Below are positions 1 to 45,454 of a stretch of 45,454 nt of DNA, piece after piece. The notes under the pieces are model-generated. The model saw only the letters and a program-made list of their open reading frames with translations, was not told where the DNA came from and did no database searches. A program made the position numbers and the translations under genes. Within the stretch, counting starts at the first letter, position 1. Each line of letters starts with the position of its first letter. Origin of the DNA: a virus (taxonomy: Duplodnaviria; Caudoviricetes); IMG/VR virus record IMGVR_UViG_3300017761_001092, positions 1 through 45,454 of that record, one strand, 5' to 3'.

Positions 1-29
1 GGATGTTGCGACTCAGCTAAAAATTACAC

Positions 30-58
30 TTGAATAACATAATTGTTAACAATATATT
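30..58 (+). promoter_or_regulatory. sigma70-like promoter TTGAAT-N17-TATATT
   Basis: Hexamers at 30-35 and 53-58; ATG 9 nt downstream at 68; no Shine-Dalgarno visible. Confidence 0.5.
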
Positions 59-67
59 TCATACTTT

Positions 68-1798
68 ATGCAGCCCATCAAAACAGCTAACGCGATGAAT
101 CCAGCCCCAGCAAAGGGGATTCAATCACTTCCAACTCCAGTAATAGATGATGTAATTATTACTGAAGTCGTAAATTCGTGGAAGGGCGACTACCAGAAGC
201 TGGAGTATGGTACGATGTGGGATAGTGTGCCGCACGGATCACAGCAGGGCAGCTTCCCAGAGCATAAGCTGGTCTTCCAGCAGGTGTCTAGCGAGGATGG
301 TCAGTGGGTCAAACGCATCTGGGTCAATGATCGAGTAAACCAAGACAGCTATAACTACGCAATCAAGTACAGCGCAGGATCGCTGGCTCATCCAATTTAC
401 ACAAGGACATACATTGTTCCGAGGGATGGATACACTCCATTGCCTGAAGGAACTCCAGATACAATACTTCCAACAGCAGTATTAGTTGACGAAGAAGCTG
501 AAAGAACAGGTAACGAACTTGATTCAAGGTATATTACCGTAACAAGGGTTTATGAAACACTGCCTGGCCCAGAAGTTCCAACAAGGAGATACAACCAGCG
601 AGGCGACCTTGAGACTGTAATTGTTCAGACTGTAGGCTCAAATGTGCAGCCAGACCCAGATGGGCTGTTAGTTACTGTATCGCAAGTTGAGCAGGTTGAA
701 GTTGGAAAAGGTGTAAAAACTACAGCTACTGTTGAAGACTATGCGGTGCTTCAAATTAAAGAGAAAAAAGAAGGATTGCTTGGAGAAACGGTAACAACTG
801 ATGACATTGTTACTCCATCAACAAATCCAGATGCGTTGTCACAGACAATTGTATCTTCTGTTGTAGAGCAAGTTTCCGCAACAAAAGCCAGAAAGAGAAC
901 CACAACTGCATCAGGCCCAACAAATCTAACAACAACGTCTCTTGTTGATAGTGCCGTTGGAAAGGTTGCTGCAAGTGTAGAAAAAAGTATTGTCCCAATT
1001 GGTCAGTCTCCATCTGGAGGCAAGGACGTGTTGCAAGACGAAATTAGCGCAATAGACTCTGTTAAGGCGCAAAGGGAAAGAGTAATCGTTCCTATATATC
1101 CAGAACTAACAACGTATGAATTAGATGAAACCCTTGGAGTTGTTGTTATAACTGATAGAGAAGTAATTGATCACAATACTCCATACTCCGCACCTCCTCT
1201 GGTTCTTACATCACAAGATAGACCGATTGACCAATGGAAAACATTGAGAATAACGAGCAGGATGGCAAATCTTCCAGTTGAAAGAATTGAGTATAAAACG
1301 CAGCAGTTTGTTTTTCCTTCTTTGCTCAATTTAATAAATGTTGTTCAGGCGAATATTGGGTTTGGGAGAATACCAATAAACGATGAAGACAGTGAATATG
1401 CTACAGGAATAAATAAATTTGTATCAGTAACTCCTTCAATCAGACCAGCGTTAAGCTTGCCGACACTGATTAAAGTTGTTACAAATTTTTATACATCCCC
1501 TCCAGCAGCAGAGGTTCCATTTAAAATTATATCTCAAAACTTAGCATATAATGGAGCATTGTTTTCATTTAATTTTGGAGATGCATTGACTAACGGCTTT
1601 ACCATTGGGCCGATTACAGCAGCCACTACCGACCCAAGAAATTCCGGCCTTGTTGAAACCGTTTCTTTTCCAGCATCAACCCCAACAAAGGATGTATATC
1701 TTAGTTTGATTGGAACTGAGATCGTTATATTTTCTGATGTTGAATATTATCGTTCAAATATTTGGATCAAAAGAACCGGATATGTTACATTAATATGA
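68..1798 (+). CDS. putative virion/tail structural protein with internal ~55-aa repeats
   Basis: 576-aa ORF rich in T/V; repeated 'V.S.VEQV..K..K.T.T' units; sits in the tail gene cluster. Confidence 0.5.
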   Translation: MQPIKTANAMNPAPAKGIQSLPTPVIDDVIITEVVNSWKGDYQKLEYGTMWDSVPHGSQQGSFPEHKLVFQQVSSEDGQWVKRIWVNDRVNQDSYNYAIKYSAGSLAHPIYTRTYIVPRDGYTPLPEGTPDTILPTAVLVDEEAERTGNELDSRYITVTRVYETLPGPEVPTRRYNQRGDLETVIVQTVGSNVQPDPDGLLVTVSQVEQVEVGKGVKTTATVEDYAVLQIKEKKEGLLGETVTTDDIVTPSTNPDALSQTIVSSVVEQVSATKARKRTTTASGPTNLTTTSLVDSAVGKVAASVEKSIVPIGQSPSGGKDVLQDEISAIDSVKAQRERVIVPIYPELTTYELDETLGVVVITDREVIDHNTPYSAPPLVLTSQDRPIDQWKTLRITSRMANLPVERIEYKTQQFVFPSLLNLINVVQANIGFGRIPINDEDSEYATGINKFVSVTPSIRPALSLPTLIKVVTNFYTSPPAAEVPFKIISQNLAYNGALFSFNFGDALTNGFTIGPITAATTDPRNSGLVETVSFPASTPTKDVYLSLIGTEIVIFSDVEYYRSNIWIKRTGYVTLI

Positions 1799-2361
1799 TT
1801 GACGATTACTCCTACTCACCTAGAGAACTCCCGCAAAAAAACTCAGAATCATTTGGTCTTGGTGGAAGGCCAAATGAAGGATCTCGAGGATTGGGCGGAA
1901 CATTAATAGACTCTGGAAGCGTAGGAAGTGGTAGAGTTAGCGGCGGCGGAATACTGGAATTAGAAGGGCCGCCTGGACAAGATGGATTAAACGGTCAAAC
2001 CGGAGCGACAGGTCCAGCTGGTACAGGTGTAGCTGGTGCAAGCGGAGCGACAGGCGCAACAGGCGCAACTGGTGTGATTGGAATTGAGCCTACAATAAAT
2101 GGTATTGTTGTAAGTAATGGCGATACAAATGAATTTGAAATTTTAGGGAATGTATCAAGTTCAATTTTAAGCACAAATAGCTCTAATGAATTATATTGGC
2201 AGGAATTTCCAAATGGAAACAGTAATGGAGATATGTTGGTATGGTCTGCTGGCCAATGGTCCTTATTGCCACCACCATCCGGTAGCGGGACATACGTTCT
2301 TTCGTCTACTGGAGGAATCCCAACTTGGCTTGAAACCGAGTCATGTGATACCCCACCTTAA
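1795..2361 (+). CDS. collagen-like tail fibre/accessory protein
   Basis: GXY repeats (GATGATG); start at ATG 1795 gives an ATGA overlap with the upstream stop; C-terminal GDMLVW...PPSGSGTYVL...PTW fibre-type motifs. Confidence 0.6.
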   Translation: MIDDYSYSPRELPQKNSESFGLGGRPNEGSRGLGGTLIDSGSVGSGRVSGGGILELEGPPGQDGLNGQTGATGPAGTGVAGASGATGATGATGVIGIEPTINGIVVSNGDTNEFEILGNVSSSILSTNSSNELYWQEFPNGNSNGDMLVWSAGQWSLLPPPSGSGTYVLSSTGGIPTWLETESCDTPP

Positions 2362-2420
2362 TAATTTGCTTGATTTAAAATATTAAATAAATATAACAAT
2401 AAAAAACATAAATATAAATT

Positions 2421-2984
2421 ATGACTCCTATAAAAAATAATTCACTTTCAGATTCATATTCAAGATTTTCTGGCCCAACAGTAACGCTTACTTCAATTGG
2501 TTCTGGGCCTAATATAAAAAGCAAAAAACAATCAGCGTTAGAACGATATGAAGCAGAAAAGGCTGTTAGACAAAAAGAATTTGAAGAGATGTACGGAAAT
2601 CAAGGCTCTTATGAAAGAAAATTATTTACTGAAAGGGATATCGCTGAAAGACTCGATCCATCGTTAAGGCTTGGAAGAAATGTAAAAGATAGACTTACTA
2701 ATTTAGCAAATCAACGTATGCAGCAAGCAGATAGAGCAGAAGCACAGAATAGATATAATTATAACTTGGCGGCTCCATTCCGTGGCTCAGGACAGAATAC
2801 CGAGGAAGACTACAGAAGGTATAGTAACTACCAACAGGTTCAGCGGGGAACGCCTCAAGGACAATTTTTAATGCAGCAACGGGCAGCTCAACTTGGCGGT
2901 AATGTTAACAGTGCGGAATATAGGGGCGTTCAGCAACAACTAAGAAACGCAGTACTTGGGCCAAGTAAAAATAATCTTTATTAA
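2421..2984 (+). CDS. hypothetical protein (possible internal virion protein)
   Basis: 187-aa ORF rich in Q/R, preceded by an AT-rich intergenic region. Confidence 0.5.
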   Translation: MTPIKNNSLSDSYSRFSGPTVTLTSIGSGPNIKSKKQSALERYEAEKAVRQKEFEEMYGNQGSYERKLFTERDIAERLDPSLRLGRNVKDRLTNLANQRMQQADRAEAQNRYNYNLAAPFRGSGQNTEEDYRRYSNYQQVQRGTPQGQFLMQQRAAQLGGNVNSAEYRGVQQQLRNAVLGPSKNNLY

Positions 2985-2989
2985 TTTAA

Positions 2990-3967
2990 ATGAGAATAAC
3001 ACTTGGAGAAGCGAGGCAACAACTTTACGCCTCAATTGTTCCTTCGCTTGATAACCAGGCGAACATAGATCGCTTTAATTCATATCTCAACCTAGCTCAA
3101 GAAAGGCTGATCAATAGCGGTAAGTGGAATGGAACGATTCTTCCAGTTAGGTTCTATTCTCCGAGTGGGATGATTACGCTTCCAAGGCGGTTTACTTCAG
3201 CCCTAGCTGCGAAGTGGAGCAAGGATACCGGCAACGGAAACAACGCTACTGGGCCAATCAAAATCCGCAATGGATGGTTTACATATCTAACTCCTATTTC
3301 AGACTTGTGGACGGCATCGTATTGGCCGAGGTATGGCTATAACGAGACATTCTTTGACGACCTTGGGGATGGATTCGTTACGTTTGCCAATCCAACATAC
3401 GATACGTTTACTCTAAGAGTTGAGATTGAAAATGCCTCTGATGAAAACAAGCAAGTTGTTATTAAAGGAAAAGACGAGAACAACAATGACGTGACAATTA
3501 ATGTTGTATTGAATGATCCAGACACTACGACAACTCAAGTATTCAAAAGCATTACGTTCTTTCAGAAAGCAATTACAAATGGAGGAATCAACCTTTACGC
3601 AGTAAGCGGGGCTAATGAGGAGCAAATCGGCGCATACGAGACAACGGAGACAACAGTAAGCTATCATCGTTATGCAGTGCCTAACGAGCCTACGATCAAC
3701 TATCTTGATGTTCTGTGCAAGATTAGGTTTGTTCCGTGCGTATATGATACGGATGAAGTTATTGTTTCCAATCTTGGCGCACTGAAGAATATGCTCACAT
3801 CCCTTCGATTTGAAGATGAAGCCGACCTAGAAAGGTCTGAAATGTTTTTTATGAAAGCACTACAATTACTAAATGGAGAAAGCCGAGAGATTCGCGGTGG
3901 ATCACAATGGAAGCTGAATATTGATAGGGCATCCTTTCAGTTTGAGAACCTTTGGCCAGGAAGATAA
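2990..3967 (+). CDS. putative head-tail adaptor / tail tubular protein
   Basis: N-terminal 'TLGEAR...YLNLAQERLI' helix and C-terminal helical segment resemble podovirus adaptor proteins; structural context. Confidence 0.5.
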   Translation: MRITLGEARQQLYASIVPSLDNQANIDRFNSYLNLAQERLINSGKWNGTILPVRFYSPSGMITLPRRFTSALAAKWSKDTGNGNNATGPIKIRNGWFTYLTPISDLWTASYWPRYGYNETFFDDLGDGFVTFANPTYDTFTLRVEIENASDENKQVVIKGKDENNNDVTINVVLNDPDTTTTQVFKSITFFQKAITNGGINLYAVSGANEEQIGAYETTETTVSYHRYAVPNEPTINYLDVLCKIRFVPCVYDTDEVIVSNLGALKNMLTSLRFEDEADLERSEMFFMKALQLLNGESREIRGGSQWKLNIDRASFQFENLWPGR

Positions 3968-3970
3968 ATT

Positions 3971-5140
3971 ATGGCTATATTTTCACAAACCCCAGGTGAG
4001 CTTGAAGTAAAGGCCGTTTTAGGAAACGACTTCCTATGCAACCTAAACTTTGACGTTACAATTTCAGACTATGAGTTTGAGGCAGGAATCATTCTTCAAG
4101 AGTTTCCAAGCAAAACAATCTTTCCTATTTCAGTAATTGAGGAATCGGCAAATAAAATCAGCCTTCAACTATCAGCACTAGAAACTGAAACTATTGGGGT
4201 TATTTCTAATAGGAAGTGGTTCTTGAATTGGTCTGCTGGCGGTGCAGTTCAGACAATCTTGAGCGGAATGTTTCAAATTTCGGATGTTCCAATTGGATTG
4301 AATCAAGGGCAAGACGTTGATGTATCTGTTAATTTTGATGATGTAAATATCACAATTTCATCGGTAGCGGCAGTTGGCGCGACTGGAGCTACTGGCCCAA
4401 TTGGAGCTACTGGTTCAACTGGGGTTGGATCAACTGGATCTACTGGAGCAACTGGAATTGGAACTATTTTTTCTCCTACGGCTCCAGCTCCTGTTAATGG
4501 ACTAAACTGGGTTGATACAACAACAATGCGTTATTATCAGTATTACGCTGATGGAACAAGCAGTGCATGGGTTGAGGTATCAAGTGCATTTGTTGGTCAA
4601 ACGGGAGCAACCGGAGCAACTGGACTTGGAGCCACTGGAGTAATTGGAGCTACAGGAATTCAAGGAATTCAAGGAATTCAAGGGCCAGTCGGAACGCAAG
4701 GAATACAGGGATTAATTGGCCCAATTGGATCAACCGGAGCGACTGGATTTGGCGCAACTGGGGCTACTGGTGTTATTGGATTAACTGGAGCTACTGGATT
4801 GCGTGGTGCAACTGGTTCTACTGGAGCCGGAACAACCGGAGCTACTGGCGCGACCGGATTAACTGGAGCAACTGGTTTGGGAGCAACCGGATTAAATGGA
4901 GCTACAGGATCTACTGGAGCCACTGGCATTGGATCGACTGGGGCAACCGGGATTGGAGCAACTGGAGCAACTGGAGTTATGGGGTCTACAGGGGCAACGG
5001 GAATTGGAGCAACCGGAGCCACTGGCGCGCAGGGAGCATCTGGGTTGTTATCTATTTCTGGAGGCATTACATCAATAGCCGTTGTAAGCTCGCTTCCAAT
5101 TACACCAGATCCTTCAACTCTTTATATCGTTACTGAATAA
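3971..5140 (+). CDS. collagen triple-helix repeat tail fibre protein
   Basis: Long GATG/GXY repeats; '[14 protein letters not shown]...WVE' fibre motif; C-terminal '[13 protein letters not shown]'. Confidence 0.75.
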
Positions 5141-5148
5141 TACAGGTT

Positions 5149-5946
5149 ATGCCAGCAACTGATAAAATATTTGCAGGATCAGCTCCTGTCGATTCAATTA
5201 GTATAGGTGGAACAACCGCAAACTCTGCTTTTTATGGTTCAAGAATGGTATGGTCAGCATTTACTCCACCAGCAATACCAGGATTGCGTTTATGGCTAGA
5301 TGCTTCATTTGGTTTGTATAACTCTCAAGTTGGCGGGGGGCCAGTAAATGAGGGTGGAGTTGTTGCGAGATGGGAAGATTTAAGTGGTAATAATTTTAAT
5401 GCAATAGGATCAAATGGGCCAACATTACAACTTGAGCAAGTAAACGGAATGCCGTGCTTGTTTTTTGGAGGTTCAAGCTTTTTACAAATTCCTAGCATCC
5501 TAAATGGAACGTCTGCTACAGCTTTTGTGGTTGTTAAACCAAATTCAACAGGTGGTGATAGCGGTGCTCTTATTGGAAACATTGGGCCGTCTAACTCGCA
5601 TTACCCATATCAAGGCGGGGATATTTTTGACGATTTTGCTACGACTGTTAGAAAGAATAATATTGAGCAACCAAGCGGATTTTTTGCATGGCATCTTTAC
5701 AATGTTCTAAGTGAGGAAAATAACTGGCAATATATATTTAATGGAAATTTACATTTTTCAACAGCCTCTAACACATACACGTCTGGACCGCAAGTGCCAG
5801 GGCCATTTATTGGAAAATCAACAGATGGTGGAACCTATAGTTTTGTAGGATCGATTTCTGAAATAGTCGTATATAATTCAGCCCTTACTACTCCACAACT
5901 AGAACTAGTGACGGAATATCTTAGGGGGAAATATGCTCTTTTTTAA
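5149..5946 (+). CDS. LamG/concanavalin A-like lectin domain protein (receptor-binding candidate)
   Basis: 'LRLWLDAS...VARWEDLSGN' and 'GSISEIVVYNSALT' motifs. Confidence 0.75.
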   Translation: MPATDKIFAGSAPVDSISIGGTTANSAFYGSRMVWSAFTPPAIPGLRLWLDASFGLYNSQVGGGPVNEGGVVARWEDLSGNNFNAIGSNGPTLQLEQVNGMPCLFFGGSSFLQIPSILNGTSATAFVVVKPNSTGGDSGALIGNIGPSNSHYPYQGGDIFDDFATTVRKNNIEQPSGFFAWHLYNVLSEENNWQYIFNGNLHFSTASNTYTSGPQVPGPFIGKSTDGGTYSFVGSISEIVVYNSALTTPQLELVTEYLRGKYALF

Positions 5947-6018
5947 TAAATAGTTTTACAAACATATCTTATAATAATAAAAGATTAAATATATAACTAA
6001 AGCAACATATCATAATAT

Positions 6019-7446
6019 ATGCCAATAGACTTTCCAAATAATCCGCAACTAAACGAAGAATTCACTGCCGCTGGTAAAACGTGGAAATGGAACGGATTTG
6101 CGTGGAATTCAATTACTCTTACTCCGGTAGGAGCTACTGGTGCTACTGGCGCACAAGGGAATCCTGGCGCAACTGGAATTGGGTTTGATTCATCTGCGTG
6201 TGTGATAGCGCAAGTTGGAGATGATCTAATTGCAAAGTATGCAGAAGCTGCAGCATTGACTCCTAATGGCTCTGCTAGGTCAAACTTTAATCGAGCAAGT
6301 CTTGTTATATTCCCAGGCACATATACACTATCTGAAACGCTTAATATCAGTGCTAGTTTTGTTGATGTTATTGGATTAGGATCAACAGATAAGAGTCCGC
6401 TCGTTTTAATTTCAGATTACGGAATAGATGTTTCCGCAAGTATTGTTAAAATTGTAGGCATTGGTGTATTGGGAACAGGCGGAGGAGGATTTAATGTTTC
6501 GGTTGGATCAACTTCACAAGTTTTTGAGAATTGCTTATCTTACTCCGCAGGTGCTTTTGGTGGAAATGGAAATTATAAAGGCTGTAGTTCCTCGGGAACA
6601 GGAGTATTTAACGGGAATGGAGTATACGATAATTGCTATAGTAACTACGATTCCTTTAATGGTGCTGGAACGTATGTGGATTGCTCAACAGCTGAATCTT
6701 CGTTTAACGGAAATGGTGCATCTTATGTTAATTGTACAGCCGCAACAAATTCATTTAACGGCGGTGGATTATCGTATATTAATTGTACTGCTCAATCCGG
6801 GTCATTCAATGGAAATGCTGCATCTTATAAGGATTGCACTGCTGGTGATGATTCATTTGATGGAGATGGAGTATATACAAATTGCTCCGCTGGCAATTCA
6901 TCATTTAATGGGGCTGGTGTATCATATACTAATTGCACTGGATTGAATTATTGTTTTGGAGAAACAACACTTGAGGGTATATATAAAAACTGCACTTCTG
7001 GAGACTATAGTTTTGGGTTTTCATCTGATTCTCCAGTTACAATCATCGGAACATTTGAAAATTGCACTGCTGGAGACTATAGTTTTGGAAACAGCCCTGA
7101 TGTTGTGAATATTGATGGAGCTACGTTTAAGAATTGTCATGGTGGAACTCAATGTTTTGGTTATAGTGTGGCGGCAGATGTTAATATTATTGGAAATAGC
7201 ACGTTTGAAAACTGCACTGCTGGAGACTATAGTTTTGGATACGCGGAAAACGAGACGGCAACAGTTGGGCCTGCAACATTTACAAATTGCGTTGGGGGTA
7301 ATACAAGTTTTAGTGGTGCTGGATTATTAACTGGGAAATTATTTTATTGCCGAATTACTTTAGGAACATTCCAAACGCCAACTGGAGCTGGAGTTATTCG
7401 CCTGTGCATTGACGGACTCAATGATGTGATAAATCTACCTGCATAA
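6019..7446 (+). CDS. tail fibre/spike with Cys-containing beta-solenoid repeats
   Basis: N-terminal 'IDFPNNP...WKWNGFAW' module, a short collagen stretch, then many 'Y.NC.A...SF.G' repeats. Confidence 0.65.
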   Translation: MPIDFPNNPQLNEEFTAAGKTWKWNGFAWNSITLTPVGATGATGAQGNPGATGIGFDSSACVIAQVGDDLIAKYAEAAALTPNGSARSNFNRASLVIFPGTYTLSETLNISASFVDVIGLGSTDKSPLVLISDYGIDVSASIVKIVGIGVLGTGGGGFNVSVGSTSQVFENCLSYSAGAFGGNGNYKGCSSSGTGVFNGNGVYDNCYSNYDSFNGAGTYVDCSTAESSFNGNGASYVNCTAATNSFNGGGLSYINCTAQSGSFNGNAASYKDCTAGDDSFDGDGVYTNCSAGNSSFNGAGVSYTNCTGLNYCFGETTLEGIYKNCTSGDYSFGFSSDSPVTIIGTFENCTAGDYSFGNSPDVVNIDGATFKNCHGGTQCFGYSVAADVNIIGNSTFENCTAGDYSFGYAENETATVGPATFTNCVGGNTSFSGAGLLTGKLFYCRITLGTFQTPTGAGVIRLCIDGLNDVINLPA

Positions 7447-7512
7447 CTTTTTAGATAGCAATAAAAGTAAATAGTGCTATATATCAATCAATAATCGTTA
7501 AACAATAAAACT

Positions 7513-8034
7513 ATGGCTACAGCATTAGAAAAATTTGGCAAGTTCCAACCACTTCAAAGTGAATACAAGCGTTACATGATGGAACGTGAACGCAATCGTG
7601 AGAAGCGTCCTCCTGAAGCTGGAGCAAGTTACCCTAAGCGCGCAGTAGATGAAACAATCCGTGAGCGTGTAGATAGGTATCGTGATAAAGAATTTCTTGA
7701 TAAAGAACTTGAAGACGAGAAGAAGTTTAAACAAGAATACATCGAGGAAGGCGATCAGCTTCCAGAAACAGATGTTAAGCCAAGATCAAGTGTGAATCGT
7801 ATGCAGCGCCGGATGCGTGAGTCTCTTGGCGAGATGGATGAAACTCCTACAATTACTATTACAAAGAAAGCCAAGGAGCCTAAAGAAGAGAAGCCTAAGT
7901 ATATCGCTGGATTTGAGAAAGCAGGTAAGCCATCTACAATTCGCGTTGGTGGAAGGAAGTCAGCATTCACGCCAGAAGAACTTGAGTCTCGCAAGAAAAT
8001 GCTTCGTAGGAACGCTGTATTTGGGAGGAAGTAA
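7513..8034 (+). CDS. hypothetical protein, putative internal virion protein
   Basis: Charged 173-aa ORF; first of a tightly spaced cluster leading to the giant protein. Confidence 0.5.
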   Translation: MATALEKFGKFQPLQSEYKRYMMERERNREKRPPEAGASYPKRAVDETIRERVDRYRDKEFLDKELEDEKKFKQEYIEEGDQLPETDVKPRSSVNRMQRRMRESLGEMDETPTITITKKAKEPKEEKPKYIAGFEKAGKPSTIRVGGRKSAFTPEELESRKKMLRRNAVFGRK

Positions 8035-8036
8035 GT

Positions 8037-9080
8037 ATGGCTGAACCGCAATTTACAGAGGCTGGTCAATTCGGAAGAAATTTACGAGGTGCGCTTGCTG
8101 ATGCATATCGTGGATTCAATTCTGGATTCACGAAATATGTGCAAGAGCCTTTGTTGAATTTTTATCCTCAAGTTATAGCAAACCCAACATATTCCGCAAC
8201 GGAAGCTGTTGCTGGCGCATTTGACACTCCACTTAACTTGGGTAGGTTTCCATATTATAATATTGAAACGGAAGATGAGCGTAACAATAAATTGATTCAA
8301 GAATCTGAACCTCCAGAACCTAAGCCAACACTTGCTAATAGAGATTTGCTTTCTGAGTATTACGGAGGATTTGATAATGTTCCATTAAGAAAAGCCAAGC
8401 CCATTACAGAAAAACTTTATCGCGTAATGTTTGCTGGTGAGGGGGCAGAGAATTCTATTATAGCAGAAACAAAAGAAGAAGCAGATAGGATTTTAAAAGA
8501 GAGTGGAAAGAAGGGAGCTGTTGCTGGCGTTAATATGCGGCAAAAAACTCGCGGTGGTGAAATGCTAACGGCAGAGCAATCTGAAAAGCGATCTGAAGAA
8601 TATATAGGAAAAGCAATTGCCCCACAACAAAAAGAAACCAATAGACTTGCTTTGCTTGAAAAATATCGTTCTCCAGAATATAAACAAGAAGTGTTGGCTA
8701 AAAGAAAACAGGCCAATGAAGCGAAGGCAGCAATAGATAAGGCCGAAGGAGCTAAGTTTGCGGGATGGCTTTCTAACGTAAAGGCAGGGCGAGCATCTGA
8801 AGGCGCACTTAATGATTATAATAAACAACTTGGATTATTAAAGCAGTCGTATGCTCAAGCGAGGGCAAGCGGAGATCCATTGGCTGCATTCCAAATTAAT
8901 GAATACATTCAAGAGTATCAGAGCGGTATTCCTAAAGAAATGGGCGCACGTAAAAGGTTTGCTGAATCTGGAGCATTGCGTGAAAGAAATGAAATGCTTA
9001 GAAAGAAAATGGAAGAAGCAAGGATTCAAGCAGAAAGAGATCGCCGACTTGCAATGGTTAATCCAGACTATAACAGATAA
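8037..9080 (+). CDS. putative internal virion (ejection) protein
   Basis: 347-aa helical, charged ORF; position before the giant protein. Confidence 0.5.
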   Translation: MAEPQFTEAGQFGRNLRGALADAYRGFNSGFTKYVQEPLLNFYPQVIANPTYSATEAVAGAFDTPLNLGRFPYYNIETEDERNNKLIQESEPPEPKPTLANRDLLSEYYGGFDNVPLRKAKPITEKLYRVMFAGEGAENSIIAETKEEADRILKESGKKGAVAGVNMRQKTRGGEMLTAEQSEKRSEEYIGKAIAPQQKETNRLALLEKYRSPEYKQEVLAKRKQANEAKAAIDKAEGAKFAGWLSNVKAGRASEGALNDYNKQLGLLKQSYAQARASGDPLAAFQINEYIQEYQSGIPKEMGARKRFAESGALRERNEMLRKKMEEARIQAERDRRLAMVNPDYNR

Positions 9081-9086
9081 AACAAA

Positions 9087-9830
9087 ATGGCCGAAAGAAG
9101 AAGAACTACAATTGGTGATCTTAACATCTCAAGAGGCGGATATAATCCGCTTCAGAGGGCGCTTCAATCTGAACTTGCAAGAACGCCTGCGGCTTTTGAT
9201 TACTCGGAACTTGATCAGAAATATCCTATGAGGCAAGTTACTCCAATGACTCCATCTTATATTCAGCAAGAGATGGATGAAGAACGCATTGTACAAAAAG
9301 AGAGGCTTGCTAATCAGAGAATCAGGGAGGCTCAGGCAAGTATTTATGAATCTAAACTGAATGAAGACATTGCAGCAGCAGAGCAAGTTCCATTAGCTCG
9401 AGAATATTTTTCAAAATTAAATCCACAGAGCGCAGATTGGCCGGAACAACGCGATGCTGGATTTGCACAATTCCCGCTTATAGAGAACCACTCATTCGCA
9501 AAAAGCAGAATAGCAAGCATGGATAGGCTATATGACAATTGGGCTAAAAAGAATCTTGCTGTAAATAATCTTACTCTAAAAGATTTGGATGATTCTTATA
9601 AAATAATTCAAGGCATAGAACAAGCTGCCGCTGGAAGAGAGCAGACACCAGAGGAGCAGGGTTTAATAAGTGTGCATAAGGCAAAATTGAATGCAGGGCT
9701 TAAACAACAGGGTGTTGTTTTGGAAGACCCAGATATTGCACAAGCAAAAAGCCTTATTTCCAAGCGACCAGAACTAAAGGATGAAGTAAATAAAAGATTG
9801 ATTTCCGCAGGGAAACAACCTATCCCTTAA
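9087..9830 (+). CDS. putative internal virion (ejection) protein
   Basis: 247-aa helical ORF immediately upstream of the giant protein. Confidence 0.5.
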   Translation: MAERRRTTIGDLNISRGGYNPLQRALQSELARTPAAFDYSELDQKYPMRQVTPMTPSYIQQEMDEERIVQKERLANQRIREAQASIYESKLNEDIAAAEQVPLAREYFSKLNPQSADWPEQRDAGFAQFPLIENHSFAKSRIASMDRLYDNWAKKNLAVNNLTLKDLDDSYKIIQGIEQAAAGREQTPEEQGLISVHKAKLNAGLKQQGVVLEDPDIAQAKSLISKRPELKDEVNKRLISAGKQPIP

Positions 9831-9833
9831 TGT

Positions 9834-12800
9834 ATGGGACTTTTCGACGATCTTCTTGAGGAAGATAACATTCAAACTACTCCAAAGAGAGGCGGCTTAT
9901 TTGATGATCTTCTTGAAGAAGAGAAAGAGATAGGAACGCTTGAGGGCATTTCTAACGCAGCTAGGAACGCTTTCGATTCATCCCGCCAAGCATTGGACGT
10001 TGTGGGTGGCGTAACTCCAGAAGAGGCTCAAAACATATCCAAGATTGAGTTTGATAAGAGATCAAGGAAGCTTGCTCCTGGTTACGACGAATACCAAAAG
10101 GCTGAAGGATGGGATGCGGTATGGGCATTTGCTAAGAACCCAATCGAGGTTACATCAAACATCATAGCCGAAGGTCTTGCTGGTAGCTTGCCTGCACTTG
10201 GGGCAGGATTGGCTGCTGGTGGCGTTGGTGCTGCTATCGGCGCTCCAACTGGAATTGGCGCACCAATTGGATTTACCGCTGGTCAAGTAGCCGGAACATT
10301 TGCTGGATCGCTTGCAACGGAATATGGAAGCAAGGTTCTTGAAGAACTTCAAGGCGAGGGGATGGATATTTCTGACCCTAATAGTATCCAGACATTCTTT
10401 GGCAATGAAGAACTCGTAGGAAAAGCTAGGGACAAAGCATTAACGCGAGGAGTTCCAGTTGCTGCATTTGATGCGTTGTCTGCCGGTATCGGTGGCAAGC
10501 TCGGAAGAGTATTCGGAACTAAAGCTATCGAAGAAGGTGGAAAGGTTATTGGTAAACAATTTGCAACCAAAACTGGTGGGGCACTTACTGAACTTGGAGT
10601 TCAGGCGGGGCTTGGTGGTGGAGGTGAAGTTGCTGGTGCGCTTGCTGCTGGTGAGCCGATTGAAGGCAAGGCAGTATTTGGTGAGGTTATCGGTGAGGTT
10701 GGGCCAGGCTCTATTGAAGTACTTACTGGTCGTATTGCTGATAAACGAGCAATGGCCAAAGCCCAAGAAGATGCGAAGATCAAGGCTACTTCTGAACTAT
10801 CTACAACCCTTGAAGAGAATAACGCTCCACTTACCGCCAATGCAGTAACAACAAGGGCTGCAACTAACATTGAGCAAGATAAACTTGCCGCACAATTAGA
10901 CGAAGAACTTTCAATACAACAAGCAGCAGCCGCTGCACAACCACCAACAACAGATGCCACTAAAGAAATCATCCAGCCAGAAGGCGTTCGTGAAGAACCT
11001 CAAGACGGAACTCAAGTCGAACCGACCAATGAAACAATCGCTCGCAATCGCGTACTCGGTGCAGAAGCAGGCCAAGAAGAAGGGCAAGTAGATCCTGTCG
11101 TTAGCGGGTTACAAGCTGTAGCCAACAATACCGCAACAAGTGAGCAGATTGCCTCGCTATCGATGCAAGGACTCGTAGACATACGTAGAGGCCAAGCAAT
11201 TATCAATGAGGACGGAGAGGGCATCCTAGCGCAAGCGCAAGCCCCATTGCCAAAGCTCACACCAGAAGCAAGAGCTGCTGAAGTTGAAGCTGTAACTCCA
11301 AGACCACTTCCAACGGATGTTTTACCTACAGAGACACCAGGCGCGGAATACGGAAGAGAAGCTGAATTGTTTGATGTATTCGGTAATGTCAGAAGGAAGC
11401 CAGCAGAGATTCCAGTAGAACCTATCATTGGAGAAGAACCGCAAGTTTCTCCGATAGTAGGCGAGCAAGTTACAGAGACAGCTCCAGTAGAACAAGTTGC
11501 TGAAACTCAAATCGCAGAAGAACCTATCATCTTGGAAAAACCGCAAACTTCTGAGATAGTAGGTGCTGAAACTCCTGCTATTGTTGAACAAGAACAAGTT
11601 GCGACAGCGGAAGTTCCCGCACCAGGGGTTGAGAAACCAACTGGTGGTATTGATTATTACAAGCAACTTGGTGAACAAGATGCGTTAGACGCTAATCGCA
11701 AAAAGAAGCGTTCAGTTCCGCAGAACTTTAAATTGGCATATGAAGTAGGTTGGTCTGATGCAAGAAAAAAACTTAGAGCAGAACCAGTCACTCCCGCACC
11801 AGTCACCGAGCCAGTAGTAGAACCTTCCCGAACGGGAATAACAGAGCCTGCCATAGCCGCCGAAGAACAAGTTGTTACCGAGCGGGAAGCTGCACCAGCA
11901 GAAGCTCCCGCGCCAGAGGTTGGAGATATTGTTGCTGTTGATAGAAAAAATAATACTGAATTTGCTTTAGTTAAAGGGCTGCTTCCAGAAAGGCCGGATA
12001 TGTTTTCAATCGGAATTAGACTGATTGGATCAAATCAACCATTTGAAAGTGGAGGTTACGGACACAATACTAGCAAAGATTCTGTAATGAAGCGTTTCTT
12101 TGAAAAGGAACGGAGTAGACTTCAAGATATTGAAATTAAAAATCAATACTTCCAGAATATTATTAACGAAGAGGAAGGCAGGGTTTCTGCTGTAGAAGCT
12201 AAAGAATCGGAAAAGAAACAGCAGGAGCAGGAGAAACAAAGACAATTTAATGAAGAAAAGGCGGCATATGAAGATGCAATATCTCAAGTTAAGATTCCAA
12301 CAGGGAAATCTGAGACAATGCGATTCACCGCGCCAGACGGTTCAGATCAGGCTTTTGAATCAAAACGATATGGAGATGTCGGAATAAGAAAAGTAACATC
12401 TGGCAAGAATGCGCTATACAATGTGGATCATTGGCATTCTGGACTGCGTATTATGCAGTTTAATTCTTTGTCTGAAGCCAAGAAATTCACGCAAGCAATC
12501 ATTGCATCTGGAGCTGATATTTCTAAAAAAGACATTCAAGAATCTGAATTAGAGAAACTGCGACCAATTGCTAGATACTTTAGGAGCGGAGAAGTGGTTC
12601 CATCCCTTCCATCGCAACTCACTCCAGCAGTATCGGAAACAATAACCCCCGCCGCAGAACCAGAAGGCATCACGGTAGGCAACCGAGTCAAGTTAGGCAA
12701 GAGTCCACAGACATACACCATCGAAGAAGTCATCCCTCAAACAGCAACAGAGAGAGATTTAGGCGAGCAGTATTACTCTGTGAAGAACGAACGCACGGGA

Positions 12801-15800
12801 GAGGTGCAAGTAGTAGAGGCAATGGACTTGAAGAAGGTTGGTGGGAAGAGGGCGCGGAAAATGGCTGTCGAAGAGAAGATTTCTAAAACAGCATTGATTG
12901 ATAAGGATGGAAGCATCATTAGCGCACCAAATAAAAATCACGCAATGCTAATGGAGGAGAGCCAGTTCAACTTGGATGCTGGCGAGTATCCTCCAATGGA
13001 GAACTATGGGTTTGTTACAAACTTTGGAAGATTCGTTGGTCAGAAGGAAGCGCAGGAGATCGCTCGTAATTCGCGGCAGGTTGTAGGAAATCAGCCAATC
13101 AGCGGAGAGATTGTTACTGCAATCAACGAAGAAGAAGGCGCGAATATTTTAAGGCTCAATGTCCAAGGCGCTTCTGGAAACAAATTCAATGAAGCAGGGT
13201 TCAAGAGATTCCCCGGCATTGCTGTTACGAAAACTAATTCAGCAACACTAACATCGCATCCATTATACAATGCAGCAAAAAACTTTGAGAATGTAAAAGC
13301 TGCTAAAATTATTGTGGATGAATTAATTGACGATCAATTCATTTTTGATTTATTTGCAAACATTGATGAGACTAAACCCGCTTATATTGTTCCAATATTA
13401 AAAAGCGAGGGAGATTCTTTAAATATGCTTCCAGTTGCATTGGCTGAAAAACTCTCCAATGCAAGCGGAATCCCCGTGTGGGGTAACTTGATTCAAGCTA
13501 CTTCAGAACAAAGCACTGGTGCTGGAGTGAATGATAAGACGGAGATATCAAGGCAGTTCATGGGTGAAGCTCCCCCAGAAGGATCACAGATAATTATCGT
13601 TGATGATTATCTTGCTACTGGAAGAACAATCGCTTCGCTTGAAAATATGAGTGGAACGGCATCTGCTGTTGCAACAATAGCTCTTGGAAGATATGGGAGA
13701 CAATATGGGCTTACCACTAAACAAGCAGAAAATTTACTTGAAAAAGCAAACACAACAAGAGAAAGATTTTATGAAATATATGGATTACAACCAGAACAAG
13801 CAATCACCGGAATTGAAGCCCAAGTCTACCTCCTTAATGGGGCCGCTGGGGAAAGTGGACTTACAAGTAGATTCCCTGTCGAAAAAATTTCACCAAGCAA
13901 TGAAAGAATTAAAAACATTGCGAATATCCCAGAATCAATAGTTTTATTTTCTGGAGGAGGGTTGTTTGAACTTGGGATTAGAGGAATTGCAAGACCTGGG
14001 TATGCTGTAGAGGCTAATCAAAGAATTGCTGAATTCTACGAGGAGGCTCATGGAGTTCCCGTAATTCAAGAGTATGTCCAGAATGTAAAATTTTATGGGA
14101 TTAATGGAGGACACTTCCATGCGTCTCCTGTTTGCAAGAATTTCTCTGGAGCTAAAAACAAAAAACAAATTACAGAAGCAGACATAGAGCTTGATAAGAC
14201 TGCTGCAAATGCTGTTGCTCAAGCAATTACAGACATACAGCCAAATACAATTTCCATTGAAAATGTAAAACAATACATTGGTTCTGATTCATATAATACA
14301 ATCATATCTGCTCTTGAGAAGAATGGTTATATTTATGATGCAAATGTATATAAATCTAGCGATTTTGGATCGCCAACAAGCAGAGAGAGGCTTATTATCA
14401 GAGCCGTTAAAAAAGGTGGAGTTCTACCAGAAATAAAGAAGAAAAAGAAAACAATGTCTTGGTATGATTCTCTTAAAGACATTGTTAATGATTTGCCAGA
14501 TCACAATATTTATGAGCGCAGATATCCTGCTAAAATGATGCGGGCATTGGAGCGCAAAGGAATTGATTTATTTAATGTTAGAGAACCGCTTTTAATTAGT
14601 GGAATGAGCGGAGAGTCTATGCGTTGGTCAAATGAACCTGCGTTTACACTCTTGGCATCACCTGGGTCTTTAAACATTATTGCTCTTCCTGGCGGCATTG
14701 TTAAAAAAGTTACAGCACGGGCAATGGCAAGAATGACTGGTGTTCCAGATTCATTTCCACTTCCAGAAGACGAAGCTCTTGCAAAAACAATTGTTGGAAA
14801 TGGAATTCCTCCTGCGCTTACAAGATCGGTGATTGGCGACTTGATTCAAAAGAATCAAAAGCCAGAAGTTGCCGTTCCAAAACCAGTTGATAAAAAAAAT
14901 CGCTACACATACGAAGAAGCTGTAAGGCTGGTTGACTCATACTTCGACAAGGAAGGAATACCAGAAGGTGTAGTTATTGTAAACAATACTACTGATCCAG
15001 ACCTTGAGATGAAGGCAGGGTATTTCGTGAATCGTGGACAGATCGTTATTAACCTCGCATATATCGCTAAAGGAGAGAACCTATCTGATATTATCTCACA
15101 CGAACTTGGTCACTTCATTTTTGGAGATCCAGAGTTCCAAGCTGAATTCAAGAAGTTCTGGGACTTAATGACACCAGAAGAACAAGCTGAAGCTGATAGG
15201 CTAATAAACCAATTTTACAACGAAGAGACTGGCGCAGTGCAGATGGAAGAGAAGCAAGTCCGTGCATTCATGCAGTTGATCCAAGAGGGCAATGCTCAAC
15301 CACAATGGAAGAAGGTTCTGGATACGATCAAGCGTTGGATTAACAAGTATCTTAAAACGAACTTTCAGGTAACTGACAGAAACGCATTGGCAGTCCTTGC
15401 TGCCGCACACAAGCGATTTAAGAGTGGTGAGCGTATCATCCGTGAGATTGACTCTGGAGTGCTTAAAATGGCAGCAGAGCCGAAGCGTGAGCAAGTAGCA
15501 GGCAAGGAGCGCGGAGAGATCATTACGACTCCAGAAGGAATCATTAAGCAAACGAACGAGGTATTGCGTAAGAAGTTCTTCGATGGATCAGTAGTCTCTG
15601 ACGAGAATACAAGTGCTGCATGGGATTACATAGAGCAATTGTTGGATATTAAATCTGGATCCGCATATGACTTGGCCGGACAGATCAACAATGTTGTAGA
15701 TCAAGAAACAAATTCGGATACAAGAATGGGCGCTGGTTTGTTCTCTGTATCACTTGCAAATTACGCTGCAAAGTTGGCAGCTCAAGGCAATACTACAATG

Positions 15801-18800
15801 ATTTCATATCTTGTTCGTAGAATTAATAGTATGCCAACCGATAATCGTGGAGGCACTGCAACAGAATCTGGTAGGGTGTTAAGAGGCAAGCGGGAATACG
15901 ACATTGATGGATATCACACAATAACAACTGAACATGATTCCAAGGTTGAAAGAACGGCAGCTACATTGTTTGGAACAAGCAAGCCTAGCAAGGAGCAGGT
16001 AAGGGTTGTTCAAGATGCAATTGATGCCGCTGATGAAGAATCTATTGGAACCCCTGAAGACGTTGCTGCTGAAATTGAAAAGGTAGAGGAGCGAACAAAG
16101 CGTCCGATAATCAAGGCTATCGATGAAAAGATAAAAGAATCAACAGATCCAAAGAAAGAAGAACTTCTTATCTCGTTTGAGAATTTAGATGCAGATAGAA
16201 AAATCAAAGGAATCACGATTAAATATAATCCGCAGAAGGTAAACGCAGCCAAAAACATTAAAGATTTTATTATTGGCAAGATGGTTGACTATAGGAAAAC
16301 ACTTGTCAATCAAGGAGCGGGTGGACTTGAGTCTACATTCTGGCAGACGATGAGTAATCAAGAAAACAAGCCTGGCCCATTGGGAGAGCTTGACCAAGCG
16401 CAGAACAACGAACTTGCTAAGATCGTTAAGAGTACGCTTATTAAACTTGGACTAAAGGGAGAGCCTCCGAATACAAAGATGACAGACATTGAAAAGGTTG
16501 CGTCCATCTTGAACGAGAATAAGTTGAGTGATGAGAAGAGGCTTGAAGCTGATAGCAGGATCGTTGAGGAGATCGAGCGTAGAAGGCAGAGCGAACTTGC
16601 ATCCGGCTCAAGCCCAGAAGCTGTTAACGCGAAATACGATGTCATTCTTGATGCTTGGAATGAAGCTATGAGCAGGCAGATTAATATGCCAATCAGCGAC
16701 AATATGCTTCAGCGTTTGCTTAAATCAGAGATCAAGGAACGCAATACGAAGACAAGCGAGCTTATCAACGAAGAAGACGGAAGAGTTGTTGAGGAAGTTA
16801 AGAATGACATTGTTGATTCTATTATTCGCAGAATCTATGGTGTTTCTAAAGAGTCTGAAATTGGAATTGAGATGGATGAGGATTACACCAATCTTCAGTC
16901 TTATTTAAAGCAGACGCTTAACAATATGTATGCTACGGCCATTGATAAAAAAAATGCCGCATACGCAAAACGCCAAGCACAGATAAGTCTTAGGAGCAAT
17001 GTTGAAGGACAAGCTCAATCAATCATCAATCAACTTGCAGATCAGATGACAGATACTCCTGCGTTCCCGCAGAAGCAAGAGAACCAAATTAAGGCTATTG
17101 TTCAACAAGACTTGAGGCAGAGACCAAACATGGGACGCAAGCAACCCTGGACGAGCCAGCTTACTGCAAAGCTTATACAGGCTGGAGTAAGCGAAACTCA
17201 GGCACAAAAGATCTCTGACCTCGTATGGAGGCAGCATGAGATTAAGGCAATGGATCGTGAGCTTAAAGAGCTTCAGACGGCAGCAGAGAAGGGATCTCTC
17301 GCAGTTATCATCCAGCGCATCAAAGACACTCCGCTTGCAATGCAACAAGAACCTAACTGGATGCAAGGCGTAATCCGCGAATACTTGGTTGAGGCAGGAC
17401 TATCAGAGAATGCAGCTAAGACAGCAGCGAGGCTCTATGAAAGCGTGATATCTGAAAGATTCGCTGAAGCCAAGCAGAAGGCATTTGAAGCCGCTCTTAA
17501 CAAGTCAGCACCTTGGAATAACTTCCTTTCTAGAAATGTTAAGCTTGGTAAGGACGCATTGAAGAAGATTCAAGAAGCAATTAGAACTGGAGTGCTTGAT
17601 CCTACGCAGACTACAGAAAGCATTATTGCAAAGCAGAACGGATGGTCTGGCTTCAGCAAAGAACAACTAACTCGCATTGTCCAGTTGGATGACATACTTT
17701 CAGATAGTAATACTGATCAAGTCACAAAGGCCGAAGCAATGTCTGAACTGAATAAGATTATTGTAAAGGCAAAGATGCCAGTAAGATTCAAAGATGCAAT
17801 CAGCTCATTCTATGTTGCTCAGGCTCTCATGGGTATTCCGACATTTACGGTTAACATTGCTAGCCCTACGTTTTTTGCAATTCGCAACTTGGCTATAGAT
17901 GTTGCTAAATATGCAGCTACAGATCCGAAAAACATTCCGGTTGCATTTCAGAGCTTTATGAATTCCATGCAAAACTGGAAAGACAATTCTTTGTATGCAT
18001 TTAAAAACCAAATTTATATGTCTGGTGAAATTGAATATATGCAAGGGCAAAACGTCCTGCGCGAATTATTTGATAAAGGAATGGATCAGTGGAAGAAGGG
18101 TGAGTATGCAAATGGCATGGCAAATATGCTTGTCGGCATGACGCAAATTACAGGGCGAGTTCTTTCATCTTTGGATCAAGGCGCAATTGCAATGATGGAA
18201 AGCCAAAATATTCCAAGGTATGCCCTTGATGCAATGGCATCTAATAAAAAGATTCCTAAAGATAAACGTAAAGAAATTGCAAATATTGCTCTTTATGGAC
18301 GTAACCGTATGAAGCAAGACTTGATAGAGTCTGGAATGTCGCCAGAAAGAGCTGGAGTTCTTGCCGATCTTCAAATGCGTTCTGAGCTTATCGCATCACT
18401 CTCAGAGTACGGCATCAGCAAAACGGAAGTACTTGACGCTTCATTGAACGATGCGCTTCAGTCTGTTGGTAGAAATCGTGTTATTACAACAGAAGGATTC
18501 AAGCAGGAGCGCAATAACTTGCGTGATGCCGGAATAACATCTGGGCTTGCAATTGGGTTCCTTGAGAACCTTGCATCAAGTGCAAACAAGGGTGGTCAGG
18601 CACAGCAAATTTTCGCTAGAATGCTCTACGGATTTGCGCTAGTTCCGGCTCGCGTTTTCTCTACGGCGCTATGGTTTAGTCCAGTTGGATTCGTTAGGCT
18701 TGGCGTTGATTCATTACTAAAGAAAGCAGGGGTTGAATCACGTTATGCAATGTCACTTGCCACTGACCTTCAATACAAGCAACGTGTTTATGAGTCTATT

Positions 18801-19805
18801 GCTGGAACTGTTTTATTGGGCGCACTTGCATCAGTAGTGAAAAGCTCAACAGATGACGAAGACGATGAATTGCCATTTAAAATTGTAGCTACAGGTAACG
18901 GGCCTAACTACACCACTGATCCTCAATACTACGATTCATGGAACAAGAGGAATAAACCAGGCGAGTTGTCCATGTACTTTGGTAAAACAAAATTCACCTT
19001 AAACATTGGAAGAGGTGGTGAAGCAGTATCTATTCCGTTTATGATTGCTGGTGCATTTGACGATTGGAATATTAAATCAAAGCAAAATTCAGCAAAAAAC
19101 TCACCAAAAGATTTAGAGATGGCGGCAGAGGTATTGGGTTCAGCGTTCTATGCCTTCGCTCAACGTGGCCCTTGGGCTGCATTTGGAAAGCCATTGTTCG
19201 ACGCTAAAAAGCAAGACAAGCTTGTTCCAGAACTATTTGGTAAGGCGGCATACTTGGGCAAAACATTTGTTCCAATTCTAGGGTCTTCGCTTGCAAGAAA
19301 CATATCCGACTTCATCAATGATCCGATTGACAAGTCTTCTGTTCAAGGAGCTATTTATGCAAACACTCCGGTGATTGGGCCAATGCTTGGCACAAAGGCA
19401 CTCAATGCGCTTGGTCAGCCAGTTAGGGGAGATGATTGGAATGATAAGCTGTTCAAGCTTGGCGTTCCGATTGTATTCTCGTTCCCTAAAAACTCACCAG
19501 AAAATGACCTCAATATATTGATTCTAAAGAAAGGTGACGGGCCAACAATTCCTACAAGGACAAATGCACAGAAGAAATTTGGTGACATTATGACGGATAA
19601 AGAATTTGAAACATATGTTCGTGAGTATGGACGAGTTGTATCAGACAAGATGTTCAAGAACAGAAAGAGGCTTGAAGGTATGAATTCAGAGAACTATACT
19701 AAAGAACTAGATAAATATGTTAATGGGTACTCAATCGATGGGATTAAAGTCACAGGAGCTTCTGACATGGCAATTCGCGCTGTAAGAAAAGCAAGGAACC
19801 AATGA
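9834..19805 (+). CDS. giant polyvalent/ejection protein with PRTase, C5 cytosine DNA methyltransferase and zincin peptidase domains
   Basis: 3323 aa; N-terminal GLFDDLLEE twice plus Gly/Ala hydrophobic segments; PRTase loop IIIVDDYLATGRT (~13590); MTase motifs LFSGGG, HASPVC, ENV, RERL, GNGIPP (~13940-14830); HELGH (~15100). Confidence 0.85.
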   Translation: MGLFDDLLEEDNIQTTPKRGGLFDDLLEEEKEIGTLEGISNAARNAFDSSRQALDVVGGVTPEEAQNISKIEFDKRSRKLAPGYDEYQKAEGWDAVWAFAKNPIEVTSNIIAEGLAGSLPALGAGLAAGGVGAAIGAPTGIGAPIGFTAGQVAGTFAGSLATEYGSKVLEELQGEGMDISDPNSIQTFFGNEELVGKARDKALTRGVPVAAFDALSAGIGGKLGRVFGTKAIEEGGKVIGKQFATKTGGALTELGVQAGLGGGGEVAGALAAGEPIEGKAVFGEVIGEVGPGSIEVLTGRIADKRAMAKAQEDAKIKATSELSTTLEENNAPLTANAVTTRAATNIEQDKLAAQLDEELSIQQAAAAAQPPTTDATKEIIQPEGVREEPQDGTQVEPTNETIARNRVLGAEAGQEEGQVDPVVSGLQAVANNTATSEQIASLSMQGLVDIRRGQAIINEDGEGILAQAQAPLPKLTPEARAAEVEAVTPRPLPTDVLPTETPGAEYGREAELFDVFGNVRRKPAEIPVEPIIGEEPQVSPIVGEQVTETAPVEQVAETQIAEEPIILEKPQTSEIVGAETPAIVEQEQVATAEVPAPGVEKPTGGIDYYKQLGEQDALDANRKKKRSVPQNFKLAYEVGWSDARKKLRAEPVTPAPVTEPVVEPSRTGITEPAIAAEEQVVTEREAAPAEAPAPEVGDIVAVDRKNNTEFALVKGLLPERPDMFSIGIRLIGSNQPFESGGYGHNTSKDSVMKRFFEKERSRLQDIEIKNQYFQNIINEEEGRVSAVEAKESEKKQQEQEKQRQFNEEKAAYEDAISQVKIPTGKSETMRFTAPDGSDQAFESKRYGDVGIRKVTSGKNALYNVDHWHSGLRIMQFNSLSEAKKFTQAIIASGADISKKDIQESELEKLRPIARYFRSGEVVPSLPSQLTPAVSETITPAAEPEGITVGNRVKLGKSPQTYTIEEVIPQTATERDLGEQYYSVKNERTGEVQVVEAMDLKKVGGKRARKMAVEEKISKTALIDKDGSIISAPNKNHAMLMEESQFNLDAGEYPPMENYGFVTNFGRFVGQKEAQEIARNSRQVVGNQPISGEIVTAINEEEGANILRLNVQGASGNKFNEAGFKRFPGIAVTKTNSATLTSHPLYNAAKNFENVKAAKIIVDELIDDQFIFDLFANIDETKPAYIVPILKSEGDSLNMLPVALAEKLSNASGIPVWGNLIQATSEQSTGAGVNDKTEISRQFMGEAPPEGSQIIIVDDYLATGRTIASLENMSGTASAVATIALGRYGRQYGLTTKQAENLLEKANTTRERFYEIYGLQPEQAITGIEAQVYLLNGAAGESGLTSRFPVEKISPSNERIKNIANIPESIVLFSGGGLFELGIRGIARPGYAVEANQRIAEFYEEAHGVPVIQEYVQNVKFYGINGGHFHASPVCKNFSGAKNKKQITEADIELDKTAANAVAQAITDIQPNTISIENVKQYIGSDSYNTIISALEKNGYIYDANVYKSSDFGSPTSRERLIIRAVKKGGVLPEIKKKKKTMSWYDSLKDIVNDLPDHNIYERRYPAKMMRALERKGIDLFNVREPLLISGMSGESMRWSNEPAFTLLASPGSLNIIALPGGIVKKVTARAMARMTGVPDSFPLPEDEALAKTIVGNGIPPALTRSVIGDLIQKNQKPEVAVPKPVDKKNRYTYEEAVRLVDSYFDKEGIPEGVVIVNNTTDPDLEMKAGYFVNRGQIVINLAYIAKGENLSDIISHELGHFIFGDPEFQAEFKKFWDLMTPEEQAEADRLINQFYNEETGAVQMEEKQVRAFMQLIQEGNAQPQWKKVLDTIKRWINKYLKTNFQVTDRNALAVLAAAHKRFKSGERIIREIDSGVLKMAAEPKREQVAGKERGEIITTPEGIIKQTNEVLRKKFFDGSVVSDENTSAAWDYIEQLLDIKSGSAYDLAGQINNVVDQETNSDTRMGAGLFSVSLANYAAKLAAQGNTTMISYLVRRINSMPTDNRGGTATESGRVLRGKREYDIDGYHTITTEHDSKVERTAATLFGTSKPSKEQVRVVQDAIDAADEESIGTPEDVAAEIEKVEERTKRPIIKAIDEKIKESTDPKKEELLISFENLDADRKIKGITIKYNPQKVNAAKNIKDFIIGKMVDYRKTLVNQGAGGLESTFWQTMSNQENKPGPLGELDQAQNNELAKIVKSTLIKLGLKGEPPNTKMTDIEKVASILNENKLSDEKRLEADSRIVEEIERRRQSELASGSSPEAVNAKYDVILDAWNEAMSRQINMPISDNMLQRLLKSEIKERNTKTSELINEEDGRVVEEVKNDIVDSIIRRIYGVSKESEIGIEMDEDYTNLQSYLKQTLNNMYATAIDKKNAAYAKRQAQISLRSNVEGQAQSIINQLADQMTDTPAFPQKQENQIKAIVQQDLRQRPNMGRKQPWTSQLTAKLIQAGVSETQAQKISDLVWRQHEIKAMDRELKELQTAAEKGSLAVIIQRIKDTPLAMQQEPNWMQGVIREYLVEAGLSENAAKTAARLYESVISERFAEAKQKAFEAALNKSAPWNNFLSRNVKLGKDALKKIQEAIRTGVLDPTQTTESIIAKQNGWSGFSKEQLTRIVQLDDILSDSNTDQVTKAEAMSELNKIIVKAKMPVRFKDAISSFYVAQALMGIPTFTVNIASPTFFAIRNLAIDVAKYAATDPKNIPVAFQSFMNSMQNWKDNSLYAFKNQIYMSGEIEYMQGQNVLRELFDKGMDQWKKGEYANGMANMLVGMTQITGRVLSSLDQGAIAMMESQNIPRYALDAMASNKKIPKDKRKEIANIALYGRNRMKQDLIESGMSPERAGVLADLQMRSELIASLSEYGISKTEVLDASLNDALQSVGRNRVITTEGFKQERNNLRDAGITSGLAIGFLENLASSANKGGQAQQIFARMLYGFALVPARVFSTALWFSPVGFVRLGVDSLLKKAGVESRYAMSLATDLQYKQRVYESIAGTVLLGALASVVKSSTDDEDDELPFKIVATGNGPNYTTDPQYYDSWNKRNKPGELSMYFGKTKFTLNIGRGGEAVSIPFMIAGAFDDWNIKSKQNSAKNSPKDLEMAAEVLGSAFYAFAQRGPWAAFGKPLFDAKKQDKLVPELFGKAAYLGKTFVPILGSSLARNISDFINDPIDKSSVQGAIYANTPVIGPMLGTKALNALGQPVRGDDWNDKLFKLGVPIVFSFPKNSPENDLNILILKKGDGPTIPTRTNAQKKFGDIMTDKEFETYVREYGRVVSDKMFKNRKRLEGMNSENYTKELDKYVNGYSIDGIKVTGASDMAIRAVRKARNQ

Positions 19806-20434
19806 TCGAATACGAGTATATTGACAAGTCAACATCACCTAATGGGGGATGGAAGATTAAGGTTCCCCAAACTGGCATTGAATTCAAGCACTACGATTAC
19901 AAGTCCATTTGCAACGCATACAAGAATCATTGTGCAGCTAACGGGATATTCCTTACTCCAACTTGGGAAGAGGAGTTTATCTCTGAAATGTGCAAGCAGA
20001 ACGCGCATTGGGGAAGAATGTGCAGGAGAGTTGATATGAAGAAAATACAGAAGAGAAAGCTTTCGTTAACATCGGTCATGTCATTCTTGGGCATGATGAA
20101 AGCATGGGCGCAATCTACGTTATCCGGCAAGGATGCCTTTGTATCTCAGGCAGAGGCTGAAAGAAGGGCTTCTATTTGTGCTAACTGCCCAATGAATGTT
20201 ACGCTACAATTCTCATGTGGAGCTTGCATGGGCGCTGTTATTACGTTAATGAGTTCCATTATTGGGAACAGAAAGACAGAGCAAGATAAAGATCTCGGTG
20301 CTTGCCTTGTGTGTAGCTGCTCTCTAAAGGCTGCTGTCCACGTTCCGATTGAAGTGCAACGTGAAGGGTTAACCAACGAAATAAACCAAGAGTTTGACAA
20401 CATTAAATACTGCTGGAAACGAATAGAAACATGA
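19802..20434 (+). CDS. Cys-rich (Zn-binding) hypothetical protein
   Basis: ERRASICANCP, CGAC, CLVCSC and CW motifs; ATGA-coupled to both neighbours. Confidence 0.65.
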   Translation: MIEYEYIDKSTSPNGGWKIKVPQTGIEFKHYDYKSICNAYKNHCAANGIFLTPTWEEEFISEMCKQNAHWGRMCRRVDMKKIQKRKLSLTSVMSFLGMMKAWAQSTLSGKDAFVSQAEAERRASICANCPMNVTLQFSCGACMGAVITLMSSIIGNRKTEQDKDLGACLVCSCSLKAAVHVPIEVQREGLTNEINQEFDNIKYCWKRIET

Positions 20435-21381
20435 ACTTCTTACATGAACGAGATTTTGGTGATATTGTTTTAAGCTTGGCGGTAGTTAAGTCTGCTACTG
20501 ACAATGCGAATTACTACATTCAAAACAATCCGAAGGCGGTTAAGTTACTGGCTCCGCTTATTGAGTTTCAATCGTATATCAATAAATGCGACAGCTTTAA
20601 ATCTCAGGACATTGATAAGTCATTCGTTGACTTCAGAAAGCAGGGATTGCCGTGGGGAGTTCAGCTTGGCTTGCATCATGCAACATGGGTGAATCAACAT
20701 ACCGACTTCTCCAAGCAATGGTTGACCGCCCCTAAAGAATCTAAATACAACGGAACGATTATTGTTAACAAGACAGAGAGATACGCTAACCCATTGTTTC
20801 CGTGGATACAGCTTGTCAAGATACTTGGAGATAGAATGCTATTTGTTGGACATGACAATGAATACGATTTGTTTTGCCGTAGATTTGGTAAAGTTAAAAG
20901 GCTTGTAATTAAAGACTATTTACACCTAGCCACAGCAATCAATAGCTCTGATTGTTTTATTGGAAATCAAAGTTCAGCAAATTGTGTGGCGGAAGGATTG
21001 AAGCATCGCAGTGTTCAGGAGGTTTGCTTGTGGCAACCTGATTGTATTTATAAACGATACAATGCTACGCTTTGCTATGATGGAACAATAGATACAGAGA
21101 TAGCTGGAGTTAAGGTTCAAATAGAACGACCAAGGGGTAATGTAAACAAACAAGAGTCGCCTCCTGGCGGTTGGAATCTAACAATAAACGGAAAGCTGTT
21201 TAACAGCTATGCACTTGACGTTGTTGTCAACCATGCAAGGAATAATGGAATTACTGGCAGGAAGCTGGAAATTGAGGAAATGATAGTTGCTGAAACAATC
21301 TCTAATAAGAAGCTTGACCCAATCATGGATAGGTTTGCCAATGATATTAATCGCGTAAAGGAATTGCTTGAAAAGATATGA
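20431..21381 (+). CDS. GT-B glycosyltransferase, GT9/heptosyltransferase-like
   Basis: N-terminal DFGDIVLSLAVVK; 'LATAINSSDCFIGNQSSANCVAEGL' resembles the GT9 GNDSG..H.A motif. Confidence 0.7.
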   Translation: MNFLHERDFGDIVLSLAVVKSATDNANYYIQNNPKAVKLLAPLIEFQSYINKCDSFKSQDIDKSFVDFRKQGLPWGVQLGLHHATWVNQHTDFSKQWLTAPKESKYNGTIIVNKTERYANPLFPWIQLVKILGDRMLFVGHDNEYDLFCRRFGKVKRLVIKDYLHLATAINSSDCFIGNQSSANCVAEGLKHRSVQEVCLWQPDCIYKRYNATLCYDGTIDTEIAGVKVQIERPRGNVNKQESPPGGWNLTINGKLFNSYALDVVVNHARNNGITGRKLEIEEMIVAETISNKKLDPIMDRFANDINRVKELLEKI

Positions 21382-21977
21382 ACGAGACAAGCAAGGCAAT
21401 GAGACGCAGGATGATTGAAGATGAACTTGGGATCTTCAACTGGAGCCAAATTATAAGCGGCAAGGGAATTGATGTAGGATGTGGGCCGGACAAGGTGTGG
21501 GACGATAACTGCATGGCGTTTGATCAAGAGCAAGGTGACGCAAACAAGATATCTGAATACTTCTCAGATGAGTTTGATTACCTACACGCATCACAATGCT
21601 TGGAGCATATGCATGATCCATACGCTTCAATGGTTGAGTGGCTGAAGATCGTTCGTTCCGGTGGACACGCAATCATATCAATCCCTGACTGGACGTTGTA
21701 TGAAGGAAGAGTATGGCCGTCTCGATATAATCCAGATCACAAAAGCACATGGAGTTTTACCTTTGAGCAAAGTCCATCAAAGTATCATGTGAATATCTAT
21801 AAATTCTTAGAAATGCTTTCTCCGCACTGCTACGCTAAGAGGGTTATGCTGATAGACAACAACTACAACTACAGCGTTCCGACAAGCGTGGATCAGACGT
21901 TTGAAGAATCAAATGGAGTTGAGGCATTTATTGAAATGGTTTTATGCAAGCAGCAGGGATTGATCAATATCCTCTGA
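21378..21977 (+). CDS. class I SAM-dependent methyltransferase (small-molecule/glycan type)
   Basis: IDVGCG motif I; FDYLHASQCLEHM; 'VRSGGHAIISIPD'. Confidence 0.85.
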   Translation: MNETSKAMRRRMIEDELGIFNWSQIISGKGIDVGCGPDKVWDDNCMAFDQEQGDANKISEYFSDEFDYLHASQCLEHMHDPYASMVEWLKIVRSGGHAIISIPDWTLYEGRVWPSRYNPDHKSTWSFTFEQSPSKYHVNIYKFLEMLSPHCYAKRVMLIDNNYNYSVPTSVDQTFEESNGVEAFIEMVLCKQQGLINIL

Positions 21978-21996
21978 GACAAATAGTAGGTATTAA

Positions 21997-23790
21997 TCAA
22001 TAGATAGAACGGAACTTGCTAAACGCTTGCTTCCATCCAGAGCTTGCCGTCTTATTGTTCGTATTTAACGCTTTTGTTGCTTGAGTGCTGTCTAGGTTCA
22101 ATCTCTCCCTTGCGAGGGCTAGGAGGCCCATCCCAGCGTCAGCAATGTCGGGTGATATGCCGAACCTTGATTTCATTTCAGACTTGGGCAGAACTTTGAT
22201 ACGGAGAGCAAGGTTCTTCTCACCATTTGGGTCGAGCTTTCTCATGCACATCTCACGCAGTAAGTCATCACCGATTCCCTTGATCTGACCAGTCCGCATA
22301 TACTCTTTGGCTGAATACCAAATCTCCGAAACTGAGTTAACATACCTTTCGTGCGATGGGGTTGGATCGTAAGCTGACACTGGATTATCGGACGCTCTCC
22401 CGCCAAACTGAAGACCATATACGTCTTTTGACCATGCTACCGAGATAAAGTCTCCTAGCGGCCCGCCAGCTCCAGACTTATCGTATCCAGCATTCTTAGG
22501 CTGAACGCCCCTAGCCAAACACTCATTACGAAACCATTGTACTACCTGCTGAGATCTAGTCATGGATTTGTCAGTAACATCTTCACTGAACACAAGGTAT
22601 TCGTCGTATTGAAGTCCACGATAGCCATGCGGTTCAGCAAGTTTACCAACAGTGCCGAAGTAAAGCACAGTCCTATCACCTCCGTTAGTGAATGATGGAT
22701 CGAGGAACGCTACCTTAACCTTGTCGTTATCAAGCCATATCGCCTTGTCAGTAGCATTAGAGTTAAGTATCTCAACCTCAGAGTAAATTTGATCCGTGAT
22801 ACCAGCGGGACACCAGAATCCACGATACATTCGCCAGAATGAGGAAGTATTCTTAGCGTCCTCTGGGATCTTCTCAAAGTCTTGTGGACCTTCCATCCAT
22901 GAGTAAATTTTCTTTCGTGCAACCATGTTAGGATTCTTCAGCCCATCAAAGTGCAGGCACACTCCACGATCTGTCTTCCATTCTTCGTCATCTACGTCAA
23001 TTGAATCCCATCCATCCTTGGGTTTAGCAAACTTACCAAACGCATCTACATACGAAGCAGGGTTAGAGATTCCGATAAACTGGAATCGTTCACAACCCTT
23101 GGACAAGTTGAAAAATGCAACCTCAGTAATAGCCTCAGATAGCTCAGAAAGCTCGTCTGCTACAAAGATCACGTTCTTGTTGTGGATACCTTGCATCTTA
23201 CCAGTAGCGTCACGTTCCTTCTTCTTCTCGCCTGGGATAAGAACAATGCCGGAAAGGTCTGACCTCTTACCTCCAGCACCTACAAAGCTGATCTTATTCT
23301 CCGAATCAACAAGATGACCAGGAAGGGAAAGCTGTTCACACACTCCCCAATACCTTGTTATCTTACCCCAAATACGCTGCTTAGATGCTTTAATCGTGGT
23401 GGATGTCGCAAGTACCGTAGTGTTCTCTGGATCTGCAAGGTAGTTTATGATCGCCCAGATTGCATAAGCTTCTGATTTACCACAACCACCGGAGCCAGCG
23501 ATTGCAAGGTATTCATGGTCACAGGCAGCGCGGATCATTCGTTCAGCCCAAGGATGCCAGATGAAATTGACAGCAGCTTTGTTATCACGCTCAGGCCAGA
23601 ATGCCCTTGCTATCCTCTGGAAGTGAAAGAACGTATCAACATCCCCAGTGTCCTTGGGAATTCTTAGAGTTATCTTTTCTCGGAACATAGCCAACTCAAT
23701 AGCTATTTGGTGTGTATTCTTACGCCAGTTAAATCCGTATTGGTGAAGGTATCCTTCAAGCGGGTCGCCAAAAATAGGAGCAAAATTCAT
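21997..23790 (-). CDS. terL: terminase large subunit
   Basis: Walker A GSGGCGKS; Walker B FVADE; ISNP motif; nuclease FLDPS...GGDRTV; C-terminal SPDIADA. Confidence 0.9.
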   Translation of the reverse strand: MNFAPIFGDPLEGYLHQYGFNWRKNTHQIAIELAMFREKITLRIPKDTGDVDTFFHFQRIARAFWPERDNKAAVNFIWHPWAERMIRAACDHEYLAIAGSGGCGKSEAYAIWAIINYLADPENTTVLATSTTIKASKQRIWGKITRYWGVCEQLSLPGHLVDSENKISFVGAGGKRSDLSGIVLIPGEKKKERDATGKMQGIHNKNVIFVADELSELSEAITEVAFFNLSKGCERFQFIGISNPASYVDAFGKFAKPKDGWDSIDVDDEEWKTDRGVCLHFDGLKNPNMVARKKIYSWMEGPQDFEKIPEDAKNTSSFWRMYRGFWCPAGITDQIYSEVEILNSNATDKAIWLDNDKVKVAFLDPSFTNGGDRTVLYFGTVGKLAEPHGYRGLQYDEYLVFSEDVTDKSMTRSQQVVQWFRNECLARGVQPKNAGYDKSGAGGPLGDFISVAWSKDVYGLQFGGRASDNPVSAYDPTPSHERYVNSVSEIWYSAKEYMRTGQIKGIGDDLLREMCMRKLDPNGEKNLALRIKVLPKSEMKSRFGISPDIADAGMGLLALARERLNLDSTQATKALNTNNKTASSGWKQAFSKFRSIY

Positions 23791-23797
23791 TGAAAAA

Positions 23798-23860
23798 ATA
23801 TTACAATAAATAAAAATTATCGCAATTAGTTATTGCAATAAAATACAAGTCTGCTAATTT
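23798..23860. promoter_or_regulatory. divergent promoter pair between terL and the head operon
   Basis: Plus strand TTGCAA-N16-TAATTT (23833-23860); minus strand TTGCGA-N16-TAATAT ending 7 nt before the terL ATG. Confidence 0.45.
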
Positions 23861-23861
23861 T

Positions 23862-24227
23862 ATGTCCGCAATGACACTATTACAGGAACTTGGGTTGAGA
23901 AAAACAAAATCTGAAATTTTTATTGACGAGAAGCGTAAAGATGTAGATTTTGAAATTATTGTTAAACCAGAAGATTATGTTAACGGAATTAAACATGACC
24001 CTACAAAGTCTCCACTTGCTCTTGCAGTATCACGGGCGATTGGAGGAAGCGGATTCGTGCTTGATAGGGCAGGTTTTAAAGTTATCATTATTTCTCGCGG
24101 CATTTATGAGTATGGTTTCTTTATGCCTCGGCGGGTGTGGAGGAAGGTGAACTGCCAAGAATTCGTTGATGACAGATCTCCATCGTCTCCGATAAAGTTC
24201 ATGGCAACATTTTCAATGTTATTTTAA
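23862..24227 (+). CDS. hypothetical protein (start may be ATG 23871)
   Basis: 121-aa ORF leading the head operon. Confidence 0.6.
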   Translation: MSAMTLLQELGLRKTKSEIFIDEKRKDVDFEIIVKPEDYVNGIKHDPTKSPLALAVSRAIGGSGFVLDRAGFKVIIISRGIYEYGFFMPRRVWRKVNCQEFVDDRSPSSPIKFMATFSMLF

Positions 24228-24228
24228 T

Positions 24229-25170
24229 ATGAAGCTAACAATACCAGTATCTAGGCATGATCGTCATTTGATCCCTAACCTTGTTAAATCACTTGAATCA
24301 TTTAAGCCTGGGTCAGACCATGAGCTGATTATATTTGGATCGCGTGAAGTTGAGCAAGATGTGCTTGAGCTTAACAAGAAGATTAAGCATTTGTTTGACG
24401 CATCCGAGACTCTCATCATTGATGACACGATGTTAGGCTGGCCTATGTCGTGTAACTTCTACTTCCAGCAACTATGCCGTCATCTTGCCGGAAAAAAAGA
24501 CATGGATGCTTTCATGTGGTTTGAGCTTGATACAACCATTTTAAAGAACAACTGGCTTGACATCATATCTGCTGAATACTATGCGGATACAACAAGGGCA
24601 GCTAAAGAGAAGCGCAATCCTCGCATTTACCTTGGCGCAAGGGAACGTGTGTACGAAGGAAAGAACGGAGAGCTTCTGCCAGAATCACTTGCTGGTCAAC
24701 GCATGGCTCCGATTGGAGTGTATTCCAAGAAGATATGTACTTCTCATGTATTGAATTCCCTTTCCATGTCCAACAGGCATTGGACTCATGTAATACAATG
24801 GTACGTTGTTAAGGAGTTAAATAACTCAAATTTGATCCAAAACAATTGGCGCACAAAAAACTATCGCCATGAAGGTGAAAACATTGTATGTGATTCGGAT
24901 GCCAATTTAGCTTGGGATGTTCATTGGAATAAACCAGTGGATGAAAGTGCTGTTCTTGTGCATGGTTGCAAAGACAGCTCTTTATTCAAGTTATTGTTGG
25001 ACAATAGTAATGATGATATGAAAATGATAAAAAACCTTTCAGTTGAAGACGCTGAAGACATTATGGAAGATATCGAAGATGCGACATACTCTGACTCAGA
25101 GTCGCAATCTAAATCATATAAACAACGCAATAAGTCTTCAAAGAAAAAACAAAAGGAAACTGAAGAATGA
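24229..25170 (+). CDS. putative GT-A fold glycosyltransferase
   Basis: N-terminal 'LTIPV' strand; DXD-like FMWFELDT...WLD; C-terminal AVLVHGCKD. Confidence 0.5.
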   Translation: MKLTIPVSRHDRHLIPNLVKSLESFKPGSDHELIIFGSREVEQDVLELNKKIKHLFDASETLIIDDTMLGWPMSCNFYFQQLCRHLAGKKDMDAFMWFELDTTILKNNWLDIISAEYYADTTRAAKEKRNPRIYLGARERVYEGKNGELLPESLAGQRMAPIGVYSKKICTSHVLNSLSMSNRHWTHVIQWYVVKELNNSNLIQNNWRTKNYRHEGENIVCDSDANLAWDVHWNKPVDESAVLVHGCKDSSLFKLLLDNSNDDMKMIKNLSVEDAEDIMEDIEDATYSDSESQSKSYKQRNKSSKKKQKETEE

Positions 25171-27470
25171 GCGATGTATTAGAAACACTTTCCAAAAGCG
25201 GAACCCCTCCTGTTTCGCGTATTAAAGATGCTAAGTCAGCCTATGAGATTTGGGAGACACTACGACGAGCGGATGCCGTTTCGTCTTTTGATCGCAGTAA
25301 GATTGATGCTGCTTATGACAATGAACGACCATACGACGAAAGAGCTTTGATCAATGCTGGGCAAGCATATCGGGTAAACGTATCTTGGGGATTTGCAAAG
25401 CAAGTCCTTGATACCGCAATGGCCGGATACACGGATATTATCAATGCTCCGCAAACATTCTTCTCATGCCCTACACTTTACGGATTACAGACAGAGCAAG
25501 ATGAACTTTCTCAGGTTGTAGCACAAGAGGTTACTGCCGCCATCCGGTCTTGGAGGAACTTCTTTCCAACATACCTCAAGCTTTGCAATAGCTTTATCAA
25601 GCATGGTGTTGGCGTTGTCATGTTCAACGATGAATGGGATTGGCGCTGGAAGTCTACGGATATGTCCGACTTCAAGATTCCTCGTAAAACTGAGATCGGT
25701 CAAGAAAACATCGACGTTGCCGCCTGCTTGCGTTTCTACAGCCCCACACAGCTCTATCAGTTGATTAACGATGAGGAGACAGCTAAGATTCATGGATTCA
25801 ATATTGAGGCTTGTCGTAGGGCTATCATCCAGTCTGTAAATAATAACAACAATTATTATAACTTCCGGCAATACGACTGGGAAAAGTTAGAGACAGAATT
25901 AAGGAACAATGATTTGTTCTTCACTACTCAGGCAGCTAGTCAGCAATCAATTCGCGTTGTTCACTTGTGGGTAACTGAGTTCGATAATCGTGTATCTCAC
26001 TACATGATCAATGACGACAACTCTGTTCAAGACTTCTTGTTCAAGAAAGTTGGTAGATTTGAGAATAGCTATCAAGCTTATACCGTGTTCACCTATGGTG
26101 TTGGAACCAATGGATACTATCATGGAGTTCGAGGGCAGGGATACGATGTGTTTGCAATCAATGGCGCATTGAATCGCGCATACTGCTCACTGCTAGAGAT
26201 CGCATCATTTGGTTCTGCACCTACGTTCCAACCGAAAGATGAGACTGCTTTGCAGGAAATGCAGTTCATTCCGAATGGAGTTTATAATTTGCTTTCGCCA
26301 GGCATTGACGTGATTAAGGACACGATAGTTCCTAATGTATCAAGTGGTACTTTGCCAATCGTTAATGCATTCACCCAGCTATTCCGTGAGCGTACATCAA
26401 GCTATAATACCGAGTCTCTGGTTAATACATCCATTGAGAAATCAGCAACACAAGTACGTGCTGAACTTAGCAATATTGCTAAAATGAGCGTGTCAAGTTT
26501 GAATCTATTCTTTGATCCGTGGGAATCACTCATGCGTGAGATGGTTCGCAGGATGAAGCGTAAAGACTATGATGCGCGTGAGCCTGGTGGTAAGTATGTC
26601 GTAGAGCTTCACAAGCGTCTATTGCGTAGAGGTTCAGAATCATTTGGAGCAAAGGATAGGTATCTCGAAGCATTCCTAAACCTTGACGTTGATAGGCTCC
26701 GTATTACAAAACCAGTCGGAGCTGGATCTGAAGCTGCTCGCATGGTTTCATTTGATCGTCTTATGGGCATCTTTGGTAGCTTGCCGGACTTTGGTAAGCA
26801 GAACCTTATTTGGGATATTGCATCCGAGACTGCTGGATATGAGAATGCAGCGCGTTACGCCATACAACCTAACGAGTCTGACAAGCCAACAGTTGACGCA
26901 TCTATCGCTCAGATCGAGAACAATCAGCTTATTGCTGGCAGCAACATTCAGGTTATTGATGGTCAGAACAACCTCGTTCACGCAAAGGTTCATGTTGAGG
27001 CGCTTAATCCGCTGGTATCACAGGCTCAAGAATTGCTTGAACTTGATCCAATGCAGTTGGCTCCTATGCTTGGTGGAATCAATGCGCTTAATGCACACGT
27101 TGCACAGCACGTTGAGCTTCTATCTCAAGATCCTGCAATGCGTAGTGAGTCGGCAATGTTCCGCCAAGTTCTCCAGAATGCAGACGAGATTCTCCACAAT
27201 GGAACGCTAAAGGTTCAGAAGTTAATGGGAGAGCAAGACCGTCAAACGATGATGCAAGGGCAAGATCAACAAGAGCAGCAACCGCAAATCGATCCGGCTG
27301 CTTTGGCCAAGATTGATTCAGAGCGAGCAGTCCGTCAGGCAAAGCTTGAAATGGATATGCAGACTCACCAACAAAAAATGATTATGAGGCAGCAAGAAGC
27401 TTCTCAAAAACTAGCATTACGTGACGCAGAGGTTGCAAGCAAAATTCAAACACAAGGTATAAGGGCATGA
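25167..27470 (+). CDS. portal protein
   Basis: 767 aa; 'FIKHGVGVV' and 'KSATQVRAE' portal-like motifs; Q-rich coiled C-terminus; lies between terL and scaffold/capsid. Confidence 0.8.
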   Translation: MSDVLETLSKSGTPPVSRIKDAKSAYEIWETLRRADAVSSFDRSKIDAAYDNERPYDERALINAGQAYRVNVSWGFAKQVLDTAMAGYTDIINAPQTFFSCPTLYGLQTEQDELSQVVAQEVTAAIRSWRNFFPTYLKLCNSFIKHGVGVVMFNDEWDWRWKSTDMSDFKIPRKTEIGQENIDVAACLRFYSPTQLYQLINDEETAKIHGFNIEACRRAIIQSVNNNNNYYNFRQYDWEKLETELRNNDLFFTTQAASQQSIRVVHLWVTEFDNRVSHYMINDDNSVQDFLFKKVGRFENSYQAYTVFTYGVGTNGYYHGVRGQGYDVFAINGALNRAYCSLLEIASFGSAPTFQPKDETALQEMQFIPNGVYNLLSPGIDVIKDTIVPNVSSGTLPIVNAFTQLFRERTSSYNTESLVNTSIEKSATQVRAELSNIAKMSVSSLNLFFDPWESLMREMVRRMKRKDYDAREPGGKYVVELHKRLLRRGSESFGAKDRYLEAFLNLDVDRLRITKPVGAGSEAARMVSFDRLMGIFGSLPDFGKQNLIWDIASETAGYENAARYAIQPNESDKPTVDASIAQIENNQLIAGSNIQVIDGQNNLVHAKVHVEALNPLVSQAQELLELDPMQLAPMLGGINALNAHVAQHVELLSQDPAMRSESAMFRQVLQNADEILHNGTLKVQKLMGEQDRQTMMQGQDQQEQQPQIDPAALAKIDSERAVRQAKLEMDMQTHQQKMIMRQQEASQKLALRDAEVASKIQTQGIRA

Positions 27471-27805
27471 CACAACGACAACTATTTCAACTAAACTCTG
27501 ATAAGGTATCAAAGCTAGAATCAATCTTAGAGACACCAGTATTAAAAGAAGCAATTGCTATCGTAAGGCAGGAATGCTCTCCTAAAGCCCCTACTGACAT
27601 TGATGCAGCAAAGACAATTGGGGCTGAAGATTTCCTAAATAAGCTTGTTCTTCTTACTAAAGTTAATCAAAAGAAATTGAATGATTTGGACAAAGAGTAT
27701 ATAGTCCAAGCTCGCAGAAAACTTTTGTCCACCGGATTATATACGGAGGATGAAATATTGGAGGCAGAACGCCTATCAATGGAAACAAACAATCAACCGG
27801 AGTAA
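27467..27805 (+). CDS. hypothetical protein (head module)
   Basis: 112-aa ORF, ATGA-coupled to the portal gene. Confidence 0.6.
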   Translation: MTQRQLFQLNSDKVSKLESILETPVLKEAIAIVRQECSPKAPTDIDAAKTIGAEDFLNKLVLLTKVNQKKLNDLDKEYIVQARRKLLSTGLYTEDEILEAERLSMETNNQPE

Positions 27806-27809
27806 TATT

Positions 27810-27941
27810 ATGATGAAAGAAAAAGAAATGTCAGCTAAACCAATGGCAACAAAAACAACGTCAACCATGGGTAAAAAAACGAGCGTTACAACCAAGAGTA
27901 AATCTTGGGGCGACCGTCATCGCGCAGGTATCAAAAAATAA
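27810..27941 (+). CDS. small basic hypothetical protein
   Basis: ATG at 27810 just after the upstream stop; 43 aa, rich in K/T/M. Confidence 0.4.
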   Translation: MMKEKEMSAKPMATKTTSTMGKKTSVTTKSKSWGDRHRAGIKK

Positions 27942-27946
27942 AACAT

Positions 27947-29107
27947 ATGTCCGAACAAGCACAAGAAGCACCAGCAACAACAGATTCAGCGATCTCCAAT
28001 CTTAGGAGTGCGCTAACGTCAATTGCAAACAATGACCTCTCAATCCAACCGCCGAAAGAAAGCAAGCCTATTGAGCCTACTCAAGCTGCACCAGCAGCGG
28101 AAACAAATCAAGAGCCGCAAGCCCAATCTCAAGGAGGAGGAGAGGAACCTAAAGTTGAAGTTGTTAGTAAAGATGTTCAGTCCGAAGTAGAGCCATCTGA
28201 CGACAAAGGGAAGATCCGTTGGAAAGAATTGAAGCAAGCCGAGTCTGACCTCAAAAGCGCACAGCGCGAACTCGCTGAACTAAAAGCTAAAGGAGAAGAG
28301 TATCAGCAAGCTTCTAAGGAAGTATCTGATCTTAAGGAACAACTTGAGGCTATTCAGCAGGAGCGCGAAGCACTTGATGGAGAGCTTTATTTGACTCGCG
28401 TTCAGTCAACACGGGAGTGGAAGCAGTACATTACTGAGCCACTGAGCCAAATCATCCAAGACGCTGAGTTCTTTTCTAAAAGGAATCAGACTGATACGAA
28501 TGATTTGATCGATGCACTTCAGGCTGACAGCAATGGAGATCCCGCTAAACTAGAATCTGTAATCGCGGACTGGTCTGAGCGTGATAAGACAAAGGTGTGG
28601 GCATTAGCCGATAATCTTTTGCAGATTGAAAAGCGCAAGTCTGAGCTTGAGTCTAACTCTAAAGCTGCATATGACGCATCAATGGAGCGCAATAGTAAAG
28701 AACAAGAAGATCAGTACAAGCAATATATCGCTCAACGTGAAACCGCTGTGAGCGAAGTTCTGCCAAAGATCAGCGAGAAAGTATTCAACCTATTGCCGGA
28801 AGATAAGCGTCCAGACATTAACAAGCTTCAGCAAGAAGTTATGAATTACGACGAGTGGCCTGAGAACCTAAAGGTTTACGGCATCCTTGGAGCAACCGTT
28901 CTTCCAGACTTGGTTGATCAAATCTCTTCATTGCAGAAAGAGTTGAGTGAAGCCAAGGACAACAACGTCAAGCTTCGTGGTGGCGCTCCTGCCGCCGCTG
29001 GTGGAAATTCACCAAGAACTCCAGTGGAGACAGCTAAGTCAGTTGACTATACTAAAGTAGATACAGATGACTTTGTTAAGGGCCTTGTAAGCAGGATTTC
29101 TGGATAG
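27947..29107 (+). CDS. putative capsid scaffolding protein
   Basis: ATG 27947; acidic, disordered N-terminus, long coiled coil and short C-terminal helix; between portal and capsid. Confidence 0.7.
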   Translation: MSEQAQEAPATTDSAISNLRSALTSIANNDLSIQPPKESKPIEPTQAAPAAETNQEPQAQSQGGGEEPKVEVVSKDVQSEVEPSDDKGKIRWKELKQAESDLKSAQRELAELKAKGEEYQQASKEVSDLKEQLEAIQQEREALDGELYLTRVQSTREWKQYITEPLSQIIQDAEFFSKRNQTDTNDLIDALQADSNGDPAKLESVIADWSERDKTKVWALADNLLQIEKRKSELESNSKAAYDASMERNSKEQEDQYKQYIAQRETAVSEVLPKISEKVFNLLPEDKRPDINKLQQEVMNYDEWPENLKVYGILGATVLPDLVDQISSLQKELSEAKDNNVKLRGGAPAAAGGNSPRTPVETAKSVDYTKVDTDDFVKGLVSRISG

Positions 29108-29132
29108 CGTTGCATTTGTGTGTAGAGTGAAT

Positions 29133-29164
29133 AGGGCGGGATTAAAAACCCCGTCCTTTTTTTT
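29133..29164 (+). terminator. Rho-independent terminator
   Basis: AGGGCGGG/CCCGTCCT stem followed by a T run. Confidence 0.8.
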
Positions 29165-29200
29165 ATTGCTTTTATTTGTATTTATTTTAATAAAAACATT

Positions 29201-30061
29201 ATGAAAGAAGAATTAAAAAAATCCCTTAAAGAACTTTATAAAAAGAATCCATTTGCTGAAAAATTATCAGACAAGGACGCATATTATCGCGCCGTAAACA
29301 AAGAGGCTTTTGAAGATTACCTAAAAAACAAGGTTGTTAGGGGTAATCCGAAGGGTAGTGAAAAGGGAGCATTTATGCTTGGCGGCAAATTAATGAAAAG
29401 GGGAACCCCATTTCCCGCCTTTCAAAAGGGAAAAATTCTTGAGCAATATTTACCAAAATCTGGCGAGGGATATATTTTTGAATCAAAAAGACCAATGGTA
29501 GCAAGGGGCGAAATAAACCCAGTTAGGGGTGGAACGCAACTAGGCGGGGGTCACTTTGCACATAGACCATACGACCCATTTACTGGAAGCACGGTTAAAG
29601 AATTAAATGCGGCAGAGGTTCGTGCGTTTGAAGGTAAGCCTAATCCAATTATGGGATATAGAGAAGTCGGCAAGGGTTATCCTGTTGTTCAAGCAGCCAA
29701 ACAATCTCTGGCAAGAACAGCAAGAGGTGTTGCAAAAGGCGTTGGCTCCGCTGCATTGGCTGGAGCCGCATCCGCTGCCGTAGAGCCTATCGCTGAAGCG
29801 GCAATGCAAAAATATGAAGAGACAATGGGATATGAAACTCCAGACCCTAAATCTACAGCCGGAAGATTACGCGCATTAACTATAGGGGGTGGGCCGCTTG
29901 CTGCTCCGTATGAGGTTGGAAAAGCCGCGACTGAAATTGTTACTGATATTATTCCGTCAGCGGCACAGCTTGCTTATGAGAGATTTATTGAATCTCCAGC
30001 AAGAGAGAAAAGAATAAAAGAACGTATGCAGCAAAAAAAATCAGATAAAAAGAAATCTTAA
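29201..30061 (+). CDS. hypothetical protein, possibly with an ADP-ribosyltransferase-like N-terminal domain
   Basis: 286 aa; YYR...GYIFE pattern; Ala-rich C-terminal half; starts just after a terminator. Confidence 0.5.
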   Translation: MKEELKKSLKELYKKNPFAEKLSDKDAYYRAVNKEAFEDYLKNKVVRGNPKGSEKGAFMLGGKLMKRGTPFPAFQKGKILEQYLPKSGEGYIFESKRPMVARGEINPVRGGTQLGGGHFAHRPYDPFTGSTVKELNAAEVRAFEGKPNPIMGYREVGKGYPVVQAAKQSLARTARGVAKGVGSAALAGAASAAVEPIAEAAMQKYEETMGYETPDPKSTAGRLRALTIGGGPLAAPYEVGKAATEIVTDIIPSAAQLAYERFIESPAREKRIKERMQQKKSDKKKS

Positions 30062-30080
30062 TTATTGTTAAAAATAATTC

Positions 30081-30109
30081 TTGCATACTTAAACAATGTA
30101 ACGTATTTG
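30081..30109 (+). promoter_or_regulatory. putative capsid promoter TTGCAT-N17-TATTTG
   Basis: Hexamers 17 nt apart, about 195 nt upstream of the capsid ATG. Confidence 0.4.
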
Positions 30110-30114
30110 TCGAA

Positions 30115-30280
30115 GTGCAAGTTGTAAGACTTGTTTAAAAATCTTACATGGATCGCTGATTCCTTAACATCAGTAAACAAACCGAGCTTATAAATCCGCA
30201 AGGTCTTTGATGTGGCTCGCCAAGGAAAAAAATGAACAGAACTATAGTTGGCAACTTAAACGCTTTTGTAGTTCATAAAC
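30115..30280 (+). ncRNA. candidate structured RNA leader upstream of the major capsid gene
   Basis: Four hairpins, a GCAA tetraloop and a 7-bp potential pseudoknot in the largest intergenic gap of the window. Confidence 0.45.
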
Positions 30281-30305
30281 GAAATCAAATTTAGAAATAT
30301 AAATT

Positions 30306-31496
30306 ATGTCACAATATAATCTCGCTGATGTTAACAATCAGCTCCAACAAGAAGCCGGACGTATCGGTGAAATGATCTCCGCTAAACTCATCGCAACTGA
30401 CCCTTGGAATCGTCTCGTCAAACAAGACACTTTCCCTGCCGGAATGGGCGAATCCATCCAGACCCTCATCCAAGAGCGTACAACCGTTCCTAACGCATCC
30501 TCTACTGCGTGGGAAGACGTTGGCACTAACGATGGAACTGGCAACACTTGTAACCCAACTCCACAAGTTGTTGAGTTTGCACGTACCCTTAAGAGCTACA
30601 ACCTCCAACAGTCGGCCATCCGTTCCCCAGGTTTCTGCGTGAACGATCTTCGTACTGCATGGAAAGCTGAAGAGCAGCTCGCGGGTGAAGTCAAGGTTCT
30701 CAAAGAGAACAGCCAATGGTTCTGGAGCAACCGCTATCGTGATGAGTTCTCTCGTCTCGCTGGCAACAAGGTTGTCACTGACGTGAACGACACTTTGGCT
30801 ATGTCCGCAAGTGGAACTAACGAAGCCTTCCCAGCGGCGGCTCCTGCCTACGCTCTCGACCAAGGTATCCTTGATCAGTTCTATCTCGATCTCTCCCGCG
30901 ATGCGGCTGAAAGTCATTATGCAATGGTTGACGGTGAGCCACAATACGGCCTCATCTGCTCGCCAGAAACAAGCAACTACCTGAAGAAACAGAATGCCGA
31001 TATCCGTCAGGATCTCCGCTTCTCCTCACAGGTTGACGAGCTTATCAAGCCATTCGGCGCTGCATTCAGCTACAGCGGATACGTCCACTTGGTTGATCGT
31101 CAGGCTCCTCGCTACAACTTCGTTGGTGGTGAGTTTGTCCGTGTGCCATTCTTCACGACTGCCCCAGCAAATGGTTATGGACACAAGGCTGTTGTGAACC
31201 CAGCATACCGCTCCGCTTCTTATGAAGTGAGCTTCATCTACAACCCACACGTCTATACTTCACGTGTTGCTCAAGTGATCACAAGCCCAGGTTCCGGCCT
31301 GAAGTTTGATCCTGTCAACTATCGTGGTGAGTTCATGTGGATCAACAACAAAGATAACGCTAACAACATCCTTGGTGTTAACGGTTACTTCTACGCTCTG
31401 TTCATGCAGGGTTCACAGCCAAAGCGCACTGAGTGGGGTTATGCTATCATGCATCTCCGTTGCTCACCAGCTACGCTGTATCAATCCTGCTCGTAA
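30306..31496 (+). CDS. major capsid protein
   Basis: 396 aa downstream of portal and scaffold; strongly C-ending/GCT codon bias; followed by a terminator-like hairpin. Confidence 0.85.
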   Translation: MSQYNLADVNNQLQQEAGRIGEMISAKLIATDPWNRLVKQDTFPAGMGESIQTLIQERTTVPNASSTAWEDVGTNDGTGNTCNPTPQVVEFARTLKSYNLQQSAIRSPGFCVNDLRTAWKAEEQLAGEVKVLKENSQWFWSNRYRDEFSRLAGNKVVTDVNDTLAMSASGTNEAFPAAAPAYALDQGILDQFYLDLSRDAAESHYAMVDGEPQYGLICSPETSNYLKKQNADIRQDLRFSSQVDELIKPFGAAFSYSGYVHLVDRQAPRYNFVGGEFVRVPFFTTAPANGYGHKAVVNPAYRSASYEVSFIYNPHVYTSRVAQVITSPGSGLKFDPVNYRGEFMWINNKDNANNILGVNGYFYALFMQGSQPKRTEWGYAIMHLRCSPATLYQSCS

Positions 31497-31509
31497 GAGC
31501 TAACGGATC

Positions 31510-31552
31510 TAGTGTGGGGAGGTTCTAACCCTCTCCACACTAATCTATTTTT
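31510..31552 (+). terminator. terminator-like hairpin after the capsid gene
   Basis: TAGTGTGGGGAGG/CCTCTCCACACTA stem followed by a T-rich tail. Confidence 0.75.
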
Positions 31553-31575
31553 GTAATTTAAAGAAAGATCACTAT

Positions 31576-31902
31576 ATGGACAGCAATAAAAAAGGCGGTA
31601 TGGCAGTAATAATTGGTATGGGTGGTAAGGGAATGGAAGGCGGTTATGAGAAGGTTGAATTCATGGCCCCAGAGGGAATGGACGTTTCGGAAATGAAAGA
31701 AGGCGACGAGAAAGAAATCCTTGCTATGATTCGCTATGATGGCGAAGGAAAATTTACATTGGTATCTGTTGATGGCTACCCATTGGGTGAGTCAGAAGAA
31801 GAGATGCCGGAAGGATATGAAGAGGGCGAAGAGATGGAAGACGAGATGGAGTCTGAAGAGTCATATCCACAAAAACTTAAATCCCGCGCAGGATTGGCAT
31901 AA
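31576..31902 (+). CDS. acidic hypothetical protein
   Basis: 108-aa ORF rich in E/M/G. Confidence 0.65.
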   Translation: MDSNKKGGMAVIIGMGGKGMEGGYEKVEFMAPEGMDVSEMKEGDEKEILAMIRYDGEGKFTLVSVDGYPLGESEEEMPEGYEEGEEMEDEMESEESYPQKLKSRAGLA

Positions 31903-31904
31903 TC

Positions 31905-32057
31905 ATGGCGCAAGCTCCAGAACACGGAGATTCGGAACACAATCTCTTGCTGAAGATAGCTGAGAATTTTGGCGTTGTTGTTAACAATAACGATTCAAGA
32001 TTAGTTTTACTTTACAAGATTGCTGAAAAGACATACGAATTAGCTAATCAACCTTAA
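31905..32057 (+). CDS. 50-aa protein made of two copies of the fibre N-terminal motif (not in ORF track)
   Basis: MAQAPEHGDSEHNLLLKIAENF...DSRLVLLYKIAEKTY; matches the N-terminus of the 32074 protein. Confidence 0.7.
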   Translation: MAQAPEHGDSEHNLLLKIAENFGVVVNNNDSRLVLLYKIAEKTYELANQP

Positions 32058-32073
32058 TTGTAATTTAAAATAT

Positions 32074-33885
32074 ATGGCTCAACAACCACAACACGGAGAC
32101 GGAAATTTAAACCTGTTATATAAGATAGCAAGTAACACGTATGATATTTCCCAAAATGGAGGTTCACCAGGCGGTCTTGGCACGATGTCAACGCAAGACG
32201 CAGATAATGTAGACATTACTGGTGGAGCTATATCTGGAGTAACAATTAATGCTGAAAGCCTTGAAGTTGGTAATGCTGTAACGGCTGACCTATATGTTGG
32301 CCCAGATGGGAATGTTGGAATAGGAACAGAGACAACAACAGAAAAGCTAACCATTGATGGGAACATTGATATATTAAATGGGCAGATTAAAAATCTAGGA
32401 GTTCCATTAGACGATACAGACGCAGCTACAAAACTATATGTTGATACAGCAGTTGTTGGTTCCGTTGGGGCAACTGGGCCGTTGCCTTGGAACTTTATTG
32501 GCGTTTATGACAATGGCGCTAATTACAATTTAAACGATGCCGTAACTTATGCGGGCGGGTATTACTATAGGACTGGAAATCCGCTTAATCCTGGTTATCC
32601 TCCGACTCCTGGCGCAATCAATGCATCGTGGACTCCCGTTGCGGATGGCGGGGCTACAGGGCTTACTGGGGCTACTGGCCCAGCTACTGGCGTTGCTGGT
32701 GGTGACTTGTCTGGGAATTATCCAGACCCAACAGTAGTTAAACTTCAAGGAAACGATGTATCAAATGCCGCTCCAGCAAACGGTCAAGTATTGCAGTGGA
32801 ATGGAACCGCATGGGTTCCTGGCGCTATTCCCTCTGTATCTGGAAGTGGTGTGGTTAAAGTTGTTAATGGAGTATTCCAATCTCCAGCAAGCACAATAGT
32901 TAATGCTGATGTTTCATCCAGTGCAGCGATTGTTGTTAGCAAACTTTCTCAAGCAACATCCAAGATTCTTGGCAGGACAACCGCCGGAACTGGCGCAGTT
33001 GAGGAACTAAGCGTTGCAGGAAATCTTACTCTTTCAAGCGGAACAATTACTTCAATAGCTACTGACGTTCAAATTTTTACATCATCTGGAACATGGACAA
33101 AACCAGTTGGAGCAAAGACAATTAATGTTCAACTTTTCGGAGCTGGTGGTGGTGGTGGTGGTGGTAGAAAAACAAATAACTCGCCAGAAGCAAAACCGGG
33201 TGGAGCTGGTGGTGGTGGTGGAGGATATTTAAATATTACAATACCAGAAAGCGCATTGGCATCAACTGAATCTGTTACTATTGGAGCTGGAGGGACTGCT
33301 GGAACTGGAGTTACTGCAACAATTGGAAGCGGTGGGGCTGGGGGAACTGGAGGTAACACAGCATTTAATTCTTTAATTTGTGCTGGTGGAAACGGAGGAG
33401 GAGGGGGCGGGAGTACAACTGCCGCAAGTGGTGGATTGGGTGTTTTAAACTCAAACTCTGGAGCTGGATCAAGCCTTACAACTAATGGTGGAACTGGAGT
33501 TCCTTCATCTTCGTCTTCTGTAACACAATATGGTGGCGCTGGTGGTGGTGCTGGTGGAACAATAAATGTTGTTGGTACTGCATTTGCTGGTGGATCGGGT
33601 GGTAGATCAAATGTTCTAAACTTTGCAGGAGGGGCTGGAGGCGCAAACACAGGAGCGGCTGGTGGTGACGGAACATCTAATTCTTCCGCTGCTACAGGTC
33701 TTTTTGCAGTTGGCTCTGGTGGTGGTGGTGGCGGTGCAGGAACTGTCGTTTCTGGTGGAGCAGGAGGAGCTGGTGGATTCCCATCAGGCGGCGGCGGTGG
33801 TGGCGGCCCAACTGATTCTGGAGCAACATCTGGAGCTGGTGGAGTTGGTGGAAATGGAATTGCAATAATCACAACTTATTTTTAA
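32074..33885 (+). CDS. tail fibre protein with glycine-rich C-terminal domain
   Basis: GNVGIGT, DAATKLYVD, AGGDLSGNYPDP and NGQVLQWNGTAW modules; 'FTSSGTWTKP...GAGGGG' Gly-rich domain. Confidence 0.8.
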   Translation: MAQQPQHGDGNLNLLYKIASNTYDISQNGGSPGGLGTMSTQDADNVDITGGAISGVTINAESLEVGNAVTADLYVGPDGNVGIGTETTTEKLTIDGNIDILNGQIKNLGVPLDDTDAATKLYVDTAVVGSVGATGPLPWNFIGVYDNGANYNLNDAVTYAGGYYYRTGNPLNPGYPPTPGAINASWTPVADGGATGLTGATGPATGVAGGDLSGNYPDPTVVKLQGNDVSNAAPANGQVLQWNGTAWVPGAIPSVSGSGVVKVVNGVFQSPASTIVNADVSSSAAIVVSKLSQATSKILGRTTAGTGAVEELSVAGNLTLSSGTITSIATDVQIFTSSGTWTKPVGAKTINVQLFGAGGGGGGGRKTNNSPEAKPGGAGGGGGGYLNITIPESALASTESVTIGAGGTAGTGVTATIGSGGAGGTGGNTAFNSLICAGGNGGGGGGSTTAASGGLGVLNSNSGAGSSLTTNGGTGVPSSSSSVTQYGGAGGGAGGTINVVGTAFAGGSGGRSNVLNFAGGAGGANTGAAGGDGTSNSSAATGLFAVGSGGGGGGAGTVVSGGAGGAGGFPSGGGGGGGPTDSGATSGAGGVGGNGIAIITTYF

Positions 33886-33886
33886 T

Positions 33887-34099
33887 ATGATCAAACGATA
33901 TGTTATCTTAAACAAAGAGGGTGGATGGTTGGAAAATACTATTCTTTGGGATGGTAATTCATTAACTTGGAATCCTACTCAAGATGTTATTGTTAAATTA
34001 GAAAGTGAAGTTAATTTTTCAACACTTCCAATAAATCCAGAAATTTTAAATGACCCAGTCGAAATTTTCGTTGACATTGAAGAGGCTGGACAGTATTAA
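33887..34099 (+). CDS. small protein accompanying the Gly-rich fibre (chaperone-like)
   Basis: 'ENTILWDG...WNP'; directly follows the fibre gene. Confidence 0.55.
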   Translation: MIKRYVILNKEGGWLENTILWDGNSLTWNPTQDVIVKLESEVNFSTLPINPEILNDPVEIFVDIEEAGQY

Positions 34100-34129
34100 A
34101 GATTTTGCCGCTGAAAGTCTCAGTGGCAA
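34071..34129 (+). promoter_or_regulatory. promoter TTGACA-N17-TATTAA with a 5' leader hairpin
   Basis: Consensus -35 at 34071; -10 at 34094; stem TTGCCGCTGA/TCAGTGGCAA at 34105-34129. Confidence 0.6.
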
Positions 34130-34171
34130 TGCAGAGAGAAACCAAAACAAACCAAACAGAATAAAATAATT

Positions 34172-35965
34172 ATGCCTAATAACGACATCAATCGCACACG
34201 TTTCAGCAACCGCCATCGTCTTCTGGGTGACCCAGCAGGACAGGGCGCACCGACATCAGCTCTCACAGCAGAGTTGGCACACAACGAAAATGACCAAATC
34301 CTCTATATCGGTACTGGCAATGACGGAGCTGGTAATGCTACCGCCATCGTACCTATTGCCGGTGAAGGTCACTTCTCGACCCGTACTTATGCCGAGTCCT
34401 TGACTGGCGGAGTTCAATCTTCCCTCGATGCAGAAGTTACTGCACGTCAAACAGCAATCAGCGATCTCACAAACCGTGTTGACGCTATTGTTTCCAATAC
34501 TGATGCCGCCGCTCTTGATTCCCTCTCGGAAATCGTTGACGCTTTTCAGTCCGCTGATGGCGATCTGAATGGTGCTATCACTGCCCTCGGTACTGCTTCT
34601 ACTTCTGCCATTGGTGCAGAGCGCACCCGCGCTGAAGCCGCTGAAGGTGAACTCGCTTCGGATATCTCTGCTGAAGAGGCCGCACGTATTGCCACTGACA
34701 ACATCCTTACTGGCGATGTTAGCACCCTTGTAAGCCGCGCCAACACTAACGACACTCGTAGCACCTCGATTGAGACTGCCGCCGGTATCGTGGAAGGCCG
34801 TGTTAGTGAAGCTGAGACAGACATTATCGCAATTGAGAATGCTGCTACTACCTTGACTGGTCGTGTTAGCGATCTCGAAGCTGATCTTGCTAGTGAAGTT
34901 AGCCGCGCTGAAGATGCGGAGGAAGCACTTGCGAGCGATCTTGCTGACGAGATCACCCGCGCCCAAGCCGCTGAAGCCGACCTAGCCAGCGACCTCGCTG
35001 ATGCAGTGTCCTCGCTTGAGTCTGATATCAGCTCCGAGCAATCCCGCGCTGAGTCCGCTGAGTCCGCTCTTGCTGACGACATCGCTAGCGAAACTTCGGC
35101 TCGTGAAGCTGCTGTTTCTGCTGAAGTTACAGCACGTCAAGCCGCTATTTCTGCCGAGCAAACAGCTCGCGCTGCTGCCATCTCTGCTGAGACGACTGCT
35201 CGTGAGTCCGCTATCTCTGCTGTTAACAGCCGTGTTGACTCGGTTCTTTCAAACATCGACCCAGCCGCCCTTGATTCGTTGACGGAGGTTGTCAATGCCT
35301 TTCAGTCGGCTGACGGTTCCCTCACGGACACGATCACAAATCTGACTGCTAGCTCCGCTGCTGCTGTTCTCGCTGAAGAGACACGCGCCCTTGCTGCTGA
35401 GTCCGCTCTCCAGACCGCAATCAACAACGAAGTTACTGCTCGCCAAACTGCGATCAGCGACCTCGCCTCTGAGATTGCTAGTGATATTGCAGACGAAGTT
35501 TCCGCACGTGAAGCTGCCGTGTCTGCGCTCCAGACTGCGCTTGATAACGAAGTAGACCGCGCTGAAGCAGCGGAAGCCCAATTGGCAAGTGATCTTGCTG
35601 ATGAGGTCTCTAACCGCACAAGTGACGTTCAAAGCGTTCGTGACGTAACTGACGACCATGAAGGCCGTCTTAGTTCGGCTGAAGGCACGATTGCTGGTCT
35701 TGGCACAATGTCAACCCAGAACTCGAACAACGTAAACATCACTGGTGGTTCCATCAGCGGTGTTAGCCTCCAAGCTTCCAGCATGGAGATCAGCGGTGCA
35801 GGTTCTACTGCCCTCTTCGTTGGTTCTACCGGAACTGTTGGTATCGGAACTGAGACTCCATCCACTGCGCTCGACGTTGTTGGTTCGGTGACTGTTTCGC
35901 AAAACATCGTTGGTTCGGGAACTAGCACCCTCACTGGGTTCATCCTCGGTGGTGGCACGTTCTAA
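34172..35965 (+). CDS. long coiled-coil fibre protein with Mtd N-terminal-like anchor
   Basis: AELAHNENDQILYIGTG; Ala/Glu 'E..RA..AE' repeats; duplicated ALDSL.E.V.AF motif; C-terminal GGTF. Confidence 0.75.
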   Translation: MPNNDINRTRFSNRHRLLGDPAGQGAPTSALTAELAHNENDQILYIGTGNDGAGNATAIVPIAGEGHFSTRTYAESLTGGVQSSLDAEVTARQTAISDLTNRVDAIVSNTDAAALDSLSEIVDAFQSADGDLNGAITALGTASTSAIGAERTRAEAAEGELASDISAEEAARIATDNILTGDVSTLVSRANTNDTRSTSIETAAGIVEGRVSEAETDIIAIENAATTLTGRVSDLEADLASEVSRAEDAEEALASDLADEITRAQAAEADLASDLADAVSSLESDISSEQSRAESAESALADDIASETSAREAAVSAEVTARQAAISAEQTARAAAISAETTARESAISAVNSRVDSVLSNIDPAALDSLTEVVNAFQSADGSLTDTITNLTASSAAAVLAEETRALAAESALQTAINNEVTARQTAISDLASEIASDIADEVSAREAAVSALQTALDNEVDRAEAAEAQLASDLADEVSNRTSDVQSVRDVTDDHEGRLSSAEGTIAGLGTMSTQNSNNVNITGGSISGVSLQASSMEISGAGSTALFVGSTGTVGIGTETPSTALDVVGSVTVSQNIVGSGTSTLTGFILGGGTF

Positions 35966-35986
35966 TCTGAACTACTAAAAATCAAT

Positions 35987-36025
35987 CCCCCTGTCATTGC
36001 ATATGCGGTGGCAGGGGGTTATTTT
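35987..36025 (+). terminator. Rho-independent terminator
   Basis: CCCCCTGTCATTGCA/TGCGGTGGCAGGGGG stem followed by TTATTTT. Confidence 0.8.
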
Positions 36026-36049
36026 AACAACCTTTTTTAAAAATATATT

Positions 36050-37405
36050 ATGGCACTTACAGACAATCTTCAGGCTTTTTATAAACTCTCCGACCTTTCT
36101 GACTCCTCCGGCAACAACCGCACCCTTACCAACAACGGCAATGTCTCTTTTGCTGCTGGTAAGCTTGGCAATGCTGGCGTGTTTGATGGTAGTAATTATT
36201 TATCAAGCACCGGAAACGCTGTTTTGGGAACAAGTGATTTTTCAGTATCTGGATGGGTAAACGCTACCAATCTTGATGGCTCTCAAAAAATGTATTATGT
36301 TGGAGGATCAAATGGATTTACCATTTCGTTAATGGATGGAATTTTGCATACAGCAAATGCGAATGTTGCTGATTTGCATGATTTCAATTCTTCTGATATT
36401 ACAAATAACTCTTGGTTCCATATGGTTGTAAAACGTAGCGGTCCTACTTTTACGGCATATGTAAACGGTCAATCCATCGGAACACAAGATTCTGGAGACA
36501 CCATTGAATTCACTGGAGACTCACAGTTCATCGGAGCTTACATTGACGGCGGATATAATATTGAAGGAAAAATCGACGCAGTTGGCATCTGGAACAGAGC
36601 ACTCTCTAACGCAGAAGTCGCCGAACTCTACAACAATGGAACCGGATTGGAATTAGAAGTCCAAGCACCAGTCGTTGATTTGGAAGACGGTCTTCAAGCA
36701 TTCTACAAACTCTCAGATACTTCTGACTCATCTGGAAACAACAGAACACTAACCAATAATGGTAATGTTTCTTTTGCTCCTGGTAAGATTGGAAATGCTG
36801 CGGTTTTTGATGGAAGTAATTTCTTGCAATCAAATGTCCAACAACCATCAACAGCCATGACTGTTTCAGTTTGGGCGAAGCTTAACAACACAAACGGGCC
36901 AAGATTTTTAATTGACTCAGTGACGGGAAATAATTGGAGTGGAGGCGGATTTGGTATAACTACAGATAACGGTTCCGTAAACTCTTATGTTTTCCATGGA
37001 GGCGAAGGCGGAGAAGGGGTTGCGTTATTTACTGGTTCAGTAGATTTAACACTATCTACGGACGTGTGGTATCATATAGTAGGCACACACGACACAAGCA
37101 CTGGATTGGGTAAATTATACATCAATGGGTCCTTGAACAATTCTGTTCAGCATAACAGAAATGATCCGTTCGGTGGCGATAGAACAAACCCTGTTGCTTT
37201 TGGCTCAAACGCTGACGGAACATATGGATTGATAGACGGTCAAATCGACGCAGTTGGAATCTGGAACCGCGCATTGAGTGACGCAGAAGTAGCTGAACTC
37301 TATAACGGTGGTGCTGGTTTGGAACTCAATGGTGAACCACAACCAACACTTGTCAAATTGCAAGCTCCTGTTAAGTTCATGGGCAAAGTTAAATTTGGAG
37401 TCTAA
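36050..37405 (+). CDS. tandem two-LamG-domain protein (receptor-binding candidate)
   Basis: Two copies of LQAFYKLSD..DSSGNNRTLTN...IDAVGIWNRALS.AEVAELYN. Confidence 0.85.
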   Translation: MALTDNLQAFYKLSDLSDSSGNNRTLTNNGNVSFAAGKLGNAGVFDGSNYLSSTGNAVLGTSDFSVSGWVNATNLDGSQKMYYVGGSNGFTISLMDGILHTANANVADLHDFNSSDITNNSWFHMVVKRSGPTFTAYVNGQSIGTQDSGDTIEFTGDSQFIGAYIDGGYNIEGKIDAVGIWNRALSNAEVAELYNNGTGLELEVQAPVVDLEDGLQAFYKLSDTSDSSGNNRTLTNNGNVSFAPGKIGNAAVFDGSNFLQSNVQQPSTAMTVSVWAKLNNTNGPRFLIDSVTGNNWSGGGFGITTDNGSVNSYVFHGGEGGEGVALFTGSVDLTLSTDVWYHIVGTHDTSTGLGKLYINGSLNNSVQHNRNDPFGGDRTNPVAFGSNADGTYGLIDGQIDAVGIWNRALSDAEVAELYNGGAGLELNGEPQPTLVKLQAPVKFMGKVKFGV

Positions 37406-37410
37406 ATAAA

Positions 37411-37656
37411 ATGCCGTCTGTAACAGAAATCCCATCACGAATCCTCCCATTGCAAAGTTTAATCCCTGGTGCTAAACCATCAACAGCTCAGTGGATTGAA
37501 CGCGAGATAGCGATAAATGTTACAGACGGCAAAATTTTCGTTCGGATAGACGAAGACCCAGTTCTCGTTGCCGAGCGTATGCCGACACCACCAAGCGACC
37601 AAGGGACGTTTGTTCTAAAGGTTGTCAATGGTGTTTATACTTGGGTTGAAGAATGA
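37411..37656 (+). CDS. small fibre-related protein (Mtd N-terminal-like)
   Basis: PGAKPSTAQ...EIAINVTDGKIF; C-terminus resembles that of the 1795 protein. Confidence 0.6.
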   Translation: MPSVTEIPSRILPLQSLIPGAKPSTAQWIEREIAINVTDGKIFVRIDEDPVLVAERMPTPPSDQGTFVLKVVNGVYTWVEE

Positions 37657-38021
37657 AACGCTTAATCCCAATACTCCTAATTGCTCTTGCTGGATGCACA
37701 TCAAGTCCTCCAGTAAACCAACCGGAGTTTGTTGGGAAATATAAGAACGCTTGTTTGCCGGAGGCCATTGCCATGACGCAAGCATTAAAGCAAAGCGGTA
37801 TTCAAGCTAAGGTTCTTATTGTCAACACACCTAAATTCAGTCACGCATTGACGTGTTATCTTTATCCATCTGGAGAGAATAAACTTTGGGTTTGGGACTC
37901 ATACTGGATGAGCATGAACCTCAGAGCCTTTTGGTTTAGTTCTGATTCTGTCGCAAAAGAATGGTTGAAATGGTGTGCAACTGATACTAAGCTCGTAAGC
38001 TCAGAATTTTTAAACAATTAA
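37653..38021 (+). CDS. lipoprotein with possible Cys-His-Asp (transglutaminase/papain-like) triad
   Basis: Signal peptide with LAGC lipobox; NAC...SHAL...WVWD. Confidence 0.55.
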   Translation: MKRLIPILLIALAGCTSSPPVNQPEFVGKYKNACLPEAIAMTQALKQSGIQAKVLIVNTPKFSHALTCYLYPSGENKLWVWDSYWMSMNLRAFWFSSDSVAKEWLKWCATDTKLVSSEFLNN

Positions 38022-38037
38022 TAATATATGTAATACT

Positions 38038-38220
38038 ATGGATACTAACTCTTTTAACGCAGGAATCACAGGAATCATGGCAACGGCAACATCGGTAGGA
38101 ATCTCTTTACTTCCTGAGATTGAAGCGTGGCTTAGAGTTGGATCGCTTTGCATTGGTATTATAGTTGGCGTTGCGTCACTAGCGGTTATTTTTAAAAATT
38201 GGCACAAGAATAAAAATTGA
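38038..38220 (+). CDS. holin-like membrane protein
   Basis: 60 aa with two hydrophobic segments and a basic C-terminus; in the lysis cluster. Confidence 0.5.
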   Translation: MDTNSFNAGITGIMATATSVGISLLPEIEAWLRVGSLCIGIIVGVASLAVIFKNWHKNKN

Positions 38221-38250
38221 TATTCAATAACGCGTTGATATATTATTTAT

Positions 38251-38541
38251 ATGAAATCAATTCTTATTAAAACACTATCACTCTTAACTGGCGCATCTCA
38301 GTCTGTATTAGAGTTCATTATTCCTATTCTAAAAGACAGCACTGCTAGCGTCCTTAAACAAATCCTTCCGATTGCTATGGAAGTTGTTTTATCATTACGC
38401 GACTCATCTAAGACTGGCCCTCAAAAGCGCAGGGTAGCAGTTGCTGAAATTCAAAAGGTTGCACTTAATGAGGGGATAGAAGCATCGACAAGAGCAATCA
38501 ACCTTGCTATCGAGCTGGCCCTTTCTCGTATTGAGAAATGA
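38251..38541 (+). CDS. hypothetical protein (lysis cluster, holin-like)
   Basis: 'KTGPQKR..A...INLAIELAL' pattern; upstream TTGATA-N16-TATATT. Confidence 0.5.
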   Translation: MKSILIKTLSLLTGASQSVLEFIIPILKDSTASVLKQILPIAMEVVLSLRDSSKTGPQKRRVAVAEIQKVALNEGIEASTRAINLAIELALSRIEK

Positions 38542-38999
38542 ACGAAGAGAAACTATGGTGGAAAAGCCGGACGATTATTGGAATCGTCGTTATGTTGTTG
38601 GCTCAATTGCTGAAAAGTCTGAATGTTGACATAGTAAATGAAGAGTTAACGGACATAGTTACTATTTCTATGGAAGCTATCGGCGCAGGACTTGCCATTT
38701 ACGGGCGCGTAAAGGCTCGTAAAACGCTTCGCAGAACAATCCCTGGTGGTTCATTCAATCCAAACGCTCAAGTGCGTAAAGCGTCTCCTGTGAGGAATAA
38801 GATATTCGGTTTGTTTTTGATGATGATCGCTTGCTCGTATGGGCAGATGTATCCATCCAATGTTTGGTATGAGAACCCAATTTGCTTTACTAATCCAACA
38901 GATCACCGCCCGTTTGTTGTTAGGTTAATTGATAGCTTGAGGTGCAGCCTTATATTGATTCCGATCAAGGGGGAAATTAGGGGATACGCTGACTTCTAA
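38538..38999 (+). CDS. holin-like membrane protein
   Basis: K.WWKSRTIIG and AIYGRVKA motifs flanking two transmembrane segments. Confidence 0.6.
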   Translation: MNEEKLWWKSRTIIGIVVMLLAQLLKSLNVDIVNEELTDIVTISMEAIGAGLAIYGRVKARKTLRRTIPGGSFNPNAQVRKASPVRNKIFGLFLMMIACSYGQMYPSNVWYENPICFTNPTDHRPFVVRLIDSLRCSLILIPIKGEIRGYADF

Positions 39000-39001
39000 T
39001 T

Positions 39002-39556
39002 ATGCCGCAGAGAATCGACATGGCTAAGTTCATATTGAACTCAGAGGCTAGGAGAGACAAGCAAGGTAACCTAAAGGTTTATGATCTTCCCGCTGCTGAT
39101 GGAGGTGGGTCGTATGAGGTTGCCGGAATCAATGATCGCTACCACCCAGAGGCTGCTAGGAAGCTTAAGAACCTTATCTCTGAGGGTAAGCAATGGGAAG
39201 CTGAAGAATACGCTAAGGCTTATTTGATGGACTACACGGACGTTGCTGCTAACTGGACACGTAACCCTGCTGTTGAGGCATTCCTTCGTGACACTGTATT
39301 TAATCGTGGAGCTAAGGGTGCGCTGAGAGTCTTGCAGATTGCGCTTGGAGTTGCTGACGATGGCAAGTGGGGGCCGATTACTCAGGCGGCTATGGGTAAT
39401 GGGACACCAGCAGAGCTATTGGAGAAACTTCGTAAAGCCAGAGAGACATATGAGATCCGTGTTGCCCCTCCGGTGGGAGCTAGGAAACAGTTCTGGACTG
39501 GTCTTCAGAACAGGTGGGACAATGCATTAAGGTTCAGTAAGGAGTTTATTGTTTAA
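39002..39556 (+). CDS. endolysin, GH108-like with peptidoglycan-binding segment
   Basis: SE...DGGG..AGIN; DTVFNRG; LQIALGVADDGKWGPIT; FWTGLQNRW. Confidence 0.85.
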   Translation: MPQRIDMAKFILNSEARRDKQGNLKVYDLPAADGGGSYEVAGINDRYHPEAARKLKNLISEGKQWEAEEYAKAYLMDYTDVAANWTRNPAVEAFLRDTVFNRGAKGALRVLQIALGVADDGKWGPITQAAMGNGTPAELLEKLRKARETYEIRVAPPVGARKQFWTGLQNRWDNALRFSKEFIV

Positions 39557-39561
39557 CAATT

Positions 39562-39714
39562 ATGACAGATAAAAATAACAATCAAGATGGAGACGTTCTC
39601 TATTTACAAAAAGAAAACTTAAAGCTAAAAGAGATTATACGGCAGTGCCTAAAGGCTAGGCAGATTGCCCATGTGAAACAAATCATCCGAGAAGCACTTA
39701 CAAAGGAAATTTAA
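39562..39714 (+). CDS. small hypothetical protein (50 aa, not in ORF track)
   Basis: MTDKNNNQDGDVLYLQKENLKLKEIIRQCL...; fills the gap with tight spacing. Confidence 0.55.
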   Translation: MTDKNNNQDGDVLYLQKENLKLKEIIRQCLKARQIAHVKQIIREALTKEI

Positions 39715-39715
39715 T

Positions 39716-39892
39716 ATGAATAAAGAATCAACTCAAAGACGTGTATTTCTGATCAAGAAAGATAGCAAGCCTAACGTTGTTGAACAGCAGGTTGTACAAG
39801 ATCAACCTAAGATCGAAGTTGTTGAGGTTAAGAAGCCAGTTGCACAAGTCAAAACACGCTCAAGCTACCTAGATAACCTTTCAAGACTATGA
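39716..39892 (+). CDS. small hypothetical protein (58 aa, not in ORF track)
   Basis: MNKESTQRRVFLIKKD...; ATGA overlap with the next gene. Confidence 0.55.
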   Translation: MNKESTQRRVFLIKKDSKPNVVEQQVVQDQPKIEVVEVKKPVAQVKTRSSYLDNLSRL

Positions 39893-40656
39893 GCTGGAAA
39901 GATAGAGCAATGGAGATGATTTATGGCGACTCGTCTCCATCGCTTGACGATGCTCAATATTCTAAAAATGTAAGAAAGCATAGGCGTGATGTTCTTTTAT
40001 CTGGGTTTGATCCAGAAGGATTTGATTACGACTATCAAAACGCAGAGAAGGCTGGAATAAAACCGGAGCCAATGGGGTATAACAAAGGCCACATGGGATC
40101 AGTTGCTCAAGTTACTCCAGAAATATATGACAAGTACAAGAAAGAAGGGCTTCCTAAAGGTGAAGCGTATATGCTTTTAAAGGGAGCGGCGCATCCCACA
40201 CACCAAATGGCTATGGATGCAGAGGCTGAACGTGGATTTGAAGTTAAGAAGTTTGGCGATAGATACTTTTCTGTGCCTAAAAAGTTACCATATGATGAAC
40301 GGGTTCCGTTTGAATCGGAAGATAAGTTTTTTAAATCAAGACCAGAGGTTGCTGGAATGGCTGCTGAAGATGACAGAATTGTAATGAATCCATACAGCAA
40401 ACTTTCCAAGCAAGAGCAAGATGCTGTAAGGAGAAACGAAGCATACAGAATATATATGCGTCAGAATAATATCGCTCCAGATTTTGATATAACTAATGAT
40501 CAATCAAAGTTCTTTGAGAATACTGAGTATGCCGGAAGTCCAGATAAGATGAGGCAAACAATAGCTGCAAGAATTTTAACTGGAGATAGAAGTGTATCTC
40601 CAACAAAACAACAAATCGAATGGGCTAAAGCTCTACAAAAGAAAGCAGGATTTTAA
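39889..40656 (+). CDS. hypothetical protein
   Basis: 255-aa ORF, apparently two domains. Confidence 0.65.
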   Translation: MSWKDRAMEMIYGDSSPSLDDAQYSKNVRKHRRDVLLSGFDPEGFDYDYQNAEKAGIKPEPMGYNKGHMGSVAQVTPEIYDKYKKEGLPKGEAYMLLKGAAHPTHQMAMDAEAERGFEVKKFGDRYFSVPKKLPYDERVPFESEDKFFKSRPEVAGMAAEDDRIVMNPYSKLSKQEQDAVRRNEAYRIYMRQNNIAPDFDITNDQSKFFENTEYAGSPDKMRQTIAARILTGDRSVSPTKQQIEWAKALQKKAGF

Positions 40657-40657
40657 T

Positions 40658-40942
40658 ATGAGCGATGCAATTAAATCAGCAATGAAGAGGCTTGGCGTGT
40701 CAGGTTTAAACAAACCTAAACGAACGCCTGGAGCGGCAAAGTCCCATGTAGTTCTTGTGAATGATAACGGAAAACCAAGAACGATTAGGTTCGGGCAACA
40801 GGGGGTATCTGGATCTCCTAAACGCGAAGGAGAATCTGAGGCAGACCGCAAACGCAGAGCATCATTCAAAGCTCGTCATGCAAAGAATATCGCTAAGGGA
40901 AAAACATCTGCTGCGTATTGGGCAAATAAAGTGAAGTGGTAA
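40658..40942 (+). CDS. small basic phage protein
   Basis: ATG 40658; NKPKRTP, IRFGQQG, RRASFKARH and SAAYWA..W motifs recalled from a widespread phage family (family name not confirmed). Confidence 0.7.
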   Translation: MSDAIKSAMKRLGVSGLNKPKRTPGAAKSHVVLVNDNGKPRTIRFGQQGVSGSPKREGESEADRKRRASFKARHAKNIAKGKTSAAYWANKVKW

Positions 40943-41010
40943 AGCGAATTACGCAGTCTCATTAAAATTCTTTTTGACTTGTTCACATTTATTGTTAGCA
41001 TTCTATCAAC

Positions 41011-41298
41011 ATGAAGCGAATCTTCATCAAAATTGACGGAGCAAAGTGGAAAGTTCTTTTCAAGAAACCATCTCCCAACGATTACATCGGCATTGAGGAA
41101 GACGACATCGGCCTTTGTGTCTCTGAAGAGAAGAAAATATTCGTAACGCCAGATCCAGACCATGTACTCGGAACTTCAATTCACGAAGTTCTTCACGCTG
41201 TATTCCCGCAGCTTAATGAGGATGCGATTATCGCCGGAGAAGAGGCACTAATGCAGTTGCTAAATAAATTCCCAAACGAACTTCTATATGAGTCTTAA
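41011..41298 (+). CDS. small HEXXH metallopeptidase-like protein
   Basis: GLC...IFV...TSIHEVLHA; upstream TTGACT-N16-TAGCAT. Confidence 0.7.
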   Translation: MKRIFIKIDGAKWKVLFKKPSPNDYIGIEEDDIGLCVSEEKKIFVTPDPDHVLGTSIHEVLHAVFPQLNEDAIIAGEEALMQLLNKFPNELLYES

Positions 41299-41518
41299 AT
41301 ACGAACAATATAATTCTTTAGTTAAAACACAGAAGTTTCTACGTGATCTTCTATACACTGACACTCGCCCTAAGAAAGTGTCTGAACTGAAAGCAAGAGC
41401 ATATAGTTGTCTCCGTCACTTCCCTCATTTAAGGGAAACTGGCGAGCCAATGTTTAGCCGAGATGATTTTCCGTGTCCAATAATTCAACCCATAAACGAA
41501 CATGACAGCAATAAATAA
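41288..41518 (+). CDS. hypothetical protein
   Basis: 76-aa ORF overlapping both neighbours; CLRHFP motif. Confidence 0.6.
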   Translation: MSLKYEQYNSLVKTQKFLRDLLYTDTRPKKVSELKARAYSCLRHFPHLRETGEPMFSRDDFPCPIIQPINEHDSNK

Positions 41519-42236
41519 ACAATGGAAGAGGTGGATGGCAGTTAGCTGCTCGCACGGAGATCATATTGACCCAGAGGCCAGGGACGCTGTATTGTCGTTT
41601 AAGGAGCGTTTCAAGCCAAATACTACCATCCATCTAGGAGACTTCATTGACGCAGCGGCGGCCCGTTCTGGAGCAATGAATGACCCTAACGCTTCGGACA
41701 GGGCGGCATCGGTAGCTGAAGATCTTTCTGCGGGTGTTGATTTTTTGCAGGAGCTTCGGCCAAATCATATCCTATATGGCAACCATGAGGACAGATTGTT
41801 CCGCCTGGCTAACTCACCTAACGCTCTGGCTGCTCACGCCGCGACTCTAGTTATTCAGGAGATTGAGAAGACAGCTAGGTCACTCAAGGCTCGGACGTAT
41901 CCATATGATATGCAAAATCATCCTATAATTGGTGGCACACGCTTTATCCACGGATTCATGTACAACGTGGCTGCCATCAGAGATCATGCGGAGACGTTTG
42001 GGACGTGCGTGATGGGGCATATCCACCGCACTGGTATTGAGCAAGCGAGAACGCTTGATGGAGCTACTGGATACTCTATTGGTATGCTTATGAGGTTCGG
42101 CGCTGACTATGCCAAGACGAAACGCCAGACGTTGGCTTGGACGCAGGGATTTGGTTACGGATATTACACAGACACACAGATCACAATAAACCTATGCGAA
42201 AGAAAACGCTCAAACCCTTGGATGTTGCCGCTATAA
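41502..42236 (+). CDS. calcineurin-like metallophosphoesterase
   Basis: CSHG, LGDFID, GNHEDR, HG and GHIHR motifs. Confidence 0.9.
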   Translation: MTAINKQWKRWMAVSCSHGDHIDPEARDAVLSFKERFKPNTTIHLGDFIDAAAARSGAMNDPNASDRAASVAEDLSAGVDFLQELRPNHILYGNHEDRLFRLANSPNALAAHAATLVIQEIEKTARSLKARTYPYDMQNHPIIGGTRFIHGFMYNVAAIRDHAETFGTCVMGHIHRTGIEQARTLDGATGYSIGMLMRFGADYAKTKRQTLAWTQGFGYGYYTDTQITINLCERKRSNPWMLPL

Positions 42237-42457
42237 GTTCTGCTTGGGAGGAATTATTCACTCAAAACAAGGCTCATACGATTGAGTCACTAAGGAAAGA
42301 GGGATGGATTTCTGTCATTGAAATTGCATCTAAAATAAATAAATCACGTTGTGCTACAAAAAATGCAATGGATAAGGCTGGACTTGAACACAAGAATTTT
42401 CATGTAACTATTGATGGTTGTGTCAGAAAGACTGGGTTCTTTAAGCTGAAAAATTGA
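42194..42457 (+). CDS. hypothetical protein, possible HTH
   Basis: ATG 42194; EGWISVIEIASKINKSR. Confidence 0.5.
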   Translation: MRKKTLKPLDVAAISSAWEELFTQNKAHTIESLRKEGWISVIEIASKINKSRCATKNAMDKAGLEHKNFHVTIDGCVRKTGFFKLKN

Positions 42458-42489
42458 AAGGTGGAGAAGGTTTTATCCCTCTCCACCCC
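42452..42489 (-). terminator. terminator hairpin at the convergence point
   Basis: GGTGGAGA/TCTCCACC stem between convergent operons, with a T-rich tail on the minus strand. Confidence 0.6.
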
Positions 42490-42534
42490 ACAATGAACAC
42501 ACAAGCATAGGCCAAAAAGCCCAGCGACAAGAAT

Positions 42535-42939
42535 CTATTTTATTGTTTCCCAATAGTCAATGGGATAATTAATTTCTATTTCTGTTTTTTCGTTGTCGAA
42601 TCCTTTGACTTTTTCTTGCTCGACTTGGAGCTTGATTGTCCACGGGTTGTCTTCAGGTAGGAGTCCAGCGTGTCGCAGGCCATCGAGTAGATTCTTTGTT
42701 GAAGCTGCGGCGTTGTCTGGATCAAGACACCGGACTCGGAACAGAGTGAAGCGGACTTCAATGCGCCCAACAGCGCGTCCCAGGCTATGTTCTTTTCCTT
42801 GTATTGGACTGCCCAGTGTTGTCGCATGGTCTTGTTCAACGATGGTGTTCTGTATAGGACTGTTAGTTTTAGTTGCATTGGCTTGGATGAATGATTTAGA
42901 TGCGTTAGGAAATGCTAGTAGTAGTTCTTTCTGAGTCAT
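42535..42939 (-). CDS. RusA-like Holliday junction resolvase (catalytic frame)
   Basis: LDPDN...KNLLDGLRHAGLLPEDN...TEIEI; ATG 42939 overlaps the HNH stop (ATGA). Confidence 0.75.
   Translation of the reverse strand: MTQKELLLAFPNASKSFIQANATKTNSPIQNTIVEQDHATTLGSPIQGKEHSLGRAVGRIEVRFTLFRVRCLDPDNAAASTKNLLDGLRHAGLLPEDNPWTIKLQVEQEKVKGFDNEKTEIEINYPIDYWETIK
42576..42878 (-). CDS. overprinted ORF encoding a RusA-type N-terminus
   Basis: MQLKLTVLYRTPSLNKTMRQHWAVQYKEK..W; open for 100 codons in the +1 frame. Confidence 0.55.
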   Translation of the reverse strand: MQLKLTVLYRTPSLNKTMRQHWAVQYKEKNIAWDALLGALKSASLCSESGVLIQTTPQLQQRIYSMACDTLDSYLKTTRGQSSSKSSKKKSKDSTTKKQK

Positions 42940-43223
42940 AGTATGTATCCATTTTCCTTGGCCCAAGCTGGATTGTTGTGAATTTCAGTATGACAAAATC
43001 TACAGGTCGACAGGAATGTATCTTTGTTGCACAGGTTCTTACCTCGCTTCGCCATGTGGTGAATATCACTAGCATCAAGACCGCAGATCTCGCAATATGG
43101 ATTCCTTGCAAAGTGTTCCTTCCTTGCCTGCGAGTATTGCTTTAGTTCCTTAGAATGCCTTTCAGATACCTTATTCATTGGTTTCTTCGATGTTAGTCTA
43201 CTTCTTCTTTTTAACAGGCTCAT
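42936..43223 (-). CDS. HNH endonuclease
   Basis: CEIC...DIHH...TCRFCHTEIH. Confidence 0.85.
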   Translation of the reverse strand: MSLLKRRSRLTSKKPMNKVSERHSKELKQYSQARKEHFARNPYCEICGLDASDIHHMAKRGKNLCNKDTFLSTCRFCHTEIHNNPAWAKENGYIL

Positions 43224-43401
43224 AATATGACTCCATACTTTTCAGCACTTCGAGGCATTCGCTATTCTCGATTGGCGATTGAACGCATTTCGGAAACTCT
43301 TTACCTCTCATGTGCATATCTCCTAACTTGTTTAGTTTAAACGGAGAGACGAATACTTTCATCTCCCCATTCTCAAGACCAATGAACGGAATTAGATCCA
43401 T
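43198..43401 (-). CDS. hypothetical protein
   Basis: 67-aa ORF in the leftward operon. Confidence 0.55.
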   Translation of the reverse strand: MDLIPFIGLENGEMKVFVSPFKLNKLGDMHMRGKEFPKCVQSPIENSECLEVLKSMESYYEPVKKKK

Positions 43402-43405
43402 TCCA

Positions 43406-43666
43406 TTAGTCTAGTTGCGATAGTATTCTTGTTAACCATTCTTCTTTGTTTTGTTTTTTAGGTTTGCTCTTGACCTTTGACTTACGGACTCGTTTGTTTC
43501 TGTAGATGTCAGGTATTGCGCTATGATCCGCAAGTATCTCGTGTGTAATTGTCTTATGTTTCTTGGGACAATACCTTATCCTGCGGACAAAGCAAACGCC
43601 AAAATTTGTTTCCAGCGTCCTAGTATCTTTGACATCTGTATCCTTACCACACTTATGACATTTCAT
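43406..43666 (-). CDS. NrdR N-terminal-like zinc-ribbon protein
   Basis: MKCHKCG..TDVKDTR...RRIRYC...HKTITHE. Confidence 0.7.
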   Translation of the reverse strand: MKCHKCGKDTDVKDTRTLETNFGVCFVRRIRYCPKKHKTITHEILADHSAIPDIYRNKRVRKSKVKSKPKKQNKEEWLTRILSQLD

Positions 43667-43985
43667 TTGATCCAAAAAATAATGCCTGCTCCAGCTTTTC
43701 TATACGATCTGCATCTTCCTTTGCGTTCTTCCGTAGAGACTTAATCACTCCAACAAGTTCATCACGCTCTGATTCAATCCGCTGGTTTGCTCGCATCAGA
43801 TCGTTAGCGTTTTGATGTATCGTTGCTCCGGCTACCAATCGTTGCTGGACTATAGCTCGCAGCTCATTGCGCTCACGCTCCAGCTCGCGGGTGTGTTGCA
43901 GCATTACCTCAAGGTAAACTGGGTTGTTTGGGTTTTCGGCCAATAGGGAATTGTAAAGCCCGTCTGTGTCTGGCGTGTCACTCAC
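43653..43985 (-). CDS. hypothetical coiled-coil phage protein
   Basis: MSDTPDTD...RELERERNE; GTG start. Confidence 0.65.
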   Translation of the reverse strand: MSDTPDTDGLYNSLLAENPNNPVYLEVMLQHTRELERERNELRAIVQQRLVAGATIHQNANDLMRANQRIESERDELVGVIKSLRKNAKEDADRIEKLEQALFFGSNEMS

Positions 43986-44155
43986 TTTGTATCCCCCTTA
44001 ATTCTTTCAAGTTCGGCTCGTAGTGACTGAACCTCTGCTCGCAGTGAGTCAATCTCACACTGAGCCAGTAGACTGTAGTTTACTTCTAACGTGTCATCAT
44101 CACGCTTGAGGTGGCGGATTGATATATCTCCCACATATTCCGGTATGTCTTCCAT
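43982..44155 (-). CDS. small hypothetical protein (57 aa, not in ORF track)
   Basis: MEDIPEYVGDISIRHLKRDDDTLEVNY...; GTGA overlap with the next gene. Confidence 0.55.
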   Translation of the reverse strand: MEDIPEYVGDISIRHLKRDDDTLEVNYSLLAQCEIDSLRAEVQSLRAELERIKGDTK

Positions 44156-44156
44156 G

Positions 44157-44555
44157 TTAGTCTTTCTTCAAGAGTTCCTCTACGATTTGTTCAGCTACAT
44201 CATGCAGCGATGGGTATGCGAGCATATTGAATGACTTCCCATGCTTGGCGATGAATGTCTCCCAGTCCTCCCGCTCTGACTTGGTGAGCTTTGTTTTTGT
44301 TGGTCTTGCCTCTCCAGCCTTACGGATGATGTCCATTATGCTGTCAGCCTTGTTGTGCATGGCAGCTTGGATTTCAGCTTTGTTAGGATGTACGCAGACT
44401 CGAATGCTGGTGCAGCCTGGTGATACCTTAACGAGCCAGTAGCCTTCTTCAAGACCATAGTATGCGTTAGGGTCGTTGACTGGGATATATCGCTTCCCTT
44501 GTTTGCGGTAGAGTATATCTGACTCTGCTTGTGCTATGCGTGTTTGTGCGTTCAT
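44157..44555 (-). CDS. hypothetical protein
   Basis: Start at ATG 44555 (MNAQTRIAQ), 9 nt after a -10 box; LYRKQGKRYIPV. Confidence 0.65.
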   Translation of the reverse strand: MNAQTRIAQAESDILYRKQGKRYIPVNDPNAYYGLEEGYWLVKVSPGCTSIRVCVHPNKAEIQAAMHNKADSIMDIIRKAGEARPTKTKLTKSEREDWETFIAKHGKSFNMLAYPSLHDVAEQIVEELLKKD

Positions 44556-44564
44556 GCAAAAAAT

Positions 44565-44596
44565 ATCTTGCACTAAATCTAGTGGTGTGTCAATAT
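44565..44596. promoter_or_regulatory. overlapping divergent promoters with a central inverted repeat
   Basis: Plus strand TTGCAC-N17-CAATAT; minus strand TTGACA-N17-CAAGAT; CACTA-aatc-TAGTG at 44571-44584. Confidence 0.6.
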
Positions 44597-44605
44597 CTGA
44601 TTCCC

Positions 44606-44779
44606 ATGAAACACACATTCATCTACCTTGGCCGTGAGGTCAAGATCTCAGGCAACGATGTCTCCATCTACAATCAAGATGGAAGCATTGATAAACTCAC
44701 ACTGAAACCATTGCAGGATTACGATAGTGCTGAAGACTTCGTGAAGAATTACATCACCCTGTCTATTGTTAAACAATAA
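44606..44779 (+). CDS. small hypothetical protein
   Basis: ATG 44606, 9 nt after a -10 box; 57 aa. Confidence 0.6.
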   Translation: MKHTFIYLGREVKISGNDVSIYNQDGSIDKLTLKPLQDYDSAEDFVKNYITLSIVKQ

Positions 44780-44794
44780 ACCAGAAAAACACTA

Positions 44795-45454
44795 ATGTGG
44801 ATACTACCATCACAACTCTTGAAATGTGCGCCGGATATGGAGGCATTGGACTTGGACTCAAAAACATCTTTGGCGAGCGATTGCGAACCATTGCATATTG
44901 TGAGCTTGAGGGGTTCGCTCAAGCCAATCTCATCAGTAAGATGGAAAAAGGACTCTTGGATGCAGCACCTATATGGAGCGATCTTAAAACCTTCCCATAC
45001 AAATCGTTTCACGGACTGGTGGACATCCTCATTGCGGGATACCCATGTCAGCCATTTAGCGCAGCAGGAAAAAGAGCAGGTAAAGAAGACCCAAGACATC
45101 TTTGGCCTTGGATCGCAGACGGAATTCGACTTCTTCAACCAAAAATGTGCTTCTTCGAGAATGTCGAAGGACACATCAGCCTTGGACTCCGAGAAGTCAT
45201 TGGAGAGCTGGAATCAATCGGTTACAAAGCGGCGTGGGGAATATTTAGCGCGGCTGAAGTCGGCGCACCGCATCAGCGCAAGAGGGTCTTCATCCTGGCC
45301 TACGATAAGAGCCAGCGAATACAAGGACACTGGGCCGATTGGCTCCAAGAGCCACGACCACATGCTGGGCAAGGGCTACCTCTGCGCGGTGGTGACGCAG
45401 GATGCGGCGAATTGGCCGACGCCTTGTGCAATGGAGGCAGAGAAGGCGGGCCTA
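44795..45454 (+). CDS. overprinted ORF in the +1 frame of dcm with WPT(P) motifs; putative second methyltransferase subunit (3'-truncated)
   Basis: ATG 44795, no stop for 220 codons: MWILPSQLL...SSWPTIRASEYKD...NWPTPCAMEAEK. Confidence 0.7.
   Translation, partial: MWILPSQLLKCAPDMEALDLDSKTSLASDCEPLHIVSLRGSLKPISSVRWKKDSWMQHLYGAILKPSHTNRFTDWWTSSLRDTHVSHLAQQEKEQVKKTQDIFGLGSQTEFDFFNQKCASSRMSKDTSALDSEKSLESWNQSVTKRRGEYLARLKSAHRISARGSSSWPTIRASEYKDTGPIGSKSHDHMLGKGYLCAVVTQDAANWPTPCAMEAEKAGL
44797..45454 (+). CDS. dcm: C5 cytosine DNA methyltransferase, catalytic chain (3'-truncated, not in ORF track)
   Basis: GTG start; CAGYGG (motif I), AGYPCQPFS (IV), FENV (VI), GAPHQRKRVF (VIII). Confidence 0.9.
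   Translation, partial: MDTTITTLEMCAGYGGIGLGLKNIFGERLRTIAYCELEGFAQANLISKMEKGLLDAAPIWSDLKTFPYKSFHGLVDILIAGYPCQPFSAAGKRAGKEDPRHLWPWIADGIRLLQPKMCFFENVEGHISLGLREVIGELESIGYKAAWGIFSAAEVGAPHQRKRVFILAYDKSQRIQGHWADWLQEPRPHAGQGLPLRGGDAGCGELADALCNGGREGGP

Follow-up and report, generated by a model that had tools for sequence, protein, structure and literature searches.

Two overlapping reading frames on the minus strand of a phage genome, the second wholly nested in the first, probably encode the two chains of a single RusA-like resolvase, each translated on its own before assembly; because both frames are conserved and each resembles a different half of RusA, the enzyme is likely to consist of two separately made proteins. 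The source sequence is the IMG/VR virus record IMGVR_UViG_3300017761_001092, linear and analysed over its 45,454 nt (the window), and it is present in freshwater metagenome runs. The first-pass annotation had left the locus between a two-chain resolvase and a -1 frameshift; selection on both frames supports the two-chain reading, and frameshifting is disfavoured.

Organisation of the locus and its neighbours

Both frames, each with its own ATG and open through the overlap as first described, were found in the window. The features discussed below are the following:

42535..42939, minus strand: gene A, 134 aa with its own ATG, the RusA-like catalytic half (leader, linker and C-terminal half)
42576..42878, minus strand: gene B, 100 aa with its own ATG, in the +1 frame relative to A and wholly nested in A; a putative RusA-like N-terminal half (first strand, PSLN loop, helix) followed by an extra helix and a basic tail
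42874..42939, minus strand: leader of A (aa 1-22), FPNAS-type, two short predicted helices, coded almost wholly in frame A only
A aa 23-57, minus strand: variable linker of A
42559..42771, minus strand: catalytic half of A (aa 57-127), predicted beta-alpha-beta-beta, with the catalytic-pattern residues D73, D75, N76, K82, D86 and D97
42723-42721 and 42651-42649, minus strand, frame A: codons of D73 and D97, respectively
42762..42878, minus strand: B aa 1-39, strand, PSLN loop (42845-42834), HW (42818-42813) and helix
42645..42710, minus strand: B aa 57-78, extra predicted helix overlying the catalytic helix of A, with conserved A67, L71 and Y74
42579..42644, minus strand: B aa 79-100, basic tail rich in Ser/Lys
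42936..42939, minus strand: ATGA overlap between the start codon of A and the stop codon that ends the upstream HNH gene
42936..43223, minus strand: upstream HNH-endonuclease-like gene, 95 aa (phrog_740, E 3.8e-9)
44795-45454, plus strand: C5 methyltransferase with two open frames that overlap, truncated by the end of the window

The upstream HNH gene is in the same frame as B and is separated from it by stops; a stop/start overlap of the ATGA type is typical of translational coupling. The genes surrounding the cassette include a metallophosphoesterase gene (41502-42236, plus strand; phrog_221, E 2.5e-18), which converges on it and has a similar gene in the same place in close relatives. A 113-aa antisense ORF (42593-42934, plus strand) lies over the A/B overlap, and a 3323-aa ORF (9834-19805, plus strand) is located among virion-like genes.

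A dual-frame dcm had also been proposed nearby, and two open frames with methyltransferase matches are indeed present: the frame starting at the GTG at 44797 matches Pfam DNA_methylase (E 1e-32), and the frame starting at the ATG at 44795 matches phrog_1008 (E 8e-11). The methyltransferase site has two long overlapping frames in five related loci (L001, L003, L004, L008 and L011), representing at least two sequence types. This layout resembles that of the C5 methyltransferase M.EcoHK31I, whose beta chain lies wholly in another frame of the alpha chain and is needed for activity (PMC2836561). No dual-frame dcm was seen in the 3 kb flanks of two other dual RusA loci (L176, L178).

The layout of the resolvase locus is not an assembly error, since it is common to 83 of 106 distinct homologous loci, which also answers the question of whether homologues keep both frames open. 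Contigs assembled from X4 and X5, runs of two studies neither of which is flagged as the origin of the record, match 42562-42831 gap-free, without the 1-nt indel that the first-pass annotation had considered improbable. A second, minor X4 contig represents a diverged strain, in which 1-base indels at 42592 and 42595 compensate each other, and in a related strain whose sequence in run X7 spans the gene, the sole indel inside is a compensated pair (42926/42931) upstream of B. Fourteen IMG/VR loci showed 81-93% identity to A, and a search with B returned the same 14 contigs; all 13 that were translated keep both frames in register. An assembly error is consequently rejected on two grounds, the gap-free independent contigs and the retention of both frames in the 14 close relatives, and the dual-frame observation is confirmed as real. 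In one close relative (L007) B ends sooner, at a stop 21 codons beyond D73.

Homologues and selection on both frames

The A profile matched 2588 clusters at E<=0.001 among 1.84 billion representatives, and 859 (50% identity clusters) at E<=1e-10, not every one of which need be dual-frame. Homologous DNA was gathered through the motifs of the catalytic half: 181 sequences were scanned, 5 without the motif were dropped, and the remaining 176 gave 106 distinct loci. The B motif was present in the +1 frame of 83 loci (79 by pattern, 4 by eye), 21 were single-chain, and two were set aside (L137, cut by a contig end, and L146, with a 1-base insertion). L047, a duplicated contig end, was counted in the stop, heptamer and B-ATG tests and excluded from the tree, from the A-start overlap count and from the test at <70% identity.

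Frame B is seldom annotated by gene callers (2 protein matches vs 22 for A), and its Trp is invariant in the 62 B-family members (62/62). Its imprint can be read in frame A: in the 150 best A-family proteins, a ranking biased to proteins with this linker because the profile included the linker, Leu was found at A position 42 in 144, and a [SPTA]-L-[VADEG] triplet, forced by the His-Trp codons of the +1 frame, in 140. A motif like the FPNAS type of the A leader was present in 56 of the 150 family proteins. The net charge of B is +12 in the window, and the median of its family is +15, vs +3 for the N-terminal half of the single-chain relatives.

Two of the dual loci (L154 and L165) come from named genomes, both of them Verrucomicrobiota-group MAGs, a weak hint to the host group. 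In 401 genomes of one bacterial phylum the B profile matched one genome strongly, that of L154, and gave 5 marginal matches (E about 1e-4). A tblastn search of the GenBank phage collection with one A-type and one B-type query gave no match, and hence no cultured model phage, which may explain why the layout is undescribed. In L165 (828-1159) frame A has a stop 47 codons ahead of the catalytic Asp and therefore no leader; one candidate A start lies near that stop, and there is a Met immediately ahead of the first strand.

In a tree computed from a 54-row, 68-column alignment of the catalytic half, all 36 dual rows fell in one supported group, which also holds the single-chain L044; a single origin of the dual rows was recovered in 24% of bootstrap trees. 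L044 (1700-2180) encodes a single-chain RusA-like protein with the motif LLDPDN on a long branch within the dual-frame clade, and could possibly be a sister lineage or a re-fusion. In one sub-lineage (L145, L148, L149, L150) D[VI]DAK replaces DPDN in A and, simultaneously, PNPRN replaces PSLN in B.

The avoidance of stops was analysed by holding the amino acids of a frame fixed while its synonymous codons were drawn anew to match either GC or the local codon usage, in 37 representatives with <80% identity and in 18 single-chain controls. Over the catalytic core of A (codons -12 to +35 relative to D73), B had 1 stop vs 78-107 expected, and over the conserved part of B, A had 0 vs 50-52 expected, these counts being not fully independent, as the 37 representatives are mutually related. 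The third frame, used as a control, had 99 stops vs 120-122 expected (A core) and 98 vs 74-89 (B part), and the 18 single-chain controls had 52 vs 55-60 and 76 vs 72, respectively. In the 15 representatives with <70% identity the result was the same: B had 1 stop vs 43 expected and A 0 vs 22, and beyond D73, B had 1 vs 30 expected. In 81 of the 83 dual loci, the first B stop comes no earlier than codon +36 counted from D73. The significance of the open frames comes from the homologues and not from the single window locus, where B would remain open by chance with probability 0.08 and A with probability 0.12, neither value being significant.

The residues of B are also conserved. Their identity over the A core was 0.408 vs a mean of 0.259 under a null keeping B open (maximum 0.267, 200 runs), and 0.253 vs 0.250 in the single-chain control, the excess being perhaps inflated by relatedness because the controls are more diverse than the dual set. 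It was found in specific, helically spaced columns (A67, 81%; L71, 84%; Y74, 73%), the neighbouring columns being mixed; Y74 of B requires the Ile codon ATA in frame A.

The substitution pattern switches along the gene from A-synonymous to B-synonymous and back to A-synonymous. In 12 close sequences, 22 of 31 alleles were synonymous in A over A aa 1-20; of the 39 alleles in A aa 21-57 (B aa 1-37), 29 were silent in B and 34 altered A; and over A aa 58-120, 28 of 44 were again synonymous in A. These comparisons of stops, residues and substitutions show selection on both frames along the entire overlap.

Resemblance of the two halves to RusA

E. coli RusA is the Holliday-junction resolvase of the DLP12 prophage (PF05866; PDB 1Q8R, 2H8C, 2H8E). 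The RusA dimer cuts four-way junctions symmetrically with Mg2+, and its fold consists of a four-stranded mixed sheet and two helices. E. coli RusA is a single chain acting as a homodimer, its catalytic residues are D70, D72, K76 and D91 (once given as D90), R69 binds DNA, and residues 13-28 contact the junction centre or are modelled into it (PMC1636454).

The resemblance of A to this protein is confined to its catalytic half. Against the PHROG RusA-like families A matched at aa 57-124 only (phrog_1682, E 1.1e-6; phrog_34, E 3e-6), and Pfam PF05866 (RusA) gave no match with A or B of the window; among 100 A proteins, 3 matched Pfam RusA at E<0.1 (best E 0.0019). B alone had no match in Pfam or PHROG, and none of 62 B-family members matched a RusA family in a PHROG scan. 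The two halves were compared with an alignment of 17 single-chain DPDN proteins, 6 of which match PF05866 at E<0.1. Residues 48-124 of A aligned to single-chain residues 42-114 (E 3.6e-13), and the B profile (aa 3-39) aligned by hhalign to residues 2-40 (E 1.6e-4, hhalign probability 51%); these profile alignments show A and B to be complementary halves of the single-chain relatives. B had been described as the first strand, PSxN loop and helix of RusA, a claim that finds weak support in the hhalign match and none in Pfam or PHROG.

Searches of PDB sequences with the A and B profiles gave no matches at E<=10, and a search of the ESM Atlas with B gave no match at or above 0.9 and no family. In the AlphaFold model of A (pLDDT 87), two short helices in the leader are followed by a linker of low confidence and by a core in the order strand-helix-strand-strand. 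The best match of this model among 48,161 chains was 1q8r, residues 52-118 (Z 4.8, rmsd 2.8, 65 aligned), a Z score tied with those of unrelated folds, and Foldseek against the PDB found no match at E<=0.001, RusA not being among the matches listed. The whole RusA fold is not present in one chain: the core of A, three strands and a single helical segment, corresponds to RusA 52-118 only, and the first strand and helix of RusA map to frame B in the profile alignment. The model of B is of low confidence (pLDDT 68, pTM 0.40), with helices at 18-49 and 57-78 and no first strand.

The catalytic positions of A were nearly invariant in the 150 family proteins: D73, D86 and D97 in 150, K82 in 149, D75 in 140 (Glu in 8) and N76 in 120. 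Judging by motif and spacing, and allowing for three residues inserted ahead of the Lys, A would contain the equivalents of RusA D70, D72, N73, K76 and D91. The likenesses to E. coli RusA are the DxDN...K...D pattern, the distance from the Lys to the last Asp (15 in both), the phage location and the adjoining HNH gene. The differences are several: A lacks the counterpart of residues 1-51, which appears in another frame; three extra residues separate DxDN from the Lys (Asp-to-Lys spacing 9 in the A family vs 6 in E. coli RusA); Leu, and not an Arg equivalent to R69, precedes the catalytic Asp (121/150), with Arg kept three and five residues before this Asp in 117 and 137 of the 150 proteins, respectively; and B adds a helix and a basic tail, and A a leader. 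Since the enzyme is not a single chain, scores poorly against the Pfam family and has no counterpart of R69, it is classed as RusA-like and not as a plain RusA member. The single-chain DPDN phage proteins (PHROG 34, 1682) have the same motif spacing as A, partly owing to the search pattern, but hold both halves in a single frame, with stops in the +1 frame as numerous as expected.

The A/B system likely works like RusA. It is unlikely that both chains are translated but B is a regulator, an inhibitor or a separate DNA-binding partner, or that A/B cuts another branched substrate. The conserved extra helix and very basic tail of B, absent from the single-chain relatives, the lack of an Arg before the catalytic Asp, the weak match of B to RusA and the confident model of A alone (pLDDT 87) would all fit such a role; however, the conserved part of B aligns exactly to the stretch missing from A, which in E. 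coli RusA comprises helix 1 and the S13-R19 region, proposed to contact the junction (PMC1636454), and the catalytic Asp and Lys positions of A are nearly invariant.

Probable expression of the two chains and significance of the layout

Both frames have candidate starts of their own. An ATG is located 18-27 codons ahead of the Trp of B in 26 of the 37 representatives, vs 2/37 and 5/37 in the other frames; it is absent from this usual place in 11/37, and an ATG occurs somewhere upstream in the open B frame in 35/37. A candidate start of A upstream of the B motif was found in all 36 representatives examined (36/36), and an A start overlapping the stop of the upstream ORF in 21 of these 36 and in 59 of 82 loci, compared with 146 of 2318 background ATGs (with about 2 candidate A starts per locus, roughly 12% overlap is expected). 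The ATG of B has no Shine-Dalgarno site, and the RNA around it is unstructured (-0.1 kcal/mol). The single RNA run among those listed as matching the window had a low share of matching words and yielded no contig, a result without bearing on expression. In positions 1-40000 of the window, 33 of 42 listed starts had no Shine-Dalgarno match of at least 4 bases, and the upstream sequence was A/T-rich, which suggests a host with Shine-Dalgarno-independent initiation.

A programmed -1 ribosomal frameshift or transcriptional slip from the B helix into the A strand, making a single-chain RusA with the unshifted products as by-products, is quite unlikely, even though the geometry of the crossover permits it. 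An A_AAA_AAG-type heptamer in the B register occurs in 15 of the 83 dual loci (14 at the position of the KEKK residues, 1 elsewhere), but in only 2 of the 37 representatives, and no conserved slippery heptamer was found in register at the crossover (37 representatives, 83 loci). The earlier remark that no canonical slippery site is visible near 42800-42760 holds for the whole gene in the window, in which no site is in register: its only XXXYYYZ heptamers, at 42590 and 42551, are out of register and beyond the catalytic residues. The KEKK-position heptamer falls in the middle of the B helix, and the later residues A32, A35, L36 and L40 remain conserved. A shift from B to A yields an active enzyme only before D73, and consequently cannot explain the selection that keeps B open and conserved past D73; by the same geometry it cannot explain the selection on A ahead of the crossover, where A has an open frame, a leader and a coupled start. 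The database protein P0017, considered as a natural B-to-A fusion, was rejected: it is a single sequence, joined after the DxDN motif and therefore without two catalytic Asp. Two further candidates, each a single record, were also discarded: P0001, which has an internal duplication, and L146, a dual locus that looked fused but has a 1-base insertion.

That B is untranslated, with A truncated or stand-alone and the openness of B due to codon bias, RNA structure or sequencing/assembly error, is very improbable, the rarity of B annotations (2 vs 22 protein matches) and the non-significant openness of the window locus alone being outweighed by the independent contigs without an indel, the 14 close relatives with both frames, the stop avoidance under both the GC and the local codon-usage null, absent from the controls, the flip of synonymous substitutions from A to B to A, and the invariant Trp of B (62/62).

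For the two-chain resolvase we propose the following course of events. Ribosomes finishing the upstream gene would re-initiate on A at the ATGA overlap, and B would be translated without a Shine-Dalgarno site from its unstructured internal ATG, as apparently are most genes of the phage. The strand and helix of B would complete the sheet of A, which would provide the metal-binding Asp and Lys residues. Two A/B pairs are predicted to form an A2B2 Holliday-junction resolvase, the counterpart of the RusA dimer, which would resolve junctions in phage recombination or replication; speculatively, the extra helix and basic tail of B could add DNA binding or stabilise the complex. We lean towards a broader reading, in which a large clade of uncultured phages from fresh water, soil and sediment would carry an obligate A2B2 resolvase from fully overlapping genes, the nested chain having gained its helix and basic DNA-binding tail over the catalytic codons of its partner, with half of the enzyme unseen by gene callers in hundreds of clusters.

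The gene layout itself has a precedent in M.EcoHK31I, in which both chains are required for activity (PMC2836561). In both systems the second chain (here B) is encoded entirely in another frame of the first (here A). The enzymes are unrelated, however; the nested chain gives motif IX in the methyltransferase and about the first third of the fold here; and the association of the chains was shown there, whereas here it is inferred. A literature search for split or overlapping RusA, covering the titles and abstract openings of the papers listed, found none.

If the proposal is true, RusA-like resolvases would join the M.EcoHK31I-type methyltransferase as a second class of enzyme with chains in overlapping frames, and a natural example of one enzyme split into mutually overprinted halves. 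The family is large and B is almost always missed by gene callers, making it a compact and deeply sampled system, suited to the study of how genes split into overlapping halves and of how codons are shared under double selection.
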